Notes under the pieces: model-generated | Databases searched by the model: none | Told to the model about the DNA's origin: nothing | The model's input: only the letters and a program-made list of their open reading frames with translations | Assembly: GCA_046761065.1 (NCBI GenBank) | Contig: JBHIFL010000001.1 | Span: 64,001 to 128,000 of the forward strand | Source: Candidatus Heimdallarchaeota archaeon | GTDB lineage: Archaea > Asgardarchaeota > Wukongarchaeia > Wukongarchaeales > JBHIFL01 | Direction of reading: 5' to 3' | DNA length: 64,000 nt | Translations under genes and position numbers: made by a program | In this document: one piece after another, positions 1-64,000 of the stretch | Layout: each line of letters begins with the position of its first letter | How positions within the stretch are numbered: position 1 is the stretch's first letter

Positions 1-304
1 GGGTACTCCCATCTACTCTGTAGTCCCCGAAGCTTTCTATCCCACGTGGTACAACCCTGCGACCCCGAAGTTTACCACCGGTGATCAAGCAGAAGATATT
101 ACGATGGCAAACAAGATCCTTGACGATGCGGGGTACATAGACGTAGACGGAGATGGCATCAGAGAATTCCCTGGAGTCACTCCCATCACAACTGGGCCCA
201 CGACTGTCACAGTTACAGTCGCGGAGTTTTCACTAAGAGCTATTGGTGTCGTTTCTGCAGGAATAATCACCACGCTGATCGCAGCAAAACGTAAGAAAAA
301 GTGA
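1..304 (+). CDS. C-terminal part of peptide/oligopeptide ABC transporter substrate-binding protein (family 5), 5'-truncated by window edge
   Basis: Frame open from position 2 (GTPIYSVVPEAFYPTWYNP...). Motif ANKILDDAGYIDVDGDGIRE is typical of family-5 SBPs. Thr-rich linker, hydrophobic segment and KRKKK tail follow. Directly upstream of the permease genes. Confidence 0.8.
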   Translation, partial: GTPIYSVVPEAFYPTWYNPATPKFTTGDQAEDITMANKILDDAGYIDVDGDGIREFPGVTPITTGPTTVTVTVAEFSLRAIGVVSAGIITTLIAAKRKKK

Positions 305-319
305 AGCCAACACAGGTAA

Positions 320-342
320 ACTTTTTTTCTTTTTTTTTCTTG
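320..342 (+). terminator. Oligo-T tract, probable archaeal terminator/attenuator after the SBP gene
   Basis: ctttttttctttttttttctt begins about 16 nt after the stop codon. Confidence 0.5.
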
Positions 343-410
343 AATTGATTTGATCCTTTGGATATTCTAATATGGTAGTTTTAAACCATAAGTAATTGAG
401 GTAAGGCAAA

Positions 411-1562
411 ATGGGAACAAAGGAATATATTCTTTCGCGGGGGGCTCACGGACTTCTTATATTATATTTGATGATCACTGTCAATTTTCTCCTCTTTCGA
501 ATCATGCCTGGTGATCCTAGGATGGCTCTTCTGGAGCCAGGAATGACACCAGAAATGCGGGCAGCGATTATAGCTAAGTTTGGTCTTGATAAACCGCTTC
601 ATGAGCAATACTTAATTTATATCTGGAACCTTTTCCATGGGGATTGGGGCGAGTCGTTTCGTTTGCCAGGTAGTGTATTGGACATCCTCTTCTCAAGGCG
701 CCTGACAAACACCTTCATTCTCATGGGCGCCTCTATCGCCCTTTCCGTCGTTCTAGGGATGTTTGTAGGAGTCATTTCGGCTTGGAAGTTCGGAACCCGA
801 ACCGATACGTCTTCCCTGGTTTTCTTCCTAGTTACCTATTCGATTCCAATTTTCTGGTTTGGATTGCTCCTTTTGCTCGCATTTGGACGTTATGGTTTTG
901 GGGTTCGGGAACCATGGTCCATTTTCGCCTTCGTAATAGGATGTGCTGTCCTCTTGTTGTTCGGAGCAGGATATGCTGCTCGAAGATACCTAGCCAGCAG
1001 AAGTAAAGGTGATGCCTTTTTTGGAATCGTTTTAGGTTTCTTTTTTATTCTTGTGGTGTACTCTATTAGAAATCCTTGGAAAATTCCTATAGGAGGGACG
1101 GTATCTGTAGAAGAACATGAAAGCTGGCTCCCTTATATAAGGGATTACTTGATCCATATGGCAGCACCTTTGCTTGCGTTGACACTCTCTTTTATAGGTA
1201 GCTTTTATTTAATTATGCGTGACTCGGTTCTAGACATTTTTACGGAGGATTATATGTTAGCCGCAAAAGCCAAAGGCTTGAGCACTCGACGGATTCTTTA
1301 CAAGCATGCAACGAGAAATGCCATGCTTCCGATGATCTCAATCGTCGCTGTGAGTATGGTTTATCTCGTCGGAGGGGCGATAATGACCGAAACGGTATTT
1401 TCATACCCTGGAATCGGATTGCTGACCATTGAATCGCTCCGGAATTCTGATTATCCAATATTACAAGGAATCTTCGTTTTAGTTTCTACTGTGGTGGTTC
1501 TTTCGAACTTTGTAGCTGATTTACTGTACCTATACCTCGATCCACGAATAAGGTATGATTAA
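411..1562 (+). CDS. Peptide ABC transporter permease (OppB/DppB family)
   Basis: MPGDP, FGLDKPLHEQY, GDWGESF, EAA-like loop EDYMLAAKAKGL, HATRNAMLP, C-terminal LDPRIRY. Confidence 0.95.
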   Translation: MGTKEYILSRGAHGLLILYLMITVNFLLFRIMPGDPRMALLEPGMTPEMRAAIIAKFGLDKPLHEQYLIYIWNLFHGDWGESFRLPGSVLDILFSRRLTNTFILMGASIALSVVLGMFVGVISAWKFGTRTDTSSLVFFLVTYSIPIFWFGLLLLLAFGRYGFGVREPWSIFAFVIGCAVLLLFGAGYAARRYLASRSKGDAFFGIVLGFFFILVVYSIRNPWKIPIGGTVSVEEHESWLPYIRDYLIHMAAPLLALTLSFIGSFYLIMRDSVLDIFTEDYMLAAKAKGLSTRRILYKHATRNAMLPMISIVAVSMVYLVGGAIMTETVFSYPGIGLLTIESLRNSDYPILQGIFVLVSTVVVLSNFVADLLYLYLDPRIRYD

Positions 1563-1586
1563 GAAAGTAAAGCGAAGCTGGTAGAA

Positions 1587-3101
1587 ATGGAGTTTAGCTT
1601 GTTTATTATGGCAGGACTATGGTTTTTTATGGGTTCTTTGATTTTTCCCGCAGCCCAAAAATTCTTCCCGAACCTTCATGCATGGTTGATGCGTGTAGGA
1701 ATTAGTGAAAACGAACGTAATCAAGCCATGAAACTATTTATCTTAGGACTTGCTGCTATATTGAGTTGGTGGGCGGTAATAACAAGAATATCAACTTTAC
1801 CTATCTCAATATTTCTGAGTGGGGTGACACAGAGCATTGGAGCAATTTTGATGTTTCCATTTGCCCTCCAATACGCAGATATCCTTCGTAAATATCTCAA
1901 GTGGTTTTTTATTGCTGGGTTACTGATCGTTCTAACTGATTGGTGGATCATCATCGGTCTTACTATCTTGGTAATCGTTCTGGGTGTGGTAATTGATGTC
2001 AAAGTCTTTAGAGTTGTCACAGTGTTTAGAATTGGCCTGTCCACGATTTGGGGACTCTGGATTCTAAACCGCATTACAGACTTGTGGATTTTTCAGGGGG
2101 CATTTTACACTCCAAAAGTTTGGGCAACAAATAGCATCTGGGCAGCCGTCCCAACGAACATCCTCGTGCCAACTGGCATACTTATGTTCATTCCATATCT
2201 CTATATGCACGTTCCTAGTTTCTATGCTTATGTGTATAAATCACGAGAACAAATAACATCCTTCTGGGGATTATTTTCTGAAAGTAAGATGGGCATTGTA
2301 GGGTTGATAATTGTCTGCGTGTTTATGGTCATTGGTATCTTCGCGCCTTATATTGCTCCTTATGATCCTACTGAAACAATGGTTGGCGAACCTTTTGAGT
2401 CACCATCCCGTAAGCATCTACTCGGAACTACCATGGATGGTAAGGACATTTTTAGCCGGATTATTTGGGGCACGCAAATTTCACTGATTGTTGGATTTGT
2501 TGTTGCATTCATGTCAGTCTTTGTGGGGACATTAGTAGGCCTTACCGCGGGTTATTACCGTGGAATCGCTGATACCGCCTTAATGCGACTCACAGACATG
2601 TTTATTGCTTTACCAACGCTTGTATTCATGCTCATCTTTTTGAAACTTTTTGGGCAAGGGCTCCAAAACATTGTATTTGTGTTAATCATTACCGGATGGA
2701 CCGGAACGGCACGAATGGTTCGTTCACAGGTGTTATCCCTACGCGAAAGGCCATTAACTGAAGCTGCACGGGCTATTGGAGCTAAAGATCAGCAAATCGT
2801 CTTTCGGCACATTTTACCCAACACTATGCCCCTAATTTTTGCGAATGCCGTTCTTGGGATTGTTAATGCCATTCTAGGTGAAGCATGGGTCAGCTTCCTT
2901 GGTTTTGGAGATATTTATCATGGGGTGCCCAGCTGGGGACAAGTGTTGTTCTGGGCGGATAAACGAGGTGCCATGCTTATTGGAATGTGGTGGTGGCTGG
3001 TTTTTCCAGGATTGTGCATCATGTTACTGGTACTCGGATTTGCGTTCCTATCCTTCTCCCTAGACCAAATCCTTAACCCAAGACTACGTAAAAGACGGTG
3101 A
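1587..3101 (+). CDS. Peptide ABC transporter permease (OppC/DppC family) with extra N-terminal membrane domain
   Basis: APYDP, HLLGTTMDGKDIFSRIIWG, EAARAIGA, HILPN, LNPRLR; about 220 aa additional hydrophobic N-terminus. Confidence 0.93.
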   Translation: MEFSLFIMAGLWFFMGSLIFPAAQKFFPNLHAWLMRVGISENERNQAMKLFILGLAAILSWWAVITRISTLPISIFLSGVTQSIGAILMFPFALQYADILRKYLKWFFIAGLLIVLTDWWIIIGLTILVIVLGVVIDVKVFRVVTVFRIGLSTIWGLWILNRITDLWIFQGAFYTPKVWATNSIWAAVPTNILVPTGILMFIPYLYMHVPSFYAYVYKSREQITSFWGLFSESKMGIVGLIIVCVFMVIGIFAPYIAPYDPTETMVGEPFESPSRKHLLGTTMDGKDIFSRIIWGTQISLIVGFVVAFMSVFVGTLVGLTAGYYRGIADTALMRLTDMFIALPTLVFMLIFLKLFGQGLQNIVFVLIITGWTGTARMVRSQVLSLRERPLTEAARAIGAKDQQIVFRHILPNTMPLIFANAVLGIVNAILGEAWVSFLGFGDIYHGVPSWGQVLFWADKRGAMLIGMWWWLVFPGLCIMLLVLGFAFLSFSLDQILNPRLRKRR

Positions 3102-3107
3102 TCTAAT

Positions 3108-4079
3108 GTGAAGGTTCTTGAAGTATCCAACTTGACAACGTATTACACCCTTCGTGAGGGATTTGTATCAGCAGTAGATAAGGTATCCTTCTTTATCGAC
3201 GAAGGAGCGACATTTGGCATTGCTGGCGAATCAGGTTGTGGAAAAACCACCATGGCCCTATCCATCATGCGAATTCTCCCTGAAAACGGTCAGATCATCG
3301 ATGGGCAGATCACTTTAGATGGTGAGGACATCCTTGCAAAGTCCGATGATGAGATGAAAAAAGTTCGCTGGAAACATGTCTCGATGGTTTTTCAGTACGC
3401 CATGAATGCCTTTAACCCTGTTCTTAAGGTTGGGGAGCAGATTGTGGAAGCGATTATGAGCAAAGAGCAGGTTCGAAAAGAAGATGCTTGGGATAAAGCC
3501 AGCCAATTGTTTGAAGTAGTCGGATTGGATCCTTCGCGTGTGACAGATTATCCTCATGAGTTCAGTGGAGGAATGAAACAGCGAGCTATAATCGCTCAAG
3601 CGTTAGCATGTGATCCCAAACTTATCATTGCGGATGAACCTGTTACAGCCCTAGATGTGATTGTTCAAGCCAAAATATTAAATCTCTTACAAGAACTACA
3701 AAAAGAGTTTAACTTGGCTGTTATGCTCATCACTCATGACCTCTCAGTAATTGCAGAAGTCTGTGACCAAGTAGGAATTATGTATGCAGGAAAGCTTATG
3801 GAAAGGGGGAGTGCTGAGGCCCTGTTTAAACAATCAAAACATCCATACACCAAAAAATTGATAGGTGCGTTTCCAAGTGTGACAGGAGAGAAGAAACATT
3901 TGGAATTCATCCCAGGTACCCCTCCCAATCTTCTGAATCCACCATCGGGGTGTCGGTTTCACCCCCGCTGCTATATGGCTCAACGGATTTGCGAAACTAA
4001 AGAACCTCACTTTGCGGACTATGGAAACGGTCACTTTTCTGCTTGTCATTTTGCCGAAAAGGTGAACGAAAGTGACTGA
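3108..4079 (+). CDS. Peptide ABC transporter ATP-binding protein (OppD/DppD)
   Basis: Walker A GESGCGKT, YPHEFSGGMKQR, IADEP, C-terminal GCRFHPRC oligopeptide domain. Confidence 0.96.
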   Translation: MKVLEVSNLTTYYTLREGFVSAVDKVSFFIDEGATFGIAGESGCGKTTMALSIMRILPENGQIIDGQITLDGEDILAKSDDEMKKVRWKHVSMVFQYAMNAFNPVLKVGEQIVEAIMSKEQVRKEDAWDKASQLFEVVGLDPSRVTDYPHEFSGGMKQRAIIAQALACDPKLIIADEPVTALDVIVQAKILNLLQELQKEFNLAVMLITHDLSVIAEVCDQVGIMYAGKLMERGSAEALFKQSKHPYTKKLIGAFPSVTGEKKHLEFIPGTPPNLLNPPSGCRFHPRCYMAQRICETKEPHFADYGNGHFSACHFAEKVNESD

Positions 4080-4095
4080 AATAGAGTGATCCACA

Positions 4096-5085
4096 TTGAA
4101 TAATGTAGTAATTCAAGTAAAAGACCTATTTAAATGGTTTCCTGTCCGTACAGGGCTTTTTTCTGCATTTTTTCGAACAAAAAAGGAGTTTGTGCATGCG
4201 GTTGATGGTATCAGCTTTGATGTGCGAAGAGGAGAGATCCTGTGCCTTGCTGGCGAATCAGGCTGCGGAAAAACAACGACTGCCCGGGTAGTCCTACGCC
4301 TAATCGAACCCACTGCTGGTGAAATCTACTACGAAGGAACAGATATTGTTAAACTCGAAAAAGAAGCGCTTCGAAAACTGCGCGCAGATATTCAAATGAT
4401 TTTTCAAGACCCGTATGAGTCATTAGATCCTCGAATGAGTATCTTTAATATCCTTGATGAGCCACTTGAATATCATCACCCAAATTTAACTCGAGAAGAA
4501 AAACGTGTCCGTATCCTCAAAGCCTTAGAAGATGTTCGCTTAATCCCTCCAGAAGATTTTGCAGGTCGATATACCCATGAACTAAGTGGTGGACAACGTC
4601 AACGCGTTGCAGTAGCTCGATCCCTGATCCTCCAGCCTAAATTCATTATCGCCGATGAACCAGTGTCTATGTTAGATGCTTCCGTCCGTACGGAGGTTCT
4701 AAATGTCTTTACAGAGCTTCAGAAAAAGTATAATTTAACCTATCTCTACATCACTCACGACCTTGCTCAAGCGCGTTACATTGGAGATCGGCTCATTATC
4801 ATGTATCTCGGTCAAATCATGGAACAGGGTCCCATGGAAGATACTGTCAGCGCGCCTCAACACCCTTACACGAAAGCTCTCATCTCGAATGTGCCGATTC
4901 CAAATCCCACGATCCAACGGGAACGTATCATGATTAAAGGGGAAACACCGACCCCGATCAATGTGCCTCCCGGTTGCAGATTTCATCCACGCTGCCCTTG
5001 GCGCATGGTGGTCTGTAGTGAGGTGGAACCAGAACTGAAACCTCTCGGGAAAGATTGGTTGGCGCGGTGCCACCTCTTAACTTGA
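4096..5085 (+). CDS. Peptide ABC transporter ATP-binding protein (OppF/DppF)
   Basis: GESGCGKT, QMIFQDPYESLDPR, ELSGGQRQR, ADEPVSMLD, GCRFHPRC. Confidence 0.96.
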   Translation: MNNVVIQVKDLFKWFPVRTGLFSAFFRTKKEFVHAVDGISFDVRRGEILCLAGESGCGKTTTARVVLRLIEPTAGEIYYEGTDIVKLEKEALRKLRADIQMIFQDPYESLDPRMSIFNILDEPLEYHHPNLTREEKRVRILKALEDVRLIPPEDFAGRYTHELSGGQRQRVAVARSLILQPKFIIADEPVSMLDASVRTEVLNVFTELQKKYNLTYLYITHDLAQARYIGDRLIIMYLGQIMEQGPMEDTVSAPQHPYTKALISNVPIPNPTIQRERIMIKGETPTPINVPPGCRFHPRCPWRMVVCSEVEPELKPLGKDWLARCHLLT

Positions 5086-5161
5086 CCCTGATTAGCTCTA
5101 GTAACTTTCCTTCCCTCTGACACTTGGCTGCTGGGCTCATCCAAATTGGGAGGATTCGTGT

Positions 5162-6778
5162 GTGAGTCGGAATCGTGCGTTTTTGATTACATTACATATC
5201 ATATTCGTTCTACTCGGGCCAGTGGGACATCAATTAGTTCAAGGTAGACTTAGTGAGTTTATCTTCACACTAGCCACAGGTGATTTAGATGGCGACGGAA
5301 CTCATGATGTGATCGTTGGAACCGACCCCCACACTGTTCATGCCTTCAATGGGATTACTGGACACCGCATTTGGACGAATACTGAGCCCAATGAATATGT
5401 CTATTGCGTAGCCTCCGCAAATCTAGATCATGATGATGCTGATGAGATCCTCGTTGGATCATGGGACCATAACTTCTATGCGTTAGATGGCCTCACCGGG
5501 ACAACGCTGTGGGTTAACGATGCCCCGTTTAATTCCATTATATCCTTAGAGGTTGGGGACTTCAATGGTGACGGGATCGAGGACGCACTTGGCGGAGCTC
5601 AGGACACCAATGTCTATGCTATCAATGGACTCACGGGAGAAACCTTGTGGATAAATCGAGAGCCGTGGAGGGACGTTCTCTCTGTCGCAGTGGGGGATTT
5701 AACTGGGGATGGGGTGGATGACGCACTCGCCTCTTCGCTTTTCTATGTTTACGCTTTCGAAGGACTTACAGGGCGAACACTATGGATTAATCGTGATCCG
5801 TTCAATGTTGTCGGCTCCATAGCCATTGGGGACTTCAATCACGATGGGGTAGATGATGCACTCGCGGGTTCCTGGGATTCAAATATCTACGCGATAGATG
5901 GGCGAACTGGTAAGCTACTGTGGGTCAATACAACTCCCTCTCAACGAATCCTTTCCCTTGCCGTTGGTGACCTTTCAGGAGATGGAAGGGTTGATGCACT
6001 GGCGGGGACACTCAATGGTGGGGTGTATGCTATAGATGGAGCTACAGGAACCACTCTCTGGGAATTTACAAACGAATCCTCATCAATTATTTCCTTAGCT
6101 ACAGGTGACTTCAATCAGGACCACATAGATGATGCTTTAATAGGATCTTCGGCCTCCAATGTCTATGCATTCGATGGCCCCACAGGAAGGGTTTTTTGGA
6201 TTAATACACGAGGTCGAGCACGAGTCACCGCCCTAGCAGTTAGTGATCTTAATGGGGATACATTTTCAGATGCTGTCATTGGATCAATGGGCAATATCTA
6301 CGTAATAGACGGCTCAACCAACCAAATTCTCTGGGAAACTGAGAAACCTTGGGAAAAAGTTCAAGGGTATGTTGTGCCCCTCACTCTTCTCACATCTGCC
6401 AGTGTAATAGTGATAGCCTATGTGCCATTTGAGCTGCGAGGGAAAAATATCCAAAATGACAAACTAGAATCATCTGAAGAACCGAAAAAAGACCGATTTG
6501 GGACAGGATATGCTATCAGTATACTAATTGTAGGCTTGGTTGCTGCATCTGGAGGCCAAGATTGGCAAGCAGTTGATATGGTTACAGAAATTTGGTACAT
6601 CTTTTTATTGATGAGCCTCCCAGTCTATTTGCTCAGCGTGATGATCGCTTATATTAAAGCCCCTTCAGTATCTGCTTTTCGAGTGCAAAAACTTGCTAAT
6701 TTTTACTTTGCAATCCTATTCTTTTTGACAATATGCTTGTTTCTATTATTTGTACCCAGAGTGAGTTTATCACACTAG
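5162..6778 (+). CDS. Membrane-anchored FG-GAP/PQQ-like beta-propeller repeat protein
   Basis: N-terminal hydrophobic signal; about 8 repeats of ~44 aa (GDxxGDGxxDxxxG...VYAxDGxTG..LW); about 4 C-terminal TM helices. Confidence 0.85.
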   Translation: MSRNRAFLITLHIIFVLLGPVGHQLVQGRLSEFIFTLATGDLDGDGTHDVIVGTDPHTVHAFNGITGHRIWTNTEPNEYVYCVASANLDHDDADEILVGSWDHNFYALDGLTGTTLWVNDAPFNSIISLEVGDFNGDGIEDALGGAQDTNVYAINGLTGETLWINREPWRDVLSVAVGDLTGDGVDDALASSLFYVYAFEGLTGRTLWINRDPFNVVGSIAIGDFNHDGVDDALAGSWDSNIYAIDGRTGKLLWVNTTPSQRILSLAVGDLSGDGRVDALAGTLNGGVYAIDGATGTTLWEFTNESSSIISLATGDFNQDHIDDALIGSSASNVYAFDGPTGRVFWINTRGRARVTALAVSDLNGDTFSDAVIGSMGNIYVIDGSTNQILWETEKPWEKVQGYVVPLTLLTSASVIVIAYVPFELRGKNIQNDKLESSEEPKKDRFGTGYAISILIVGLVAASGGQDWQAVDMVTEIWYIFLLMSLPVYLLSVMIAYIKAPSVSAFRVQKLANFYFAILFFLTICLFLLFVPRVSLSH

Positions 6779-6794
6779 AATTGCGTCTTTTTGA

Positions 6795-8729
6795 TCAACT
6801 AATCCTCCCACGTATTAAAACCGTTGTTAATACAATAAAAAGAAAGATACACAAAGTTACAACATAGAAGACGAAGTGTTCTGCCCATGAATATTGAGTG
6901 CGTAATCTAACCTTGGTGTCATCAGCTTTGATAGGATTGGTACCCCTCGCTAGCTCCACCCAATCATAAATTCCATCCTGATCTGTGTCAGGTTCAAGGG
7001 GATTAGTCCCATAAAGGATCTCACTTAAATCTTTCAGTCTGTCTCCATCGGTATCTGGAGATATCGGGTTTGTACCGAATTTGTTCACTTCATCTACATT
7101 GGTGATGCCATCCCCATCGGTATCTGTAATTACAGCATCTGGGATTAAGGGGTTCGTGAAATAAGTAGTCACTTCTTCCACATTGAGCAGGCCGTCTCCA
7201 TCGGTATCGGCATCTCCTGCATCCGGAACTTGAGGATTAGTGAAGAACTTGATTACTTCTGACCCATCCCGAAGTCCATCATGATCCGAATCCGGTACCG
7301 TGGGATTCGTCCCGAACATTTCCAGTTCGGCCCTAGTGGCTAATTCGTCTCCATCATAGTCTGCCCCATTTCCCGTATTGGCTGAATTGCCACGGAACAT
7401 GCCCCAGAGGATGTATTGCATGTTAAATGGTCCTGCACAATCCCAAGCATAGACCTTCCCATCATGAGAGCCCACAACGATCTCTGTATCCCCATCTCCA
7501 TCTAAATCCCCTAATGCCGGGGAGGAAAGAACCCAACTCCCGGTTTGCTGCGGCCAGCCTTTTACCAGAGTGCCGTTGGGGTGCCAAGCATAAACCTTGC
7601 CATCGGAGGAGCCCACAAGCGTTTCGACGATGCGATCACCATTGATGTCCCCGAGAGCTGGGGACGAGAGAACCCAACCCCCGGTCTGCTGCGGCCAGCC
7701 TTCTACTAACGTACCATTGTGGTGCCAGGCATAGATCTTGCCATCATACGAGCCAACCACAATTTCTGAGAGCCCATCTCCGTCTATGTCCCCTAGGGCC
7801 GGAGATGAAGACACAACATCACCGGTCTTTTGCGGCCATCCCTCTGCGGGGTCACCTGAGTGATGCCAAACATAAACCTTGCCATCCTTCGCGCCGACCA
7901 CGATTTCGAGATCGTTGTCGCCATCAATATCTCCAATGGCCGAAGATGAGAAGGTACTACCCCCAAAAGGCTGAAGCCAACCACCTTTAAGCATGCCATC
8001 GTAGTTCCACACACCAAGGTTCTTTTTATTCGATCCGCATGCTGCAATCAGCTCCATCTCCCCGTCCATGTCGAGATCCCCAAGCGCTGGGGACGAACGG
8101 AGGTGGGAACCAACATTCTTAGGCCAACCGGATCCTATTGTACCATCATGATGCCATACATAAATTGTGCCAATAATCGATATAGCGACTATTTCTATAT
8201 TGCCGTTGCCATCGAGATCTCCAAGAGCGATAGAAGCTTCTATCGGACCATTTGCTTGTCTTGGCCACCCTACAACGGAGGAACCATTGTAATGCCACGC
8301 GTGAACCTTCCCATCCGATGAACCCGCAAATATCTCCATATACCCATCTCCCTCCAGATCTATAAGCGCCGGAGAAGAGGACAACTCACTTCCCGTCCGT
8401 TTTGGCCATCCGCTCACCGCTTTACCCTCGTGATGCCACGCGTAAACCATTCCATCGGAGGAACCTACAATTATTTCCACGTCTCCATCCCCATCAATAT
8501 CACCAAGTGTGGGCGAAGCTTTTATAGGTCCCTGGGTCCGGCGTGGCCATCCTATTTGGTATGGTGCAACCGAAGAAGTTGTATCGATGTTTGTAGCACT
8601 AATTTTTTCTTCAAAAGGCTTGTTTGGTAGCATAATTGAATCTTCTCGTTCATTCGACTGTTCCGCGCTAGGAGACGTAAAAACACTAATCAACAAGCCA
8701 AGGAGGATTAGAGCATATTTACTTTTCAT
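6795..8729 (-). CDS. Surface protein with FG-GAP (integrin-alpha-like) repeats plus thrombospondin type-3-like Ca-binding repeats and C-terminal TM anchor
   Basis: Likely start MKSKYALILL (ATG at 8729). Repeats GWP..TG....SSPALGD.DGDG..EIVVGS.DGKVYAW, then DTDGDGL....E....TNP repeats, and a C-terminal hydrophobic helix. Confidence 0.85.
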   Translation of the reverse strand: MKSKYALILLGLLISVFTSPSAEQSNEREDSIMLPNKPFEEKISATNIDTTSSVAPYQIGWPRRTQGPIKASPTLGDIDGDGDVEIIVGSSDGMVYAWHHEGKAVSGWPKRTGSELSSSPALIDLEGDGYMEIFAGSSDGKVHAWHYNGSSVVGWPRQANGPIEASIALGDLDGNGNIEIVAISIIGTIYVWHHDGTIGSGWPKNVGSHLRSSPALGDLDMDGEMELIAACGSNKKNLGVWNYDGMLKGGWLQPFGGSTFSSSAIGDIDGDNDLEIVVGAKDGKVYVWHHSGDPAEGWPQKTGDVVSSSPALGDIDGDGLSEIVVGSYDGKIYAWHHNGTLVEGWPQQTGGWVLSSPALGDINGDRIVETLVGSSDGKVYAWHPNGTLVKGWPQQTGSWVLSSPALGDLDGDGDTEIVVGSHDGKVYAWDCAGPFNMQYILWGMFRGNSANTGNGADYDGDELATRAELEMFGTNPTVPDSDHDGLRDGSEVIKFFTNPQVPDAGDADTDGDGLLNVEEVTTYFTNPLIPDAVITDTDGDGITNVDEVNKFGTNPISPDTDGDRLKDLSEILYGTNPLEPDTDQDGIYDWVELARGTNPIKADDTKVRLRTQYSWAEHFVFYVVTLCIFLFIVLTTVLIRGRIS

Positions 8730-8885
8730 CAAAGAAACTCTATCTCCTCTCACGTTCACATCAAACCTTCCCTTGAATGAAATGAGAAAAAGGGCCATAA
8801 GGTTCTTTTTCTACATTCCTTTACCTATATGGTTCGTTAGATCCCTCTTATAGGAGAAAGCGCATCATTCCTGAGTGGTGAAACA

Positions 8886-9686
8886 TTATTTGTCAATTAC
8901 AGCTTCCAATGTCGCTCTGCAGGCATCATCCACACTACACAAGCGACTTAAGGCATCATCAAGACTTCCTCCTTTTTTCTGCCCCAATCTAACAAAGTCT
9001 ATTATAATAAAACGGTCTTCCCCTGTTTGTTGATTTTCGACTGATACAATGAGTTGGGGGCAGTAAAATACGCCCGCGTTGGTCACCTCTGTGAACAACG
9101 CGTTATCGGGTAACCCTAATCGCATTAGAAAGGAAAATCTCACTCCGGAAATCTGGGCAAGCCGTCGAGTGAGTTGGTCTTCTCTGATTCGGGTAGCTTT
9201 TGATGTAGGCAAAAATAGACTCATGGTCTGCATTCTTCGGTGGATTTGGCGAAGTTCCTGCGCCATTTCTTGCCGTTCGATGTCGATTTCAGTACGATAT
9301 TCAAGTAATTTGTCAAAAATGGTGGGGATGTCTGCTGTTTCAACAGATCCCACCACTTCTTGGGATGGGTTATGATTTACCAACTCCAATTCATGGATAT
9401 CCGGACGAAACAGAGATAAAAGATCATTCTCCTCCACCACGCAGGAGCTGAACATAGCGTTGAGAGCTGTCATTCCCGATCCGGTATTTTCTTGGTTAAA
9501 ACTTGGATCATTCCCTTCGTTGGTGAATTCATAGCGGATTTTATAATACGGCATCCAAATCTTTGTTTCCGAGCAAACAGTTTCTAGAATCCGTCTATGT
9601 ATTAGACCTTTTCTTGCGAGATTTTTGTTAATGGTTTTCTCAATTTCCATTCTTTCGATTGCAGGTATTTGAACTACCTTGATCAT
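8886..9686 (-). CDS. Hypothetical protein with central coiled-coil
   Basis: 266-aa ORF; no family recognised. Confidence 0.6.
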   Translation of the reverse strand: MIKVVQIPAIERMEIEKTINKNLARKGLIHRRILETVCSETKIWMPYYKIRYEFTNEGNDPSFNQENTGSGMTALNAMFSSCVVEENDLLSLFRPDIHELELVNHNPSQEVVGSVETADIPTIFDKLLEYRTEIDIERQEMAQELRQIHRRMQTMSLFLPTSKATRIREDQLTRRLAQISGVRFSFLMRLGLPDNALFTEVTNAGVFYCPQLIVSVENQQTGEDRFIIIDFVRLGQKKGGSLDDALSRLCSVDDACRATLEAVIDK

Positions 9687-10180
9687 GGATTTTTCCGCCT
9701 TATTACACCAACTGTTAATCCAATTAGTAGACGTCTTATTTATATCTTAAGTTGTTGAAGAAAAAGGCAGTAATAGCTCCCTAGAGGACATATTTGTTGT
9801 TATTTACTACTGCAATCCTGTACACATGTTTTATGGTTCTCTGTATACATTTCCTATGATATTGACTTACTGAAAATGAAAATTCAATGGTTTTTCCAGA
9901 TTATAAGGAATGATATTCTTGCGTGATCAATATGAATGTACCTTCGGACTCGATCTTGTGAAATTTAGATTATTAGGCATGAAGAAGCCGCTTTCCTCTT
10001 AGAAGCCAGAAAATGAGGGGAGAAGGAATTTACTACGAGGAGAACCAAAAGGTTATTTTAAATCCTATTAAGTGGAAAATTATAAAGATACACCAATGTA
10101 TTTGGTCTTTGAACATCCTATACTAAATGAAACAAATTCTCGACAGGTCAGAAGCGTAATATGCTTAATGAGGGGTTTTT

Positions 10181-10852
10181 GTGCAAAAAGAAACAATAAG
10201 TCTCATTGGTGGTACAGGTCAACAAGGACCTGGAATCGCCGCTAGATTAGCATTAGGTGGAGTTAATGTTATAATAGGTAGCCGACAGGATGAGAAGGCC
10301 AAACGGGTGGCTAATGAGCTCCGAGAAAAGCTCGGAGTGGACAACATAACTGGGGTGATTAATGCAGAGGCGGTTAAAAGCGCTGATGTTGTTTTTCTGA
10401 CCATACCTTATGATTATGTAGAGGCAACTCTGAAGAGGCTAGAGCCTGCGTTTAGAGAAGACGCCATTTTAGTTGACACAACCAATCCCTTAACCCGTGA
10501 GGGCAAACATTTTGTGTTAGCGGAACTCCCTAAAAGAAAGTCAGCTTCTGAAATAATTCAGCAGTTAGTTCCCCCTAATGTGACTGTTGTGGCTGCATTT
10601 AAAACAATAGGATTCGATCTTCTGATGCAGATAGATCAACAGATCAAGTGTGATGTGTTAATCTGTGGTGATAATTCTACTGCCAAAGAACGAGTGATCA
10701 GAATGATCAAACAGGCTCCAAACATGGGAGGCGTTGTAGATCTTGGGCCCTTACTTAATGCTCGATTTGTTGAAGGACTCGTTCCTCTAGCTGTTAATGT
10801 AAACCGGGTACGTGGTGTGAAAAGCACCTGTGTCAAGTTCTTCATTGGGTAG
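10181..10852 (+). CDS. npdG: NADPH-dependent F420 reductase
   Basis: IGGTGQQGPGIAARLA, IIGSR, DTTNPL, SASE, VVAAF, DVLICGD, DLGPL..AR.VE. Confidence 0.9.
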   Translation: MQKETISLIGGTGQQGPGIAARLALGGVNVIIGSRQDEKAKRVANELREKLGVDNITGVINAEAVKSADVVFLTIPYDYVEATLKRLEPAFREDAILVDTTNPLTREGKHFVLAELPKRKSASEIIQQLVPPNVTVVAAFKTIGFDLLMQIDQQIKCDVLICGDNSTAKERVIRMIKQAPNMGGVVDLGPLLNARFVEGLVPLAVNVNRVRGVKSTCVKFFIG

Positions 10853-11089
10853 TCGTATGGTTGTTAACCCCACTTAAAAGGGATTCATTCACATTCTAAA
10901 TGACTAACCAAACGTTTTTTACAGCCTATTCTTTCCTTTTTAAAAATCTTCAAGGGCTTTTTTGTGATTGGTATGTGAGGTTCAATAGGGAATAAGAGAA
11001 AAGATTGAGATAAACCTTGTCAGTAGAAGTGTGGTGTGTTGTTTGATGGAAAAAGAGGGAGATGGGTTAGTTAGGTTAAAACCAACGAA

Positions 11090-12331
11090 CTAACCCTTTG
11101 GGTATGCTAAAACTTTGAGGTTAATCGGGAGTTTAGCCACTTCTCCAACTCGTGCGCCTACTAGATAGGTAATGTTGTGTTCTAAGGCCAAATCAACGAG
11201 CCTTTGGGTAACTATGCCATCAAAAATTATGGCATAGATGGTTTTATTTTCCTTGATTTTGTTTAATTCTTCTGCTAATTTCCGTACAGGGACCTCTTTT
11301 ATTAATCCCCCATTTTCATCCAGGAAGAATCCTTTCTGCGTTCCTTGGACGATCTCGATTTGTGGTTCAAACACTGTGGGGATTTTAGGCTCTCTTAGCA
11401 TCGTTTCCGAACGCGATTTCTCTTTCATCTCTTCTGGCTTTTCCGGAGTTTTCCCGGGCGGGATAGGTTCGACTTTTTGTTTTCCAGCTTTTTGGGATTC
11501 TCCAAGGAGCTGTTCGATCGGTACACGATTCCGTAATGCTTTTGTGATTTCCTTGCGGGTAAGATCTTCTACTTCACGACCAGAGGAGGCTCGCGCAACA
11601 TAGTCGATATCAGCGACTTGCGCTAGTTCTCGCAAGATCAGATCCCCTCCGCGATCCCCATCCAGAAATGCGGTCGCTTCCTTCTTTTTTGAGAGCTCTG
11701 TAATAACAGATGGGATATTTGTCCCTTCAACAGCTACTACATTTTTATAACCATGTCTTAACAGATTGATTACATCTGCTCGGCCTTCAACGATTAAAAT
11801 AGAATCACTTTCATCAACCGTTGGACCGGCAGGGACTTTACCTTTATACCGAACAATGGATTCAATTCGTGCGCTCTTCAGAACTTCATCAACGAGTTGA
11901 GAGCTCTCAGGAGAAATATCTCCTTCCCATTTTCGTAAAATATTCGTAGCTCGCTGAATGATCTTCTTCCGCTTTGATTGGCGGACATCTTCGATCTTAT
12001 CTAAGGTTAGTTTTGCCCCACAAGGACCAACACGATCGACTGTTTCTAAAGCGGCTGCGATGATAGCAGTTTCAATTCTATCTAAAGATGATGGGATTAT
12101 AACGGTTCCAGTGGTCTTTCCACTCTGTGTGGTTGTATTCACAATGATTCGACCAATACGCCCTGTTCGTTGCATGTCTCGTAAATCCAATTCTTCACCT
12201 AGGAGCCCCTCAGTTTGACCAAAGACTGCACCGATTACATCGCTACGTTCGACGACTCCCGTTACCTCGAATTTACTATGAATCAGGTATTTTGTCGTTG
12301 AAACATCTGTAACATTAGCATTATTCGTCAC
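11090..12331 (-). CDS. dnaG: Archaeal DnaG (exosome-associated primase homologue)
   Basis: GVVERSDVIGAVFGQTEGLLG, GRIGRI, TOPRIM VEGRADV and DGDRGG, FDGIVTQRL. Confidence 0.96.
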   Translation of the reverse strand: MTNNANVTDVSTTKYLIHSKFEVTGVVERSDVIGAVFGQTEGLLGEELDLRDMQRTGRIGRIIVNTTTQSGKTTGTVIIPSSLDRIETAIIAAALETVDRVGPCGAKLTLDKIEDVRQSKRKKIIQRATNILRKWEGDISPESSQLVDEVLKSARIESIVRYKGKVPAGPTVDESDSILIVEGRADVINLLRHGYKNVVAVEGTNIPSVITELSKKKEATAFLDGDRGGDLILRELAQVADIDYVARASSGREVEDLTRKEITKALRNRVPIEQLLGESQKAGKQKVEPIPPGKTPEKPEEMKEKSRSETMLREPKIPTVFEPQIEIVQGTQKGFFLDENGGLIKEVPVRKLAEELNKIKENKTIYAIIFDGIVTQRLVDLALEHNITYLVGARVGEVAKLPINLKVLAYPKG

Positions 12332-12720
12332 TAGACACTGACCTCCTTGTTATATTGTTCAATATAGCTAGTTCTTCATAGGATCGACAGATTCTTGATG
12401 TAGCTATTTGGTCCTAGAATTACTAGACACTTATCACTACTATTAATCTATTACTCCCGTTCTTCTTATCTATTTCTTTTTTGACCATTCTTGCTCCTTA
12501 TCTCTTCGTATTTTTTTTATTTCCAATAAATAATCGTTTTAGACTAAAAAAAGTATATAAAACCCTTTTTTTTGCCAGACAGGGTGGGAAACAACCTTAC
12601 TGTCCCAAACTAGTGCTTTAGATAATTTTATGAAAAATGATTTCTTAAAATGAATAATTATGGCTTTTCGATGAATATCTCTGGTTTTAACGAAAAAGAA
12701 TAGGAGAAGAGTTACTAACT

Positions 12721-13731
<1,011 letters not shown>

Positions 13732-14040
13732 TTAACCTCCATTTGTTTAAAAACATGCAGAGAAGATGTGCTTGTGATTTTAGGTAGTCTGCATGATTCG
13801 CCGACCATATTAGGGCTAAAAGGCTCTCTCCCCTTTAATTTTTTTCTTTGACCTACAGTTAATCAAAGTAAATTTATCACCATTATGCGTTCTTGATAAA
13901 GATATTCTATCTCTATGAACCTCTCAAGATATAATTTACCTAATAAACCATTATGCGTTTTTCGATCTTGAAAAGGGATGACTAACTCATTCTAAATCCC
14001 TCAAGAACTAGTTTTTGGGCTTTAAAATGTCGATAAAGAG

Positions 14041-14062
14041 AAAGGTGCTACTTAGCACCTTT
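14041..14062. terminator. Perfect inverted repeat; terminator-like hairpin or operator
   Basis: aaaggtgcta-ct-tagcaccttt, followed by T-rich runs on both strands; lies downstream of the 14230-14859 gene. Confidence 0.45.
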
Positions 14063-14229
14063 TGAAATTATTGTATGTGTTTAAGGTTGTAGGTATCTCG
14101 ATCTCGTTAGAAATGTGAATGTTATTCTTTGAATGCCTTTAAACTCTTCAGACAACTGTGAATTTGGAATGGAATGTTTGATTTACGAATTACTTTTATT
14201 CTACTGTATTAAGGGTTTGGTTCGGCTCC

Positions 14230-14859
14230 TTAGGCTTGCGAGATATATTCAGACAACGTTTCAAAAGTTAATGGATTTCCAAGGATAATTAGGACGCCTT
14301 GAATGATGCAAAGGAGACCTAAGAAGGTTGCCACTGGTTGAAACCGCAGAATCATTGTGGTAGCTTTAGTTACGTCCTCAATAAACTTGAGGGCCAAGAA
14401 TACTAACAGGAATATAATAACCATGATTGCCCCTAGGATATATTTCATTTCAATCCCTAAAATGGTGCCAGTTACTCGATCTCCATAACGGAAGCAGATT
14501 AGTGCTGCAATACCTCCCCCTGCGACGAGACCTACCAGAGCAGCCCAAGGAATGTCCTTAAACGGTTCCATAAATAGTGCAAAGCCTACTATTATCAGAA
14601 GTGTGACTGTGAACCACCCTTGATTTAAGTATTCGTTAGTTTTGAAGATCGCAGCTGCAGTTATTAAGCCTAAAGCGCCGAAAATCCAGCCCGCATGCTT
14701 TGCAATTGTAGAAAGTGCATCGGCAATATTATCGATAAACCCTGGGAAAACATGAAGTACGTTTGAGATGAACCATGCACCTGATATTATTCCAATAATG
14801 ATTAAGACGATAGGCGAGAATTCTGCTAGGGTAGAAATATAAGTAGCAATATCCGCCAA
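14230..14859 (-). CDS. Hypothetical polytopic membrane protein (~6 TM)
   Basis: 209-aa hydrophobic ORF; GGAGG RBS upstream of the TTG start. Confidence 0.75.
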   Translation of the reverse strand: MADIATYISTLAEFSPIVLIIIGIISGAWFISNVLHVFPGFIDNIADALSTIAKHAGWIFGALGLITAAAIFKTNEYLNQGWFTVTLLIIVGFALFMEPFKDIPWAALVGLVAGGGIAALICFRYGDRVTGTILGIEMKYILGAIMVIIFLLVFLALKFIEDVTKATTMILRFQPVATFLGLLCIIQGVLIILGNPLTFETLSEYISQA

Positions 14860-14979
14860 TTTGTTGTCCTCCTTACTGTTTTACCCATTCTTACTTATAC
14901 CGATATAAAAAGTATCCTAATTAGGGTCTGGGAACTTATTATTAACAGAAGACGCAGACCACACAAGACTCATTCACTT

Positions 14980-15343
14980 GGAATGCGGGGGAGTGGGAGT
15001 TGGAATGATCTGTTGTCTAGGGCTGTTGTAGCTCGATACTAACTCTCAACTTCCTAGATGAGACGATCGCCTTTCTCAGTTGAGTTCTCCCGTATCGAGC
15101 TGCAGAAGACAGCCCCCAACAGCTTATATCTCCCGAAGGATGTGAAAAAGACGGGTTGACTCCACACTCATTGCTAGACGACCCGTCCACTCGCTTCAGT
15201 GAGAGCCCGTCCGCTTTTCCTAAGCATCTTGGTTGGACGTTAGTCTAACCAAGTTCACGAGTTTACCCCGTGACTCTAGGAAACCTCCTGATAGATTTAT
15301 TTCTCTAGCACCAGGCAAATTACTAACTCCTTCTCCTCCATCC
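14980..15343 (+). ncRNA. Unidentified large structured non-coding RNA candidate
   Basis: No ORF of 60 aa or more. About 20-bp terminal stem (14980-15003 with 15323-15343) encloses a 110-nt hairpin and several shorter hairpins. G-U pairs favour the + strand. TATA-like ttattaa near 14938-14944. Confidence 0.55.
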
Positions 15344-15509
15344 TAATAAAATTTTCTTCTGATCCTCATGAGGGACGGATTTTCAGAATCTATTAGTGAG
15401 GTAAGCCGTTATTATTCTTTAGATTCGCACTCATCCTTCAGTACACAAATCTCGCTAAGACTTAAATTAATATAGAGATTATTCATCCTTTTTGAATGAT
15501 TGAAAAGCC

Positions 15510-16508
15510 TTAAAAACAATGCGGGACTAGACGAAGGTCCGATTGATCGACTTGCATATCTGGCTCGTCTTCAAATCCAAGAAACTGATTGATCATTACA
15601 GCAGCATAATTTCCGGTTCCTACAGCCATTGCAACCTGTTGAGTAATGGCTCTAACATCTCCTGCGGCCCAAATACCCTCCACGTTAGTTTTACCGCGAT
15701 GATCAGTTATAATGGAGCCAGACTCAGTCAAAGCCACGCCAAGTTGGGCAGCCAGTTCGGAACGTGGAACGGCCATATAAGATGCAAAAAAATGTTGACA
15801 TTCAACCTGTTGCCCATCAGTAGTGATAAGGATCTGCTGTTGGCCCGGGGTTTTAATTTCCACACGATCTATAACTCCAGACATCCATTCAAACTCAGAT
15901 TGATCTAAAACTTGACGATCTGCATCGGTGAATGGTATAGAACTATCTTCTGTCATAAAAATGCGGATTCGCTTGGCAAAACGTTGGATCGATCTAGCAA
16001 CGTGCAAAGCACTTCGAACTGTCCCTACATTCACCACTAAAATGTCTTTCCCAGCTGTCTCGGGTGCTTCACAGTTTGCACAGTAGAAGCATATCGATTT
16101 CTTACCCGCGTATGGGAGCCATTTCCGCCAATCTCCTCCCACAAGTGGGTGTTTGCGGGCTACCCCGGTGGCGAACAATAGAGTTTTTCCCTGATACTCC
16201 TCTACACCTCGTTTTGATTCGGTCCAAACATAAAATTCGGGACATGTTCCTTCGATTCTAACAACATTAGCGAAACAATATATAGCTCCAAGTGCCTTCG
16301 TCTCCTCTTGGAACATTTGGAGTAATTTACGTCCTTCGATCGCGCTTTGCCCACATAGATAGTTGTGAATTGGATTCGTGATAAAATACAACGGGGAGGA
16401 TCTTCTATCAATCACCAACACGCGACGACGATGGTATGCGAGGTGTTTGGCCGCAGTCAATCCCGCAGGTCCACCCCCTATAATTAATGTGTCATATTTA
16501 TTGCTCAT
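15510..16508 (-). CDS. Thioredoxin-reductase-like FAD-dependent pyridine nucleotide-disulfide oxidoreductase
   Basis: GGGPAGLTAA, FATG, CxxC (CANC), TNVEGIWAAGD, QVAMAVGTG. Confidence 0.88.
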   Translation of the reverse strand: MSNKYDTLIIGGGPAGLTAAKHLAYHRRRVLVIDRRSSPLYFITNPIHNYLCGQSAIEGRKLLQMFQEETKALGAIYCFANVVRIEGTCPEFYVWTESKRGVEEYQGKTLLFATGVARKHPLVGGDWRKWLPYAGKKSICFYCANCEAPETAGKDILVVNVGTVRSALHVARSIQRFAKRIRIFMTEDSSIPFTDADRQVLDQSEFEWMSGVIDRVEIKTPGQQQILITTDGQQVECQHFFASYMAVPRSELAAQLGVALTESGSIITDHRGKTNVEGIWAAGDVRAITQQVAMAVGTGNYAAVMINQFLGFEDEPDMQVDQSDLRLVPHCF

Positions 16509-16801
16509 TGGAAAATTCCTCTCAATTTTTTGTGTGGGAGAGACTTCATGGATGATACGATTAAAAAAGTCAAACCCTCTAAATATAATTGGATCGAGAT
16601 AGTAGGTTAAGAGGCGTTAGTCTTCAGAATCGTTATTAATTTAAAGAAATCTAATTTCTAATATTGATACAATTCATACTAACCCCTTTCTCGGTCAAAG
16701 ATCCTATAAAGTGAGATACAACACCTTAAACCTTAATTCAATCCATTTTGTATTTGATTTACGAAAAATCCATTTTAATTCAATAATTTATAGGTGATAA
16801 T

Positions 16802-17881
16802 ATGAGTGTGAAAATTGGGTCTATTGCTGGTATTGATATAAAAATTCATCAAACGTTTATTTTGTTTATCATTGGTCTACCTCTCCTAGTTCTGATTGTT
16901 CAAGGGCTCCAAGCTGCCTTTGATTTTGCAGTAACACTTGTTATTCTCTTTAGCTCAGTTCTTTTCCATGAAGTAGGTCATGCATTGATGGGACGAAAAT
17001 TTCAAATTGAAACCAAAGACATTACACTCCTTCCTATCGGTGGGATGGCGGCAATGTATGAAATCCCCGAAGAACCAAAGAAAGAGGGACTTATTTCCAT
17101 CGCTGGCCCATTTATGAGTCTACTTCTAGCTGTCATTGCCTATGGCTTGACCCTCGTAATCAAAGTTGATCTTATCTATACCTTCCTCGAACAAGTCGTT
17201 ATACTGAACTTATTACTTTTTGGCTTCAACGCATTCGTTCCAGCTATCCCACTTGATGGAGGCCGAGTATTACGGGCAATCCTTGCTTCTAGAATGCCCC
17301 ACCTCCGCGCCACCATGCTTTCCGTCAGAATCTCCCACCTAATAGCCATGGGAATGGCTATTATTGGACTTGTTTTCATTCAGAACCTCTGGCTTCTAAT
17401 CATCGCAGCATTCATCTACGTAGGGGCAAATGCTGAAGGAGAACAAGCCACCCAACGGTATCTGCTCAAAGATATTAACGTGGGAGAAATTATGTCTTCC
17501 CCCGTTCTAGCAGTTCCCACTTCCATGACCTGTGACGACTTGCTCGAATTCATGCGAAAACAGGGGCACTTGCGTTTTCCTGTAACTGATGAACAAGGGA
17601 AATACGTTGGGATGGTTTCACTCCGGGATATAAGTCAATTCGGTCCGAATCGACGGTGTGATGTTTTGGTAGGGGACATCATGCGTAAGAATATCGTTAC
17701 TGTTGACCCAGTGACTCCCGTCTCTCAGGCTATTAAAAAAATGCAAGAAAACGATATCGGAAGTCTATTGGTGGCACAGTCTGATGAACCAGATACAATT
17801 CTCGGGATTGTAACAAGAACTGATGTTATGATCACCCTTGGAATTGAAACGGTTCGCAAAGGCATCCCAAGTGCAGCTTGA
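16802..17881 (+). CDS. Site-2 protease (M50) with tandem CBS domains
   Basis: HEVGH, LLPIGG, AGP, FN..PA.PLDGGR; two C-terminal CBS domains. Confidence 0.93.
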   Translation: MSVKIGSIAGIDIKIHQTFILFIIGLPLLVLIVQGLQAAFDFAVTLVILFSSVLFHEVGHALMGRKFQIETKDITLLPIGGMAAMYEIPEEPKKEGLISIAGPFMSLLLAVIAYGLTLVIKVDLIYTFLEQVVILNLLLFGFNAFVPAIPLDGGRVLRAILASRMPHLRATMLSVRISHLIAMGMAIIGLVFIQNLWLLIIAAFIYVGANAEGEQATQRYLLKDINVGEIMSSPVLAVPTSMTCDDLLEFMRKQGHLRFPVTDEQGKYVGMVSLRDISQFGPNRRCDVLVGDIMRKNIVTVDPVTPVSQAIKKMQENDIGSLLVAQSDEPDTILGIVTRTDVMITLGIETVRKGIPSAA

Positions 17882-18065
17882 AACTGACATACTAGTATAG
17901 TATATAGTATAAGGCCGATCTAGACAACTTCTCGAAAATCTTCTTCATGATGATTCAAAACTTCAAACAGCACACATCGATAGTCGAGGAAGAGCAATTC
18001 TCAATACTATTGCGATATATTCTCTTTTTCGCTCGTTTTTAGAGGATACAGAAGGCAAAAGCTTC

Positions 18066-18536
18066 CTATTCCTCTTCTAGTCGAAGATCAGTGGAACGGT
18101 ATGGTCGGCCTGAATTTGTGAGAATATAGGGTACAAAGATCTTGACTAACGGGGTGAGACCTCTTGAACTACGCACCGCATTAATTTTATCCAGCATAGG
18201 ATGTGTTTCTTCCGAAACGATCATTGCATCAGCATCTGCTAGCTCCTCGCTTATTCCTTCCGGTTTCGTAAGCTGGGCAATCTGAAATCTTCCTTGAAAA
18301 TTCCCGTTTGCGAGATATTCTTTAAGTTGTTTAACGCGTTCTTTAAAGGGTTGAATCTTCTCCGCCGCCATTTTTCCCTGTACCATCTCATCTGAAGTCA
18401 CGCCTATCGCTACCTGTTTTGCGAGGGTGAGAGCCACTTCCAAGAGCACACGATGAGCCACATGCAAACGATCGAACGTGCCTCCGTACAAGCATAGCTT
18501 GAAACATCGCTGGGCTTCATCACGAAGGCCAATCAA
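18066..18536 (-). CDS. coaD: Archaeal/eukaryotic-type phosphopantetheine adenylyltransferase
   Basis: GGTFDRLHVAH, GVTSD, IVSEET, IN..R...GL. Confidence 0.85.
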   Translation of the reverse strand: MIGLRDEAQRCFKLCLYGGTFDRLHVAHRVLLEVALTLAKQVAIGVTSDEMVQGKMAAEKIQPFKERVKQLKEYLANGNFQGRFQIAQLTKPEGISEELADADAMIVSEETHPMLDKINAVRSSRGLTPLVKIFVPYILTNSGRPYRSTDLRLEEE

Positions 18537-18564
18537 GATACCGCCCCCTATAAGGTTTATCGTT

Positions 18565-19236
18565 TTAGATTGAAACTGTTTCGCCAGGTTTCAGAATCCT
18601 AACCTCCGCCGCTTCACCTACAAGCTTTTTGAACTCCTCCGCATCTTGTTCTATCGCCGGGAAGGTATTGAAGTGACAGGGAATTGCAATCTTCGGATAG
18701 AGCATCCGGATCGCTTCTGCAGCTTCCCTCGGTCCCATTGTGTACGTCGATCCAATCGGAATCAAAACGACTTTCGGCAAGTAGAGTTTCGCAAGGAGTG
18801 CCATATCCCCGAATACCGCAGTGTCTCCCGGAAAATAGATCGGGCCTTCTGAAAGGTGAACAATAAAGCCACAAGGCATACCCCTTTCACATGAATGGAA
18901 GGCTTGTGTAAATGTGATGGGAATATTTGTTGGGGTCACAACAGTCCCTCCAATATTGCCTCCAATCGCACATTTAACCCCACCCTTCTCTGCTTCGATA
19001 GCAAGCTCATGAACTCCTATAAAACATGCATCATGTTGTTTGCAGATTGTTGCCGCATCATTAAACCCGTGATCCTCATGATCGTGTGTAACGCAAACGA
19101 TATCCACCTGCTGGATTTCTTCTACGCTTTTAAATGGGTTTGTCGGGTTAGCCGTGATCCAAGGGTCAAACAGAACTACAACTTCACTTTCTACCATGAA
19201 TGCGGCATGGCCGAGCCAAGTGATTTTCATTATCAA
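18565..19236 (-). CDS. Metallo-beta-lactamase fold metal-dependent hydrolase (UPF0173-like)
   Basis: ITWLGHAAF, DPW, THDHEDH, GGNIGG, GDT, PIG..YTMGP.EA, IPCHFNTFP. Confidence 0.9.
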   Translation of the reverse strand: MIMKITWLGHAAFMVESEVVVLFDPWITANPTNPFKSVEEIQQVDIVCVTHDHEDHGFNDAATICKQHDACFIGVHELAIEAEKGGVKCAIGGNIGGTVVTPTNIPITFTQAFHSCERGMPCGFIVHLSEGPIYFPGDTAVFGDMALLAKLYLPKVVLIPIGSTYTMGPREAAEAIRMLYPKIAIPCHFNTFPAIEQDAEEFKKLVGEAAEVRILKPGETVSI

Positions 19237-19415
19237 ACCTCGTTGAAATTCATTATTTCGTTCTTATCTTATATTTGGTGATCCCGTCCAGTTTTTTTAC
19301 TTTCTGTCATTAACCAACGAGCCTACCATTAAAGTCCCATGGTTATCCAAGAGTAATCATCCTTTCTACGAATCCGTTAATCCCTAAAAATATTTACAGT
19401 GATAATGATCTTAGC

Positions 19416-19428
19416 AAAAGATTAATAA
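19416..19428 (+). promoter_or_regulatory. Putative BRE/TATA promoter of the permuted 5S rRNA gene
   Basis: aaaag-attaataa lies about 25 nt upstream of the terminal stem starting at 19452. Confidence 0.55.
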
Positions 19429-19451
19429 TTGAATTTAATTCACCATTACTC

Positions 19452-19610
19452 ACTGCAGTGGAGCCGAAAGATAAGCTCGTTTCCGTTCTTGAGTGTACTA
19501 CGCTGCGAGAGCGCGTGGGAAATCAGGGAAGCTACCATTTCTCTGAGGTGGTGGCCAGAGGGGCGAGGAAACTCCCGGTCTCATTCCGAACCCGGAAACT
19601 CCATTGCAGT
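19452..19610 (+). rRNA. rrf: 5S rRNA gene, circularly permuted (3' half 19470-19537, linker 19538-19548, 5' half 19549-19597) inside a BHB-like processing stem
   Basis: 5' half TGGTGGCCAGAGGGGCGAGGAAACTCCCGGTCTCATTCCGAACCCGGAA lies downstream of 3' half GATAAGCTCGTTTCCGTTCTTGAGTGTACTACGCTGCGAGAGCGCGTGGGAAATCAGGGAAGCTACCA. Rejoined, helices I-V all form and conserved CCGAAC, GAAG.UAAG, GUAC and GGGAAA are present. Flanks 19452-19463 and 19599-19610 pair. Confidence 0.92.
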
Positions 19611-19779
19611 CTATTTCTTCAATTTATTTCCCAAAAAGGGATTAGATGTTTTGTTTTTAACTGAATTTCAGAGGCTCATTAATAATAGGATCCAAATCAA
19701 TGGTTGAATGGCAGAATGAGATAGTTGTCCTTATCCAAAACTCCTAGTTTTATAACTTCACTTCGTCCTGTAGTTTTAG

Positions 19780-20379
19780 TCAATGTTCTGGAGGGATGGT
19801 TTCTATAATACCTCCTTTCTCTGGAGTGATGACTAGAACATCAATTCCATCCCCCGATGTAGCTTCTCGCCGTGAAGCCATCCGAATAGTCTCGATCACA
19901 AGTTCTCGTCCCTTATTTGTTGTGATATCAGTAAAATAGCCATCTTCAAGGACCCCAATAGCAATTTGAGCACCTGTTCCAGTTGCCGCATAGTCTTCAG
20001 CCATCAGACTCCCAATGGGATCCAATACATAAATATGGTTGCCTTTTTTGTCGGTCCCACCAACTATCGGTTCAACATAATATGGAAATATCCGGTTATT
20101 AAAAAGAACATTCGCCATGAGCTTTGCTGCAGTGCGGGTACCAATCATTTCCCCCTCTCGTTCCAAGTTATAGAGATTCACATAAGCCTTGATTAACCGA
20201 ACAATTTGCTGGGAGTCGCTGAAAAGTCCTGCCACTGCGGCTCCGATTCTTTCATCAACTAAAAACACTTTTCGAACATTTCTGGATTGGATGAACCTTC
20301 CTAATGCCATCCGTTTCTCCGCAGCTAGAACGACTCCATCAGTACAACTTAACCCTACAGCTGTTGCTCCTGCAATCAT
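19780..20379 (-). CDS. psmB: Proteasome beta subunit (probably non-catalytic type)
   Basis: GATAVG, DGVVLAAEKR, AGLFSDSQ, LDPIGS, ATGTGAQIAIGVLE, SGDGIDV. Confidence 0.93.
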   Translation of the reverse strand: MIAGATAVGLSCTDGVVLAAEKRMALGRFIQSRNVRKVFLVDERIGAAVAGLFSDSQQIVRLIKAYVNLYNLEREGEMIGTRTAAKLMANVLFNNRIFPYYVEPIVGGTDKKGNHIYVLDPIGSLMAEDYAATGTGAQIAIGVLEDGYFTDITTNKGRELVIETIRMASRREATSGDGIDVLVITPEKGGIIETIPPEH

Positions 20380-21058
20380 CTATATCACACTCTTATTTGC
20401 AATTTTTGGCTTCATCAAATTCCGTTATTTAGTGTGTTCTTACCGTCTTTGGGAGTTTTGATTGCCAATGCATATTTCTTTATTTGTAGTTAGTATTCCT
20501 AATTCGCCTTCAACATTCATAAATCTAGAGGGTTTTTAGCATTTTGTTTCTGGGTGGTTTCTTAAAATCCAGTTGTGGATAATCAGTATCGTTATAGCAA
20601 CTCTTGAAAACCCATAAGATCGGGACATGCATTGTGGGCTGGATATTCTCTGAATATTCTCTTCCATTGGGAATTTTTATATCCATTAAACTTTTCTATT
20701 CATTTATACGGGTTTTTGTTATTTTTGACTAAAAATGGATTAAGGCTTATTTAAAGAGATAAACAGGGTGCTTCTAGGATTTACAAGCAATTATCAAAGG
20801 ATTTAAATAAGAAGTCCTATTAACTACATTTAGAATTATAAATACAATCTGGTGGGGTTTGATCCCTTGGACTGGAATTTGCTTTAATGAGAACATTATT
20901 TTTCCGAAATCCCCAGTCCATTTCAGATTCGTACCCTCTGAATATTGGGTTTACGCAAAATAAACACCTATTCCTACTAGGTTATATCCCTAGTAGGAGA
21001 ACCCCTCAATCGTATGCTTCACGGATGCTGAAATGCTTGAAATTGGAGGTTCTACCTT

Positions 21059-22180
21059 ATGACTAGAGAAAATTCTGAGGAACTAGTAGTAGATGCATTT
21101 GGAGGAGGAGTAAGAGAGGATGATTATGCTTACTTGATGACGGAATTCGGAATCGAACGTATCCAAGATATTCTCTCCAATATCCCTGAACCGCACTTCT
21201 ATATGACGCGAGGGATCATGTTTGGACACACGGATCTGGGTCGTATACTCGAAGCAATTCGGAAGAACCGGCCCTTTGCGGTTATGACAGGGATTAAACC
21301 CTCATCATACTACCATCTAGGTTCTTTCATTACAGCGACAGAAGTCATCTATTTCCAGAGATTAGGAGCACACGTCTCCTTTTGCATTGCAGATCTAGAA
21401 TCGTATGCGGATGGGCGCCAAACACCGCAAGAAACGACCAAATATGCTATTGATAACATAACAGATGTTTTGGCCTTAGGCCTTGACCCGAAGCGGGCCT
21501 ATATATATCGACAATCAGAGGAGCTCGACGTGTTACGATTGGCTAGCCTTTTTGCAGCCCACGTGACGTATAATATGATGAAGGGACTCTATGGGGAAAG
21601 AGGGTTTGGACATTACCACGCAGCGTTGATTCAAGCAGGAGACATTCTACTTCCCCAACTTGAGCGTTTCGGTGGTCCTAAGCCAACAGTAACCCCAGTT
21701 GGGGCAGATCAGGCACCACATGCCCGTTTAACGCGAGATCTCGCAAAAAAAGAAGTCTTTCAGAAATTCTATGAATTTGTCCCCTCTGGTTTCACCTATC
21801 ATTTACTGCTTAAGGGACTTGATGGCACTAATAAAATGTCTAAACGAACAGCTATGTCATTTTTCAATTTCCAGGAAGAAGACTTCTTAATCAAACAGAA
21901 AGTGTTGAACGCCTTTACCGGAGGACGGGACACCGTTGAAGAGCAAAAACGGCTTGGCGGACGACCCGATATTTGTCGAAATTTCGATTTAGGCAAATTT
22001 TTCTTTATCCAGAGTGATAAAGAACTAGCAGATTTACGGGAAGAATGCATGAGTGGCCGATTACTTTGTGGAGAATGCAAACTGCAAATGCTCGAGCGGG
22101 TCTTAGAGTTCAAGCATCGACATAACGCCAAAAAAGAGAAATTACAGGATATGGCTCGTGAGATTATCTTGGGAGAATAA
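21059..22180 (+). CDS. trpS: Tryptophanyl-tRNA synthetase (archaeal type)
   Basis: TGIKPS..YHLGS (HIGH-like), Q.GDILLPQ, PVGADQAPH.RLTRD, KMSK, AFTGGR, LCGECK. Confidence 0.93.
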   Translation: MTRENSEELVVDAFGGGVREDDYAYLMTEFGIERIQDILSNIPEPHFYMTRGIMFGHTDLGRILEAIRKNRPFAVMTGIKPSSYYHLGSFITATEVIYFQRLGAHVSFCIADLESYADGRQTPQETTKYAIDNITDVLALGLDPKRAYIYRQSEELDVLRLASLFAAHVTYNMMKGLYGERGFGHYHAALIQAGDILLPQLERFGGPKPTVTPVGADQAPHARLTRDLAKKEVFQKFYEFVPSGFTYHLLLKGLDGTNKMSKRTAMSFFNFQEEDFLIKQKVLNAFTGGRDTVEEQKRLGGRPDICRNFDLGKFFFIQSDKELADLREECMSGRLLCGECKLQMLERVLEFKHRHNAKKEKLQDMAREIILGE

Positions 22181-22417
22181 TACGCTCTTGTGAGCTTATT
22201 CGAGGTATTCTGAGTAACAAAGAACTTGAAAGATTAAGAGAGAGCAGAGAAAAGAAGAAAGATGGTCTTTTAATGAACGAAGTTCAATCACTGTATTGTT
22301 TCAAGTGAGGAACTCCCAATAGGGAACCAATAAAGACAAACATCAGGAAGCGTAAAAGAAAATTCTTGTATTGAATAGTTGATTTTTATTACACATTAAC
22401 CTTAAGTATCCCTGAGT

Positions 22418-23416
22418 GTGGAAAGGATGCAGCAAATAACGGAAAACTGGCTTGACAGCGCATTTAAGCGAGCTATGCGGATTTCTGCGAAATCCTCAAA
22501 GACACTCCCAGCGATTGTTCGAGCGAAAAACCGTGAAAGTGCACGGGTACGAACGGCGGCACAAGTCCTGAAAGATCGGCTTAGTAGGGTTCAGCGATGG
22601 TTTCCAAGTTTCGATAAGATGCATCCCTTCTACAGAGCAACACTGAGCATCTTCATTTCGCTTGATAAGGTGAAACAAGCGATTGGCTCCATCGTTGGCG
22701 GACAAAGCGTCATCCAAGCGATTGAACGGGATCAGATTAAAAAGATCAAGCGCGCGACAGAAAGTATCCAAGCAATTAGAGCTAGAAAGCAAGCCTTTGC
22801 CCGTTTTGCATCATTTTTAGGTAAATTGGAGCAAAGGGTACAATTTCTTCAGGAACTACGATTTAAAATGCGAGGGTTCCCGAACTTAGATCCCAATCTG
22901 CCAACTGTGGTTTTAGCTGGTTATCCCAACGTAGGAAAGAGCACTGTTGTTCAAAAAATCTCGTCCGCTAATCCTGAAATCGCTCATTATCCTTTCACGA
23001 CAAAAGAAGTCTCTATAGGACATGTAAACATCTTAAACGTCAAGACACAGATTGTGGATACGCCAGGAATACTAGATAGACCCGCTACTGAACGGAACCC
23101 AATCGAAAAACAAGCACTGGTTGCTCTACACCATCTTCCAGATCTGGTGGTCTTCATTTTTGACCCTTCGTTCAGCTGCGGATACGAGCTGCAAGCCCAA
23201 GAAAATTTATTTAAGGAGATTTTAGATACCTTTCCTACGACTCCGATCATTATTGCAATAAATAAAGTGGATATTGCCTCAAAAGATACAATTGATCAGT
23301 TGAAAGAGCGACTAAATGAAAATAAAGATTGTGTAGAGATTATTGCAACTGAAGAAAAAGGTCTTGATATCTTATTGAAGAATATTGGAAGATACCTTCA
23401 TCAAAGGAAATTGTAG
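22418..23416 (+). CDS. NOG1-family GTP-binding protein
   Basis: HPFY, AGYPNVGKST, YPFTTK, DTPGILDRP..ERN.IE, NKVD. Confidence 0.93.
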   Translation: MERMQQITENWLDSAFKRAMRISAKSSKTLPAIVRAKNRESARVRTAAQVLKDRLSRVQRWFPSFDKMHPFYRATLSIFISLDKVKQAIGSIVGGQSVIQAIERDQIKKIKRATESIQAIRARKQAFARFASFLGKLEQRVQFLQELRFKMRGFPNLDPNLPTVVLAGYPNVGKSTVVQKISSANPEIAHYPFTTKEVSIGHVNILNVKTQIVDTPGILDRPATERNPIEKQALVALHHLPDLVVFIFDPSFSCGYELQAQENLFKEILDTFPTTPIIIAINKVDIASKDTIDQLKERLNENKDCVEIIATEEKGLDILLKNIGRYLHQRKL

Positions 23417-23515
23417 CATCGAGTGTCTGTTTAAAGCTACCAGCTCCTATTATCCATCCCTCAATGGAAGCCAATTCACCGCTAAATATTTATAAAACTA
23501 AAGAAGGACAGTGAT

Positions 23516-24025
23516 ATGCCTGTATTACCGATTTTGTTATTAGGGAATCCTCTGCTACGCGAACAAACAAGTCCTGTTGAAACCTTCAATCTGAAAGAAT
23601 TACAACATACAATCATCAATATGGAAGACACCCTTATCCATCTACAAAAACAAGAAGGATTGGGTCGAGGCCTAGCAGCCCCACAGATTGGTGTTTTAAA
23701 ACAAATCATTGTCTTTAAAACACCAGGCGCTCCTCATGTTATGATTAATCCGAAAATTCGCGAAATGAGTTCAGAGCAATTTGTTGTCTGGGATAGTTGT
23801 TTTTGCTTTAAACTAGCCTTTTTTGTTGAAGTCAAGCGGTTTCAGAAAATAAGTGTTGAGTACCAAGACGCAAAGGGGGTTCAGAAGGTCATTGACGCGG
23901 AAAATGCGCTTGCCGAACTCTTTCAACATGAAATTGATCATTTAAATGGCATTCTTGCCATTGATCGAATGATCTCCACACGTCGGATCTTAATGAGAGA
24001 GGAATGGGAGAATCAATTCCAATGA
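23516..24025 (+). CDS. def: Peptide deformylase homologue
   Basis: G.GLAAPQIG, INP, QHEIDHLNG; motif 2 EGCLS appears as DSCFC. Confidence 0.88.
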   Translation: MPVLPILLLGNPLLREQTSPVETFNLKELQHTIINMEDTLIHLQKQEGLGRGLAAPQIGVLKQIIVFKTPGAPHVMINPKIREMSSEQFVVWDSCFCFKLAFFVEVKRFQKISVEYQDAKGVQKVIDAENALAELFQHEIDHLNGILAIDRMISTRRILMREEWENQFQ

Positions 24026-24516
24026 TTTTAGCAGCTTCTTTTGGTCATGAGGACAGAAATCAAATCACCGTGTAATCTGAGCATCAAACAGTAATACGAA
24101 CAGCTTATGAGAGAATAAGGAAGATTTGTCTAAGTTAATTGAGATCAAGTATTAATAAATACAAAAAACCGGTTAAATCGTGTTATATCTAAATTAGGAT
24201 GAAAATCTTATATTAGGAGGACAATTAAAACTAAAACACATTTAGTTCTGTTATGTTTGTCATTAATCGTTCACATTTTACTTTTATTAGAACTTTTATG
24301 GGGGTTTTTCAATAGGTGGAGTCTTCGGATTGTAATTGCTGCCCGTATCACTATAGTAACGTTCCATGGTTTAAAGAGACTCTAAATGACGTTCAAACGA
24401 AAAGGAAGAGAGATCATAGAAAGGTCCTTTGAAAGATTGAATAATATGCATCAAAGAGAGATATCGAAGAAGAAATTCCAATAATCTCTGAGTCGGTGCT
24501 GGTGTCTATGCTATTA

Positions 24517-25581
24517 CTATAATGATCTTCCCGCCCCATGACATTCAATAGTAACAGGTTCCCCAAGTCGTCCAATTACATTAAATTCGGCTCCTGCAAT
24601 GGTTTCACATAGTTCAATAGCTGTAATAGCATGTAATGTAAGTTCTGTGCAGCCTATTCGACTAACACCATCAGCCAACGCCATCCAAACGATCAATTGA
24701 TCTGAGAGGTGTTTGTCGATGGGCTTATTTCGCTGTAATTGAGAAATGAACTGACGTGCAGCTTCTTCTCCAACATGTTCGGCCTTTTTACCCCGTTCAC
24801 CTAATGAATCCGCCCCAATAATAGCACCTAAGGAGGATTTAGCCCATAGAACAATCCCTGATCCGGGGGATCTAGCGCTCATATCGGTTTTAACTTCGAT
24901 TGATACCTCGTTGAGCCCGTGTTTGGCAAGGGTACGCCTCGCAGATCGAGCTTGCCTTTCCGCCACATGTCTTGGCAGCTTTGAGCAATAAGATATGCCC
25001 TCAATGGCCTCAATTTTTCCTCGTTCAGGCAGAACAATGGGATTTATTTTATGAATCGGTGTTGCTTCGACTTCGACCAGTCCACCCCCTTTAGGATAGT
25101 AACCACGTCTCACTAGGTTCACAGTGGGTTCAAATCCCATATGTGTGGAGAGGATCGGAAGAAAAACGTTGGTCATATAGGGAATTGGAGGGGCCCACTT
25201 GACACTCGTCCCCCCCATTATTTTCAGGGAGGATCTGACTTGCGTGAATGCGAATACTGGAAGCACACATTGCAGGAGCAAAGTGATACTTCCAGCAGTT
25301 CCAATATCAATTGAAAAAGAACCCCCTCGAATTGATTTAGGAGAAAATCGTACCTCCATGCTGTTCTCCTCTAATCCCCACATCTCAGCTCCGCATACCC
25401 TTCCGACCAGCCTCACAGCTTGCCTATGTTGCGGTCGAAGTCCAGGATTTTTTCGTTTCTTTCTGATATTATAGACTCTGATTTGACGGCCATAAATAGC
25501 TGCTAACGCCACGGCATTACGTAACAGTTGCCCTCCGCCCTCACCTTGAGAGCCATCGATGTCTATTAGGCCTTCATGCAT
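24517..25581 (-). CDS. rtcA: RNA 3'-terminal phosphate cyclase
   Basis: DGSQGEGGGQLLR, RKNPGLRPQH, GTAGSITL, RGYYPKGGG, D.HL.DQL, TLH. Confidence 0.96.
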   Translation of the reverse strand: MHEGLIDIDGSQGEGGGQLLRNAVALAAIYGRQIRVYNIRKKRKNPGLRPQHRQAVRLVGRVCGAEMWGLEENSMEVRFSPKSIRGGSFSIDIGTAGSITLLLQCVLPVFAFTQVRSSLKIMGGTSVKWAPPIPYMTNVFLPILSTHMGFEPTVNLVRRGYYPKGGGLVEVEATPIHKINPIVLPERGKIEAIEGISYCSKLPRHVAERQARSARRTLAKHGLNEVSIEVKTDMSARSPGSGIVLWAKSSLGAIIGADSLGERGKKAEHVGEEAARQFISQLQRNKPIDKHLSDQLIVWMALADGVSRIGCTELTLHAITAIELCETIAGAEFNVIGRLGEPVTIECHGAGRSL

Positions 25582-25755
25582 GGTTATATCCCCTAAATGA
25601 AATCGATGCTATACTGAGTAAATCACTTCGTCTTTATTACCAACCTAGATTGGATTATAGCAAGTATACTTTCCTATCATCTTTTAAGAATTAATAATAT
25701 TGCGTATACGATGGTTTCCAGGTGATAAGATGTCAATAACACCTTAAAAATTACT

Positions 25756-26028
25756 CTAAACTTTACGTTCAGTTTTAGAACGGATATTAACAAGACCACG
25801 ATGAACCGCACAACTGACGCAGTAATATACAATCCTTCGCTCCCTGGGAATGTAACTTCCACGTTGACGGAGTTCACGTCCGAGGACTGGATCTACTAGA
25901 CTGCTGTACCGCGTCTTCTTTTTTGCTTTATCACGAGGAACCATCTGGCCACAAGCCGTACACTGAACCATCGAGCTTCGGCCTTTCTTTCCTTTTGTAC
26001 GGCCTCGAGATTTTCGTTTTTTTCCCAA
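25756..26028 (-). CDS. rps26e: 30S ribosomal protein eS26
   Basis: KKRKSRGR.KG, VQC..CG..VPRDKAK, YCVSCAVH. Confidence 0.95.
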   Translation of the reverse strand: MGKKRKSRGRTKGKKGRSSMVQCTACGQMVPRDKAKKKTRYSSLVDPVLGRELRQRGSYIPRERRIVYYCVSCAVHRGLVNIRSKTERKV

Positions 26029-26252
26029 TCTCCAGTCTCTCCAAATTAAATAAAATACCGAGATGTTTAGACATAAATGTTAGGGTACTCACGGATTATC
26101 TGAAGGTTCACTATGTAGACTTCCTTTGGTGGATTCTACAGTTTATTTTGCATTTCTGTTCTTACTTCCCTCAAGATTGCTCTTTATTATCACTTTTCTG
26201 AGATGTCACGAGGGTTCCTTCCCCCTGATCATGTTTAACGCTTTCTCTTTGT

Positions 26253-26699
26253 TTATTCATCAAAAAGTATTTGGATATCACCTGTTAGATCCCGAGTGGC
26301 CTTCTCGAAGATTTCCGCCACACGGTGTGCATACTTCCGTAAGACCCGAATGGCTAACCCAAGTGAACGAGATTCGCGACTGGCACCAATCAAGATGAAC
26401 CGTCCCGCATTGGCCAAGATGGTATAACCGGTTTCCCCACGTACCATGACTTCCCACATTTCGGGGCCATGATCCATACGTGAGACTACCATCTCACCAG
26501 TACTTAAGACCGCAGCGGCTATTGCTGCAAAGAGATCAGGATCTGCATCTGTTTCGGTAAAAAAAGCAACTCGTACACCTTCGCGGGTAACCAAAGCGAG
26601 AGCATCCATATCGCAGTATTTAACGATCTCCTGTAAAAGTTGATAAAGTTCTGTTTTTTGTTCAGCAGTAAGAGCAAATTCTCCAGCTAATTCGTTCAC
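26253..26699 (-). CDS. Roadblock/LC7 domain protein
   Basis: ALVTREG, FAAIAAAVLSTGE, VMVRGETGYTIL, LGL pattern of the roadblock fold. Confidence 0.85.
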   Translation of the reverse strand: MNELAGEFALTAEQKTELYQLLQEIVKYCDMDALALVTREGVRVAFFTETDADPDLFAAIAAAVLSTGEMVVSRMDHGPEMWEVMVRGETGYTILANAGRFILIGASRESRSLGLAIRVLRKYAHRVAEIFEKATRDLTGDIQILFDE

Positions 26700-26926
26700 C
26701 TTCTATTGTAGATAATGTCGCTTACAAAACAAAAAAGGGTTTTCATTAAAGTTTTTATAGAGGTGGTTGCAGGCAGGAGGATTTGTTTGGGTTATGTCTA
26801 AAAGAATTACCTGTGAATCATTCTTACTAAGACCAAACTATGGACCCCAAAACGTGCCATTTTCTATGGTATGCAAAGAATATAAATATATGATGAGGTG
26901 GGGGAGGAGACTCTCGTTGGACAATT

Positions 26927-28411
26927 TTAATAGGACCTTGCAAAACGCATTATTGTTATAGCCCTTTTACCACAAGCAAAACAGACTCCTTCTACATCTT
27001 CAAAGTTCTGTAGGTCCTCTGGGGTCCCAAGAACGGAACCTGTTAATTCTTCTTCCAGAAATTTCCCACATTCCTCTAACCCACACCATGGAAGTTCTAC
27101 CACGCCGATACGCTGCCCAACTACTTCTTTTGCTTCTTCAAGTGTTTTAACACGATAAATACGACTTTGTAGGAATTTTGCTTCTCGCTGCTTGATATCT
27201 CGAGTCAATCGAACGAGAAGATCTGTAATTCGAGTCGTTGCTTCAAGTCGGGGGACGATTTCACGTTTAAGGGTGTCCCGACGGACTAAAGTAACTGAGT
27301 TTGTTTCAAGATCCGTTGGTCCAACTTCAACCCGAACAGGTACGCCTCTCATCTCCCAAAAGAAAAATTTGGCCCCAGGGGTTTTTTCGGACCTATCTAC
27401 CGTGACCCGAATGTTTTCGTGTTCCAACTCCTTCATTAATTCGTCACAAACCTTATTGATCTCTTGTTCTAGGCTTGCAAATGGAATAGGGATAATAATT
27501 ACCTGAATTGGGGCAACCTTTGGAGGGAATACAAGACCGTGATCATCTCCATGAACGATAAGGGTTGCTGCGATACATCGTTCGGAGATCCCATAACAGC
27601 TTTGATAGGCCCATTGTGATTTTCCATCTCTGGTCTCAAATTTAATGTCAAAAGCTTTGGCGAAATTCGTTCCCAGATTATGGACTGTTCCAATCTGGAG
27701 AGTTCGACCATCTGGTAGAATTGTATCAAATGCAATTGAGTATTCTGCACCCGCAAATTTATCCCATTCTGGACGACGAGTGATCAGATAGGGGATACCC
27801 AACTCGTCGAAAAACCTCGCATAGATCCCTACCGCCTCTTGGATTTGCTGTTCTAGCTCTTCATACGAGGCATGGACGGTGTGAGCTTCTTTAAAGCTGG
27901 TTAACTCCCGGACACGTAGTAACGGACGGGTATGTTTAGTTTCATATCGAAACGTGGATACGACCTGATAGAGTTTCAAAGGAAGATCTGCATGGCTCCG
28001 CACCCATAAATGATACATGGGGTAGATTGAGGTCTCTGAAGTGGGGCGTAACACAAGGGGGACTTCAAGCTCATCAGTACCTCCTCGAGTGACCCAATAA
28101 ACTTGCTTTTCAAAACCCCGGATATGTTGAGCTTCCTTGAGAAATTCGGCTTCCGGGATCAGCAGTGGAAATAAAGCTTCGTCATGGCCGGTCTGATCAT
28201 GCAGAGTGCGTAAGATCTCATACGTGTATTTCCGCAACTTAAACCCAAAAGGCCGCCAGACTCCTGCGCCTTTTAACGGATATCTAAAATCAACAATTTC
28301 AGCATCATCTAGGATTTTATCAAACCATTCGGAGAAGTTTCTTGCCCATTCGTCTCGTGTTGGGGATTTTTGCTGTTCTTCGGCTTGCTGCTCGTTACGG
28401 TCACTTGTCAT
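26927..28411 (-). CDS. proS: Prolyl-tRNA synthetase (archaeal/eukaryotic type)
   Basis: FSEWF, RYPLKG, LRPTSET, FRYETKHTRPLLRVRE, QIGTVHNLG, YGISER, C-terminal ARSY. Confidence 0.97.
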   Translation of the reverse strand: MTSDRNEQQAEEQQKSPTRDEWARNFSEWFDKILDDAEIVDFRYPLKGAGVWRPFGFKLRKYTYEILRTLHDQTGHDEALFPLLIPEAEFLKEAQHIRGFEKQVYWVTRGGTDELEVPLVLRPTSETSIYPMYHLWVRSHADLPLKLYQVVSTFRYETKHTRPLLRVRELTSFKEAHTVHASYEELEQQIQEAVGIYARFFDELGIPYLITRRPEWDKFAGAEYSIAFDTILPDGRTLQIGTVHNLGTNFAKAFDIKFETRDGKSQWAYQSCYGISERCIAATLIVHGDDHGLVFPPKVAPIQVIIIPIPFASLEQEINKVCDELMKELEHENIRVTVDRSEKTPGAKFFFWEMRGVPVRVEVGPTDLETNSVTLVRRDTLKREIVPRLEATTRITDLLVRLTRDIKQREAKFLQSRIYRVKTLEEAKEVVGQRIGVVELPWCGLEECGKFLEEELTGSVLGTPEDLQNFEDVEGVCFACGKRAITIMRFARSY

Positions 28412-28568
28412 GTTTAAACCACCGCAATTGGATGAAATTCGTTCTGCAAATGAATTCTAGATTGTTTCTCTTTTGCTTGTTTTAAACTCATTTTTTTTAT
28501 GTAAAAAAATTCTTTTAAAGCTCACCTTCAAAACTCTTTATGAAAAACGTGATTGGCGGATCAATCCA

Positions 28569-29813
28569 ATGCGAGCTTTGCTTATTATTGCAGATGGCAT
28601 GGGAGATCGCCTTATCCCCGAATTAGGTGATGGAGAAATAGGTAAAACACCTCTTGAGGCCACAGAGACTCCATCTCTAGATGAATTGGCTCGAAGAGGG
28701 ATTAATGGGCTGGTTGATGTAATACGGCCAGGAATCATTCCTGGGAGTGACACGGCTCACCTTTCCCTCTTTGGTTATAATGCATTTAAGACGTATTCTG
28801 GACGAGGTGCACTTGAAGCGCTCGGTGTCGGGCTCCAAGTGAAGAAAGGGGATGTTGCATTTCGTTGCAATCTTGCCACGGTCGAAAATGGAGTGATTAT
28901 TGATCGAAGAGCCGGAAGAATATCTGAGGAGGGGGATGAACTGATTCAGGCGTTACAAGGTATTCGCTCAGACATTTCACCTGATACTAAAATCATTGTA
29001 AAACATACAGTGGAACATCGATGTGCTATGATCTTAAGGGGACCGGATATCTCCCCAAAGGTGTCTCCAACAGACCCCAAGAAAAATGAAGTGAAAATTG
29101 CAAGATCTGTTCCTCTTGAAGAGACTAAAGCTGCCTATAAGACATCTATGCTCCTTAATGAGCTTTCTGATGAATTTTATAATATTTTAAGCGCTCACCC
29201 TATAAATTCCGAAAGACAAGCTCATGGCTTGCTTCCCGCAAATTGTATACTATTTCGCGGAGGAGGCACTGTACCGGACGTGATTCCGCTCCCGGAGTTA
29301 TACAAAAGCTCGTGTGCGTTTATTGCTCCCAGCTCATTAGTTGCCGGTGTTGCTATTGCTGTTGGTATGAAGCCTATTGAAGTCCCAGGGGCGACTGGGA
29401 CTTATAATACAGATCATCGAGCCAAAGCCACGAGGGCACTCGCTGCCCTTGAATCGAATGACTTTGTTTTCATTCATTTCAAACCTACTGATAATGCTAG
29501 TCATGATGGAAATGTTGCGCTGAAACAAAAAATGATTCAGAAAGTCGATGAAATAGCAGGAATCATCCTTGACGCGAACTTGCCCGATTTGCATATTGCG
29601 ATATGCGCAGATCACTGTACACCTCTTAGGGTTCGCGAACATACTGCAGATCCCGTTCCTTTGGCAATCATGGGATCCCAAGTAAGGACTGATGATATTA
29701 AAGTTTTTGATGAACGATCCGCCGTAAGAGGAGCCCTCCAGAGGCTCCGAGGGCATGACATTATACCAATTCTGATGAATTTAATTGGACATCAAAAAAT
29801 GTTTGGCGCATAA
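28569..29813 (+). CDS. apgM: Cofactor-independent phosphoglycerate mutase, archaeal type
   Basis: DGMGDR, KTPLE, PGSDTAHLSLFGY, GRGALEALG, DRRAGRI, D.ASHDG, ADHCTP, HTADPVP; start set at ATG 28569. Confidence 0.95.
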   Translation: MRALLIIADGMGDRLIPELGDGEIGKTPLEATETPSLDELARRGINGLVDVIRPGIIPGSDTAHLSLFGYNAFKTYSGRGALEALGVGLQVKKGDVAFRCNLATVENGVIIDRRAGRISEEGDELIQALQGIRSDISPDTKIIVKHTVEHRCAMILRGPDISPKVSPTDPKKNEVKIARSVPLEETKAAYKTSMLLNELSDEFYNILSAHPINSERQAHGLLPANCILFRGGGTVPDVIPLPELYKSSCAFIAPSSLVAGVAIAVGMKPIEVPGATGTYNTDHRAKATRALAALESNDFVFIHFKPTDNASHDGNVALKQKMIQKVDEIAGIILDANLPDLHIAICADHCTPLRVREHTADPVPLAIMGSQVRTDDIKVFDERSAVRGALQRLRGHDIIPILMNLIGHQKMFGA

Positions 29814-29981
29814 GGCGATCATCTCCTATGCGTAACAACCACGTTAGTTTGGTTCTTATTCGATCTCTTGGAAAAGCAAAAACCGCCGAATATAAATTTC
29901 TTCGGATTCAAGGAGTTATAGTTTGAAAACAATAATTCAAAGCTTTATCAGGTCATATTTTTGGCTATTGGTTCAGAGGAA

Positions 29982-31345
29982 GTAAACCACCCCATTCTCA
30001 CGGACGGAGTTTCGTGAGAAGGGTGCTGTCCCGGAACGCCAGACAGCCTTTTTGCACCAGGCAACTCATGCGCCCACGACTTCCTATCCTGTTGGGCTCA
30101 GAAGCCACTTTTTTGAGAAGGTTAAGGACATCATTGACATCGGCATTGAACACCATACCACAAGCACGCCACACATAGAGACCCCGATATTTCCGATTCC
30201 ACTTGTTTCATAGCTCACATTGGAACACGTTTGTGACGTGTATGCTTCCTCGCCTTCTTAGAAGGCTATGTGTTAATCCAACTATTCGTTTGCGGTTTTT
30301 GTTTAAACATCCTGAAGGGAATAAAAAGAAAGTGCTGATTCGTTTTTTCCTAAGTTGAAGTGTTGTTTGATATCCTTCAGTTCCCCGATTATCAGCTTCA
30401 CAATCTTCTGGTCGAGGCTCTCTTGAATAATCCGATGGGCTGTTTAAGCCATATAGTTGTTCATAATAAGGAACATTCCTGAAAGAACTATGTCAGTTTT
30501 TTCCAAATTTTGATCCCTTGCTTGGCATAAATCGCTTGTAACCTTGCTTTCTGTTTGTTCCACCAACGGTTATAGGATTTCAGCCCTTTCCTTTCAATGA
30601 TGAAGGTAGTCCCATCCGTGGACACACAGGTTGCAAAGTTATTCACTCCCAGATCTATAGCCATGCACTTGGAGGGGCCTAACTTGGAGCGTTCCGGGTC
30701 AACCACATAGACATATTCAATCTCTAAGAATAGCCCGCTCTGCGGGGGAAAAAGGCGGACTTACTTGATCAACTTCCACCGGATGTGTGGGGGCAATTTA
30801 TAGCGTAGATATCGGGTTCCGAGTTCTTTCGTAAATTATCTGCCAAGTGAGAGGTGAATTGTCCCCCCATCGACTTTGTACATGTCTTGCGGGAAGATAC
30901 ACACAAAAAACCCATCTTTCGGCAAGTAATATGGCATTCGGATCGGACGAGTATAGTTCCCTTTTTCGCATTCTCGGACAACCTGATGGATGATCGCATT
31001 GTGCGATTGACCACTCTCATGGTTTGCTGAGTGACTTGCGATGGTAATTGGCGATAATTCTCAATCTCCTTGAGATAGTGATAGGCGCTCTCATATGGCA
31101 GATTGGATCCTTTGGGAAAGTAATATTGGCGGAGGGTGAAGAAGGTCTGATTGTAGAGGTTCTTGGAGAGACGAGTGAGTTGGCGCAGGAGCTGGTACTC
31201 ACGTTTTTGCAACCCCGGCAAATGATTCTTTTGTACCAAGTACATTACCCAGTTCCTCGGAGGTTAGTATACGTCAAACAATATAAAGGTGGTATGGGTT
31301 CAGAATTCTTCTCCTCGCTTTTGCAAGGAGTCTTCTTGCAAGTTT
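29982..31345 (-). mobile_element. Decayed IS200/IS605-family (IS1341-like, tnpB-only) element
   Basis: Minus-strand left-end motif gaagactcc...gaggagaagaat (about 31304-31335) and right end ...ggggtggtttac (to 29982) match the ends of the intact copy at 44795-46158; boundaries approximate. Confidence 0.8.
30000..31245 (-). pseudogene. tnpB: tnpB pseudogene (multiple frameshifts/stops)
   Basis: Fragments MYLVQKNHL...LPSQVTQQTM and AIDLGVNNFATCVSTDGT...KSYNRWWNKQKA closely match the 44891-46153 TnpB; 3' remnants are out of frame. Confidence 0.9.
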
Positions 31346-31568
31346 TTAGATAAAAGCATAAAATGGGTTATCAAGTTAATATTTTATAGCAGAAAAATAA
31401 ATAATCCGAAACCCATAAATAAGGCGAACCCCTGGAGCCTCCTAAATTGTCCTGATTATTATCTATTAATTCTGTCTTAATTTATGCAATAATCAAACGT
31501 TCGATACGATTTTTCATGTAGAAGAGATGTGTTAGTATCCCTCGAACGAAAAAGGAGGAGAAGTAAAA

Positions 31569-32618
31569 ATGCAAGTAGGAATTGTAGGATATGGAGTGTA
31601 TATTCCAAAATTTAGGATTAAAGTTCAAGAAATTGCACGCGTCTGGAATCAAGATGGCGAAACTATGACTAAAGGACTTGGGGTGTCCGAGGTCTCCGTG
31701 CCAGACATAGATGAAGACACCACCACTATGGCTGTCGAAGCTGCACGAAGCGCCATCAAACAAAGTAAAATTGATCCTTGTAATATCGGAGCCCTCTATG
31801 TGGGCTCAGAAAGCCATCCCTATGCAGTGAACCCTACAGCCTCCACCGTAGCAGAAGCCATTTGTGCAGGACCAGGAGACTTTACATGTGCCGATCTAGA
31901 ATTCGCCTGTAAAGCGGGAACTGCGGGGATTCAGATGTGTATGGGGATGGTAGCATCGGGTCAAATCGACTACGGGATAGCAATTGGATCAGATGCAGCG
32001 CAAGGCCGCCCAGGTGACGCATTAGAGTACACAGCCTCTGCGGGGGCGTGTGCGGTAATCGTGGGTCGAACGGGACATATAGCTGAAATTGAAGGGACTT
32101 ATAGTTATTCGACAGACACTCCCGATTTTTTCAGGCGAGAAGGGGAAAACTTTCCGTCCCATGGCTCAAGATTCACTGGTAAGCCCGCATACTTTCGACA
32201 CGTCATTAATGGGGCAAAAGGCCTTATGACCAAGCTTGGGTTGACAGTGGAGGATTTTGATTATGCTTGCTTCCACTCGCCAAATGGGAAGTTTCCCATT
32301 ATTGCCGCGTCTACCCTCCAGATCCCCTTTGAAAAGGTCGAACCCAGTTTGGTGGTTCGCGCAATCGGCAATACTTATAGTGCTTCAGCTATGATAGGCT
32401 TAGCCAGAATTCTTGATATAGCTGAGTCAGATCAACGCATTCTTATGGTTGCATACGGATCAGGAGCAGGGAGTGATGCCTTTAGCATCAAAACAACCGA
32501 TATTCTTCTTGAAACACGTGATAAAACGCCTACTGTTGATGATTACGTGAACAATAAGGTTTACATGGATTACGCTGTCTATGCTAAGCATCGCGGTAAA
32601 ATCTTAGATATGACTTAG
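31569..32618 (+). CDS. Hydroxymethylglutaryl-CoA synthase (archaeal type)
   Basis: [61 protein letters not shown]. Confidence 0.93.
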
Positions 32619-32641
32619 CAAATCCACAGGAATGGAGAACT

Positions 32642-33805
32642 ATGACACGAGATGTTGCGATTATAGGACTAGGTATGACTAAATTTCAAGAGCACTGGGA
32701 TCGTGGAGTTCGTGAACTCGCAGCTGAAGCAATATCCGAATCACTCCAAGATGCGCAAATCACTCATGATCAAGTCCAAGCCCTCTTTGTGGGTAGTATG
32801 GGGCGTTTTGCAGGTCAAGAGCACATTGCTGCGCTCGTAGCAGATTATGCAGGGTTGACCCCTATTCCCGCAACACGTGTCGAAGCTGGCTGCGCTTGTG
32901 GAGCACTTGCGATGCGAAGTGCCTTCTTGGCAGTGCTGTCAGGATTGTATGATATTGTTGTTGCGTGTGGAGTTGAAAAAATGACCGATCTCACTGATAG
33001 TGGTGACGTTATTTCGGCGTTGGGCGCAGCTGCAGATCAAGAATGGGAACTTCAAACAGGATTGACATTCCCAGCGGTGCACGCCCTAATGGCGCGAGCA
33101 CATATGGCGAAGTATGGGACAACAAAAGAACAACTAGCTATGGTTTCTGCAAAAAACCATAAGAATGCTGTGAATAACCCTAAAGCACACTTCCGGCGGG
33201 AATTCACCATCGAACAAATCTTACAAGCCAAAATGGTCTGTTCACCTTTAGGTATTCTTGATTGTAGCCCTATAAGTGACGGTGCAGCAGCAATCATAAT
33301 AGCGGCTGCTGAAATTGCCGAGACGCATGAACAACCAATCTGGATCCGAGGTTCAGGCCACGCCAGTGATACTATTGCCCTGCAGGACCGCCAAACCATC
33401 ACGAATATTCCGGCTGCCCAAAATGCCGCACAGAAAGCTTATGAATATGCAAGAACTTCACCCAACGAAGTAGATGTTGCAGAAGTGCATGACTCCTTTA
33501 CAATCGGGGAAATAATGGCATTAGAAGATCTTGGATTTGTCCCAGAAGGTCAAGGAGGGATTGTTACAGAATCAGGTGAAACACAAATTGGGGGACGAAT
33601 ACCTGTCAATACTTCAGGTGGGTTAAAAGCCCGTGGGAATCCCATAGGCGCAACAGGGATTGCCCAAGCAATTGAAATCGTGTTACAACTGAGATGGAAC
33701 GCAGGAAAGCGACAAGTTGAAAATGTGGAGATGGGACTTACGCATAGTATTGGTGGCTCCGGTGCAACAGCGATCGTAACCCTTCTCAGTAGCAAAAGGA
33801 GGTGA
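32642..33805 (+). CDS. Acetoacetyl-CoA thiolase-family protein (archaeal/SCP2-like)
   Basis: RVEAGCACG, GVEKM, KNHKNA..NP.A, CSPISDGAAA, EVHDSF, NTSGGLKARGNPIGATG; lies between HMGCS and DUF35 genes. Confidence 0.9.
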   Translation: MTRDVAIIGLGMTKFQEHWDRGVRELAAEAISESLQDAQITHDQVQALFVGSMGRFAGQEHIAALVADYAGLTPIPATRVEAGCACGALAMRSAFLAVLSGLYDIVVACGVEKMTDLTDSGDVISALGAAADQEWELQTGLTFPAVHALMARAHMAKYGTTKEQLAMVSAKNHKNAVNNPKAHFRREFTIEQILQAKMVCSPLGILDCSPISDGAAAIIIAAAEIAETHEQPIWIRGSGHASDTIALQDRQTITNIPAAQNAAQKAYEYARTSPNEVDVAEVHDSFTIGEIMALEDLGFVPEGQGGIVTESGETQIGGRIPVNTSGGLKARGNPIGATGIAQAIEIVLQLRWNAGKRQVENVEMGLTHSIGGSGATAIVTLLSSKRR

Positions 33806-34236
33806 CTATCGTGGGAGAGTCGAGTATTCCCGAATATTGGCGTGGGATTAACGCTCGTTTTCGTTTAGAAGGTTCTGAATGTGCTGCCTGTGGTCATCGC
33901 ACTTTCCCTCCTCGACTTGTCTGTCCAGAATGTAAGTCGACAAAATCCATTCCGAAACCATTCACTGGAAGAGGAATCCTCCGTTCTTATACAATTGTTC
34001 ATGAGGCTCCCAAAGGGTTGGAACTTCATATTCCCTATATAATGGGCCTTGTTGAACTGGAAGAGGGGCCTACAATTACTGCCCAACTTGTCGACATCAA
34101 TCCAGAGGAACTCAAAATCGGATTAGAACTTGAAGTGGTATTTAGAAAGATCTCTGAGGGGGGACGTCGCGGTATCGTCCGATATGGGTTTAAATTCGGA
34201 CCAATAAAATATCCCCCTCGGATCTCAAAATCCTGA
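33802..34236 (+). CDS. DUF35 family Zn-ribbon/OB-fold scaffold protein
   Basis: C..CG...FPPR..CP.C, PY..GLVELEEG, VFRK, YGFKF; start overlaps the thiolase stop. Confidence 0.92.
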   Translation: MTIVGESSIPEYWRGINARFRLEGSECAACGHRTFPPRLVCPECKSTKSIPKPFTGRGILRSYTIVHEAPKGLELHIPYIMGLVELEEGPTITAQLVDINPEELKIGLELEVVFRKISEGGRRGIVRYGFKFGPIKYPPRISKS

Positions 34237-34425
34237 GATTCCAGAACGTTTAAGAGCTTTTTTAGCCCTCTCATCGGAAATAATCGCTCAAGGAGCAATT
34301 TATTGGTGGATAAAGACCCCACAACCTATGAAACCGAGTATACTGATGTACTACTGAAAAACTCTATGTGCCCAAAGGCTTAAAAATCAAAAGTCAAAGC
34401 ATAGATAGGACGGAGGAACATTCAG

Positions 34426-34569
34426 ATGCCACGAATAGTGTGCCCCAAGTGTGGTTCTCACAATATAAAAACAGTTGAAGATAAATCTAAACCGATTGCC
34501 TATGCTGGACACACCCCAGTCTACAAGAAAGTATATGTTTGTAAGGATTGCACAGAGAGATTTGAGTAA
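34426..34569 (+). CDS. Small zinc-ribbon protein (47 aa), below the ORF-track cutoff
   Basis: GGAGG RBS at 34412-34416; MPRIVCPKCGSHNIKTVEDKSKPIAYAGHTPVYKKVYVCKDCTERFE with two CxxC pairs. Confidence 0.8.
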   Translation: MPRIVCPKCGSHNIKTVEDKSKPIAYAGHTPVYKKVYVCKDCTERFE

Positions 34570-34671
34570 TTAACGAGAATTGGTGTGCGATAGTCATGGG
34601 TGATCCTATTTCGTACGGTAAGCAAGAAATCCAATTAGTAATGGATATTTTAAAGATAACAGGGTATGGAC

Positions 34672-35019
34672 CTAAGCGTAGACTTTTGGTTCTCTTTTCT
34701 TTTTCTTCCTTTTAGGTTCTTTCTTCTCCTTTTTTTTCACAGGAACGTGATTCATAGACAATTCTTTGACCCTCAATTTACGGATTTGTTGCAACAACCA
34801 GGTTTCTAACTCCAAAAATTCCACAGGTTTTGCTCTTTGAAGCTCTTCAAGGATTTTCCTGAGAAGCTCGTGTGTTCGAATTGGTTTCCCAGATAGGTCC
34901 TCCAGTTTGTTCCTGAGAAGTTTTTCGAGTTTGTTTTCGTCGTCTTTAGTTAGGTATATGAAGTACTTAGTTTGGGCTTTTTCAAAAGTCCGCGCAAAAA
35001 TTTGTAAAAAACAGGGCAT
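34672..35019 (-). CDS. Hypothetical helical protein with Lys-rich tail
   Basis: 115-aa ORF; C-terminus KKKEKKEPKRKKKKREPK. Confidence 0.55.
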   Translation of the reverse strand: MPCFLQIFARTFEKAQTKYFIYLTKDDENKLEKLLRNKLEDLSGKPIRTHELLRKILEELQRAKPVEFLELETWLLQQIRKLRVKELSMNHVPVKKKEKKEPKRKKKKREPKVYA

Positions 35020-35188
35020 CCTTTTACATCCATATGTTGTCTATAATAATTAACAAACTAAATCCATATTAAAGATGTGTTGCCTTATCTATTTTTTCGA
35101 AAAACTAGGAACTTTTTAAAAGTGAAACCCCGAATTTTTGAGAACATACTTTAAAAGAACACAAATGCGGAGTCCTTGTTAATGGAGG

Positions 35189-36391
35189 ATGTGCCCTGTG
35201 AAATTTGCTTCTGAACGTTCTAAAACTATAAAATATGCAATCCGTGACTTGATTCCTCTTGCTTCACAGCTAGAAAAAAAAGGGAAAAAAATCATACGAT
35301 TGAATATAGGAGATCCCGCCCAATTTGATTTTGAACCTCCCAATCATCTCAAGAAAGCACTGTCTGATGCGGTGATGGATGGTGGTTATAACTGTTATTC
35401 CGACTCCCAAGGATTGTTAGAGCTTCGTGAATCCATATGTCATAAAGAATTGGGAGGAGGAGTTTCCTTGAGCCCAGAAAACATCGTTGTGACAAATGGT
35501 ATCTCTGAAGGCATAACATTGACCTTAGGTAGTCTTTGTGATCCTGGTTCGAATCTTCTTATCCCTGGCCCGGTTTATCCTCCCTACCCTGTCTTTGTCA
35601 GATATTATGGAGCTGAAGTAAACTACTACAAATGTGACGAAGAGAATGACTGGCAACCTGATACAGAGGAGCTCCGTTCAAGTGTGACAGATCGAACGAA
35701 AGGAATCTTGCTTGTAAACCCGAATAATCCCACTGGAGCCGTGTACGAGGAAAAAATTCTTCGAGAGATCATGGATATCGCAGGTGAGTTCTCAATTCCT
35801 GTACTCAGTGATGAAATCTATGATCGATTGGTATTTGATCAAAAACATGTAAGTACCGCTTCTCTAAGTAATGATATTCCCGTCGTCGGCTTCAACGGCT
35901 TTAGTAAGGGTTACATCATTACTGGTTGGAGATTAGGGTATATCTATTTTCATGATCCCGCCGAAAAAATACAGGATCTCCGTGATGCGATCATTCGTAC
36001 AGCTCGTGTTCGATTATGTGCTTCAACACCTGCGCAAAAAGCAGCTGTAGCTGGATTGGAAGGATCTCAGGAACATATTGGTCAAATGATGCGAAAACTT
36101 CGTCCCCGTCGGGATCTTGCTTACAAACGATTGAATGAGATCCCGGGACTTTCTTGTACAAAACCGGAGGGGGCGTTTTATGTCTTCCCGAAAATCTTGA
36201 ATCGCAAAGGAGCGAAAGACGACCGAGAATATGTCATCAACCTCCTTGAAGAGACTGGTGTCTTAATAATTCATGGCTCCGGGTTCGGTGAACCTGGAAG
36301 AGACCACTTTCGAATGGTCTATCTTGCACCTATACCCCTCCTAAATGAAGCATTGGATCGGATTTCGACCTTCATGGAGAAAGATGTTTAA
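35189..36391 (+). CDS. Class I/II PLP-dependent aminotransferase (alanine aminotransferase-like)
   Basis: YAIRD, LNIGDP, NPNNPTGAVY, SDEIYD, NGFSK...GWRLG, PEGAFYVFP, HGSGFG. Confidence 0.93.
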   Translation: MCPVKFASERSKTIKYAIRDLIPLASQLEKKGKKIIRLNIGDPAQFDFEPPNHLKKALSDAVMDGGYNCYSDSQGLLELRESICHKELGGGVSLSPENIVVTNGISEGITLTLGSLCDPGSNLLIPGPVYPPYPVFVRYYGAEVNYYKCDEENDWQPDTEELRSSVTDRTKGILLVNPNNPTGAVYEEKILREIMDIAGEFSIPVLSDEIYDRLVFDQKHVSTASLSNDIPVVGFNGFSKGYIITGWRLGYIYFHDPAEKIQDLRDAIIRTARVRLCASTPAQKAAVAGLEGSQEHIGQMMRKLRPRRDLAYKRLNEIPGLSCTKPEGAFYVFPKILNRKGAKDDREYVINLLEETGVLIIHGSGFGEPGRDHFRMVYLAPIPLLNEALDRISTFMEKDV

Positions 36392-37185
36392 ATTTTTTTC
36401 ACTTAAAAATGAAATGCTGACTCTTTCCCTTCGTCTCAAAGAGACGTCTCTCACATCATTAATTCTTTCCTTTTTTGGTCCACTATAAGAACCTCGGCTT
36501 TGGCACCCAGTTCGATAGATGGAATAGGATTTTTACAACACTGCGTCTTAAACCCACGATCCATGTTATTTTAATTTTGGGGTTTTCCACGTTTTTTCCC
36601 TGCCTTACGCTTCAGTATATCATTCACAGCAATAACCTTTCAGCCGAGACTCAACTAAGTTACCCAATTGGCATAAAATGCTATGTGGGGTAGTCTTACC
36701 ATATGCTTAAAAAACTCTTTCGAAGCGTTCTTTATAGATCCTTGGGAGAAGTATTTGTACGATCTTTTTCTTGAAAGGCCATAATGGTCAATCATATATA
36801 AATATATAAGGACAACATTTTGCCAACAGTTCTGGTCATACCTTCCATTAACATAAAACAAGCCGTAAAATAAGAAACGATCCGCCTAGATAAGTCAACA
36901 TTATTCCAATTTTTCCATGACACTCATAAAATGCTTGTTCTGGGGAGATCCACACTCCTGTGGCAAATTTATGATGTGAAAGTAACCCAATTCCTATTAC
37001 AAACCAAATAATGGCTATTTGTGCCGTTGTTTGCAATGCACATGTCACCGTTATTATACCTGAAACACACTGAATGGCTGCACCGAGTTGCCCCAATTAA
37101 ATTTCCCAAATGTATATGCGCACTTATGACTTCTTCTAAAAAGGAAATGAGCAAAAATTCTTGGAGGGAGCTGTTAGAAAGCTAG

Positions 37186-37650
37186 CTAGTCCTCACATAC
37201 CTTTAAATCTCGAATATCTTCATGGTGAACGAGCATAGATGCAATATAACATAGGCAGCCGTTAGTGTCCCCTGAAACCTCAAAAAGGTAAGGAATCAAC
37301 TCACGATAGGTTGTTCGCATCCACAAATCTTGGGTTGCACAGACATAGCCTTGGTCGGTTCGTAATAGACCAAAACAAAATACTTCATCTGTTATGTTTT
37401 CTGAGCCACTTTTGATATACTTCTCAGAGATGATGTCTAATATCCTATCTGGATCGACTAACTCCAAGTTTGGAAAGAGCTCTTGTCGTTTCTCAAGGCC
37501 CCTCGAAACAGAGCGTACTATATTTCGAATTGCTTCTTTGATGGGTAACCCCTTACCATATCTACAAAGCGCGCATTCAGAAGATCGAAGTCGAAAAAAG
37601 ATACAAGGAAAACTCGCACGTAATTTTTCAAGTTCTTCAAATGGGATCAT
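37186..37650 (-). CDS. Hypothetical Cys-containing protein
   Basis: 154-aa ORF; no family recognised. Confidence 0.55.
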   Translation of the reverse strand: MIPFEELEKLRASFPCIFFRLRSSECALCRYGKGLPIKEAIRNIVRSVSRGLEKRQELFPNLELVDPDRILDIISEKYIKSGSENITDEVFCFGLLRTDQGYVCATQDLWMRTTYRELIPYLFEVSGDTNGCLCYIASMLVHHEDIRDLKVCED

Positions 37651-37748
37651 TGCAACGTCCCGACCAGGAATATAATTGTAAATGTTCAGCTTTTAAAGCC
37701 TTTATCTTTTACTCGTTTCAAGCATAGTAATAAATGTTTATACTCTGT

Positions 37749-38669
37749 TCAGGACCCAAGAAGCTTAGCAGGATTTTCGTGCGTCATAACGCGAATTTCG
37801 TCTTCGGAGATTCCATTCTCAAGCATTTTTCCCATAAATCGCTTGAACATCTCCACCGGTGGAGGATTGACTCGTTGGCCCCCATCACTTGCCATTATGA
37901 TGTTTTCCACCCCAATAGATTCGATCATTGTTGCAATCTTCTCGGGAGAGACCATCCTTCGGGCGATTGAGGTACAATACGCATACACATGCTCGATCAA
38001 TGCTCCGTACTGCACAAATTCCTTTAAGAGCTCTAATGGGGGATCGAGAAAACTCGCTTCTGGATGGGTTACGACCAGTTTATTGGCCCCTGTCTTGGCG
38101 GCTGTTTTTATAAGGACTATGGATTCTTCCAGAGCCAGATGCCCGGTTGCTAAGATGAGGTCATGATCTGCGATCATCTCCAAAATAAGCGATAATTCAT
38201 CAATGAGGTTTCCAACATTGTCTAATATTGAAATTCCTCGTGGGAGGGTCCGCTTTCCTGCAGTTAACATGGGGACAGCACCTGGATCCTTCAAAAAATG
38301 CGCTGCATCCACAGTCGGCATCCAAACTTCCACTGCACCTAATTTTATAGCGTTTGCTACAGCGGTAGGATTAAGTCCTCCAACACCCCAATTCAAGACG
38401 ATCCCCCCAAAAACAGGGAAATCTATGACTTTTCGGGCAATTTGGGCTCTATCAGCTGTACAGGTAACATGGTTCTTTAGGACAATGGCTCTCATTCCGG
38501 CCTTCTTGGCTTGATTCGCCGCCTCGATATCATCGAGGCAACGAGGGTAAATATCTGGAGCCGTGTGCATATGAAGATCTATTGCATCTCTTATAAGCTT
38601 GTCTACGATTTTTGGAGCCATTTCTGTTTCCTCATTATTTACACTAACCAACAATTCGGTATTACTCAT
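37749..38669 (-). CDS. Amidohydrolase/PHP-like TIM-barrel metalloprotein (DUF6282-like)
   Basis: DLHMHTAPD, VLKNH, GGLNP.AV, VWMPT, ATGH, THP, SDGGQ, NPAKLL. Confidence 0.8.
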   Translation of the reverse strand: MSNTELLVSVNNEETEMAPKIVDKLIRDAIDLHMHTAPDIYPRCLDDIEAANQAKKAGMRAIVLKNHVTCTADRAQIARKVIDFPVFGGIVLNWGVGGLNPTAVANAIKLGAVEVWMPTVDAAHFLKDPGAVPMLTAGKRTLPRGISILDNVGNLIDELSLILEMIADHDLILATGHLALEESIVLIKTAAKTGANKLVVTHPEASFLDPPLELLKEFVQYGALIEHVYAYCTSIARRMVSPEKIATMIESIGVENIIMASDGGQRVNPPPVEMFKRFMGKMLENGISEDEIRVMTHENPAKLLGS

Positions 38670-38979
38670 TATCGTAAAGCTTGCTTGGTCTTTAACTCAT
38701 TTTGTTCGCCTTTTAAAAGCTTTGGCCACGTCGGCGTGTCGCAGTGCTTTTGTATGAGTTTATTGATCTCCGTAAGTTTTCTGTCCTTTATATATCGTTC
38801 ACAGGATTCTTTTTGGTTTCTTCAAAGGTGAATGCCAAAAAATAACGTCTTATTTGTATAACAGATCATGTCTATAAAGATGAAAGCCACCGGGGTCCAA
38901 TGTTTCCTGCTTGTCAGGACAAAAATGGTAAGCCGTTACTTGAAGTGACTCTGGTGAGAAGGCTCACAAGGTCTTGCTG

Positions 38980-39750
38980 ATGACGATAATTCGAGAAAAC
39001 GATCATGTTTTGCTTTGTTTAGAAGACAAACGGAAATCTTGGCTTGTCAAAATTGAGAAAGGGAAAGAGTTCCATACACACCGGGGGATCATTGATCTTG
39101 AACAGGCCATCGGCTGCGATTATGGCTCCCGGATTCAGAGCCGCGTAGGGACGGAGTTTTTAGTTTTGGATCCGCTCCCCAGTGATTATGCGCACAAGTT
39201 TTTTCATCGGACGCAGGTCCTCTTCCCTAAAGACATTGCCATGATCATCCTCTTCGGAGGCATCGGGCCCGGGTGCCAGGTAATTGAGGCGGGAACGGGT
39301 AGCGGGAGTCTCACCGCCAGTTTGGCCTATCAGGTACACCCTGATGGCCGCATCTATACTTATGACATCCGTGAGAAAAATGCTGAAACCGCCCGGAATA
39401 ACCTCGAAAAGGTGAAATTGGATCAATTTGTAGACTTTAAGGTCAAAGACGCAAAGAGGGGATTTGATGAAACCGATGTTGATGTCGTTGTGATTGATCT
39501 GGGGGATCCGTGGGAGGTCGTTCCCGCCGCCGCATATGCCCTCCGTGGCGGAGGCCGGATTTGTATTTTTGTACCGAATTGGAGTCAAGTGGAACGGACC
39601 GTTACTGCCCTCAAGACGCCGGATTTTGGGAAAATCGAAATTTTTGAGAGTTTGAAGAGAGATATAATCGTTGGCAAAGACATACTTCGTCCTGCTACAC
39701 GTATGATCGGATTCACCGGGTTCTTGCTTTTTGCCCGGAAATTGGTTTGA
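38980..39750 (+). CDS. trmI: tRNA (adenine-57/58-N1)-methyltransferase
   Basis: FHTHRG, TQVLFPKD, EAGTGSGSLT, DLGDPW, RP...MIGFTGFL. Confidence 0.93.
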   Translation: MTIIRENDHVLLCLEDKRKSWLVKIEKGKEFHTHRGIIDLEQAIGCDYGSRIQSRVGTEFLVLDPLPSDYAHKFFHRTQVLFPKDIAMIILFGGIGPGCQVIEAGTGSGSLTASLAYQVHPDGRIYTYDIREKNAETARNNLEKVKLDQFVDFKVKDAKRGFDETDVDVVVIDLGDPWEVVPAAAYALRGGGRICIFVPNWSQVERTVTALKTPDFGKIEIFESLKRDIIVGKDILRPATRMIGFTGFLLFARKLV

Positions 39751-40058
39751 GGGTGATGGATAGGTTGATAGCAACATAATTGGTTTAGTTTTCCACCATA
39801 ATCGGCGGATCTCCCACTCATTATTTGTGGATTTTTTTATTTTATATACAAAAAATATATAAAAGTTTAAGATTTGATTTGTTTCGTCCAGGGTAAATCT
39901 TTACACGTGTTGCCCTGCACAATTTCGCTATAAGCGTATAGAGTATAGATGAGTACGAGTAAGATTCTGCCTTATATCGAAAGTTAATCGGAGAGATGGG
40001 TAAAGATAGGTAGTAGAGAGCCGTATTTCATGGGAGAGAAAGAAGAGGTGGACTAAAT

Positions 40059-41287
40059 ATGATTGATGGTGAGATATCTATTCATACTGAAGAATTGCGA
40101 GCCCTTGGACGAGTTTTCCTCCCCTCCATGGCCCTTTCTTACTCGGTGGCAGTTCTCCCGACGCTTATGATAGGAGTCCTGCTCCTAGATATAGGGCCCA
40201 CCTTCAACCAGTCAGTTGGTGTGACAGGCCAGCTTCAAACGGCGGCTTCTCTTGTTGCAATGCTCTCTGCTCTGCTTATGGGCGCGTGGAGTGTGCGTTT
40301 CAACCATAAATCGTTGCTCCTAATGGGTTTGCTGGCCACCAGCCTTGCCACGGCTGGGTGTTTTTTGGCACTGAATTTCCCCATGCTGCTGATTTTTTTG
40401 CGCTCTCGGGAATGGGACTGGGGATGGTCGAACCTATGGTGTTTGCCCTAGTCGGAGAGCATTTCTCGCTTGCACAGCGGGCTCGTGCCATTAGCTGGCT
40501 CATTACTGGTGCTGTCCTAACAAGCATTATCGGTACATCGGTTATTGGTTTCATCGGGGGAAGATGAGAGGAAGACAGTTGGCGCTGGACATTCTTTGGA
40601 GTCTTACTACCCCTTACACTCCTCAGTCTTGAGTTGACGATAAAAGAAGTACCCTATACCACCCAGAACCGCCACCTGAAGAGTTCAGGAACATATTGGG
40701 AAGGGTTTAAGGAAATCGCCACCAACCGCTCAGCGATGATTTGTTTGGTTGGAAACATGTTGTTATTAGCTGGATGGTAAGCCGTTCTCGTCTACTATGT
40801 AACATTTCTCAGGAAACACTTCCCGATCTCGGTAGAGGTCGCATCTATTTTATTCGCAATAGGTGATGGGTTATTCTATACTTTGGGGAGTCTAATTGGC
40901 GGGCCTACCGTCTCACGGTTTGGAAGAAAACGCGTAACTTTTGTAACGACTTTCTTCATGGGTATTTTTATCATCACTTTCATGATACCATCCAACCTTT
41001 GGCTGGCGGTAGGGCTTAGTTATTTAGCTGGTCTTTTTAGCGGGATGCGGATGACTGCATCAGTTAGCCTCACTCTGGAACAGGTGCCTCGATTTCGAGG
41101 GAGTATGATGTCACTGAATTCGGCAATCACAGCTCTAGGTGGCGCGCTTGGAGCTAGTGTCGGAGGCTTGATACTGCTCTGGTGGGATTTTGAAGGGGTT
41201 GGACTAACATTGGGAGCCCTGTGTCTTGTCGCAACCCTCATCTACTATTTCTTGATCGTTGATCCCACCCGTGAGGATCTCAACTAA
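40059..41287 (+). pseudogene. MFS transporter pseudogene
   Basis: One missing T in the T-run 40393-40399 breaks LIFFALSGM; in-frame TGA at 40565 and TAA at 40778; MFS motifs RFGRK and VPRFRGSMMSLN retained. Confidence 0.88.
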
Positions 41288-41456
41288 GCGTTTCTCTCCA
41301 GTATTCCAGTGTACTCCACTCTGACGTAGGGTAGATAAAGAAATAGGAAATACTGGCTGATACCTGCGTGTCGCCGCTTCAGCTACCAGCGATTTTTAAA
41401 AAAAATGGCTCCAAACTGCGGATGCCGTTATAATAACTTCCTGGCAAGCGGGTACT

Positions 41457-41542
41457 CATTGTAAAGAATTAATGACAAACAGATAGCATTGTAAACAATA
41501 ATGGCAAAAGAATCCGAGCTATTGTAGATAATTACTAACAAA
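41457..41542. repeat. Three phased imperfect direct repeats with palindromic core ATTGT-NN-ACAAT
   Basis: cattgtaaagaattaatgacaaa (41457), cattgtaaacaataatggcaaa (41487), tattgtagataattactaacaaa (41520); spacing 30 and 33 nt. Confidence 0.55.
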
Positions 41543-41925
41543 AAGGAACGGTTCAGCCCTATTTGTATGGTTTATTGTTAAAAATTACTAGCATTACCAT
41601 TTTCCTTGGGTTTAGCCTTATGAACCATGAACCCTTCAGTGGGGGTTTGGGTTTTAAATACAGTTTGGTTCCATATGTATCAATAAAGCTTAGTCGCTTC
41701 TGAGCTAATAGATTATATTGGGGTCGTATGATAAGCTGAAAACCCAAAAATTAGATAGAATGCCCCATCTTACAAATTCAGACAGTTTGATTCCCAAAAT
41801 GAAGCCCCAACCTTATTTCAGGCACAAGTTCTACTTGCTTAACCTCAGAAGCCATCATCAAATCGATCAAATAATAAACGCAAAACTATTGAGAAACTTA
41901 TTAGAAGGATTCTCATACTTAGGAT

Positions 41926-42927
41926 ATGGGAGTGATCAAGGCGATGGATAAACCCATGCGGGAAATGATCGAACTCCCCGCAGCCGTTTATCGAAAAATC
42001 ATCCGCCATAGCCTTATCGGGCTTCGCGAACCTACAGAAAATGGTACGTACCGGTATGACCGTTGGAAAGAAGTCATCGGAACCCTCCTTGGAAAGTTCA
42101 AAGCTGGGAAAATCGAGATCGTCGATGCCATCGCCCTTGGCGAGGGTAGCCACACCCATGTTCTTGCCACTAATTACGAAAAAATTTTTGAAACCCGCGA
42201 TTTTGAAGCCCAGCTCCTCCTCGACGACGCAGACCGCGTGAGTATCTGTGGTTGGTACCACTCGCACCCCGGTTTTAGCTTCTTTCTGAGCGGGACCGAT
42301 AAAGCCACCCAAACAACCTACCAACAGCAACACGACCGAGCCATCGCGCTGGTGGTGGATCCCACGGCCATTTTTTGGGCGAATGAACCAGGAATTAGGG
42401 GGTTCCGGGTCCAAGACCGGGGGATTTTCGGAAGGAGGGAGGTGTCGTTGAAGGTTTCAGTAATTGGACTGGAGAGGGAATTTCGGGAGGTTCTGGGGGA
42501 ACTTGTTGAGGAGCTGGGCTTTGACAAGCCCCTAGCCGCGGTTCTCCCCAAACCGGTGGTAGCCGCGCCGCCGAAGTTCCTGCCCACCCCCCTGCAGGAG
42601 ATCCGGGTCTTTTTTAGAGTCCCGGAACAAGTCACTGTTGGAAAAGCCTTCACGGTAGCGGTGGGAGTCGAGGGGATTGAGACAGGGGTAATCCAGCTCG
42701 AATACGAGCTAATTCTCCCAGAGGAGCTCACAATCATTTCACAACTCTGGCACAAAGAGCGGGCCTACGCGTATCATGAGGTGATGACCAACGGGACGGT
42801 ACGGGTTTTCAGGGTGCGCGCGGACCGAGCGGCTTCGGTTGACATCATCTTTGATAATATTGTGGTGTCAAACGCGCGTGAAGCGGTTTCTATGGGGCGG
42901 CAAACCCTCACGGTAATTGCCATTTAA
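41926..42927 (+). CDS. JAB/MPN+ (Rpn11/CSN5-like) metalloisopeptidase with C-terminal beta-rich domain
   Basis: EVIGTLLG, GWYHSHPGFSFFLSGTD, TQ..YQQ, AIALVVDP. Confidence 0.9.
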   Translation: MGVIKAMDKPMREMIELPAAVYRKIIRHSLIGLREPTENGTYRYDRWKEVIGTLLGKFKAGKIEIVDAIALGEGSHTHVLATNYEKIFETRDFEAQLLLDDADRVSICGWYHSHPGFSFFLSGTDKATQTTYQQQHDRAIALVVDPTAIFWANEPGIRGFRVQDRGIFGRREVSLKVSVIGLEREFREVLGELVEELGFDKPLAAVLPKPVVAAPPKFLPTPLQEIRVFFRVPEQVTVGKAFTVAVGVEGIETGVIQLEYELILPEELTIISQLWHKERAYAYHEVMTNGTVRVFRVRADRAASVDIIFDNIVVSNAREAVSMGRQTLTVIAI

Positions 42928-42956
42928 TGAAGAAGTAGCTTTTTTAGGAGTAGACA

Positions 42957-43520
42957 TTACTCCCCTCGGCGGCGTTTCCGTTCTTGATAGGAACCCACAA
43001 GCCCAATAGCGAAGATTGCTAAGAGAAAAGCAGAGGCCCCAATAAACAGGTAGACCAACCAGCGGCGGCGAGGTAGTGGTTCTGTGACAATTAGAGTCAA
43101 ATTTGTATTTGGGAGCAGATCTACTTCGGTCGCATTAAATGGAGTTGTATACCCAAATTTCAGGGTCACATTGTAGTCCCCTCCCTCCAGGTTCTCGATA
43201 AGAACGGTCATGAGTTCGGTTTTGGAGGTATTAGAGGGAATATTTAGCTTGTCATAGGTGATATTAAAGGATTGAACCTCTGCGGACTTGTTATAAATTG
43301 AGATCCAAAAGTGTTTCAGGGTAATCTGATGAGTCTGTTCATTCATTAGACTTGCGCTGAATGTGACATTTGTTGGGCCAGTGATGGTATCAGGAACCAC
43401 AGTCTGATCATATATAAAAAGATCGTTCTCCACAATAGTTGTTTTCGCCGGAGAAGCCAGGATTTGGGCGACCAAAACGGCACTCATCATGATAAGTCCG
43501 TAAATACCTTTTGAGTTCAC
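42957..43520 (-). CDS. Secreted, C-terminally anchored Ig-like/CARDB-like protein
   Basis: Signal peptide, beta-rich body with many NxS/T sequons, TM helix and basic tail. Confidence 0.7.
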   Translation of the reverse strand: MNSKGIYGLIMMSAVLVAQILASPAKTTIVENDLFIYDQTVVPDTITGPTNVTFSASLMNEQTHQITLKHFWISIYNKSAEVQSFNITYDKLNIPSNTSKTELMTVLIENLEGGDYNVTLKFGYTTPFNATEVDLLPNTNLTLIVTEPLPRRRWLVYLFIGASAFLLAIFAIGLVGSYQERKRRRGE

Positions 43521-43623
43521 CTCAATAGGCCTCCAAGTAGTCGTATAGACACATTCCCTGATGAAGTATCCTTGGTGTTTTATAATGGTCTTTGCATATG
43601 TTCAGTCCATTGATTGACCGATA

Positions 43624-44250
43624 CTAGTCTTCAAACAACATTTTCGAGATGAACAGTCGAAGTTCTCGTCGCTGACGGGCGACTTTTGCTTCAAACGTAT
43701 TATCAATCATTATCGATCTATCAGCCTTTTGTGTTCGAACCCCACCTATACAATTGAGTCGATCTGGCAGAAGATAGAGGGTTGTCGGGGTTTTTATTCG
43801 ATTGGCGACGAGTTTTTCCAGTTTTTGAAGGTTCTGCAGTAATCGTGCATCGTTATGGTTGGTTTGCACATGAATTTCCCCCCCACCAAGTCCTATCGCA
43901 CCTTCGATGATTAAATTTTCGAGTAAAGACGCATATTCCGGGGTCTTGGTGAATGCTTGTAGTTTTTCCATCACGACTGTGAACGCTTGCTCAATCATTT
44001 TTTCCTTTGTTGCTAATATTTCCATCCGTGTTTGGAGCCCCGTCCGAGCAAGTTCCCGTCTCTTCGACAGCTCTCCTTCTGCTCTGATATCCCGTAAGAT
44101 GCGTTGTCGGCGCCGTTCCGCTTCCTCTTGGGCTTCTCTTATTATCCGGGCTTTCTCCTCCTCGGCTTCTGCGAGGATTTTCGTCGCTTCCGCCTTTGCT
44201 TCGTTCATTATCGTCCGTACCAGCTTCTCGAGCGTTTCTACGGTCTCCAT
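43624..44250 (-). CDS. A/V-type ATP synthase subunit E
   Basis: N-terminal coiled coil (I..EA..EA..IL.EA), CIGG, IDNTFEA. Confidence 0.85.
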   Translation of the reverse strand: METVETLEKLVRTIMNEAKAEATKILAEAEEEKARIIREAQEEAERRRQRILRDIRAEGELSKRRELARTGLQTRMEILATKEKMIEQAFTVVMEKLQAFTKTPEYASLLENLIIEGAIGLGGGEIHVQTNHNDARLLQNLQKLEKLVANRIKTPTTLYLLPDRLNCIGGVRTQKADRSIMIDNTFEAKVARQRRELRLFISKMLFED

Positions 44251-44794
44251 GCTTTACCACCAGCTCACGTGTGGGATATAATCGAGGGAAAAGGTGGGAT
44301 TACTCAGCCAACGAGAGTGTGATTAGAATACAGGGGCATTATAACCCTTCGGGATATTTTTTGACCTTTTTAAACATTTTGAATAAGAGATCTTTTAGCT
44401 CTAGATAGTAAGATAAGGAACTATTGTCTTCCCCTCATGAGAAGACCCTTAATATTTTTTTCCTTGCAGGGAAGTTCCTAGATCTAGAATCTTCAAATTA
44501 TTGCTTTCTAGTTTTGCCAGTTCATATTTGTATTGAGCACAGGAAAATTTTACCCTTTATCTAAAAATAAATCGGACCCTAAAGAATCTTAAAACAGGAT
44601 GGGTGTTTTAGCAGTTTTAAACTATATAGGGACACTTTACCTTAAGTTTTTGTATATGAAAAGAGGTTACTTCCTCACTAATGAGTTTTAGGCATTGGTT
44701 ATAACCTAATTTACCTCCATCGAGAATAGGATCAGCAGCTTTTCTTTTGCTAGCTACCCTTGTCTCACTATAGTTTCGCGTTCTGTTTTTTTTC

Positions 44795-46158
44795 TCAAAT
44801 TGGCGAGAAGACTCCCTCCGAACGGGAGGAGATGAATCGCCTCAACGGGGTTTAAATGGGACGAAGGCTACAGTAATTCGTGAAAAGGTAATGTATCTGG
44901 TGCAAAAAAATCACTTGCGAGGACTATCGAAACGCGAATATAAACTACTCCACCAATTAACCCATCTGCCTAAGACCCTCTATAACTATACGCTCTACAC
45001 GGTGCGCCAATATTTCTTTGCGAAGGGAGTGTTTCTGCCCTACGAGCAAGCCTATCATCATGTTAAAGTGAATGAGCATTACCGGAGGTTACCCTCCCAA
45101 GTTGCCCAGCAGACGATGAAAGTTGTAACGCCTGCGATGCGACCCTTTTTTGGCTTGCAGCGGGCGCGGAAGAAGGGGAAGTATCCTCACCCGATTCGGC
45201 TGCCTCACTATTTACCGAAAGATGGCTTCTTTGTGTGTACCTTCCCAAAAGATATGTTCAAAGTCGAAGGAGAGATGCTTCGCCTCTCGCTCGGGCGATA
45301 TTTTGCTAACGAATGTGGGGTCCGATATCTCCATTTCAAAGTCCCCTCTCATGTGGTCGGGAAGCTGATCAAGGAAATTCGGCTCCTCCCTCGCTATCAA
45401 GGATGCTATTTCAAGATCGAATACGTCTATACCGTTGGCCCGGAAGCCCCGGAATTAGATCCCACGAAATACTTAGGCATTGATTTGGGGTTGAACAACT
45501 TTGCCACCTGCGTTTCCACGGACGGGACTGCCCTCATTCTTGAAGGTAAGGGAATAAAATCATATAACCGTTGGTGGAACAAGCAGAAAGCGATATTACA
45601 ATCAGTCTATGACAAGCAAGGAGTAAAATTTGGACGAAAGATGGCATGGCTCCTACACAAACGCAAACATGTCATAAATAACTTCATGGCTCAAGCCGTC
45701 CATTGGATCCTTCAGGAATGTCTCACGCACCAGATTGGGACGGTGGTGATCGGCGAGCTGAAAACCATCAAGCAACACATCAACTTAGGAAAGAAAACGA
45801 ACCAAAACTTCCAGTATATCCCCTTTGGGGGTTTTAAGAAAAAACTACGAGCGAAATGTGAGTATTACGGGATCATGGTACTTGAAATAGAGGAAGTGTA
45901 CACATCCCAGACCTGCTCCGCTTGCGGAGTCCGCGAGAAGAAGAATCGGAAGTATCGGGGATTATATGCGTGTCGCACTTGTGGGATAGTCCGGAATACG
46001 GATGTCAATGGAGCGATCAACATCCTCCAAGTAGCCTCTGAGTCCATCAAGATAGGAGGTAGTGGGCGGGTGAATCGCCCGGGGCGAATAAGGATACCAA
46101 CCGTCGTTGGACAGCACCCTTCGCCCGAAGCTTCGCCCGGCAGGGCGGGGTAGTTCAC
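44795..46158 (+). mobile_element. IS200/IS605-family (IS1341-like) tnpB-only element
   Basis: Left-end hairpin ggcga-gaagactccctccgaacgggaggagatgaa-tcgcc (44802-44841); right end gaagcttcgcccggcagggcggggtagttcac ending at 46158; no tnpA; left boundary approximate. Confidence 0.85.
44891..46153 (+). CDS. tnpB: RNA-guided endonuclease TnpB
   Basis: RuvC-I GIDLG, RuvC-II VIGEL, Zn finger YTSQTCSACG...CRTCG, RuvC-III DVNGAINI. Confidence 0.95.
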   Translation: MYLVQKNHLRGLSKREYKLLHQLTHLPKTLYNYTLYTVRQYFFAKGVFLPYEQAYHHVKVNEHYRRLPSQVAQQTMKVVTPAMRPFFGLQRARKKGKYPHPIRLPHYLPKDGFFVCTFPKDMFKVEGEMLRLSLGRYFANECGVRYLHFKVPSHVVGKLIKEIRLLPRYQGCYFKIEYVYTVGPEAPELDPTKYLGIDLGLNNFATCVSTDGTALILEGKGIKSYNRWWNKQKAILQSVYDKQGVKFGRKMAWLLHKRKHVINNFMAQAVHWILQECLTHQIGTVVIGELKTIKQHINLGKKTNQNFQYIPFGGFKKKLRAKCEYYGIMVLEIEEVYTSQTCSACGVREKKNRKYRGLYACRTCGIVRNTDVNGAINILQVASESIKIGGSGRVNRPGRIRIPTVVGQHPSPEASPGRAG

Positions 46159-46189
46159 AGGTCCCCGTAGACTCAGAGGAGGGAAACTA

Positions 46190-47518
46190 TTGAAAGTCAT
46201 TGCGGACCTCCATATCCATTCGCCGTTCTCATCTGGCACTAGTCGATCTATTTCGCTTGAGCGTTTAGTGCACTTTGCTACCCATAAAGGAGTGAATCTT
46301 CTAGGAACTGGGGATTTTCTTCAGCCAAGATGGTTGAAGGAATGCAAGAAGACACTTCAAGAACTTGATGTGGTTCCAGGAATTTACCAGATGGATCCTG
46401 GTCGAAAAGTTTTCTTTCTTGTTGCAGGAGAAGTTTCTGTATGTTTTGAGACGCAAAATAAATCCAAAAAAATTCATATTCTGATTCTCTGCTCCGATTT
46501 TGCAGTTGCGGAGCAATTACAAAGTCGCTTAAGACGATTTGGTGATCTCGAGGATGGACGTCCCGAGCTAGATCTCACTCCCCCAGAGCTTGTGGAACTC
46601 GTCAAAGAAACGGATCAAAATGCAGAGCTCGTCCCCTGTCATATTTTTACCAGTTGGTATTCAGTGCTGGGGCAGCATGGATTCGATTGTCTTCAAGATT
46701 GTTTTGAGGATAAAACTAAAGATCTCCTTGCTCTAGAGACCGGTTTATCGGCAGACCCATTAATGGCTTTCCGGATCAGTGAGTTAGATGCGTTCCCCCT
46801 CATTTCTAATTCGGACCTGCACAGTCCCTGGCCTTATCGCCTGGGTAGGGAAGCCAATGTTTTCGAGCTGGAGGAGCTATCATATTATCATGTTCGCGAT
46901 GCGATCAAGCAGCGGGATCCGACTCACTTCAGATTCACCCTTGAACTGGATCCCCGCTTAGGAAAATACTACCATACAGGGCATCGCAAGGATCGAAAAT
47001 ACCGAATCCGTGTGAAACGAAATCGCCAAGGGAGTTGGGAGAATCAGTGGATCCCTCATGAACATGATGTCATCTTTACTGATCCAAAATTAGCTATGGC
47101 CTGTGGAAATTTATGTCCCTGTGGCCAAAAGTTAACTATTGGTGTTTTACAACGGGTTGAAGAATTAGCAGACCGTGAAATGGGTTATATCCCTCTGAAT
47201 ATAATTCCATTCAAAACTGTGATTCCTCTTATGGAGATTATCTCAAAGACAACTCATGCAGGACTGTTTTCAAAACTTTTATGGGATAAATATGTAAGAT
47301 TGACCCGAACGTTCGGAAATGAGCTTAATGTCTTATTGTCAGTCCCATATGAATCACTCCGAGTCACAGCGGGCAACAAGCTAAGTGAAGCGATCCTTAG
47401 AGTCCGAGAAGGGCGTATTACCATCTCTCCTGGGTTCGATGGAGTGTATGGTACACTCAATATTCTTTCTAATACAGAACTCGCACAAGACTCAAAAAAA
47501 TCGAGTCAAAAGAGCTAG
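46190..47518 (+). CDS. Endonuclease Q family (PHP domain) protein
   Basis: ADLHIHSPFS, GTGD, HIFT.W, ETGLSADP, SNSDLHS, LGREAN, GKYYHTGH, GVLQRVEELAD, PGFDGVYG. Confidence 0.88.
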   Translation: MKVIADLHIHSPFSSGTSRSISLERLVHFATHKGVNLLGTGDFLQPRWLKECKKTLQELDVVPGIYQMDPGRKVFFLVAGEVSVCFETQNKSKKIHILILCSDFAVAEQLQSRLRRFGDLEDGRPELDLTPPELVELVKETDQNAELVPCHIFTSWYSVLGQHGFDCLQDCFEDKTKDLLALETGLSADPLMAFRISELDAFPLISNSDLHSPWPYRLGREANVFELEELSYYHVRDAIKQRDPTHFRFTLELDPRLGKYYHTGHRKDRKYRIRVKRNRQGSWENQWIPHEHDVIFTDPKLAMACGNLCPCGQKLTIGVLQRVEELADREMGYIPLNIIPFKTVIPLMEIISKTTHAGLFSKLLWDKYVRLTRTFGNELNVLLSVPYESLRVTAGNKLSEAILRVREGRITISPGFDGVYGTLNILSNTELAQDSKKSSQKS

Positions 47519-47618
47519 TATTCACTTCATACATAAGAATTAAGTCGGAAGAAACAAAACATGATAGATGATTTAGTGTTCTTATTGAACCGCAAGACCA
47601 TTTCCTGTCTATTGTATA

Positions 47619-49136
47619 TTATTTACTTGGACTTCGAAAATCCTTGAAATAATGATCTTCAGTCATACCGGTGATTCTTTTAAAATATTGGTCTGGCTCG
47701 ATCCCTGCTATTATCATTGCTAGTTCTTTTTTCTTGTCAATGCCACTTCGTCTTGTGATCATGATTTTCTGAGCTGCCGGTGAACCAGCTCCATGTAATG
47801 CTTCAGGTAATCCTGCTCCAATCGCCATATTCTCAATAAGCCGGAACATCCGAATCTTATCCTCGGTCCGAACTCCTTCTTTGGCACCTAAGGCCCACTC
47901 CATATATTTCCCGACATTAAGATTCTTGTAGTCCTGTTCAGATGGGAGGGTGATAATGAGCCCGCCTGCGACATCCTGTGCAAGACGCATCCACTCATAG
48001 GTTGACCTTGTGATATTCAACTTCACAACGTTGGCTAGCAATGGATGTGGGACGTAAGCGCCGGATGGGGTCTGGTAACCTTCATAGGAGCATGCTAACG
48101 AGCACGACCAGCAGGTTTCTGCAAGATGTACCATTTCCGCAATCGTATTACGAATATTTGATGCCTTCTCGACGCCATGCGCCTCAGCGATCCATTGTGC
48201 CGCACCTGTCACCACATCGGCCAAACCCACTTTACATCCTCCGTAGTTCTGCCGATGATAGCCAGCAAATGTCTCTACGAGCTCTGTGGAGAAGTCGGCC
48301 TCACCACACATGAAGACACGATCCCAAGGAATGAAGACATCGTCAAAGATAATAAGGGCTTCCCCGCCAACGATACCGTACTTAGCATTCCCAGCATCAA
48401 CTTCACACTCGAGCCGTCTTGTATCATTTGTTTGGCGCCCAAAGATCAAGGTTACCCCCTCCGTGTCAATAGGAACCGCATAAGAGATGGCAAAATCCTT
48501 GTCATCTGGGCCCATGGTGCGGGTCGGCATGGCGATGATTTCATGGGAATTGACTGTACCGGTGATGTGGGCTTTTGCACCACGAACGATGATCCCATCC
48601 TCTCGTTTTTCGGTTACATGGACGTAGACGTCTGGGTTTGGCTGCTGATGTGGGCGAAGACTACGATCCCCCTTCGTATCGGACATCGCGCCTGCAGGCA
48701 TTAAATCGTTCGTTTGCACGTATTTCACATATTCTTTAACCCGCTCATGATAATTGGTACTCCCAGATTTACGATCAATGTCATAGGAGACGACATAAAG
48801 TGCGTTCAGGGCATCAAGCCCTACGCAACGTTGCCAACAGGTCCCAGTTTTCTGACCAAGCAGCCGCATCATTCGAACTTTATTCACGAGATCTTGGTGT
48901 GATTGATGGATGTGAACGAACCGGTTTACCCGCTCTTCGGTTAGGTGGCTGACTGCCGTCATAATAGTTTGGTATTCTGGTTCATGGGCCAACTCGTAGG
49001 TCATCGCGGCAGCATTCACATGAGGTTTGAAAAGCGGAAAATCCACAACACTCTCAACCCGCTCCCCTAAAGCGTAAACTTTAGGATTCAGTTTACGTAA
49101 GCTCTCGGTATATTCTTTCCCAGTCATTAGCATCAA
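47619..49136 (-). CDS. abfD: 4-hydroxybutyryl-CoA dehydratase (FAD/[4Fe-4S])
   Basis: CWQRCVGLD and YHRQNYGGCK supply the Cys3/His cluster ligands; D.KGDRS, RGAKAH.TG, E..HGAGSP.AQ. Confidence 0.88.
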   Translation of the reverse strand: MMLMTGKEYTESLRKLNPKVYALGERVESVVDFPLFKPHVNAAAMTYELAHEPEYQTIMTAVSHLTEERVNRFVHIHQSHQDLVNKVRMMRLLGQKTGTCWQRCVGLDALNALYVVSYDIDRKSGSTNYHERVKEYVKYVQTNDLMPAGAMSDTKGDRSLRPHQQPNPDVYVHVTEKREDGIIVRGAKAHITGTVNSHEIIAMPTRTMGPDDKDFAISYAVPIDTEGVTLIFGRQTNDTRRLECEVDAGNAKYGIVGGEALIIFDDVFIPWDRVFMCGEADFSTELVETFAGYHRQNYGGCKVGLADVVTGAAQWIAEAHGVEKASNIRNTIAEMVHLAETCWSCSLACSYEGYQTPSGAYVPHPLLANVVKLNITRSTYEWMRLAQDVAGGLIITLPSEQDYKNLNVGKYMEWALGAKEGVRTEDKIRMFRLIENMAIGAGLPEALHGAGSPAAQKIMITRRSGIDKKKELAMIIAGIEPDQYFKRITGMTEDHYFKDFRSPSK

Positions 49137-49406
49137 AGGACACCATAGTCCTTATGAGAGGATGATAGCTTAAAGCTTCTGCTTTGAGGAAGACTTAAAT
49201 AGGAATAAACGGATGTAGAACTTATAAATGACTTAAAAAGGCGAGAAAAAAGCACTTAAGGGTCGGAATAATACACAATAACGCTGTTGGTCGAATCGGA
49301 ACCATTGCTCAAGTTACAGAAGAGCTCTTAATGAAAAACTTAAAGAGTGTTAACAAAGGGTAATTCCTAGATAGAACAATAACACCACCGAATACAGGAG
49401 ATAAGC

Positions 49407-49778
49407 ATGAACGAGAAAGAACCTGAATTACAACCAGCTTTGAAGATCAAAATTTCGTCGCTACCAGATCTTCTTCGTATGATTGCCTCGACTGCACTCC
49501 CAGAACAGTCGCCCACCTTATTGTCATTTCAGGTAGGCTCAAACAAATGGATTCTTGCGTCTTTAATACTATTACCCGCGTGGTATCAGTTAAGAAGCCT
49601 CCCAATCCTTGTCTATATAGAGCGAGAGGAACCTCCTGAGGGACCGTTCTTTCGATATAGAGCCACTGAAAAAGAAGAGGAAGAAATCGGGTTCTGTCAC
49701 TCTACGAAAGACTCAAGCTATGGCTATATACCGATCATCCACCTCGCGGAAGTCCCTGAGGTTTTCTGGATCGAATAA
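49407..49778 (+). CDS. Hypothetical protein
   Basis: 123-aa ORF with AGGAG RBS. Confidence 0.65.
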   Translation: MNEKEPELQPALKIKISSLPDLLRMIASTALPEQSPTLLSFQVGSNKWILASLILLPAWYQLRSLPILVYIEREEPPEGPFFRYRATEKEEEEIGFCHSTKDSSYGYIPIIHLAEVPEVFWIE

Positions 49779-49830
49779 GTTGCGATAAGAGGACTAAGAT
49801 CGTTTTTAGTTAACGTAGGGACTCAGAAAC

Positions 49831-50823
49831 CTAGTAATTGGACTGATCTGCGGCATGCCAGCTCCGAAAGAGGATTAGGAGGAACAATAAGGCATTCAAT
49901 GTGACCAAACTACTTTTTTCAAAATTGCTACGCCGAAGCAGTTCGAGAAGGATGAAGGGTAGAACAAGCAAAAGACTCACGAGATTCGTCCCAGAAAAAA
50001 ATCTTTGTCCCAAGCCTTTTACTGTCCGAATTAGAAAAGTCAGAATTCCAAAACCCAATCCCAAACCTTGAAAAAGCCGCAAATAGAAAGGAATCTGCCA
50101 ATCGCCTTGGATGAAGAGAGCTTCAGTGCCAATAAAGATCCCCAAAGAAATAATGGTTATAAAATTCGTAGGAATCTCGACATAGCGGTCTATTTGCGCG
50201 GCCCCCTCATAGATCAAGTAGAGAAATCCACCAATAGCTGCCGCGGAGGCTAAATTTACGCCTGAGGTGTAGATTTTGTCAATATTATTTAACCAAAGGG
50301 TACCAAGATAGGTCAGCAAAGTCCTTAGAAACGCCCGATAGGATACGATTAGGAGGAGGGGAATTGGAGACAACAAAAGTGTAAGAAACACCCGAAGTTT
50401 CGGTGTCGCTTTTTCTTCCATTTCCTCTTCATGGGACTTAAAGAGGAGGCTATAAAGGAACCAGCCGGAGAAGATGGCGAGGAAAGAGGAGAAGAGTGGA
50501 AGGATAAAAAAACAAAGGGCCAATACAAAGTTAAATGTATAAAAAATACGAATGACTGTGGGCATTCGAGCGATGGTTTCCCCAGCGAAGCTGTACGTGT
50601 CAGCTAAGCGATACCGGTGAATAATAGTGAAAGCAAACCATGGAAAGAGTAAAAAAAGTGGTCCAATAACTTTTGCAATGAGTATTTCTATAGTAGGATT
50701 TGAAACAAGAACAATATCCAGATCTGGAAGGGCAACCCAAAATAAGCCAAAAAAATAGACCGGTAATAATATGGCTTGGAGTAAAACGATCAGTCGACCA
50801 ATGAGCAATTCCATGCGTTCCAA
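49831..50823 (-). CDS. Hypothetical polytopic membrane protein
   Basis: 330 aa, about 9 hydrophobic segments; downstream of ABC genes on the same strand. Confidence 0.7.
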   Translation of the reverse strand: MERMELLIGRLIVLLQAILLPVYFFGLFWVALPDLDIVLVSNPTIEILIAKVIGPLFLLFPWFAFTIIHRYRLADTYSFAGETIARMPTVIRIFYTFNFVLALCFFILPLFSSFLAIFSGWFLYSLLFKSHEEEMEEKATPKLRVFLTLLLSPIPLLLIVSYRAFLRTLLTYLGTLWLNNIDKIYTSGVNLASAAAIGGFLYLIYEGAAQIDRYVEIPTNFITIISLGIFIGTEALFIQGDWQIPFYLRLFQGLGLGFGILTFLIRTVKGLGQRFFSGTNLVSLLLVLPFILLELLRRSNFEKSSLVTLNALLFLLILFRSWHAADQSNY

Positions 50824-50915
50824 ATTTATCCCTCAACTAGTAAATCTAAACTCTCCTATAAAAAAAGAGAGGAATCATTTGAATTACTAGTTGGTGGAAA
50901 TCAATTGTTCTATTT

Positions 50916-51620
50916 TTAGCTTATGCTAGTGATTGAGCCATCCTTCATATATGCAACCCGATCAGCATAGTTCTTAGGCCATTCTTCATTATGAGTTACG
51001 ACTACTAAGGTGGTTTTCTTTTCTTCTTGGAGCCTTTTTAGAAGTTTGAAAATTTCATTCCCGATTTTCGAGTCAAGGTTGCCGGTCGGTTCATCCGCAA
51101 AAACCACCTTTGGGTTATTGATCAGTGCACGAGCAATTGCGGCCCTTTGCTGTTCCCCTCCTGAGAGATGGGTAGGCCGATGGTCCTTGCGTGACAATAA
51201 ATCAACGGCTCGAAGGAGTTCAATGGCTCGATCTTCGCGTTCTTTAGCTTTGATGCTGCTAACCGGCCATAATGGGGCTTCGACGTTTTCAATAGCCGTA
51301 AGATCGTCTAATAAATTATAGTCTTGAAAAATAAAACCGAGCTTTTCGCGTCTCATCTTGGGAAAATCCCGTTCAGTTACTTGGGCAGTATCCATTCCAT
51401 CAAAGATGACACGCCCACTAGAGGGTTGATCAAGGCCACTAAGCACATTAAGGAGTGAGGTTTTGCCACAACCACTAGGACCGACTATAAAAAACATCTC
51501 GCCATTCTTGATTTCGAGAGACACGTTTTTGACTGCTTGGATTACGGTTCGCCCTTTTCGGTATTCCTTATAAACTTCTTTCGCAACGATTATCGAATCT
51601 AACGACATCTTACTCACCAC
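50916..51620 (-). CDS. ABC transporter ATP-binding protein (LolD/MacB-like)
   Basis: GPSGCGKT, GFIFQDYNL, LSGGEQQR, ADEPTGNLD, VVTH. Confidence 0.95.
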   Translation of the reverse strand: MVSKMSLDSIIVAKEVYKEYRKGRTVIQAVKNVSLEIKNGEMFFIVGPSGCGKTSLLNVLSGLDQPSSGRVIFDGMDTAQVTERDFPKMRREKLGFIFQDYNLLDDLTAIENVEAPLWPVSSIKAKEREDRAIELLRAVDLLSRKDHRPTHLSGGEQQRAAIARALINNPKVVFADEPTGNLDSKIGNEIFKLLKRLQEEKKTTLVVVTHNEEWPKNYADRVAYMKDGSITSIS

Positions 51621-51628
51621 ACATGTTG

Positions 51629-52171
51629 TTAGAGCGCCTGCATGGCGATCATCGGTTTAACCCGTAGGGCACGGTTATTGGCAAGAAGAACTCCAGGAAG
51701 CTGGAGCAAGATGATGATAATGAACGTATTAATCATGATATCCCGAGTAAAGTAAAGGTTTTTCACAAGGACAGCTTGAGCCAATGCTTCAGGATCTTCC
51801 AAGCCGAAGATGTAGTAACTCATGCCCAACAGATGGATATCAAGTTCAATCAACAAAAAGAATCCTACAAAGGATAAAAAGAGAATTTCGCCCACAATAC
51901 GGGTCCATACGTTGCGATTTGACCAGCCTATAGCCTTCAAGGTGGCAATTTCCTTCTTTCGGAAGGTAGTGAGGATGAGACCATACATAGTCGATAATAT
52001 CATGCCCCCACACACAGTAACCAGCAAAAGCACATAATTTCCTGGGTCTTTTTCGAGTTGCTTGAAAGAGGTCGCTATAGAGAGAGCAAGCATCGAATAC
52101 ACGATAATAAACCCAAAGAAACGTCGTTTATTACGAGTTGCAATACGCCAAGATTTGAAGAAGATTCCCAA
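51629..52171 (-). CDS. Minimal FtsX/MacB-type ABC permease
   Basis: RKKEIATLKAIGW, C-terminal RALRVKP..AM, 4 TM; no large extracytoplasmic domain. Confidence 0.82.
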   Translation of the reverse strand: MGIFFKSWRIATRNKRRFFGFIIVYSMLALSIATSFKQLEKDPGNYVLLLVTVCGGMILSTMYGLILTTFRKKEIATLKAIGWSNRNVWTRIVGEILFLSFVGFFLLIELDIHLLGMSYYIFGLEDPEALAQAVLVKNLYFTRDIMINTFIIIILLQLPGVLLANNRALRVKPMIAMQAL

Positions 52172-52417
52172 AATAACCTCCTCCGCATTCTAGATATCTT
52201 GTAATTCTCTTTTAAAAAAGGTTCCTTAAATACGTTTCAGATTTATCAACAACCCCATACGAGGAATGCAATTAAATATGATGAATAGAGAAGAGTTCCC
52301 ATCACAAGAAAAGGGTAGCTTAAAAGTACCCAGCGGTACCACTCACGTGTTATCAGCGCTTATATCTTTTTATACAAGAATTGCAATTTATCAATAACAC
52401 ATTTGTGGGACTACAGC

Positions 52418-53023
52418 ATGCTCCATAGTGTGTATGTATATGGTCAAGATGGGAACTGTATTTATGTAAAGAATTTTAGTGAGGAAAAAATCGACAAGGA
52501 TCTACTAACGGGATTTTTTTCAGCCCTTCACATGTTTAGCTCCCAATTTGGGGAAAAATTAGAATTCATTCAAACTGACAAACGCACCTTTGTGTATGAT
52601 CAGGCTGCCGGCCTCATTTTTGTTGCATGTGTAGCTAATAATGCAGACATACGAGCAGTCAGAAATCGGTTAATAGAGCTTAAGGACTCTGTCTTGCAGC
52701 GTATACGCAGGGGCCGTCAGGTATGGGGCAGAGAAGCTAGGACCATTAATGGAACTATTCATGATTCGCTCATCAAAAAGATCATGGAACCTCAGAGTAT
52801 CCCCCTCAAGCCATCAGCTAAAGAAAAATACAAACCCGTTGCTCGACCGGTGTATGGGGCTTTACACACCACAGAAAATAGCGCCCTTTCCTATTTGTTT
52901 TTCAAAGGTGTCGCTTCACTTCATGATTTGATTGAGTATCTCCATTGTTCTGAGGAAGAAGCAACTTCCATTATCCAAAGCTTGCGGCAAAAAAAACTTG
53001 TAGAACCGGCCTATAAGGGTTAG
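52418..53023 (+). CDS. Longin-like domain protein with C-terminal winged-helix-like domain
   Basis: VYVY..DG.CIY, DLLTGFFSAL..FS pattern; C-terminal L..L...G..SL..L.....E....IQSL.QK.LV. Confidence 0.7.
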   Translation: MLHSVYVYGQDGNCIYVKNFSEEKIDKDLLTGFFSALHMFSSQFGEKLEFIQTDKRTFVYDQAAGLIFVACVANNADIRAVRNRLIELKDSVLQRIRRGRQVWGREARTINGTIHDSLIKKIMEPQSIPLKPSAKEKYKPVARPVYGALHTTENSALSYLFFKGVASLHDLIEYLHCSEEEATSIIQSLRQKKLVEPAYKG

Positions 53024-53263
53024 AACCCAGGTTGTTATACGTGGCTACATTACAGAATCGATCTCTCTATTTTTGACTCATTTCCACACTCCTCTGCTAT
53101 TTTAAATGAGGTGATGTCTAAATAAGTTAAAAGGTAAACCTCACGCTTCATTTTAACATTTATGGCTTCTAATGAAATGAAAATACAACAAAAATTAAAC
53201 AAGGAAATATTCTTTCCTATTGAGAGTTTGTTCAGAGTTCAGGCTTAGGAACACCAACTAACT

Positions 53264-55051
53264 ATGACGAATAAAAGGGTGATTGTTTTGAATGAAGAAC
53301 TGCGCGAAATGTATCTTATGGCGTTGAAAGAAAACCCTACGGTTTTTGATAGATTTGTATCTAGAGGCGATGTACGAGATCCGGTGGATATCTCCAATCC
53401 CCGAATCGAAGCTGAAAGGATCACTTCTCGCGCGATTCGCTCAGTCTCCTATGATCGAACCCCAAGATATGTGCCGATCGTGGGAACTGCAGGGTCAGGA
53501 AAAACCCATTTTTATTGGGTGTTAAAAGATAAACAAATTGACCTACCAGACGTTGACTATGAGACGGTTTATGTTCCGAGCCCTCCTGCACCTGTGAGGA
53601 TGCTTTTACATATTTACATATGTGTGATGGATGAAATTGGTTTAGATATCTTAAAAACCGTTTCAGAACGTCTTGTAACGGCATATGGAGGGAAAAAAAA
53701 ACGTTTCAAATTGTTTGGACCTGAAATGGAGGAGATCATTGGAAGGGCGATACGTTGGTATCCAGGTGTTAGTGCAGATGTAGTTCGAGCGCTGATCATG
53801 TATCAAATGGCTCCAAAAGAAATAAAAACGATTGCAGAGTGGTGGCTTCTTGGAGAAACGCTTAGTGAGGAAGAGATGGAAATTTTAGGAGTGTCTCATA
53901 TAATAGAAGAGGATGATATGTGTCTTGCCACCCTTAAATTATTAGCCGAGAACATTGATCAGCCGATCATCCTTTATTTTGATGAGCTTGAAATCCCATA
54001 TCGAACATTTGGTGATGAAGCTGAAATCCGACTTTTTGAAACCATTAAACGCCTTTACAACGAGGTACGGTCCATAATAGTTGTCACCGCCTGTTTATCC
54101 GATGTATGGGAGCGCATCCTTGATCTCGCAGATCCTGCGACGAAAACACGGATGGAACAAACTGCAAATCTAGTTCCCTTCGCCGTAGAAGACATTAAAC
54201 AATTCTATATCGCGGCGCAGCAGGTTTTTTGGGATGCTCAAAATTTAAATCCCCCCGAAGATCTCTTTTTCCCCTTAGAGGAAGACATTTTCCCACAAAT
54301 CCACAAGGCATCTGAGGGAAATCCCCGAGAAGCGATACGACTAATTCGTGATGCATTGGATAGTATATTATTTGAAAGACCATTGCCACCTTCACTTATT
54401 AGTACAGAAGTTGTTCCTAAACTACGACCACCGCCTCTCTTTGTAGAAGCAGATATCCCGAAAGCAGAAGCAACCCTAATAAAAAGACCGGAATCGATTC
54501 CTGAGGAAGAAATTATCGCAGTGGATGTCAACCCAGGCAGTATAGGGGGAAGTGCGATGGCCTCCATATTGACGGTAGCAAAAAACCTTGGGCAAGAAAA
54601 ACGGATTAAAGTTGAAATGGAGTTTGTGTTTGAGGCTGCAGGAAAACGACGCAAACTAACTGGAGTGATCAAATCCGGGAGTGAGCCGCCTATAGGAATC
54701 GAAGTTCCTTCCTGTAAGACCTTTAGTCGAAGCGGAGGAGTCGCGGCTTATTATTCAGCAAGACGCCTTAATGAAGCACTGGAGACAAACACCATTGCGA
54801 GAGGTTGTCTAATCGTCCCTAAGGGAACAAGTGGCAATAAATATAACCAAATCGTAAGTTCGATGAGAGAAAAGGCGTTAGTCATCGAACTTTCACAGAA
54901 TGAAGCTGAAGCCCTTATTCGGAAAGCTCGGACGCATCCTATCGAACAAATTTTTCCCCTTATCAAATTATTTTTCCCCAAATACGAAAGACTTCCTGAA
55001 AAATCCATGCAAGAGACCGAAGAACCCTTTAAAACGGTTGGAAACTCGTAA
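53264..55051 (+). CDS. P-loop (AAA+/STAND-like) ATPase of unknown function
   Basis: Walker A GTAGSGKT, Walker B ILYFDELE, sensor-like GNPRE; Pro-rich linker and extra C-terminal alpha/beta domain. Confidence 0.8.
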   Translation: MTNKRVIVLNEELREMYLMALKENPTVFDRFVSRGDVRDPVDISNPRIEAERITSRAIRSVSYDRTPRYVPIVGTAGSGKTHFYWVLKDKQIDLPDVDYETVYVPSPPAPVRMLLHIYICVMDEIGLDILKTVSERLVTAYGGKKKRFKLFGPEMEEIIGRAIRWYPGVSADVVRALIMYQMAPKEIKTIAEWWLLGETLSEEEMEILGVSHIIEEDDMCLATLKLLAENIDQPIILYFDELEIPYRTFGDEAEIRLFETIKRLYNEVRSIIVVTACLSDVWERILDLADPATKTRMEQTANLVPFAVEDIKQFYIAAQQVFWDAQNLNPPEDLFFPLEEDIFPQIHKASEGNPREAIRLIRDALDSILFERPLPPSLISTEVVPKLRPPPLFVEADIPKAEATLIKRPESIPEEEIIAVDVNPGSIGGSAMASILTVAKNLGQEKRIKVEMEFVFEAAGKRRKLTGVIKSGSEPPIGIEVPSCKTFSRSGGVAAYYSARRLNEALETNTIARGCLIVPKGTSGNKYNQIVSSMREKALVIELSQNEAEALIRKARTHPIEQIFPLIKLFFPKYERLPEKSMQETEEPFKTVGNS

Positions 55052-55063
55052 TGAGGTGATAAT

Positions 55064-55558
55064 TTGTTAGTAGGTGTCATTGCAGATACTCATGATAACT
55101 TGATGAAACTAGACGATGCCTTGAAAATTTTTAATGAACGAAATGTCACCCTTGTAGTTCATGGCGGTGATATTATTGCTCCCTTCGCTGTCCCCCCGCT
55201 AGCACAGCTTAATTGTAAAGTAATCGCGACATTTGGTAATAATGATGGTGAGCGGGCGGGATTAAGCCGTAAATTTGCGGAAATCAATGGGGTTGTACAA
55301 GAACAACCAGTGGTGGAGACCACTGAAGGAAATGCCATCTGTATTGTTCATGGTGATCATCTGAATCTTCTAAATACCGTTTTAGTATCTGGGCAATTCG
55401 ACCTTGTTGTATCAGGACACACTCATCGACCAAAAACAGAACTTGTGGGTAGAACTCTGCATGTAAATCCGGGGGAGTGCGGCGGGTGGCTGACAGGCCG
55501 TTCAACAATTGCTCTTGCAGATCTAGAAGATAAAACCGCTGAAGTCATTGATATATGA
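55064..55558 (+). CDS. Calcineurin-like metallophosphoesterase (YfcE/MJ0936/Vps29 family)
   Basis: ADTHDN, HGGD, GNND, HG, GHTH, NPGE. Confidence 0.92.
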   Translation: MLVGVIADTHDNLMKLDDALKIFNERNVTLVVHGGDIIAPFAVPPLAQLNCKVIATFGNNDGERAGLSRKFAEINGVVQEQPVVETTEGNAICIVHGDHLNLLNTVLVSGQFDLVVSGHTHRPKTELVGRTLHVNPGECGGWLTGRSTIALADLEDKTAEVIDI

Positions 55559-55965
55559 ATAATCAAGGACAATTCGAAGTCAGAACAACCCCCGAAATTC
55601 ACTGATTTTGTGGAGTTAAATCGAGTATATTTCAAGATTGACGAGCGATGCGATAATGGGAAAATGTGGCTATTTCAAATTCATTAGATTTTTAGAATTA
55701 CAACCCAATAAAAGATATTACGAGGATAAAGTAGATTGAGACGATCCCAACCAATGTCCAGTTACCTTCTTCTGCATCAAATACGGGATTAATGAGGTAA
55801 ATAGTTGTTTAAAACCTTTTTTCGATAAAAAAAGCTGGTAACCGCTTAGATTACAACATTTGCCTTTATTCAGAAATTTATTTAAGTTATCCCCCCACAA
55901 ACGGTGCTTTTAATCCTTTTATATGCTATGATAATATCTTACTTGAAACAAAAGGAGCTAGAATT

Positions 55966-57180
55966 GTGGCTGCAAAAGATGTCCACGTCCTTATAGTGGT
56001 CCCGCAAGGAACCCAAAGTAAAAGGATCTTAGCTGGATTAATGAAGGTTTTGCCCGTGATCGCAGAACAATTTAACGTGTCTTTTACGATAGATTGTATC
56101 TATCGAGACGAATCTCTCCCAGTAGTTCAGGTTATCAGATCTATTTCAAAAATGCAAAGCTCAAAGGTGCGTATAGGCAAAAGATACTGCCTTAAAGAGC
56201 AACCAGAACCTGATGATGCTTATAAAAACGCATCTCTTGTGGTAGTAGGAACACCAGCAAATACTGAGGCACCATATGTGGTAGAAGCACTCATCAGGTA
56301 TACTCCTGTGGTTCTTTTAGGAGGAGCAAGTCGAGAAAAGCTTCCAGACCTAGTTAAATCAGAGATTGTGAAGAAAAACCTCTCGAAGAGGGATTCGGAC
56401 TATATCTATGAAGAAATCAGAAAATGGGTGAAATCCCCCTTTTTCTTTATGCCTATAAGTGGTTCGAGCGGTTTCAAATCCTTATCTGTAGATGTAGATA
56501 CTTACAAAGAGAACAAAATTATTCAGACGCTGAGCTGCAATAGTACCGCTTTAGCAATGTTTGCAGAAGTACTCGGAAAATTAGGGTTGAACTATATCAA
56601 TGGGAATATTATTCGGCGAGGACTTGATCCCCATGTATCGGGGAAAACACCTCCACCAGGGTCTATCGAGTTTGGATCGTTCGGACACCAAGGTCAGGAT
56701 GCAATGTCTGTATTAAGAAATATACCCATGGAAATAACGGCCTCAAGGTCAGGATCAAACACACGTACACACATTATGCAGCTTGAATGCTTTTTCGAAA
56801 AAACAATCTCTATTAGTAAAATAATAGCTGAACTCGAAAACACACGTGGCATTTTGGTGATTCCAAGTAAGTATCAAGGCCGAGAATACAAAAATACTGG
56901 CATCCAACTCGAACTCGTTGCTGATGATGCAGCAGATAACCCTCGACCTTGGAATTCGGTGTTCGAGTTAATAATTTCTGACCAGATCCTTGAACTAGCA
57001 ATTCCAAATCAACAGGAAAAAGCTTTTTCATTTTTCCTAACAATTGAGCAACAGTCTATTGCAGTCCCTAATAGCATCTCTGCAATACTTTACCAACTCG
57101 GCTTTCGTTGTGATTTTATGAAAACGATACATCACGCTTTGGGGGTTTTGACATCACTTAAGCGTACCATTGAAAACTGA
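55966..57180 (+). CDS. Divergent class II (archaeal) GAPDH-like protein
   Basis: SCNSTAL, RRGLDP, GHQGQD, RPWN, IEQQSIAVPNSISAI align in order with class II GAPDH motifs SCNTTGL, RRAADP, SHHGPD, RPRN, IHQESDVVPENVDAI. Confidence 0.7.
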   Translation: MAAKDVHVLIVVPQGTQSKRILAGLMKVLPVIAEQFNVSFTIDCIYRDESLPVVQVIRSISKMQSSKVRIGKRYCLKEQPEPDDAYKNASLVVVGTPANTEAPYVVEALIRYTPVVLLGGASREKLPDLVKSEIVKKNLSKRDSDYIYEEIRKWVKSPFFFMPISGSSGFKSLSVDVDTYKENKIIQTLSCNSTALAMFAEVLGKLGLNYINGNIIRRGLDPHVSGKTPPPGSIEFGSFGHQGQDAMSVLRNIPMEITASRSGSNTRTHIMQLECFFEKTISISKIIAELENTRGILVIPSKYQGREYKNTGIQLELVADDAADNPRPWNSVFELIISDQILELAIPNQQEKAFSFFLTIEQQSIAVPNSISAILYQLGFRCDFMKTIHHALGVLTSLKRTIEN

Positions 57181-57339
57181 AAAATCACTTACCCTGAGTG
57201 ATTAAGATAAGTATGAAGAATAACAGATCATTTAAAAAATACTCTGAAATCGCTGAAATCATATGAACTGATTGGTATTTAAAGCATTTTGATCGAAAAT
57301 CCTCAGATTGGTGAGATACAAGTATACGGGGGAATATTA

Positions 57340-58455
57340 ATGCCTAATTTCATGCTACAAGAGATCAAGGAACAGCCAGCAATCCTTCGCCACTTAACAA
57401 AGCAAAATAACACTATTATGGATATTGCAGATCAAATTGGGACAATAAATCGGATTTATTTAACTGGTTGTGGCGATCCGTATTTTGCTGCCCTGACAAG
57501 TCGCTATTATATTGAAAAGGCGACGAAGATACCAACTATTGCCCTACCGAGTATGGATTTCCGTTGGGTACGAAATGACCTCCCCGTTCGCTCCTTAGTG
57601 GTCGCATCAAGTGTCAGTGGGAGAACAAAACGCACGATTGAGGCCTTAAAAGCCTCCAAAGAAGCCGGAGCGATAACAGTAGGCATCACGGATAATGCTG
57701 AGAGCCCGTTAACCACTTATTGTGATTTTGTTATAGAAACTGAGACGAGCCCTCCCGAAACCCTTAATCGACATGAATACGCAGGATATCAGTACGTAGT
57801 ACCCCAAACGAAAACTTATACCGCTGTTATGTTTGTTCAAATGGCATTGGGATTCGCTCTTAATGCTGGAACTCGTGAAAAAACCCCTTTTTTCAATCAC
57901 TTTTTGAAAGAAACTGCAAAGGCGATTCAAACAGTTGTCAAACGTCTAGAAGCACCCTGCAAAGAGCTGGGAACAAGATATTCGGAGAAAAGCCAGTTTG
58001 TGATTCTCGGCTCGGGTCCTTATTTCGGACTAGCAAAATATGGAGCAGCTAAATTTCTCGAGTATGCCATTCCAAGTTATAGTCAGTGTCTTGAAGAGTT
58101 TAATCATCAAGAAATCTTTTTAGCAAATGATCGGTGGCTCATTGTTTTCATAGCACCTGATTATTTTTCGCTTCATCGCACACGAGAGCTGGCACCTTTG
58201 TACGGTAAGCTGGGAGCAAGATCCCTTACTCTCGAACCAGCACTAAACCCTTTCAGTGAAAATATAGATTTTATCATAGTTGGTACATATCCAGAAGTCA
58301 TCAACCCTTTCACCTATGTAGTACCGCTCCAGCTACTAGCATTCTTCATTGTCAAAGCAAAAGAGTTAGATGTAGACGAATGGTGTGGAGGCAAACGTAC
58401 AACACAAATTGTTGAGCTTAGTATACAAACTATAAGGAATTCGGAAATCATTTAA
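57340..58455 (+). CDS. Double SIS-domain sugar-phosphate isomerase/deaminase (GlmS C-terminal/FrlB-like)
   Basis: FMLQEIKEQP, TGCGD, SVSGRT, TDN.ESPL, TKTYT, LGSGP, EEFNH, VPLQLLA. Confidence 0.85.
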   Translation: MPNFMLQEIKEQPAILRHLTKQNNTIMDIADQIGTINRIYLTGCGDPYFAALTSRYYIEKATKIPTIALPSMDFRWVRNDLPVRSLVVASSVSGRTKRTIEALKASKEAGAITVGITDNAESPLTTYCDFVIETETSPPETLNRHEYAGYQYVVPQTKTYTAVMFVQMALGFALNAGTREKTPFFNHFLKETAKAIQTVVKRLEAPCKELGTRYSEKSQFVILGSGPYFGLAKYGAAKFLEYAIPSYSQCLEEFNHQEIFLANDRWLIVFIAPDYFSLHRTRELAPLYGKLGARSLTLEPALNPFSENIDFIIVGTYPEVINPFTYVVPLQLLAFFIVKAKELDVDEWCGGKRTTQIVELSIQTIRNSEII

Positions 58456-58517
58456 CGGAAATAGAATACCTTGTTTGATAATAAAGGGTGTAAAAGAGAA
58501 CTGAGTCGGCGAACCAA

Positions 58518-59435
58518 TTGGATCCCATCTCCGTAGCTATGTTCGAAGGGTTGTATATTTGTTGTCAGCAGAGTTCGCAAGTCAGTTTTTTTAACTCACC
58601 TTGGTTCGCACATCGTAAAGGCCTAGCCATTGATATTTATAATGGGTACTTTGGGACAGAAGCACTTTCACCGGTCAATGGAACAGTCTTCGCCATTCGA
58701 CGCTTTCAATCTCCGAAGTCAAAATATTTCGAGAGCAGTCCTTGGGAATGGGCTATGCTCCTCAATCCTTTCGATAACGAGTCTGTTTGCTTCAAACTCC
58801 TTCATGTAGAACCGATCGTTGAAGAAGGGGAAGAAGTTAAGATTGGAACTCCAATTGGCAAATACATTCGAAATGGCTATTTTGAACCTTGGACAGGCCC
58901 ACATGTTCATCTGGAGATACGTCGCAAAAAACCCTCACTAAATACAATGTATCGAGCTTCTGGAGCCTTACATTTCGAATCTCTGATCGAACCTGAAGCA
59001 GATCTTGATCCTGCACAAGAGCTGGTAGGTCAAGTACAGCAAGTAGACACCCATTTCATTTCAGTAGAGTTTGGAAGAGAAGTAAAACATAGCTGGACGG
59101 GCTTTTCAGCGAAAGTTAGATCAAATTTATGCCTTATTGATGGAGGCTTTGTGTACTATAATGGGTTTGGGGGGATCTTGGGAAATACAAGAAAATTCTT
59201 TCTAGGAGCCCCAATTACCATTGAATCTCGTATTATTGGTTATATTATGCGAATAATCGGTCCAAAAAGAGCCATTGCTCAGTTTTTACGGATTTGGATA
59301 AGTGTGAACAACAAACGTGTGATGGGACTCTCTCTTGGCACATCATTTGTAACAAAGCAATTGAAAATAGTAGATCGAAACCTGAATCAGCTTGACCTTA
59401 AGGAAGGCGATGAAGTAACTATTAAAATTTTATGA
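58518..59435 (+). CDS. M23-peptidase-like protein
   Basis: H....AIDIY, SPVNG, LHVEP.VEEGEEV..G..IG, TGPHVHLEI. Confidence 0.65.
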   Translation: MDPISVAMFEGLYICCQQSSQVSFFNSPWFAHRKGLAIDIYNGYFGTEALSPVNGTVFAIRRFQSPKSKYFESSPWEWAMLLNPFDNESVCFKLLHVEPIVEEGEEVKIGTPIGKYIRNGYFEPWTGPHVHLEIRRKKPSLNTMYRASGALHFESLIEPEADLDPAQELVGQVQQVDTHFISVEFGREVKHSWTGFSAKVRSNLCLIDGGFVYYNGFGGILGNTRKFFLGAPITIESRIIGYIMRIIGPKRAIAQFLRIWISVNNKRVMGLSLGTSFVTKQLKIVDRNLNQLDLKEGDEVTIKIL

Positions 59436-59483
59436 AGTGTTTTTTTAACCAAAACTCAACATCACAAGTGTTGGTTAAGAATA

Positions 59484-60515
59484 ATGACATCAATAGCAAC
59501 CCTTGGAAGTCATTCGGCACTTCAGATCCTTAAAGGAGCAAAAGATGAAGGGTTAAAGACAGTTCTCGTGTGTACAAATGATCGAAAGCCCTTTTATAAT
59601 CGTTTCAACCTCGTGGATCATTATGTGATGGTGGATCAGTTCTCAGAGATCAGTCATAAAGAAATTCAGCAACACCTAATAGAACTCGATTCTGTGCTTG
59701 TACCTCATGGCACACTCATCTCGAATGTGTCCTTAGATACAATTGAACAATTAGCAGTGCCTTTTTTTGGTAACAAACATATACTGCGGTGGGAAGCGGA
59801 TCGAAATCTGAAACATGAGCTTATGAAATTGGCGGGAATGAAGGTCCCCCAAATTTTTCAGACACCAGAAGAGATAGATCGCCCAGTAATCGTCAAATTC
59901 CCCGGAGCCGAGGGGGGACGGGGATATTTCCTCGCTAAAGACTCCAAAGATTTCTCTAAAAAAATTCAAACCATGATAACCCGGAATTTAGTGAATAAAC
60001 CCGCTTTAAAAGATGTTTTTATTCAAGAATACGTTTTTGGCATCGCCGCATATCCACATTTTTTCTATTCCCCTCTTTTAGGTCGTACCGAACTTCTGGG
60101 AATAGATCGTAGGTATGAAAGCGATGTGGATGGGCTTGGGCGTATTCCTGCCGAGCAACAACTAGAGATGACGCCACTTCCAACTTACAGTGTGATTGGG
60201 AACATCCCTCTTGTACTGCGAGAATCCCTAGTTCAACATTTATTTGAAATTGGTGAGAGTTTCGTGGAGGCTGCCCGTCAAAAGGTACCTCCCGGAATGA
60301 TAGGAGCATTCTGCATTGAGGGAGTTTATAACCAGAAAAATCAATTTATCCCCTTTGAATTTAGTGCACGAATTGTAGCTGGGACTAATCTATTTATCGA
60401 TGGCAGCCCCTACTCCCAGTTGTACTTTAATGAACCGATGAGCATGGGAAAACGCATTGCACGAGAAATAAAAATAGCTGCCGAGCAGAAAGTACTCGAT
60501 CAAATAATTACCTAG
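59484..60515 (+). CDS. purP: PurP-family ATP-grasp formate ligase (FAICAR synthetase), paralogue 1
   Basis: IATLGSHSALQILKGAKDEG, VK..GA.GGRGYF, IDRRYES, GNIPLVLRESL, FEFSARIVAGTN, MSMGKRIAREI. Confidence 0.92.
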   Translation: MTSIATLGSHSALQILKGAKDEGLKTVLVCTNDRKPFYNRFNLVDHYVMVDQFSEISHKEIQQHLIELDSVLVPHGTLISNVSLDTIEQLAVPFFGNKHILRWEADRNLKHELMKLAGMKVPQIFQTPEEIDRPVIVKFPGAEGGRGYFLAKDSKDFSKKIQTMITRNLVNKPALKDVFIQEYVFGIAAYPHFFYSPLLGRTELLGIDRRYESDVDGLGRIPAEQQLEMTPLPTYSVIGNIPLVLRESLVQHLFEIGESFVEAARQKVPPGMIGAFCIEGVYNQKNQFIPFEFSARIVAGTNLFIDGSPYSQLYFNEPMSMGKRIAREIKIAAEQKVLDQIIT

Positions 60516-61625
60516 GTGAGAGTGATGATAGATCACGATGAAATTGAGACCACACTCGACGATTATAACGTAGCGGAAATCCATATCGGCTGTCTGGGTA
60601 GTCATTCCGCTCTGGAAATTGCTTATGGAGCCCATGCAATTGGGTTGAAAACCGTGGTGGTGTGTCAACGGGGCCGTGAGAAGACGTATACGCGTTATTT
60701 TTCGAATCTTTTTGATGAAATACTCGTGTTGGAGAAGTTCACTGAGATTTGTAATCCTGAAATAATTGATCAGCTCCAAGAATTGAACACGATTTTTGTC
60801 CCAAACCGCTCCTTTTCTGTGTATGTTGGATATGACAATATTGAGAAGCAATTTCTTATTCCTCTCTTTGGAACGCGGAGTCTTTTACGCGCTGAAGAAC
60901 GTGATACCCCAAAAGGTCAGTATTACCTCCTCAAAAAAGCCGGCTTAAGGTATCCAAAACTATTCACCTCACCGGATGATATTGATCGGCTAGTCATGGT
61001 CAAACTGCCGCACGCCAAAAGACGTGTTGAACGTGGATTTTTTACTGTGGCATCTCCGGAAGAATTTGATAGCAAGTCCAAAGATCTCTTGGCCGAAGGA
61101 ATCATTAAAGAAGAGGATCTACGTAAGGCTCGCATTGAGGAGTTCGTTATTGGGGCACTTTTCAATTTGGATTATTTTTATGGGCCGACAACGGGAGAAG
61201 TGGAGTTTCTAGGTGCAGAACAACGGATTGAATCGGATATTGAGGGTTTTTTGCATATGACCGCAGCGGAACAAATGGCAATTTCTATGACGCCACACAT
61301 TATTCCGGTTGGCCATCGAGGAGTGACTGTACGGGAATCCCTATTAGAAAAGGTCTTCGTCCTCGGGGAAAAATTCCGTGTCACAACGGAAAAAGAGCAT
61401 CCTCCCGGGATAATTGGCCCATTTGCCCTTCAAGGGGTTTTTGATAAAGATACCGAATTCTGGACATTTGATGTGTCCCTTCGGGTCCCAGGGGCGCCAA
61501 TCCTACTAACGACTAGCCCCTATACGCTCTACAAGCATGGGACGCAGCTCAGTGTGGGTCGGAGGATTGCCATGGAGATTCATACCGCAATAGCACAGAA
61601 CAAATTAATAAGGTGCTTAACCTAG
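60516..61625 (+). CDS. PurP-like ATP-grasp ligase, paralogue 2
   Basis: LGSHSALEI..GA, PNRSFSVY, LRAEER, ERGFF, GH...T.RESLLEKVF, PGIIGPFALQ, DVSLRVPG, GRRIAMEI. Confidence 0.9.
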   Translation: MRVMIDHDEIETTLDDYNVAEIHIGCLGSHSALEIAYGAHAIGLKTVVVCQRGREKTYTRYFSNLFDEILVLEKFTEICNPEIIDQLQELNTIFVPNRSFSVYVGYDNIEKQFLIPLFGTRSLLRAEERDTPKGQYYLLKKAGLRYPKLFTSPDDIDRLVMVKLPHAKRRVERGFFTVASPEEFDSKSKDLLAEGIIKEEDLRKARIEEFVIGALFNLDYFYGPTTGEVEFLGAEQRIESDIEGFLHMTAAEQMAISMTPHIIPVGHRGVTVRESLLEKVFVLGEKFRVTTEKEHPPGIIGPFALQGVFDKDTEFWTFDVSLRVPGAPILLTTSPYTLYKHGTQLSVGRRIAMEIHTAIAQNKLIRCLT

Positions 61626-61717
61626 TGGGGGAGACCAAAACTGAAAAATCTTGTCACTGAGTGGGATACTCTACGGATAACCTATCCGTAACAAGAAACT
61701 TATGTGAGGATCTAAAG

Positions 61718-62497
61718 ATGCAAGGGTTTTCTGACAATATAGCAAAAGTGGCCGAAGATAATCGATCCCCGCTGGTTTTTGCGCTCGACCCATCGGCCCG
61801 ATTCGCTGGGAATTTTAATCGAAAAACGGCGATCCAAGCCAATCTTCTCAAAAAAAGCTTAGATCTAATTGAAGAAACAAGTGATCTTCTCGCCGCTGTG
61901 AAAATCAATAGACACCTCATCCTGCCCTTAGGGCTCTATGGGGGGATCCTAGAGATCCTTGATCGAGTGAAGGAGGCGGGTCTCCCAAGTATTGCGGACG
62001 CGAAGATCAATGACATAGGTAACACTAATCGGTGGATTGTAACCCACTATTTGGATGCAGGGTTTGATGCGGTCATTGCTAACCCATTCGTAGGGTGGAA
62101 AGGAGGTTTGGATGCCGTTTTTGAAGAAGCCAATGAGCGGGACAAAGGCGTCATCCTGCTTGTTTACATGTCTCATCCCGCCGCGCCTGAAGGGTACGGA
62201 AGAATGACTCTAGATGACCAGGGGAAACGGCTCTTCTATATGGTCTTTGCAGAAAAAGCCCTTGAATGGGGCGCTTCCGGAGTCGTTGTTGGAGCTACCC
62301 ATCTTGCAATCTTAGAAGAGATTCATAAAACCCTTGGAGAGAAAATCCCTATTTTCGCGCCAGGAGTAGGCGTTCAAGGCGGAGATCCCCGGCTAGCCCA
62401 AGAAGCAGGAGCTAAATACTTCATAGTTGGTCGGACTATCTTCGAATCGGCTAAACCCCGGGAAACAATAAAGCAAATTCTTACATCGCTGAGATGA
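61718..62497 (+). CDS. pyrF: Orotidine 5'-phosphate decarboxylase
   Basis: ALD, AVK, DAKINDIGNT, MSHP, VVGAT, PGVGVQGG, IVGR; start set at ATG 61718. Confidence 0.93.
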   Translation: MQGFSDNIAKVAEDNRSPLVFALDPSARFAGNFNRKTAIQANLLKKSLDLIEETSDLLAAVKINRHLILPLGLYGGILEILDRVKEAGLPSIADAKINDIGNTNRWIVTHYLDAGFDAVIANPFVGWKGGLDAVFEEANERDKGVILLVYMSHPAAPEGYGRMTLDDQGKRLFYMVFAEKALEWGASGVVVGATHLAILEEIHKTLGEKIPIFAPGVGVQGGDPRLAQEAGAKYFIVGRTIFESAKPRETIKQILTSLR

Positions 62498-62523
62498 TGC
62501 CTAATTTCACTTTGGGGAATTTG

Positions 62524-63540
62524 TCAAAAAAAACCATGGGAATTATCTGTTAAGTGATTATTTTTTAGTTGCCAGATTTCAATAAACTTCTCCTTTTTGT
62601 GTTTTTTTTCGACAAGCGAGACTGTTCCTTCCCGTTCTAACTTTCTCAAGTGTACGTGCGCGGTGTGTGCGTCGATTAGAGAACGATAAGGCTCTCCCCA
62701 GTCAATGTTGAGGGATGTGTCAATGTGCTGCTGAACAGTTTCAGTGGAGGCAGCCCCTTCAAGCAGCGCATCTAGAACGATTTCTTCCACATGGTGTTGC
62801 GATTCCAATGCCAAGCGGATCATATCCTTGAAATCGCTTCCCACAAAAGCGGCATCATGACTCGGACAAAAAAGATCAATTTTTGCTTTCAATAGGAGTT
62901 GAAGCGCTTGTTCTCTTTTTTTCAAATCCCCTGTGGCATCAAAATAATAGCTATAGGGATTCTCCGGATAGATTTGCACTTCATCTCCCGCAAACATCGC
63001 TTGATCCTCTAAACAATAGAAGAACATATGCGCAGCTGAATGGCCACCTGTCGACCGTAGGAGGACTGTCTTTCCCCCTAAATCAAATTTCTCATCCCCT
63101 CTGACTACATGCAAGGATTTTTCGTCTACCCCTTTCATTTTTGAAAACACATCTGTCCCTAGGGCTAACTTCACCCGTTGCATTTTACCAAGCATGAAAT
63201 TGCGATCCAAGAGGGATTTCACAGGATCGAGAAGTGCTTCGCGGCCTTCTTCATGAATGACGAATTTCGCATTGGGAAACTCATTAGCAAAATCCTGACA
63301 TCCTCCGATATGATCAGGGTGTTCATGCGTGAGAAAAATGTAATCTACATTGTTAGCATTATACCCATAACTCTTGAGGACTTTATGAACCTGAGTAGCG
63401 AAGCGGCCGGAGGGCAATCCTGTATCAATGATCCCAACTTTATCCCCAACAACGATATAAGTCCCGATAATCTCGCCTCTTGGCCCATAATGGTCAATGA
63501 TTCGATAAATTCCCGGCACAATTTCACTTGTTATGGACAT
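62524..63540 (-). CDS. Metallo-beta-lactamase fold hydrolase with C-terminal winged helix
   Basis: IDTG, THEHPDHIGG, GGHSAAH, AGD, PSHD; C-terminal AHVHLRKLEREG. Confidence 0.88.
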   Translation of the reverse strand: MSITSEIVPGIYRIIDHYGPRGEIIGTYIVVGDKVGIIDTGLPSGRFATQVHKVLKSYGYNANNVDYIFLTHEHPDHIGGCQDFANEFPNAKFVIHEEGREALLDPVKSLLDRNFMLGKMQRVKLALGTDVFSKMKGVDEKSLHVVRGDEKFDLGGKTVLLRSTGGHSAAHMFFYCLEDQAMFAGDEVQIYPENPYSYYFDATGDLKKREQALQLLLKAKIDLFCPSHDAAFVGSDFKDMIRLALESQHHVEEIVLDALLEGAASTETVQQHIDTSLNIDWGEPYRSLIDAHTAHVHLRKLEREGTVSLVEKKHKKEKFIEIWQLKNNHLTDNSHGFF

Positions 63541-64000
63541 ATGATCACTCCATCACTTTGTTCATTAATTCACAGATACTTCAGTTCTTAGCCAGTTCGA
63601 TTTTTCAAATGTACAAAATCATTAATCCTCACAATTGATCTTAAAGTGTTTACTGCTCATACGGCTTATTCTTCGTGAACATTATTGGAACAACTGATAA
63701 GTCTATGCTCACATTGCTCTTCAATATTGTTCTAGAGATTTAATCTCATCCTTGAAATATTATAATAAAGAGATTTCGGATTTTCCCACGCCATACCCAT
63801 TGTAAGTGGGAAAAATTAATTATTTAACATAAAGATGGGTTTTTTCCTTTTTTTCAATAAAATTGATACGTCATCAATCTATTTATTCTTACTTTGAAAA
63901 TGAATGGCGATGCTAGCCTTTTCTGGGCCCATATTTTTCAGATATTTAGTTTCATGCCCGTATTTCTTTCGTTGAATGTGAAACACTAGCGGTTCATCGT

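Follow-up and report, generated by a model that had tools for sequence, protein, structure and literature searches.

The closest described systems to the RNA considered here are the archaeal box H/ACA guide sRNAs Pab40, Pf7, Pho40 and Afu4 (HgcG; Muller et al. 2008, PMC2377435), of which the three-hairpin Pab40/Pf7 RNA of Thermococcales constitutes the Rfam family HgcG (RF00064), with a gathering score of 77 bits. Experiments have established helix 69 of 23S rRNA as the target of both Afu4 and Pab40 motif 3, the site of motif 3 being P. abyssi Psi2016, that is, H. marismortui Psi1956 (PMC2377435; PMC2584109). Two conformations have been reported for Pab40 motif 2 (PMC2377435), and Psi2621 has been attributed to the homologue of stem II as well as to an alternative conformation of Pab40 (Grosjean et al., PMC2584109). 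In haloarchaea, stems II and III of Pf7 are represented by homologues and stem I is not (Grosjean et al. 2008, PMC2584109); for their helix 69 hairpin alternative pairings have been proposed, which would serve Psi1956 and Psi1958 (PMC2584109). Pseudouridylation of the uridines equivalent to those of helix 69 in eukaryotic large-subunit rRNA is guided by the H/ACA snoRNAs snR191 of yeast and U19 of human (PMC2584109). A search of the consulted collection of papers for H/ACA RNAs of the phylum studied here returned nothing relevant.

In the 64-kb stretch of archaeal DNA that we have analysed (the window), the segment 14980-15343 lies between two genes of the minus strand, which encode a 209-aa membrane protein without Pfam match (14230-14859) and a thioredoxin-reductase-like flavoprotein (15510-16508). 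A preliminary description of this segment had presented it as an ORF-free, GC-richer and strongly structured island, transcribed from the plus strand into an RNA of about 365 nt that would belong to a new class or would be a permuted housekeeping RNA. The general character of the locus is as described: the sole ORF is of 57 aa (minus strand, 15017-15190), the GC content is slightly raised (0.45-0.46, versus approximately 0.40-0.42 in the flanks), and the fold of the plus strand reaches −137.8 kcal/mol (z = −7.1 relative to shuffled sequences, versus −4.1 for the minus strand). A conserved structured non-coding RNA gene missed by standard family scans is indeed present; its strand and its class turn out to be different. 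We conclude with high confidence that the minus strand of this locus carries the gene of a two-module box H/ACA guide sRNA, the counterpart in this phylum of Pab40/Pf7/Pho40/Afu4 (HgcG).

The source genome is an archaeal MAG of 4.4 Mb in 234 contigs, 91% complete. Its RNase P RNA is found in contig 20 (193 bits) and its SRP RNA (98 bits) in the same contig as the locus, 37 kb upstream, while the element itself occurs as a single copy; since both RNAs are elsewhere and the element is not repeated, the locus is neither RNase P RNA nor SRP RNA, of which the preliminary description had found no ordered signatures, nor a MITE or other dispersed repeat. A scan of the entire window against Rfam gave no family at the gathering score, and the segment 14800-15560 gave no match even at E<=10: there were thus no partial hits and none of the half-matches expected of a permuted housekeeping RNA.

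The search for homologues at the DNA level (BLAST against 40 relatives) yielded nothing useful. Homologues were reached through the neighbouring membrane protein, which has relatives at 72-90% identity: a search of genome contigs with this protein gave no homologue loci, and metagenome loci fetched in the same manner provided three syntenic copies of the element (L006, L007 and L008), 83-90% identical to it. Conservation among these close homologues falls off near 15007 and past ~15312, and compensatory changes are seen in several helices. The window and the three metagenome homologues were used to build a covariance model of 15010-15226 (R1), which, among 151 phylum genomes, matched 28, each of them at exactly one site. 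None of these sites overlaps a known Rfam family at the gathering score, and all share, when read on the plus strand, the apparent loops ACUAAC and UUCUCUC between covarying stems. As RNAalifold applied to MAFFT alignments of the divergent sequences recovered the upper stem only, 31 sequences were realigned with a covariance model of the minus strand (R2). This model matches 93 of the 151 genomes (58 of the 72 of high quality), as a single copy in 92 and twice in the remaining one; three families have no match at all (0/14, 0/19 and 0/4). In the source genome the sole R2 match is at 15007-15122 of the window, on the minus strand, and its score of 97 bits is the highest of all sequences.

The relationship to HgcG emerges from the distant homologues. 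In a permissive Rfam scan (cmscan) of six distant loci, HgcG matches were obtained that are below threshold but significant and full-length, all of them on the strand opposite to that of the plus-strand model (40.7 bits, E = 2.5e-8 in L016; 33.1 bits, E = 5.2e-6 in L012; 29.2 bits, E = 8.5e-5 in L013; 21.0 bits, E = 0.028 in L010). When the whole genomes of five relatives were scanned with HgcG, the best or only match was the orthologous locus in three of them (E = 8.7e-11 in G003, 1.3e-7 in G001, 4.5e-6 in G061). Overall, relatives in the phylum score 21-43 bits, all below the gathering score. In L016 and L013, cmscan aligns the hairpin homologous to the one that we designate HP3 in the window with HgcG motif 3, and the window is tied to the HgcG-matching relatives by R1, by R2 and by a common synteny with the genes for DnaG and an MBL-fold hydrolase. 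The preliminary description had foreseen that a match to a known family would remove the novelty of the RNA: this is what has happened, with distant homologues serving as stepping stones. The window RNA itself departs from the formal definition of HgcG in two respects, the gathering score and the three-motif layout, and is best filed as a diverged, two-module member of the Pab40/Pf7/Afu4 lineage.

The proposed gene extends from about 15323 to 15007 on the minus strand. Its ends are predicted, at the 5' side, from the position of a TATA-like box (ATTTTATTA, 15353 to 15345 on the minus strand) and, at the 3' side, from the end of conservation. The box is conserved in the four close homologues (minus-strand variants ATTTTATTA, ATTTTATTA, ATTTTATAA and ATTTTAGTA); as a putative promoter it would place the start of the RNA near 15323.

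The module nearest to the 3' end, HP3 (15122 to 15010), corresponds to the long hairpin of the preliminary description, which is real and supported by compensatory changes in the homologues; from the R2 alignment of 31 sequences and from cmscan, it is homologous to Pab40 motif 3. It is closed by two outer helices (15010-15015/15117-15122 and 15020-15026/15109-15115), inside which the core (15030-15101, defined from the sequence and the 31-sequence alignment) consists of a lower stem of 10 bp (15030-15039/15092-15101) and an upper stem of 7 bp (15045-15051/15078-15084), separated by a pocket of 7+5 nt whose strands are the 5' guide GGGAGAA (15091 to 15085) and the 3' guide AGUUA (15044 to 15040). 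The ACA box (15029 to 15027) follows the lower stem immediately on its 3' side, at a distance of 15 nt from the base of the upper stem, and is retained by almost every one of the 31 sequences. Above the upper stem, both the sequence and its conserved motifs identify a K-turn with an apical stem (15052-15077): the tandem G.A pairs are formed by GA at 15077 and 15076 opposite GA at 15053 and 15052, the three-nucleotide bulge is UAG (15056 to 15054), and the first pair of the C-stem, G15075-C15057, is Watson-Crick in 29 of 31 sequences. The K-turn signatures 5' C-UGA-G and 3' (U/G)GA are conserved throughout the alignment.

The second module, HP2 (15225 to 15122), is defined in the minus-strand alignment of 31 sequences and corresponds to Pab40 motif 2 and to haloarchaeal HP1. 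Its outer closing helix (15122-15126/15221-15225) covaries between A-U and G-C, with G.U on the minus strand only. The lower stem (15214-15220/15144-15150) has 7 bp and the upper stem 6+3 bp; pocket and K-loop span 15151-15211, with the 5' guide GACGG(GCU) at 15211 to 15204, the 3' guide AACCCGU at 15157 to 15151, and the K-loop elements UGA and AUGA at 15198 to 15196 and 15171 to 15168, respectively. The arrangement CAC-UGA ... AUGA-GUG is conserved across the 31 sequences, in which the guides of HP2 remain constant while its stems vary. The ACA box (15143 to 15141) immediately follows the lower stem on its 3' side, at 14 nt from the upper stem, and has an equivalent in the other clades; the module also contains a UUCG hairpin (~15130-15141). 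A separate hairpin that had been proposed at 15190-15203 (CTCGC-TTCA-GTGAG) is not conserved: it is made of one strand of the upper stem together with the UGA of the K-loop. Both modules thus display the defining features of H/ACA RNAs, namely stem-pocket-stem hairpins, a K-turn or K-loop as a putative L7Ae site, and an ACA at 14-15 nt.

The additional basal helices that close each module together with its ACA box covary across the phylum. Each ACA box consequently sits within an internal loop closed by such a helix, a feature absent from the drawn structures of the Pyrococcus RNAs. One might see here a distinct mode of H/ACA assembly or regulation, to which, in the clade of the window, the terminal pairing discussed below would contribute, its leader resembling a fusion of both guide strands of HP3 and its trailer a pseudo-target; the RNA, instead of being a plain Pab40 copy, would have to open or would auto-inhibit its helix 69 pocket, but we consider this improbable.

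The 5' portion of the RNA is peculiar to the clade of the window. Two linker hairpins (15228-15253 and 15255-15273), already recognized in the preliminary description and confirmed here by compensatory changes, contain no K-turn, pocket or ACA box; the first is missing in L008, and its non-Watson-Crick pairs in L006 and L007 are A-C on the plus strand and G-U on the minus strand. They are preceded by a region (15322 to 15275) that contains a stem-loop (~15276-15308) and a short stretch, GGUGCUAGAG (15312 to 15303), which aligns with the 3' half (GGUGCAA...GCAGAG) of a further module, motif 1. In clades B, C, E, F, G and H motif 1 is the 5' module, with an invariant 5' guide CGAGG, a 3' guide GCAAG, a K-turn, an ACA box, and a lower stem that covaries strongly; its guides are complementary to ...CUUGC-UN-CCUCGA... 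of 23S rRNA, which shortly precedes the CCUCGAUGUCGG stretch. Scanning with a model of motif 1 (R3) gave no match, whether in the window, in its close homologues L006-L008, anywhere in the source genome (91% complete), or in further two-module families (L011, L014, L019 and L029). In the clade of the window motif 1 appears to be lost, leaving the putative remnant and the extra linker hairpins at the 5' end.

Candidate targets of the two pockets were sought in the organism's own 16S and 23S rRNA, with G-U pairs allowed, the number of chance hits being derived from shuffled rRNA. The HP2 guides AACCCG and GACGG have a single match, at position 2752 of 23S rRNA (UGGGUU-UAGA-CCGUC), where 0.025 hits are expected by chance. 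The fit comprises 6 + 5 bp with three or four unpaired nucleotides, or a partial opening of the upper stem; the 5' guide pairs with the rRNA only upon such partial opening, and with one G.A mismatch. The predicted target is the peptidyl-transferase loop, UGGGUU-U-AGACCGUC, with U2758 of the organism's own 23S rRNA as the probable substrate. We take this uridine to be equivalent to E. coli U2586 and H. marismortui Psi2621. For HP3 there is full complementarity between the 3' guide AGUUA and UAACU in helix 69 of the organism (position 2040), and GGGAG pairs with CUCUC four nucleotides on (UAACU-AUAA-CUCUC); with 0.47 chance hits expected, this match alone is not significant. Here too the fit is non-canonical (5 + 5 bp around the four unpaired nucleotides AUAA, instead of UN), and searches of the organism's rRNA with the guides gave no site of strict UN geometry. 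The target would be the loop of helix 69, presumably U2044 and U2046 (E. coli 1915 and 1917; H. marismortui Psi1956 and Psi1958). One further site, CUAAC..UUCUC at ~54867 of the window, is antisense inside a 595-aa ORF and was taken as a chance occurrence.

The protein partners of such an RNA are represented in the source genome by genes for Nop10 (C17:18653), Cbf5 with its DKCLD domain (C28:25292) and Gar1 (C9:66339). By analogy, the K-turn or K-loop capping each upper stem would be bound by L7Ae and the ACA box, 14-15 nt from the pocket, by the PUA domain of Cbf5; the two strands of the pocket would pair with 23S rRNA on either side of one uridine, and the Cbf5-Nop10-Gar1-L7Ae complex would isomerise the uridine so flanked to pseudouridine. 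Judging from the sequence, the most likely role of the RNA is to direct pseudouridine formation in 23S rRNA.

An alternative that must be weighed at this point is that the locus is a decaying H/ACA relic, which has lost motif 1 and whose remainder no longer guides modification: motif 1 is undetectable in the window and in the rest of the 91%-complete genome, both target fits are non-canonical, and the window gives no HgcG signal. We hold this to be very unlikely, as HP2 and HP3 retain every defining motif, the window has the highest R2 score in the entire phylum, and the substitutions that distinguish the four members of the clade from each other preserve pairing. Two-hairpin forms devoid of stem I are, moreover, normal in haloarchaea (PMC2584109), and are also seen in the four families without R3 match mentioned above. 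A functional guide RNA that has dispensed with motif 1 remains the favoured interpretation.

The assignment of the gene to the minus strand is based on the non-Watson-Crick covariation, which is all of the minus type, and on the HgcG matches, which are on that strand. In the upper stem of HP3, the 186 cells of the 31-sequence alignment read on the minus strand as 168 Watson-Crick pairs, 18 G-U pairs and 0 mismatches; these 18 cells become A-C when read on the plus strand, where there are no G-U pairs. This asymmetry of 18 to 0 persists even in an alignment fitted to the plus-strand model. Within the clade, all seven of the single-sequence non-Watson-Crick changes in the long hairpin are A-C or C-A on the plus strand and G-U on the minus strand, and no new G-U pair is created on the plus strand. 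For the minus-strand structure of the R2 alignment, 81.8% of the cells are paired, versus 65.8% in shuffles and 35-50% in slid controls; 22 of the 24 pairs have changes on both sides, and the covariation score of the structure was reached by none of 500 shuffles. The preliminary description had read the G-U pairs of the plus strand as an indication of selection at the RNA level on that strand: this argument fails with the homologues, and several of the invariant plus-strand G-U pairs are simply the ACA box at 15027-15029 forced into a helix.

The view that the RNA is instead transcribed from the plus strand, as a ~365-nt molecule of a new or permuted housekeeping class closed by the pairing of 14987-15003 with 15323-15339, does account for several observations. 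The plus strand folds better than the minus strand, as noted above, and so does its terminal duplex, with an energy of −29.6 kcal/mol (−19.9 ± 3.4 when shuffled; 10 of 1000 shuffles as good), versus −21.0 kcal/mol for the minus strand (−16.3 ± 3.2; 78 of 1000 as good). Some compensatory changes affect this stem in the window, L006 and L007, and a TTATTATTAA box at ~14936 and an oligo-T at 15351-15359 could be envisioned as promoter and terminator. The complementarity at the ends of the segment is therefore genuine on the plus strand, but it is local to the clade: the stem is only partly formed in L006 and L007, is lost in L008, and is absent from all other clades. It is external to the conserved H/ACA core, and if the RNA runs from 15323 to 15007 the stem is largely outside of it, such that the H/ACA identification is unaffected. 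As to the oligo-T, its bases are those of the TATA-like box conserved on the minus strand in the four close homologues.

The features conserved on the plus strand are reverse complements of H/ACA elements: three UCAU motifs become the AUGA of K-turns and K-loops, the UGU motifs become ACA boxes, and the conserved loops become guide strands. The plus-strand sequences CCUCGA, UUGCNC, GGGUU and CCGUC resemble rRNA and SRP RNA because they are complements of guides, and so look like rRNA targets. A plus-strand H/ACA pocket was also considered, and target searches with it gave no rRNA site; SRP Alu- and helix 8-like motifs, an RNase MRP-like P4, C/D boxes and a mimic of the tRNA-Met anticodon, all on the plus strand, were set aside as reverse-complement artefacts of the guides, K-turns and ACA boxes. 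Given the strand bias of the covariation, the opposite orientation of the HgcG matches in the homologues, and the location of the RNase P and SRP RNAs elsewhere, a plus-strand RNA is exceedingly improbable. More generally, the locus illustrates how the strand can be misjudged from the fold z-score and G-U counts of a single sequence; here it was covariation that decided.

The genomic surroundings of the minus-strand guide RNA support its orthology across the phylum. The MBL-fold hydrolase and DnaG genes, which are near the RNA in the window, flank it in two further families; in four families a Trm5/TYW2 methyltransferase gene is beside it in divergent orientation, and in one complete genome the RNA closely follows the 23S rRNA and shares its strand. 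That the element acts in cis, as a 5' leader or regulatory structure of the membrane-protein gene at 14230-14859, which is downstream on the same strand by ~150 nt in a synteny kept in four close relatives, has next to no probability, as the copies of other families adjoin unrelated genes (Trm5/TYW2, PheRS beta, DnaG, MBL-fold protein, 23S rRNA), a separate TATA-like box (minus strand, TTTTTATATCGG, 14913 to 14902) stands between the RNA and the gene, and the RNA is built like a guide that acts in trans.

Compared with the described systems, the window RNA is of the same class as Pab40/Pf7/Pho40/Afu4 and has the same module order, each module carrying a K-turn or K-loop and an ACA box; its relatives are the best HgcG matches genome-wide, HP3 and motif 3 have in common the 3' guide GUUA that pairs with UAAC of helix 69, and the targets, which for the window are predicted, are in helix 69 and in the peptidyl-transferase region. 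It differs in scoring below any Rfam threshold, in the absence of motif 1 from its clade, in the extra basal helix of each module and the 5' linker hairpins, and in the 5' guide of HP3, which is GGGAGAA versus a consensus GGGUUAG, with the non-canonical fit as a result. The hairpins HP1 and HP2 of Haloferax volcanii (Grosjean et al. 2008, PMC2584109) also represent only the homologues of Pf7 stems II and III, with no stem I; their proposed targets are likewise Psi2621 of the peptidyl-transferase loop and Psi1956/1958 of helix 69 (H. marismortui numbering), and their alternative helix 69 pairings resemble the loose 5 + 5-bp fit of HP3. In comparison with these hairpins, as described, the modules of the window RNA are adjacent, with ~15 nt and a UUCG hairpin, and are clamped by outer helices. 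The eukaryotic snR191 and U19, again by description, are different in having a hairpin-hinge-hairpin-tail organization, which includes H and ACA boxes and lacks a K-turn.

This is a guide RNA of a known kind, which we do not expect to surprise a specialist, and its value is mainly one of annotation: Rfam HgcG misses the RNA throughout the phylum, while a model made for the purpose detects it in 93 of the 151 genomes, and the two-module form of the window is undetectable without the stepping-stone homologues. For the biology of the organism, the prediction is that pseudouridines are introduced into helix 69 and the peptidyl-transferase loop of its 23S rRNA under RNA guidance, and that in its clade the site near the peptidyl-transferase center served by motif 1 in other clades would be unmodified or otherwise handled.

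Each of the two H/ACA modules of the window RNA is enclosed by an extra basal helix, which is absent from the Pyrococcus HgcG consensus. In HP3 this helix is formed by window positions 15010-15026 with 15109-15122, and in HP2 by positions 15122-15126 with 15221-15225; in both cases it closes the module together with its ACA box, which consequently ends up in an internal loop. Both helices show covariation phylum-wide.

Ahead of the first module, a sequence element of the form GGCAAUGAAGGAA / GCGAUGAUGGAAU is conserved in all clades, and it is retained in the window's clade, from which motif 1, the 5' module of other clades, is absent. In the window it occupies positions 15328-15342 of the minus strand, where it reads GGAUGGAGGAGAAGG, and it is found at the equivalent place in three guide RNA loci of relatives (L010, L013, L016). 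The element may belong to the 5' part of the RNA, where it would perhaps resemble a C box, or it may instead be sequence close to the promoter. Read on the minus strand, the leader (15323-15339) is GGAGAA-GG-AGUUAG, that is, both HP3 guide strands fused, and the trailer (14987-15003) is CCAACU-CC-CACUCCC, similar to a pseudo-target of the HP3 pocket; these resemblances may reflect coincidence or a cis-acting mimic.

A recurrent gene neighbourhood can be recognized from the genes upstream of the guide RNA at loci L010, L011, L016 and L019 in relatives, and from window positions 11090-12331 and 18565-19236. In four families a Trm5/TYW2-type tRNA methyltransferase adjoins the guide RNA in divergent orientation, and in two further families the guide RNA is flanked by DnaG (Toprim) and an MBL-fold hydrolase; genes for the latter two proteins are also present in the window, a few kb from the guide RNA. 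In the complete genome G037 (locus L034, positions 1-1162 and 1504-1626) the guide RNA gene follows the 3' end of 23S rRNA on the same strand, at a distance of a few hundred bases, and it may be co-transcribed with the rRNA operon.

Outside the window, the organism's own 23S rRNA (G000:C17:20340-23453, minus strand, locus L037) contains an insertion of ~50 nt in domain V, between ...GAGCUCACAUC and AUCGACCUCGCGG..., immediately 5' of the peptidyl-transferase CCUCGAUGUCGG stretch; this insertion may represent either an expansion segment or a mini-intron. The 16S rRNA gene (G000:C1:440-2273, minus strand, locus L038) spans 1,834 nt versus 1,478 positions in the model, a difference that points to at least one insertion, or to an intron. 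The SRP RNA (G000:C1:41419-41762, locus L002) scores just 98.1 bits, narrowly passing the Rfam cut-off of 96.5: in the window's lineage this RNA is unusually divergent.

What the first reader, a model, noticed from the sequence alone, without database searches (positions are those of the whole stretch)
19452..19610. Circularly permuted 5S rRNA gene: 3' half encoded before the 5' half
Seen: 19470-19537 reads as the 3' ~68 nt of an archaeal 5S rRNA and 19549-19597 as the 5' ~49 nt, in swapped order with no overlap or gap. Rejoined (19549-19597 then 19470-19537) it gives a 117-nt 5S in which every helix forms: I UGGUGGC/GCUACCA, II GGGGCGAG/CUCGUU(U)CC, III UCCCG/CGG(AA)GA, IV CUACGC/GCGUGG with a GC-GAGA-GC tip, V UUCUUGA/UCAGGGA. 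The break falls at the conserved bulged AA of helix III. Established precedents for permuted genes are tRNAs (Cyanidioschyzon merolae, Thermofilum pendens) and the SRP RNA of Thermoproteus. I do not know of a described permuted 5S rRNA gene. Inference: this is a functional gene that standard rRNA finders would report only as fragments or miss.
Basis: partly seen in the sequence, partly recalled or inferred. Interest (0 to 1): 0.97.

Follow-up and report, generated by a model that had tools for sequence, protein, structure and literature searches.

The report
Back-to-front 5S rRNA gene, ring-forming
This Asgard archaeon's only detectable 5S ribosomal RNA gene is written back half first between tRNA-splicing-type cut signals, and a public RNA data set from a near-identical relative contains exactly the predicted 128-base closed ring, so these close relatives of eukaryotes probably build ribosomes with a cut-and-rejoined, ring-shaped 5S RNA.

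Summary
Confirmed. 19470-19537 is the 3' part and 19549-19597 the 5' part of a 5S rRNA. Rejoined, it scores 62.6 bits on a profile of ordinary Asgard 5S genes, against 23.9 in gene order, and folds into all five helices. It is the only 5S locus found in an assembly with complete 16S and 23S genes. [quoted passage not shown] DNA contigs of two other studies carry the same order, so it is no misassembly. One metatranscriptome contig from a near-identical relative is a closed 128-nt cycle joined at that cut, linker included, flanks absent. The layout recurs in 17 Asgard families. The genome encodes EndA and RtcB. Cut-and-join is about 90% likely; the ring being the ribosome's 5S about 60%. No paper found describes it. 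Nearest: the permuted circular SRP RNA of Thermoproteus; brown algal mitochondria have a differently permuted 5S. The scan found this layout before in many other Asgard genomes (53 notes).

The parts
19416..19428 (+). Putative archaeal promoter (purine-rich BRE followed by TTAATAA TATA-like box), about 25 nt before the stem
   Evidence: Read from the sequence; kept in L194; similarity to the relatives in runs X7 and X11 begins at 19419. Function inferred, start site not mapped.
19452..19463 (+). Leader: 5' arm of the 12-bp outer processing stem
   Evidence: Fold; own leader-trailer pairs give 5.1 of 6 pairs against 2.5 for swapped partners, 50 loci
19464..19470 (+). BHB 5' side: central-helix strand CCGA (19464-67) and 3-nt bulge AAG (19468-70); predicted cut 19469|19470
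   Evidence: Sequence; RNA joint fits within its 2-nt ambiguity
19470..19537 (+). 3' part of 5S rRNA (end of helix III, helix II 3' strand, helices V and IV, loop E, helix I 3' strand)
   Evidence: RF00001 24.2 bits; Asgard half-profile E 7.5e-7 genome-wide
19538..19548 (+). Linker joining the native 3' and 5' ends; extends helix I to an 11-bp hairpin with a UCU loop
   Evidence: Fold; lies inside the RNA cycle; identical in L194
19549..19597 (+). 5' part of 5S rRNA (helix I 5' strand, helix II 5' strand, helix III, loop C, bulged AA)
   Evidence: RF00001 19.4 bits; Asgard half-profile E 3.9e-5 genome-wide
19592..19598 (+). BHB 3' side: central-helix strand CCGG (19592-95, the 3' strand of 5S helix III) and 3-nt bulge AAA (19596-98); predicted cut 19597|19598
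   Evidence: Sequence
19599..19610 (+). Trailer: 3' arm of the outer processing stem
   Evidence: L194 differs here by two bases
19610..19632 (+). T-rich tract, probable archaeal terminator
   Evidence: Read from the sequence; inference only
19470..19597 (+). Predicted and observed 128-nt ring
   Evidence: 158-nt contig of run X20 = 128 + 30 overlapping letters, joint 19595 to 19468 with 2 letters fitting either side

Best explanation
A stand-alone, circularly permuted 5S rRNA gene. Step 1 (inferred): a precursor of about 160-180 nt is transcribed from a TATA-like promoter. Step 2 (shown by folding and comparison): leader and trailer pair and present the two gene ends as a relaxed BHB motif that borrows the 3' strand of 5S helix III as its central helix. 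Step 3 (inferred; enzymes present, joined product seen): the tRNA splicing endonuclease EndA cuts after the second base of each bulge and RtcB joins 19597 to 19470, restoring helix III and its bulged AA. Step 4 (seen as a contig in a relative): this gives a 128-nt closed ring in which a hairpin caps helix I. Step 5 (inferred): the ring is not reopened and is the 5S rRNA of the large subunit.
For: RNA: run X20 holds one contig that runs 19534-19595, jumps back to 19468 and continues to 19563, a closed 128-nt cycle with the joint at the predicted cuts, the linker inside and no flank; three DNA runs show no such joint. Sole 5S locus, with full 16S and 23S assembled elsewhere. 52 loci of 17 Asgard families have this order; the central helix has 4 of 4 pairs in 41 and 3 of 4 in 10; rings are mostly 115-131 nt; rejoining raises the profile score in 52 of 52, median +35 bits. 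39 of 45 consensus pairs show two-sided changes. The genome has a catalytic EndA subunit closest to crenarchaeal alpha subunits (E 7e-41; Tyr, His, Lys kept), a second subunit without the His, and RtcB. The helix I cap is a UNCG-type tetraloop in about ten of 17 families and I saw no second BHB there. The cap is also kept where the gene opens at another point. E. coli ribosomes work with 5S whose native ends are linked by 4 nt (PMC7283268). The same route gives a mature circular SRP RNA in Thermoproteus (PMC4731332).
Against: The RNA evidence is one assembled contig at depth 11 from one run whose RNA nature is a guess, from a relative (T19581C), not from this strain. Contigs show neither ends, levels nor ribosome association, and a graph cycle can be built from a mixture of linear species (cut but unjoined, plus joined and reopened). 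At this locus the BHB is imperfect (A-C in the central helix, no inner flanking helix) and the cap is an 11-bp hairpin with a UCU loop, not UNCG. Permuted tRNAs use the ring only as an intermediate. The assembly is 91% complete.
Confidence: 0.6

Rival explanations
1. Same cut and join, but the ring is an intermediate: a nuclease then opens or removes the helix I cap and gives an ordinary linear 5S of about 117-122 nt, as with permuted tRNAs.
For: Permuted tRNA genes work this way (cited in PMC4267664). Circular pre-16S and pre-23S are usually reopened in archaea (PMC12918454). Cap length and loop vary between families, and this locus lacks a UNCG loop. A contig cannot show a minor or major nick.
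Against: The X20 contig is continuous across the cap at a mean depth of only 11 and has no flank, so cap-spanning molecules are unlikely to be a tiny share (the argument rests on my recollection that these assemblies drop words seen once). Extra-stable tetraloops cap helix I in many families, which is an odd thing to keep at a cut site.
Confidence: 0.3
2. The working 5S is the excised but unjoined, permanently permuted linear RNA (ends at helix III), as in brown algal mitochondria; rings are a by-product.
For: A permanently permuted 5S exists in brown algal mitochondria. Low-level 5S circles occur in Sulfolobus and Halobacterium and may be decay products (PMC3326292).
Against: The joint is present in the RNA contig at the predicted site. 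The predicted cuts restore the ordinary junction to the base in all families. Open ends would sit in helix III next to conserved loop C.
Confidence: 0.06
3. Misassembly, or a decayed tandem duplicate with the real 5S gene missing from the assembly.
For: The assembly is 91% complete, 8% contaminated and in 234 contigs. Ordinary 5S genes exist in six other Asgard families.
Against: One contig spans the locus in run X1 (possibly the source), and relatives from two other studies plus L194 have the same order. Single-contig genomes (G003, G013, G023, G025, G073) show only split hits. The two parts neither overlap nor leave a gap. Pairs covary.
Confidence: 0.02

Closest known systems
Permuted, circular SRP RNA of Thermoproteus tenax (Plagens et al. 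2015, PMC4731332)
   Same: [quoted passage not shown]
   Different: Here the RNA is a ribosomal RNA, and the layout spans 17 families of a phylum rather than two species. Ring as the final form is shown there, inferred here.
Permuted tRNA genes (Cyanidioschyzon merolae; Thermofilum pendens, PMC3218864 listed, not read)
   Same: 3' half before 5' half, splice-type joining through a ring.
   Different: The tRNA ring must be reopened at the acceptor stem; 5S needs no free ends, and the RNA contig here keeps the linker.
Permuted mitochondrial 5S rRNA of brown algae (Valach et al. 2014, PMC4267664)
   Same: 5S rRNA permuted at gene level; helix I closed as a hairpin.
   Different: Ends lie at the three-way junction and stay open; no BHB, no ligation, no ring; organelle only.
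Circular or post-transcriptionally permuted archaeal 23S rRNA (PMC12918454; PMC7758197)
   Same: BHB-directed excision and ligation of an rRNA; ring-shaped rRNA within ribosomes.
   Different: Those genes are in normal order and circularisation joins the outer ends. That paper states that such processing is not known for 5S. Here ligation is needed to rebuild the core.
Low-level 5S circles in Sulfolobus solfataricus and Halobacterium (Danan et al. 2012, PMC3326292)
   Same: Circular 5S reads in archaea.
   Different: Normal gene, end-to-end joining, minor, not validated by RT-PCR.

Membership tests
5S rRNA (Rfam RF00001) | Score over the gathering cut-off as one collinear match | tested here: not met
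   24.2 and 19.4 bits in two reversed pieces, cut-off 38; expected for a permuted gene
5S rRNA (Rfam RF00001) | Full-length match after rejoining | tested here: met
   HMM of 19 ordinary Asgard 5S genes: 62.6-64.1 bits over nearly the whole model against 23.9. Infernal itself could not be run on the rejoined sequence.
5S rRNA (Rfam RF00001) | Five helices in the three-armed fold, with covarying pairs | tested here: met
   Fold of rejoined sequence; 39 of 45 consensus pairs with two-sided changes in 17 sequences
5S rRNA (Rfam RF00001) | Part of the large ribosomal subunit | not testable with these tools
   uL18 gene present; no ribosome data
Archaeal BHB splicing substrates | Two 3-nt bulges around a 4-bp helix | tested here: inconclusive
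   Both bulges and 3 of 4 central pairs present (A-C at the fourth); 4 of 4 in G001 and 41 of 52 loci; relaxed form
Archaeal BHB splicing substrates | Flanking helix | tested here: met
   12-bp outer stem; own pairs 5.1 of 6 against 2.5 for swapped partners; no inner flanking helix
Archaeal BHB splicing substrates | Joint after the second base of each bulge | tested here: met
   RNA contig joint 19595 to 19468, plus up to 2, includes 19597 to 19470; near-identical relative, one run
Archaeal BHB splicing substrates | Cleavage by EndA and ligation by RtcB | not testable with these tools
   Genes present; no assay
Permuted genes with a circular mature RNA (Thermoproteus SRP type) | Ring is the predominant, functional form | tested here: inconclusive
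   Closed cycle in an RNA contig; levels and ends not visible in contigs
Permuted tRNA-type genes (ring reopened) | Linker removed to give native ends | tested here: inconclusive
   Linker is in the contig; a reopened fraction cannot be excluded
Brown algal permuted mt-5S (mtPerm-5S) | Ends at the three-way junction, left open, no splicing | tested here: not met
   Break is in helix III within a BHB, and the ends are joined

The most novel reading that the evidence does not exclude
Most Asgard lineages, the closest prokaryotic relatives of eukaryotes, carry an old circularly permuted 5S gene whose product is made only by tRNA-type splicing and sits in the ribosome as a covalently closed ring, with ordinary genes in some families arising by reversion.
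Probability: 0.5. Interest if true: 0.95.

Novelty: new variant of a known kind. Interest (0 to 1): 0.88.

Why it matters
5S rRNA is in every cytoplasmic ribosome and is taken to be a linear, collinearly encoded RNA. A splicing-dependent, probably ring-shaped 5S would be a new route of rRNA maturation, would make the tRNA splicing enzymes essential for ribosome building, and explains why 5S genes could not be predicted in closed Heimdallarchaeum genomes (PMC8813620) and are not listed for Wukongarchaeum yapensis. Because eukaryotes have an ordinary 5S gene while Hod-, Heimdall- and Wukong-type Asgards sampled here have the permuted one, the state of this gene becomes a character for the eukaryote-origin question. 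It is testable in cultured Lokiarchaeia and fixes a blind spot in rRNA annotation.

Tried and rejected
Rfam at the cut-off finds nothing in the window. BLAST-type DNA search of 60 relatives gave mostly chance hits. No 5S was found in G002 in either order (92% complete, so no evidence of absence). The two + strand ORFs over the locus (19429-19707, 19458-19664) match no NCBIfam family and were rejected as genes. The sigma-70 promoter and terminator scan does not apply to archaea and gave chance levels. No holder of the stretch is on record as RNA; X20 is a guessed RNA run. My first profile held four reversed sequences and was rebuilt. In one search the start of G076 was mis-picked and G132 was missed, which slightly lowers the tallies. 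The RpoB tree is unrooted and poorly resolved at the base, and the one-clade test did not finish, so the direction of change is not shown. Six literature searches found no description of an archaeal permuted 5S gene; subscription journals are mostly not covered. Infernal could not be run on the rejoined sequence. Species-level naming of this genome was not achieved.

Full report
Observation. The locus lies on the + strand in a 543-nt gap between a metallo-beta-lactamase-fold hydrolase gene (18565-19236, minus) and a proteasome beta subunit gene (19780-20379, minus). Rfam finds nothing at its cut-off, but at relaxed E-values RF00001 matches twice in reversed order: the 3' part at 19457-19540 and model positions 28-51 at 19574-19597. 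I built a profile from 19 ordinary 5S genes of the same phylum. The 128 nt in gene order score 23.9 bits, the rejoined 117 nt 62.6, and the best rotation of the ring 64.1. Of 64 ways of joining the parts, the top score falls on 19597|19470 and its two identical equivalents. The rejoined sequence folds into the normal five-helix 5S.

The flanks pair: 19452-19463 with 19599-19610, 12 bp. Inside this stem lie a bulge AAA (19596-98), a central helix CCGA/CCGG (three pairs and an A-C) and a bulge AAG (19468-70). This is a relaxed bulge-helix-bulge motif. Cutting after the second base of each bulge, the established rule for archaeal EndA (from my own knowledge), releases 19470-19597, and joining its ends gives CCCGGAA|GAUAAG, the junction of ordinary 5S genes. 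The 11-nt linker extends helix I to an 11-bp hairpin. A TATA-like box lies about 25 nt upstream and a T-rich tract follows; both are inferences from sequence.

Not an artefact. Run X1, possibly the source, spans the locus in one contig. Runs X7 and X11, from two other studies, carry 19419-19600 and 19419-19622 in one piece with two differences, and in X11 the proteasome gene still follows. Metagenome contig L194 has an identical ring sequence with diverged surroundings. In the assembly these two parts are the only RF00001 matches and the only significant hits of the Asgard profiles, although 23S (C17) and 16S (C1) are assembled at full length and unlinked.

RNA evidence. Run X20 (library described as metatranscriptomic, RNA status guessed, a separate study) has one 158-nt contig on the locus. 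Its first 62 letters are 19534-19595 and the other 96 are 19468-19563. The two ends overlap by 30 letters, which is what a closed 128-nt cycle gives in a graph of 31-letter words. The joint (two letters fit either side) includes the predicted 19597|19470. The linker is inside the cycle, and no flank is present, whereas DNA runs of equally close relatives cover the flanks and show no such joint. X20 shares T19581C with X7 and X11, so it comes from a close relative and not from this strain. This shows the joined form and makes a ring very likely. It does not show how much of the RNA is ring, nor that the ring is in ribosomes.

Conservation. Among 151 genomes of the phylum, 49 have an RF00001 match over the cut-off, almost all in families f6, f10, f12, f16, f23 and f26; most others give split hits. 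Of 60 fetched regions plus G001 and the window, 52 loci of 17 families have the same order and break point. The central helix is perfect in 41 and has three pairs in 10. Own leader-trailer pairs give 5.1 of 6 pairs next to the motif against 2.5 for partners from other families. Rejoining raises the score in all 52. In a 17-sequence alignment 39 of 45 consensus pairs show two-sided changes. A pattern scan of 185,579 species genomes gave 70 hits, none continuing into an ordinary 3' part; the named ones are Odin-, Heimdall-, Hod-, Jord-, Frey-, Atabey-, Baldr-, Njord- and other Asgard records, apart from one contig filed under a bacterium that looks misbinned. Kin are not independent, so these counts describe spread, not 52 separate events.

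The organism. Close homologues of a window protein are labelled Hodarchaeota or Heimdallarchaeota by their submitters, and RpoB groups it with the Hodarchaeales-type family f21 (98/97; no Wukong row in that tree). Its order-mate G002 has the size, contig number and quality published for Wukongarchaeum yapensis, so Wukongarchaeales is my inference. It encodes an EndA subunit closest to crenarchaeal catalytic alpha subunits with the Tyr, His and Lys kept, a second subunit lacking the His, and RtcB. That pattern suggests the (alpha-beta)2 type, known for accepting relaxed motifs (own knowledge).

Ring or reopened. For a permanent ring: the contig is unbroken at the cap; helix I is closed by UNCG-type loops in about ten of 17 families; the cap is kept in Lokiarchaeia genomes that open the gene at another point; and E. 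coli ribosomes tolerate linked native 5S ends (PMC7283268). Against: this locus has a UCU loop, permuted tRNAs and most circular pre-rRNAs are reopened, and contigs hide nicks. I put cut-and-join at about 0.9, ring as the mature form at 0.6, reopening at 0.3.

History. Ordinary and permuted states are interleaved on the RpoB tree (5 changes, at least 2 forced by strong branches; f23 ordinary is sister to f9 permuted at 100/100). The shared break point suggests one old origin with later reversions, but the tree is unrooted and this is not shown.

Comparison with what is known. It works like the permuted, circular SRP RNA of Thermoproteus (PMC4731332). It is not of the brown algal mitochondrial kind, the one described permuted 5S, whose ends stay open at the three-way junction (PMC4267664). 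Recent work states that excision and circularisation are known for archaeal 16S and 23S but not 5S (PMC12918454), and the closed Heimdallarchaeum genomes were published with 5S genes not predictable (PMC8813620); both of those genomes have permuted copies. Six searches found no paper on this gene layout in archaea. Earlier notes of this scan report the same layout in many other Asgard genomes; they are leads, not evidence. They pointed me to the SRP paper and raised the ring reading, which I then tested.

Verdict. Real, conserved, functional by all tests available, with direct though thin RNA support. New variant of a known kind; interest 0.88.

Noticed in passing
L081, L088, L121, L086, L090 (G131, G149, G082, G064, G048; family f9, Lokiarchaeia): A second permutation point: the gene opens at the 5' side of loop C, with a BHB-like motif that uses the 5' strand of helix III, while other f9 genomes use the same point as the window. 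Helix I is still capped by a short loop.
   Followed up: partly
G000:C1:440-2273 (L250, outside the window): The 16S rRNA match spans 1834 nt against a model of 1478, so it holds about 350 extra bases (introns or expansion segments); 16S, 23S and 5S genes are all unlinked.
   Followed up: no
L066, L067, L068, L069, L070 (family f4, Heimdallarchaeum and kin): Two permuted 5S copies per genome; the central helix is perfect but the outer stem next to it is short or interrupted by a hairpin in the leader.
   Followed up: partly
L092, L094 (Atabeyarchaeia): The leader seems to carry an insert: the sequence that pairs with the trailer lies about 25 nt further upstream, next to a second copy of the helix-and-bulge motif, perhaps a nested intron.
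   Followed up: no
L128 and L155: Contigs filed under Deferrimicrobium (a bacterium) and Helarchaeota Hel_GB_A carry similar permuted 5S genes with unusual bulge sequences; possibly misbinned or another lineage.
   Followed up: no
L088, L090, L091, L076: 5S genes with inserts of about 30 nt (helix IV in G149 and G048, the helix I cap in G137, after helix III in the ordinary gene of G133).
   Followed up: no
L108 (G101, family f21): Permuted gene whose 5' part breaks off in loop C with no trailer; decayed copy or assembly join.
   Followed up: no
G000 whole assembly: ARAGORN finds only 19 tRNA genes, 16 with introns, in line with heavy use of the splicing enzymes.
   Followed up: no

Follow-up and report, generated by a model that had tools for sequence, protein, structure and literature searches.

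In Thermoproteus tenax, the ring is the working form of the SRP RNA (Plagens et al. 2015, PMC4731332), and the ribosomes of Methanosarcina acetivorans contain a circular 23S rRNA capped by a tetraloop (Shi et al. 2026, PMC12918454); 5S rRNA was not processed via a circle in the cultures studied (PMC12918454). In brown algal mitochondria, the finished 5S rRNA still has its helix I hairpin (Valach et al. 2014, PMC4267664), and in the E. coli 23S-cp5S construct, in which the 5S ends are joined by a 4-nt connector, the ribosomes are active and 5S occupies its normal place (Huang et al. 2020, PMC7283268). These precedents make it plausible that a ring could act as 5S rRNA. The molecule is usually treated as linear, universal, and easily found, and the 5S genes of complete Heimdallarchaeum genomes "could not be predicted" (Wu et al., PMC8813620). 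In a literature search that lay mostly outside the subscription journals, we found no permuted archaeal 5S gene and no permuted or obligately circular 5S rRNA outside mitochondria.

Within the window (the whole 64,000-nt stretch of Asgard archaeal DNA that was analyzed), a 5S rRNA gene occupies positions 19470 to 19597; it stands alone and is circularly permuted, with the 3' half encoded before the 5' half. Matches to RF00001 occur in swapped order, with the 3' part of the model at 19457 to 19540 upstream of the 5' part, and the locus gives no match at the gathering threshold (24.2 and 19.4 bits, against a cut-off of 38) because the gene is permuted and not colinear with the model. The rejoined halves align with linear Asgard 5S sequences, and their fold gives helices I to V; the region from 19440 to 19620 has a folding z score of -3.2. 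A search with Rfam of the whole genome, a 4.4-Mb metagenome-assembled genome (MAG) that is 91% complete with 8% contamination, returned the permuted locus as the sole 5S match. The flanks form an outer stem of 11 bp, a pair of 3-nt bulges, and a central helix in which three of the four pairs are standard and one is A-C, and a bulge-helix-bulge (BHB) or relaxed-BHB motif is thus present at the transcript ends, as it is in relatives, where three or four of the four central pairs form in 61 of 61 scored loci. Cuts predicted after the second base of each bulge would release a fragment of 128 nt, and joining at these cuts recreates a conserved 5S block found in linear relatives. We regard the reading of this locus as a permuted, spliced 5S gene as well supported, and its features are collected in the table.

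Features of the permuted 5S rRNA locus, in coordinates of the window
Feature	Coordinates	Strand	Basis
Putative archaeal promoter: purine-rich BRE-like run and TTAATA box (19422-19427)	19413-19428	+	Predicted by reading the sequence
Outer processing stem, 5' arm (11 bp)	19453-19463	+	Pairs with 19599-19609
BHB 5' half: strand CCGA (19464-19467) and 3-nt bulge; predicted cut 19469/19470	19464-19470	+	Agrees with joint in run X1
5S 3' half, encoded first (helix II 3' strand, helices IV and V, loops D and E, helix I 3' strand)	19470-19540	+	RF00001 partial match, 24.2 bits; half-model B
Helix I closed as 11-bp hairpin; linker 19538-19548, loop UCU 19542-19544	19531-19555	+	Folding; lies within X1 contig
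5S 5' half, encoded second (helix I 5' strand, loop A, helix II 5' strand, helix III, loop C)	19547-19597	+	RF00001 positions 28-51 at 19574-19597; half-model A
BHB 3' half: strand CCGG (19592-19595) and AAA bulge; predicted cut 19597/19598	19592-19598	+	Fold; joint in run X1
Outer processing stem, 3' arm	19599-19609	+	Pairs with 19453-19463
T-rich tract, possible archaeal terminator	19610-19630	+	Predicted from the sequence

The hexamer of the putative promoter also precedes the T. tenax SRP RNA gene (PMC4731332); a sigma-70 promoter scan of the locus was set aside as not applicable to archaea. The gene stands alone between a metallo-beta-lactamase-fold gene on one side and a proteasome subunit gene on the other, and sequences matching conserved 16S oligonucleotides are located on the same contig at a distance of about 80 kb. 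A search based on the proteasome-beta neighbor found nothing. Genes for a TrpRS-like protein (21059 to 22180), a NOG1 GTPase (22418 to 23416), and the RNA 3'-phosphate cyclase RtcA (24517 to 25581) are encoded 1.5 to 6 kb from the 5S gene.

Splicing at the BHB is observed in one sequencing run, X1, which is labeled metatranscriptomic, its status as RNA being a guess; no match in the search of sequencing runs is on record as RNA, and the share for X1 was 0.13. The run contains a single matching contig of 158 nt, or 128 plus 30, of which letters 1 to 62 align with 19534 to 19595 and letters 63 to 158 with 19468 to 19563, so that the joint goes back by 128. This joint (19595 to 19468, with two letters of slack) is the junction predicted from the BHB (19597 to 19470). 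The contig starts and stops with the same 30-letter stretch, 19534 to 19563, and such repeated ends are the usual form taken by a closed cycle of 31-letter words in assemblies of this kind; the words that cross the splice joint and those that cross the linker loop are both present. With 31 letters per side as the measure, the splice joint is spanned, with 62 nt on its short side, and the linker is not, the contig ending at 19534 and 19563 with at most about 15 letters on the short side. The preliminary description had proposed that splicing yields a 128-nt ring, and this is supported directly by a joint at the BHB site within a closed cycle of 128 nt, linker included. An intact ring is compatible with the cycle, but a de Bruijn cycle of this kind is equally buildable from precursor and re-opened form together, and the contig, which stops short of the gene flanks, gives no ends, strand, or proportions. 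It is one letter off the window, probably inside 19534 to 19563, where a difference is counted once per piece, and its source is probably a nearly identical strain in which the linker or its vicinity carries a variant. We rejected as a test for the ring a bound derived from contig depth, by which linker-spanning words would make up at least about 13% of the signal: libraries favor rings over linear RNA of 120 nt, and intermediates can abound. The bound also presumes that Logan discards words seen once.

We suggest that a short precursor is transcribed, the ends of which would form the BHB-like motif; that EndA, the presumed endonuclease, would cleave after 19469 and 19597; and that RtcB, the presumed ligase, would join the ends, so that the conserved 5S sequence is whole again across the junction. 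The product would be a 128-nt covalent ring with the normal 5S fold, its native ends already fused as a helix I hairpin cap, and this ring would stay closed and serve as the 5S rRNA of the large subunit. Genes for two EndA-domain proteins, for RtcB, and for uL18 are present in the genome. The two tRNA splicing endonuclease paralogues (L233 and L234, open reading frames of 219 and 239 amino acids) may form the heteromeric type that accepts a relaxed BHB. DUF402 (FAU-1/RNase W) was not found in the genome, a result that carries little weight at 91% completeness, and comparison of uL18 with the PDB produced no markedly closer chain.

The preliminary description drew attention to an 11-nt linker (19538 to 19548) between the usual 3' end of 5S (GCTACCA, 19531 to 19537) and the usual 5' end (TGGTGGC, 19549 to 19555), and these elements lie exactly where it put them. 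The four extra helix I pairs that it read from the linker, U-G, U-G, U-A, and C-G closed by a 3-nt loop, were reproduced by folding, the hairpin having a predicted free energy of -13.6 kcal/mol; as a measure of chance, 2.2% of 11-mers drawn at random from the genome and 3.6% of shuffled linkers show 4 bp of inward pairing. The ends are indeed joined, but the termini had been set too far in, since the last position of RF00001 falls at 19540, and a length of 11 nt is too large, as only 3 to 6 nt exceed a normal helix I, depending on where the ends are drawn. In linear Asgard 5S, the two strands of helix I contribute 9 and 10 nt, leaving six extra nucleotides here (19541 to 19546); helix I of the linear 5S of Methanococcus maripaludis has 11 bp (PMC10515664), by which measure nothing but the 3-nt loop is left over. 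It is more apt to regard the linker as the capped terminus of helix I than to call it a spacer of 11 nt, and the hairpin looks like a retained cap rather than disposable sequence. It falls toward the long end of the Asgard range, and its UCU triloop, above two G-U pairs, is atypical and is not of the UNCG type.

The permuted layout is present in about 88 of 151 Asgard genomes, distributed over 19 families. A covariance model of the permuted gene matched 111 of the 151, and the lower figure was reached by removing 22 partial matches on linear genes and one unverified match. Linear 5S genes scoring above the Rfam cut-off occur in 48 other genomes from six families, and none of the genomes searched contained both types. 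Those six families (f6, f10, f12, f16, f23, and f26; loci L005 to L034 and L108) may have reverted or may never have been permuted. Many Asgard genomes show two weak adjacent RF00001 matches in which half-models reveal the permuted order; a direct DNA search of 60 relatives gave one weak match, and detection required RF00001 half-matches together with the permuted model. Six single-contig relatives (G003, G013, G023, G025, G037, and G073) have permuted copies only, two each in G025 and G073. Named records with the same gene type include Odin-, Jord-, Loki-, Hod-, Heimdall-, and Baldrarchaeia. Within the order to which the window belongs, one genome (G001) gave a match, and it agrees in sequence and position with a record deposited as Ca. 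Hodarchaeota DZ1B.339. A pattern scan of all GTDB genomes yielded 111 matches; the pattern was tuned to the Asgard consensus and says nothing about absence elsewhere, and among the non-Asgard matches listed, all were linear 5S genes or chance hits apart from three, L183, L204, and L220. These three are permuted 5S genes of Asgard type whose records bear the titles Nanopelagicaceae bacterium, Bathyarchaeia, and Thermoproteota, and they are probably mis-binned contigs or reflect the submitters' labels. JGI metagenome contigs searched with the spliced-ring pattern returned no ring contig, only ten genomic genes with a shifted split, one linear 5S gene, and one chance match.

Variation on the permuted layout was seen in several lineages. 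In a Lokiarchaeia-type subset (L048, L059, L065, L072, L085, L110, L113 to L115, L118, and L119), the split lies about 16 nt earlier, before loop C, and the BHB-like end apparently uses the other CCGG strand of helix III, with the same helix I cap; the split point of 5S has moved in evolution. Two f13 loci (L073 and L083) and f4 loci such as L042 to L045, L076, and L086 have an extra hairpin in the 5' leader, situated between two apparent BHB half-sites, an arrangement suggestive of an intron or of splicing in two steps at the junction. Insertions of about 25 to 35 nt, which would be introns or expansion segments, occur in loop D of L091 and L072, in loop C of L101, and after the junction site of the linear gene L041. 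In Odinarchaeia-type genomes and Asgardarchaeum (L035 to L038 and L064), an apparent tRNA gene lies close to the 3' side of the permuted 5S gene.

The preliminary description suggested that the length and sequence of the linker be compared across relatives. A loop of 3 or 4 nt is constant in all 62 distinct hairpins, while stem length and loop sequence vary. The closed helix I hairpin spans 17 to 29 nt and mostly 18 to 20 nt, compared with a sum of 19 nt for both strands of helix I in linear relatives, and the predicted rings are 119 to 123 nt long in 46 of 61 cases, compared with 119 to 122 nt for linear genes. Among 31 distinct hairpins of 20 nt, 99.2% of cells are paired, four types of loop-closing pair occur, and covariation reaches 0.72, against 0.14 or less in slid registers. 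UNCG loops, which are stable structural caps, account for 35 of the 62, a count that is inflated by shared ancestry because kin inherit their loops; 8 others are YNMG, 1 is GNRA, and 18 are of other types. UNCG loops are spread over 12 of 18 groups and are present in the genome from the same order as the window, and a C-G closing pair is found in only about a third of UNCG loops. No loop cleavage motif common to the 18 groups, no single-stranded A/U-rich leader or trailer at the helix I loop in those groups, and no disposable spacer beyond the 3- to 4-nt loop was found in the relatives. One locus (L092, from G137) has a 31-nt stem-loop inserted in the cap, and without the insert its hairpin is that of L133; the cap can accommodate an expansion.

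The chief alternative to a mature ring is that the ring is an intermediate, opened at the helix I loop by a nuclease that nicks or trims it, to give a linear 5S rRNA of about 117 to 125 nt. Circularization followed by opening is standard for archaeal 16S rRNA and Thermococcales 23S rRNA, and circular 16S can equal linear 16S in abundance in total RNA; the circular pre-23S rRNA of M. maripaludis is opened by a structure-dependent cut, but known archaeal 5S end-trimming works on leaders and trailers (PMC10515664), features that the 18 groups lack at this site along with any spare spacer or shared loop motif. Permuted tRNAs of Thermofilum pendens, with spacers of 1 and 7 nt, need free ends (PMC3218864), which 5S can dispense with, as the joined-end molecule of E. 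coli demonstrates (PMC7283268). Loss of the loop would leave stems of 7 to 13 bp, comparable to the 7 to 9 bp of linear relatives, but UNCG caps recur even though the pairs that flank them turn over. Since a re-opened molecule also needs a paired helix I, covariation there is expected under both outcomes, and the two can be told apart only by the loop and by the absence of spare length; this point, the ambiguity of the X1 cycle, and the atypical loop of the window count against the ring. The preliminary description had left the choice between re-opening and a lasting circle undecided, and comparative anatomy, comprising loop, spare length, and ring size, favors the latter: we consider it reasonably probable that the 128-nt ring is the mature ribosomal 5S rRNA, a view that draws on the X1 cycle and the comparison of linkers across relatives, and take the linear outcome to be a serious but rather unlikely one.

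Two further explanations carry much less weight. The working 5S could be a permuted linear RNA with its ends at the BHB cuts, mostly unligated, the ring being a by-product. The mitochondrial 5S rRNA of brown algae does remain permuted in its final product (PMC4267664), and the circular 5S species of haloarchaea and Sulfolobales are probable decay products, but here the break falls within a highly conserved stretch that splicing rebuilds exactly, the ligated joint was observed at the exact site in X1, and BHB geometry is retained across families; we hold such a form to be very improbable. An assembly artefact or pseudogene might be suspected from the contamination of the MAG and from Rfam scores under the cut-off, and is refuted by conservation: the layout recurs, with compensatory changes, across the genomes and families enumerated above, single-contig assemblies among them, the spliced form is present in X1, and no other 5S was found, which leaves this explanation with practically no likelihood.

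A permuted, spliced 5S gene explains why 5S escaped prediction in Heimdallarchaeum. If the interpretation is correct, this would be the first case, outside organelles, of a natural rRNA with a gene order that obliges splicing into a ring, and close prokaryotic relatives of eukaryotes would rely on tRNA splicing for their 5S; should the ring prove to be the mature form, their ribosomes carry an rRNA without ends. On balance, we lean toward the broader proposition that most sampled Asgard lineages, including Heimdallarchaeia and Hodarchaeales, use an endless, closed 5S rRNA made from a permuted gene via the tRNA splicing machinery. The relation of the linear, 3'-U-tailed 5S rRNA of eukaryotes, and of the linear genes of six Asgard families, to the permuted form is thereby raised.

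The systems with which we began resemble the Asgard locus to different degrees. E. coli 23S-cp5S is artificial and fused into 23S, and its assembly defects were ascribed to lost 5S autonomy. Like the Asgard gene, the brown algal mitochondrial gene is a natural one for 5S in which a hairpin closes helix I, but its linear product is opened at the three-way junction, arises without BHB splicing, and is confined to an organelle. The 23S rRNA of M. acetivorans shares with the proposed 5S a ring made at a BHB and a terminal helix that stays in the ribosome with its tetraloop cap, but its gene is not permuted, and the cap is formed by the splice joint itself. Permuted tRNA genes, known from T. pendens and Cyanidioschyzon merolae (PMC3218864), have the 3' half first, a BHB junction, a circular intermediate, and a short spacer, as here; a tRNA must re-open to obtain free ends and 5S need not, and the join in the 5S gene is a paired, loop-capped helix. 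The T. tenax SRP RNA, with which the preliminary description had accurately drawn an analogy (PMC4731332), is likewise the product of a permuted gene for a universal RNA that was thought to be missing, with its own TATA promoter, a splicing-endonuclease site at the new ends, and a fold restored by ligation. It differs in not being an rRNA, in its occurrence in two Thermoproteus species as opposed to most sampled Asgard families, and in the experimental tests of ring function made there, the Asgard ring being known from sequence. The proposed mechanism matches that of the Thermoproteus SRP RNA.

What the first reader, a model, noticed from the sequence alone, without database searches (positions are those of the whole stretch)
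19452..19610. BHB-like splicing motif whose predicted cuts regenerate the exact 5S junction
Seen: ACTGCAGTGGAG (19452-19463) pairs with CTCCATTGCAGT (19599-19610), 12 bp with one G-U. Inside are a 3-nt bulge AAA (19596-19598), a central helix CCGA/CCGG (19464-19467 with 19592-19595; 3 pairs plus an A-C mismatch) and opposite-strand AAG (19468-19470). Established: the archaeal tRNA splicing endonuclease cuts after the second nucleotide of each bulge and RtcB ligates. Applying that rule cuts at 19469/19470 and 19597/19598. Circularising the 128-nt inner piece gives CCGAACCCGGAA|GAUAAG, the canonical 5S sequence to the nucleotide. Inference: 5S maturation here depends on EndA/RtcB splicing through a circular intermediate, using a relaxed bulge-helix-loop-type substrate.
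Basis: partly seen in the sequence, partly recalled or inferred. Interest (0 to 1): 0.92.

Follow-up and report, generated by a model that had tools for sequence, protein, structure and literature searches.

The report
Permuted 5S rRNA gene, circularised
This Asgard archaeon's only 5S ribosomal RNA gene has its two halves in swapped order and sits inside a tRNA-splicing signal that should cut it out and close it into a 128-base ring, a layout shared by most of its phylum and missed by standard annotation.

Summary
Window 19452-19610 holds a circularly permuted 5S rRNA gene: 3' half, helix I closed by a UCU cap, then 5' half. It lies inside a 12-bp stem with a bulge-helix-bulge-like motif. The splicing rule predicts a 128-nt piece (19470-19597) whose joined ends restore the canonical sequence between helix III and helix II.

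It is the only 5S in the genome, which encodes two EndA paralogues and RtcB. The same layout scores strongly in 89 of 151 sampled genomes of the phylum, Asgardarchaeota by the titles of matching named records. The flanking stem covaries heavily. The break lies at four different places in different lineages, yet the predicted product is canonical in all but one family.

One 158-nt contig (128 + 30) of a probable metatranscriptome run carries the non-genomic "goes back 128" junction, compatible with the predicted joint. Helix I caps are mostly UNCG tetraloops, so I think the ring is the mature form, not an intermediate.

No paper in six library searches describes this. One paper reports that 5S could not be predicted in closed Heimdallarchaeum genomes. 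The nearest precedent is the permuted, circular SRP RNA of Thermoproteus. This scan noted the same layout earlier on other genomes.

The parts
19422..19429 (+). Possible archaeal TATA-like box (TTAATAAT), 23 nt before the outer stem
   Evidence: Sequence only. Relatives have TTTATATA-like boxes at similar distances. Inference, not tested.
19452..19463 (+). Outer stem, 5' strand (removed with the leader)
   Evidence: 12 bp with 19599-19610, one G-U. In the MFE fold. The 10 stem pairs counted all show changes on both sides in 25 relatives.
19464..19467 (+). Central 4-position helix H, 5' strand (CCGA), a decoy copy of the helix III strand
   Evidence: Pairs with 19592-19595: 3 standard pairs plus A-C. 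The first three pairs are kept in 25 of 25 relatives of this register; the fourth is unpaired in 12 of 25.
19468..19470 (+). 5' bulge AAG; predicted cut between 19469 and 19470
   Evidence: BHB rule, which is established knowledge. The joint seen is compatible with it.
19470..19541 (+). 3' half of 5S rRNA: GAUAAG, helix II 3' strand (19476-19483), helix V-IV arm (19486-19529), helix I 3' strand (19531-19541)
   Evidence: Rfam partial match. Circular fold. Consensus fold with compensatory pairs.
19542..19544 (+). UCU loop capping helix I, where a normal 5S has its two ends
   Evidence: In relatives the cap is a YNCG tetraloop in 24 of 40 distinct sequences.
19545..19597 (+). 5' half of 5S rRNA: helix I 5' strand (19545-19555), helix II 5' strand (19560-19567), helix III and loop C (19574-19597)
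   Evidence: Rfam match to model positions 28-51. Circular fold.
19592..19595 (+). Central helix H, 3' strand (CCGG); the same bases form helix III in the mature fold
19596..19598 (+). 3' bulge AAA; predicted cut between 19597 and 19598
   Evidence: BHB rule; joint.
19599..19610 (+). Outer stem, 3' strand (removed with the trailer)
19611..19630 (+). T-rich tract (CTATTTCTTCAATTTATTT), a possible archaeal terminator
   Evidence: Sequence only; inference.

Best explanation
This is the organism's 5S rRNA gene, circularly permuted at the DNA level. It is transcribed on its own as 3' half, helix I cap, 5' half. Leader and trailer pair into a 12-bp stem that presents a relaxed BHB motif: outer helix, 3-nt bulge, 4-position helix, then a second 3-nt unpaired stretch with no closing inner helix.

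The heteromeric (alpha-beta)2 splicing endonuclease EndA cuts after the second base of each bulge (19469|19470 and 19597|19598). RtcB joins the 2',3'-cyclic phosphate and 5'-OH ends of the 128-nt piece. The ligation restores the continuous ...CCGGAA-GAUAAG... strand between helix III and helix II. The product is a covalently closed 5S RNA whose helix I is capped by a loop, and it most likely enters the ribosome as a ring.

Shown: gene order, motif, conservation and covariation, presence of the enzyme genes, and a circular junction in one probable RNA library. Inferred: which enzymes act, and that the ring is the mature form.
For: (1) Permuted order and full 5S fold. There are two Rfam pieces in swapped order. 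The 128-mer folded as a circle gives helix I, the II-III arm and the V-IV arm. The consensus fold of 23 genes has 46 pairs, 38 of them with compensatory changes.

(2) No other 5S is found in the genome. The CM finds one copy.

(3) Conservation. CM R1 scores at least 44.8 bits in 89 of 151 sampled genomes of the phylum, in 20 of 27 families. A further 22 score only 26-39 bits, in four families; three of these plus f10 held every RF00001 match over cut-off in the 61-genome sample, 16 of 61 genomes.

(4) BHB covariation. Register 2: 87.7% paired against 62.8% shuffled, 0 of 500 shuffles as high. Register 1: 96.6% against 69.8%, 0 of 500. Own-genome outer stems average 9.4 bp against 1.25 bp for cross-genome pairings.

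(5) The break differs by lineage: three registers one base apart, plus a fourth place about 17-19 nt away on the 5' side of loop C. The rule still gives a product of invariant length in 36 of 37 simple cases among 76 genome hits and 39 of 39 among 68 metagenome hits. The fourth place restores helix III and loop C in 4 of 4 genomes.

(6) The 12 canonical-order 5S genes of Asgard relatives that I examined have TATA boxes and T-runs but no consistent BHB.

(7) RNA-level junction. Run X20 is filed as METATRANSCRIPTOMIC. It has one 158-nt contig at depth 11.3 whose pieces lie on 19534-19595 and then 19468-19563, 'goes back 128', both = 2. DNA run X8 reads straight through both flanks.

(8) Enzymes. 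Two EndA paralogues are present, 32% identical, the second without the aligned His; one RtcB scores 533.6 bits. Passages of PMC5829648 state that Asgard archaea have the (alpha-beta)2 EndA with the L1 insert linked to broad specificity.

(9) Helix I caps are YNCG tetraloops in 24 of 40 distinct sequences.
Against: The central helix here has 3 standard pairs plus A-C. The MFE fold of the precursor forms a local hairpin instead of it. No inner helix h' exists, so this is not a strict hBHBh' motif, and cleavage by EndA is untested.

The RNA evidence is one contig from one run. The tool marks that run's RNA status as a guess. The contig is 95-99% alike, so it comes from a close relative rather than provably this genome. 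Contigs cannot show abundance or exclude linear forms.

In family f14 (G015) the rule predicts one extra base at the junction.

In 28 of 76 genome hits and 14 of 68 metagenome hits, a conserved hairpin of about 30 nt with a second copy of the H strand makes the 5' cut ambiguous.

The genome is 91% complete, so a hidden canonical copy cannot be excluded for this genome alone.
Confidence: 0.8

Rival explanations
1. The ring is only an intermediate. It is re-opened at the helix I cap to give an ordinary linear 5S rRNA, as permuted tRNA genes are matured through a circular intermediate followed by end processing.
For: Permuted tRNA genes work this way (passages of PMC4267664; listing and abstract of PMC3978253). 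[quoted passage not shown] The window's cap is a plain UCU loop, not a tetraloop.
Against: 24 of 40 distinct caps are YNCG tetraloops, some on extended helix I, which looks selected for a stable closed end rather than a processing site. No conserved cleavage motif is seen at the cap. The X20 contig is closed across both the cap and the junction.
Confidence: 0.1
2. The flanks are cut off but the ends are not joined. The mature 5S is a linear, permuted molecule with its ends at GGAA / GAUAAG, like the permuted mitochondrial 5S of brown algae.
For: Brown-algal mitochondrial 5S is permuted in the final product (passages of PMC4267664). An unligated product would also explain why the nucleotide count is conserved.
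Against: The junction-spanning contig of 128 + 30 nt needs molecules that carry the ligated joint. Archaeal EndA products are normal RtcB substrates, which is established knowledge, and RtcB is present.
Confidence: 0.07
3. The locus is a dead or rearranged 5S remnant or an assembly artefact, and the real 5S lies in the unassembled 9% of the genome.
For: The genome is 91.49% complete with 8.2% contamination.
Against: The same layout, with compensatory changes, is present in 89 of 151 genomes. These include single-contig genomes that have no RF00001 match over cut-off. The locus is held linearly by DNA runs of 8 studies.
Confidence: 0.02

Closest known systems
Permuted SRP RNA gene of Thermoproteus, matured into a circular SRP RNA by the tRNA splicing endonuclease (Plagens et al. 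2015, eLife, PMC4731332; abstract and outline read)
   Same: A universal structured non-coding RNA gene is permuted in the genome. Its termini lie in a motif cut by the splicing endonuclease, the ends are ligated, and the circle is the functional form.
   Different: The RNA here is 5S rRNA, not SRP RNA. The layout is phylum-wide (89 of 151 genomes, 20 families) rather than limited to a few species. The break lies at four places in different lineages. Function of the ring in the ribosome is not shown here.
Circularly permuted tRNA genes (Cyanidioschyzon merolae; reviewed in PMC3978253, listing and abstract only; mentioned in passages of PMC4267664)
   Same: Gene halves are in swapped order, there is a BHB at the junction, and a circular RNA is made by the splicing machinery.
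   Different: There the circle is an intermediate that is re-opened at the acceptor ends. Here helix I is capped by stable loops and no re-opening signal is seen.
[quoted passage not shown]
   Same: A BHB in a processing stem, EndA and ligase, and circular rRNA, for 23S even in mature ribosomes.
   Different: Those genes are colinear, not permuted. That paper states that 16S and 23S 'but not 5S rRNAs' go through circularisation.
Permuted mitochondrial 5S rRNA of brown algae (Valach et al. 2014, PMC4267664, passages read)
   Same: A 5S rRNA whose helix I is replaced by a closed hairpin, with termini moved elsewhere.
   Different: It is organellar. The termini lie at the alpha/gamma junction. 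There is no BHB and no ligation, and the product is linear and permuted.
Circularly permuted 23S rRNA of Pyrococcus furiosus (PMC7758197, abstract only)
   Same: An archaeal LSU rRNA that ends up permuted through a circularisation step.
   Different: There the gene is colinear and the RNA becomes permuted. Here the gene is permuted and processing restores continuity.

Membership tests
5S rRNA (Rfam RF00001) | Reaches the family's gathering score (38 bits) as a colinear sequence | tested here: not met
   There are 0 matches at gathering score. Two pieces score 24.2 and 19.4 bits in swapped order. The failure is explained by the permutation.
5S rRNA (Rfam RF00001) | Three-way junction of helix I, the II-III arm and the V-IV arm, with the conserved loop C and GUAC/GGGAA motifs | tested here: met
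   The circular fold of 19470-19597 gives exactly this. All helices have compensatory pairs in 23 genes. Loop C matches model positions 28-51.
5S rRNA (Rfam RF00001) | Serves as the cell's 5S: the only such gene, and expressed | tested here: inconclusive
   It is the only 5S-like locus in a 91%-complete genome. One probable RNA contig comes from a near-identical relative. Ribosome association is not testable here.
Archaeal BHB splicing substrates (hBHBh') | Two 3-nt bulges on opposite strands, each 3' of its strand of a 4-bp helix | tested here: met
   AAG and AAA flank CCGA/CCGG. The same geometry is present in 37 of 76 genome hits and 39 of 68 metagenome hits as simple cases. In the window the fourth pair is A-C.
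Archaeal BHB splicing substrates (hBHBh') | Flanking helices h and h' on both sides (strict motif) | tested here: not met
   The outer helix h is present at 12 bp. No inner helix h' closes the 5' bulge. This is a relaxed, hBH-type motif.
Archaeal BHB splicing substrates (hBHBh') | Cleaved by EndA, ends joined by RtcB | not testable with these tools
   The genes are present: two EndA paralogues and RtcB. The joint seen sits where the rule predicts, within a 2-letter ambiguity.
Permuted non-coding RNA genes matured into circles (Thermoproteus SRP RNA type) | Gene halves in swapped order, with the native ends joined by a loop | tested here: met
Permuted non-coding RNA genes matured into circles (Thermoproteus SRP RNA type) | Circular RNA with the non-genomic junction detected | tested here: met
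   One 158-nt contig (128 + 30), joint 'goes back 128', in a run filed as metatranscriptomic. This is a single contig from a single study, and the run's RNA status is a guess of the tool.
Permuted non-coding RNA genes matured into circles (Thermoproteus SRP RNA type) | The circle is the functional form in its ribonucleoprotein | not testable with these tools
   Only indirect: YNCG tetraloop caps in 24 of 40 distinct sequences.

The most novel reading that the evidence does not exclude
In most Asgard lineages, including records labelled Hodarchaeota and Heimdallarchaeota, the 5S rRNA built into the ribosome is a covalently closed ring. That would be the first circular 5S rRNA.

The gene permutation would be an old rare genomic change of the phylum, and once the product is a ring the break point can wander. 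Eukaryotes and a few Asgard families have colinear 5S genes. The character could therefore be mapped on the Asgard tree as an independent marker for where eukaryotes branch, or it would require a reversion on the eukaryotic stem.
Probability: 0.5. Interest if true: 0.92.

Novelty: new member of a known kind. Interest (0 to 1): 0.86.

Why it matters
5S rRNA is universal and is regarded as easy to find. A methods passage on two closed Heimdallarchaeum genomes nevertheless says 5S genes 'could not be predicted' (PMC8813620). This finding explains that gap: Rfam fails on the swapped order.

It supplies a working covariance model and four break-point classes for annotation. It extends BHB-dependent circularisation to the one rRNA that a 2026 paper still excludes (PMC12918454). 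It predicts a circular 5S in the ribosomes of the archaea closest to eukaryotes. It makes tRNA splicing enzymes essential for ribosome assembly there.

It also offers a discrete genomic character (permuted or colinear, and break position) for Asgard phylogeny. MAG quality standards that ask for a 5S gene would be affected too; that point is recalled from the MIMAG standard, not tested here.

Tried and rejected
- **Rfam at gathering score:** nothing in 64 kb.
- **BLAST of the 186-nt stretch against 61 relatives:** only one other genome found, so too insensitive; replaced by a covariance model.
- **Sequencing runs:** no RNA holder is listed on record. X20 is RNA only by the tool's guess. X21 laid 0 contigs. 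X13 gave only two pieces of 31-36 nt.
- **Bacterial-type promoter and terminator scan:** 1 promoter-like site against 1.0 expected and 0 terminators, not informative for an archaeon.
- **Metagenome pattern scan, in the hope of wrap-around RNA contigs:** all 68 hits lie on contigs of at least 1 kb and none wraps round. Used only as a replicate of the BHB counts.
- **Unrestricted BHB finder:** its top hits were spurious for G004, G025a, G028, G048 and G056. G025a was resolved once the 3' strand was anchored to loop C, and G048 as the fourth break place. G028 and G056 are cut by contig ends.
- **False positives:** two of the 76 pattern hits are bacterial colinear 5S genes with a chance upstream match. 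L105 was read; L118 has the same flanks.
- **Earlier scan notes by place in this genome:** none.
- **Literature:** searches found no paper describing a permuted or circular archaeal 5S. Subscription journals are not in the library.
- **Not done:** I did not search collections with the joined junction sequence. It would have meant typing a joined sequence.
- **Not resolved:** the order or class name of this genome. It is the only member of its family among the genomes held, and its 5S is at most 71% identical to the relatives compared.

Full report
**What is there**

ACTGCAGTGGAG (19452-19463) pairs with CTCCATTGCAGT (19599-19610) over 12 bp with one G-U. Inside the stem, CCGA (19464-19467) faces CCGG (19592-19595), giving three standard pairs and an A-C. 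AAG (19468-19470) and AAA (19596-19598) are left unpaired on opposite strands.

Each bulge lies 3' of its own strand of the central helix. That is the geometry of the archaeal bulge-helix-bulge (BHB) motif, as I derived from the tRNA anticodon-intron arrangement (established knowledge).

Between the bulges lies a complete 5S rRNA with its halves swapped:
- GAUAAG, then the helix II 3' strand (19476-19483);
- the helix V-IV arm (19486-19529);
- the helix I 3' strand (19531-19541), a UCU cap (19542-19544) and the helix I 5' strand (19545-19555);
- the helix II 5' strand (19560-19567);
- helix III and loop C, ending ...CCGAACCCGGAA at 19597.

Rfam finds nothing at gathering score in the 64 kb. 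In E-value mode it finds two sub-threshold RF00001 pieces in swapped order, 24.2 and 19.4 bits against a cut-off of 38. Folded as a circle, the 128-mer gives the textbook three-way junction. The precursor folds at -69.2 kcal/mol, z = -4.36, with the 12-bp stem in the MFE. The weak central helix is not in the MFE.

**Context**

The window is G000:C1:64001-128000 of a 4.42-Mb assembly in 234 contigs, 91.49% complete with 8.2% contamination. The assembly carries an archaeal 16S gene. The two sub-threshold matches at this locus are the only 5S-like matches in the genome, and my model finds one copy.

The gene stands alone on the + strand. It lies between a metallo-beta-lactamase-fold gene and a proteasome subunit gene, both on the - strand. 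A TTAATAAT box lies 23 nt upstream of the stem and a T-rich tract follows it; both are sequence-only inferences.

The genome encodes two EndA paralogues of 195 and 214 aa. Both carry PF02778 and PF01974, they are 32% identical, and the second lacks the His aligned to IDHSPF of the first. That this His is catalytic is recalled, not tested. There is also one RtcB at 533.6 bits. Passages of PMC5829648 say Asgard archaea have the (alpha-beta)2 EndA with the L1 insert that goes with broad, relaxed-motif specificity.

**Relatives**

RF00001 passes its cut-off in only 16 of 61 genomes of the phylum: families f6 6/6, f12 6/6, f16 3/5 and f10 1/1. Many others show two adjacent weak hits.

I read 31 such regions and the window's own.
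- 23 of the 32 have a simple BHB around a permuted 5S.
- 4 have a BHB plus a hairpin of about 30 nt.
- 5 gave spurious top hits. Two of these were resolved later and two are cut by contig ends.

An alignment of 23 genes gives a consensus fold with 46 pairs, 38 of them with compensatory changes, including the outer stem.

A covariance model built from that alignment (R1) was run on 151 sampled genomes of the phylum.
- 111 genomes match at E <= 0.001.
- 89 genomes score at least 44.8 bits, in 20 of 27 families.
- 22 genomes score only 26.4-38.6 bits (f12 16, f16 3, f6 2, f26 1).

Where I compared coordinates (G006 and G020), the weak hit overlaps the colinear gene.

The 12 colinear genes I examined have TATA-like boxes and T-runs. 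They have no consistent BHB: the best look-alikes have 4-7 bp outer stems at scattered positions, and 2 of the 12 have none.

**Which phylum**

I built a pattern that spans only the 3' half, the cap and the 5' half, so it is blind to the flanks. It was run over one genome for each of 185,579 species and found 76 stretches.
- 2 are bacterial colinear 5S genes with a chance upstream match.
- 2 sit in MAGs labelled Deferrimicrobium and Thermoproteota.
- The rest are labelled Heimdall-, Hod-, Odin-, Jord-, Baldr-, Njord-, Atabey-, Frey-, Hermod- (1), Hel- (1) or Thorarchaeota (1), Asgardarchaeum, Promethearchaeati/-ota, or just 'archaeon'.
- None is labelled Lokiarchaeota.

Six of these named loci are contained letter for letter in loci from genomes that the tool places in the window's phylum. 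The phylum is therefore Asgardarchaeota.

**The BHB is under selection and the rule predicts the product**

Of the 76 stretches:
- 37 have a simple BHB;
- 28 have the hairpin insert;
- 6 are truncated;
- 4 are unclear, including the 2 bacterial ones;
- 1 has none.

The 37 simple cases fall into three registers one base apart. The cut falls at GGA|AG in 14, at GGAA|G in 20 (the window's register) and one base further on in 3. In 36 of 37 the joined product nevertheless has the YAAG motif at the same offset.

The replicate on 68 metagenome contigs gives 39 simple cases (18, 16 and 5 by register), all 39 with the same offset. It also gives 14 with the insert, 6 unclear, 5 truncated and 4 with none.

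A fourth placement occurs in 4 genomes of family f9. There the break lies on the 5' side of loop C, with H = CUGG (CCGG in G048) facing CCGG and bulges AA|C and (A/U)C|A. The rule restores helix III and loop C exactly.

Covariation counts:

| Register | Sequences | Cells paired | Shuffled | Shuffles as high | Slid partner |
|---|---|---|---|---|---|
| 2 | 25 | 87.7% | 62.8% | 0 of 500 | at most 43.1% |
| 1 | 17 distinct | 96.6% | 69.8% | 0 of 500 | at most 46.5% |

In register 2 all 10 outer pairs show changes on both sides, and the fourth H pair is unpaired in 12 of 25. In register 1 the central helix is paired in 100% of cells.

Own-genome outer stems average 9.4 bp (range 5-16). Cross-genome pairings average 1.25 bp, with 5 bp or more in 61 of 1524.

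One exception: in family f14 (G015) the rule gives one extra base at the junction.

**RNA evidence**

The stretch is held by 20 runs of 8 studies, from vent, sediment, mangrove and soil metagenomes. One further run, X20, is filed as METATRANSCRIPTOMIC targeted capture and holds 0.56 of the words.

Laid on 19380-19680, X20 gives one 158-nt contig at depth 11.3.
- Its letters 1-62 lie on 19534-19595 and its letters 63-158 lie on 19468-19563.
- The joint 'goes back 128', from 19595 to 19468, with 2 letters that fit either side. 19597 to 19470, the predicted ligation, fits equally.
- 158 = 128 + 30, which is what a ring yields with 31-letter words. The tool's index uses 31-letter words; that the contigs themselves were built with k = 31 is recalled, not tested.
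- The contig closes both the cap and the junction.

DNA run X8 reads linearly from 19419 to 19620 through both flanks.

Caveats. The RNA status of X20 is the tool's guess. There is one contig from one study. It is 95-99% alike, so it comes from a near relative. Contigs say nothing about abundance.

**Ring or intermediate**

Of 40 distinct helix I caps, 24 are YNCG tetraloops (UUCG 13, UACG 4, UGCG 4, CUCG 3). The rest are mostly 3-nt loops or GNRA-like loops. Such caps look like permanent closures. I therefore favour the ring as the mature form, at about 0.7 given circularisation. Re-opening at the cap and non-ligation remain rivals.

**Known and new**

The mechanism has precedents:
- the permuted SRP RNA gene of Thermoproteus, made circular by the splicing endonuclease (PMC4731332, abstract);
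- permuted tRNA genes;
- BHB-circularised 16S and 23S rRNA.

For 5S, six full-text searches found no description. A 2026 paper states that 16S and 23S 'but not 5S' are circularised (PMC12918454, passage). A methods passage on two closed Heimdallarchaeum genomes says 5S 'could not be predicted' (PMC8813620). My pattern finds two permuted copies in each of those two chromosomes.

Earlier notes of this scan describe the same layout on other genomes. One of them led me to the SRP RNA paper.

I file this as a new member of a known kind, of high interest.

Noticed in passing
L053-L127 (28 of 76 loci, e.g. L110, L060, L071, L098); also 14 of 68 metagenome loci: In Heimdallarchaeum-like and Atabeyarchaeia genes, a conserved and covarying hairpin of about 22-30 nt follows the first H strand and bulge. 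A second copy of the H strand and an AAA/AGA bulge then follow, directly before GUUAAG. Two alternative 5' cuts are therefore possible. One gives a ring of about 153 nt that keeps the hairpin. The other gives a canonical ring of about 121 nt, through a three-way junction or a second, intron-like splice.
   Followed up: partly
L045, L132, L133, L137 (genomes G048, G131, G149, G064): A fourth break position lies on the 5' side of loop C instead of after helix III. Between the distal outer stem and a 3-4 bp proximal stem there is an extra capped hairpin. Two of the four also carry an insert of about 30 nt in the helix IV-V region, giving a 151-nt product.
   Followed up: partly
L131, L134, L135, L141 (genomes G009, G019, G029, G101): Inserts of about 28-30 nt lie inside loop C (after CCGAA), with an internal hairpin and short direct repeats at their edges. 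They may be BHB-type introns within the permuted 5S.
   Followed up: no
L139 (genome G015, family f14): The bulges are AGA and AUU. The cut rule predicts ...CUGGAU+AGUUAAG, one base longer than the canonical junction. This is the only lineage seen where the product length departs. In the second f14 genome (G053, L140) the outer stem could not be placed.
   Followed up: no
G000:C1:440-2273 (outside the window): The 16S rRNA match spans 1834 nt for a 1478-position model, so the gene probably carries an insertion or intron. It lies about 81 kb from the 5S gene, so the rRNA genes are unlinked.
   Followed up: no
L022-L025, L034 (about 70-90 nt downstream of the 5S); L028, L036 (about 170 nt downstream): In Odinarchaeia-like and two other families, the permuted 5S is followed by a tRNA-like gene that appears to carry an intron (GGGGTCGTGGTCTAACCAGG...CTCCAGAAA...). 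Two splicing substrates therefore sit side by side.
   Followed up: no
L057, L116: Asgard-type permuted 5S genes sit on contigs of MAGs labelled Candidatus Deferrimicrobium (a bacterium) and Thermoproteota. These are probably mis-binned or mislabelled contigs.
   Followed up: no
L073/L106 and L082/L094 (two closed Heimdallarchaeum chromosomes); G110: Each closed chromosome has two permuted 5S copies with different flank architecture, one simple with a 5-bp outer stem and one with the hairpin insert. G110 shows four copies on short contigs.
   Followed up: no
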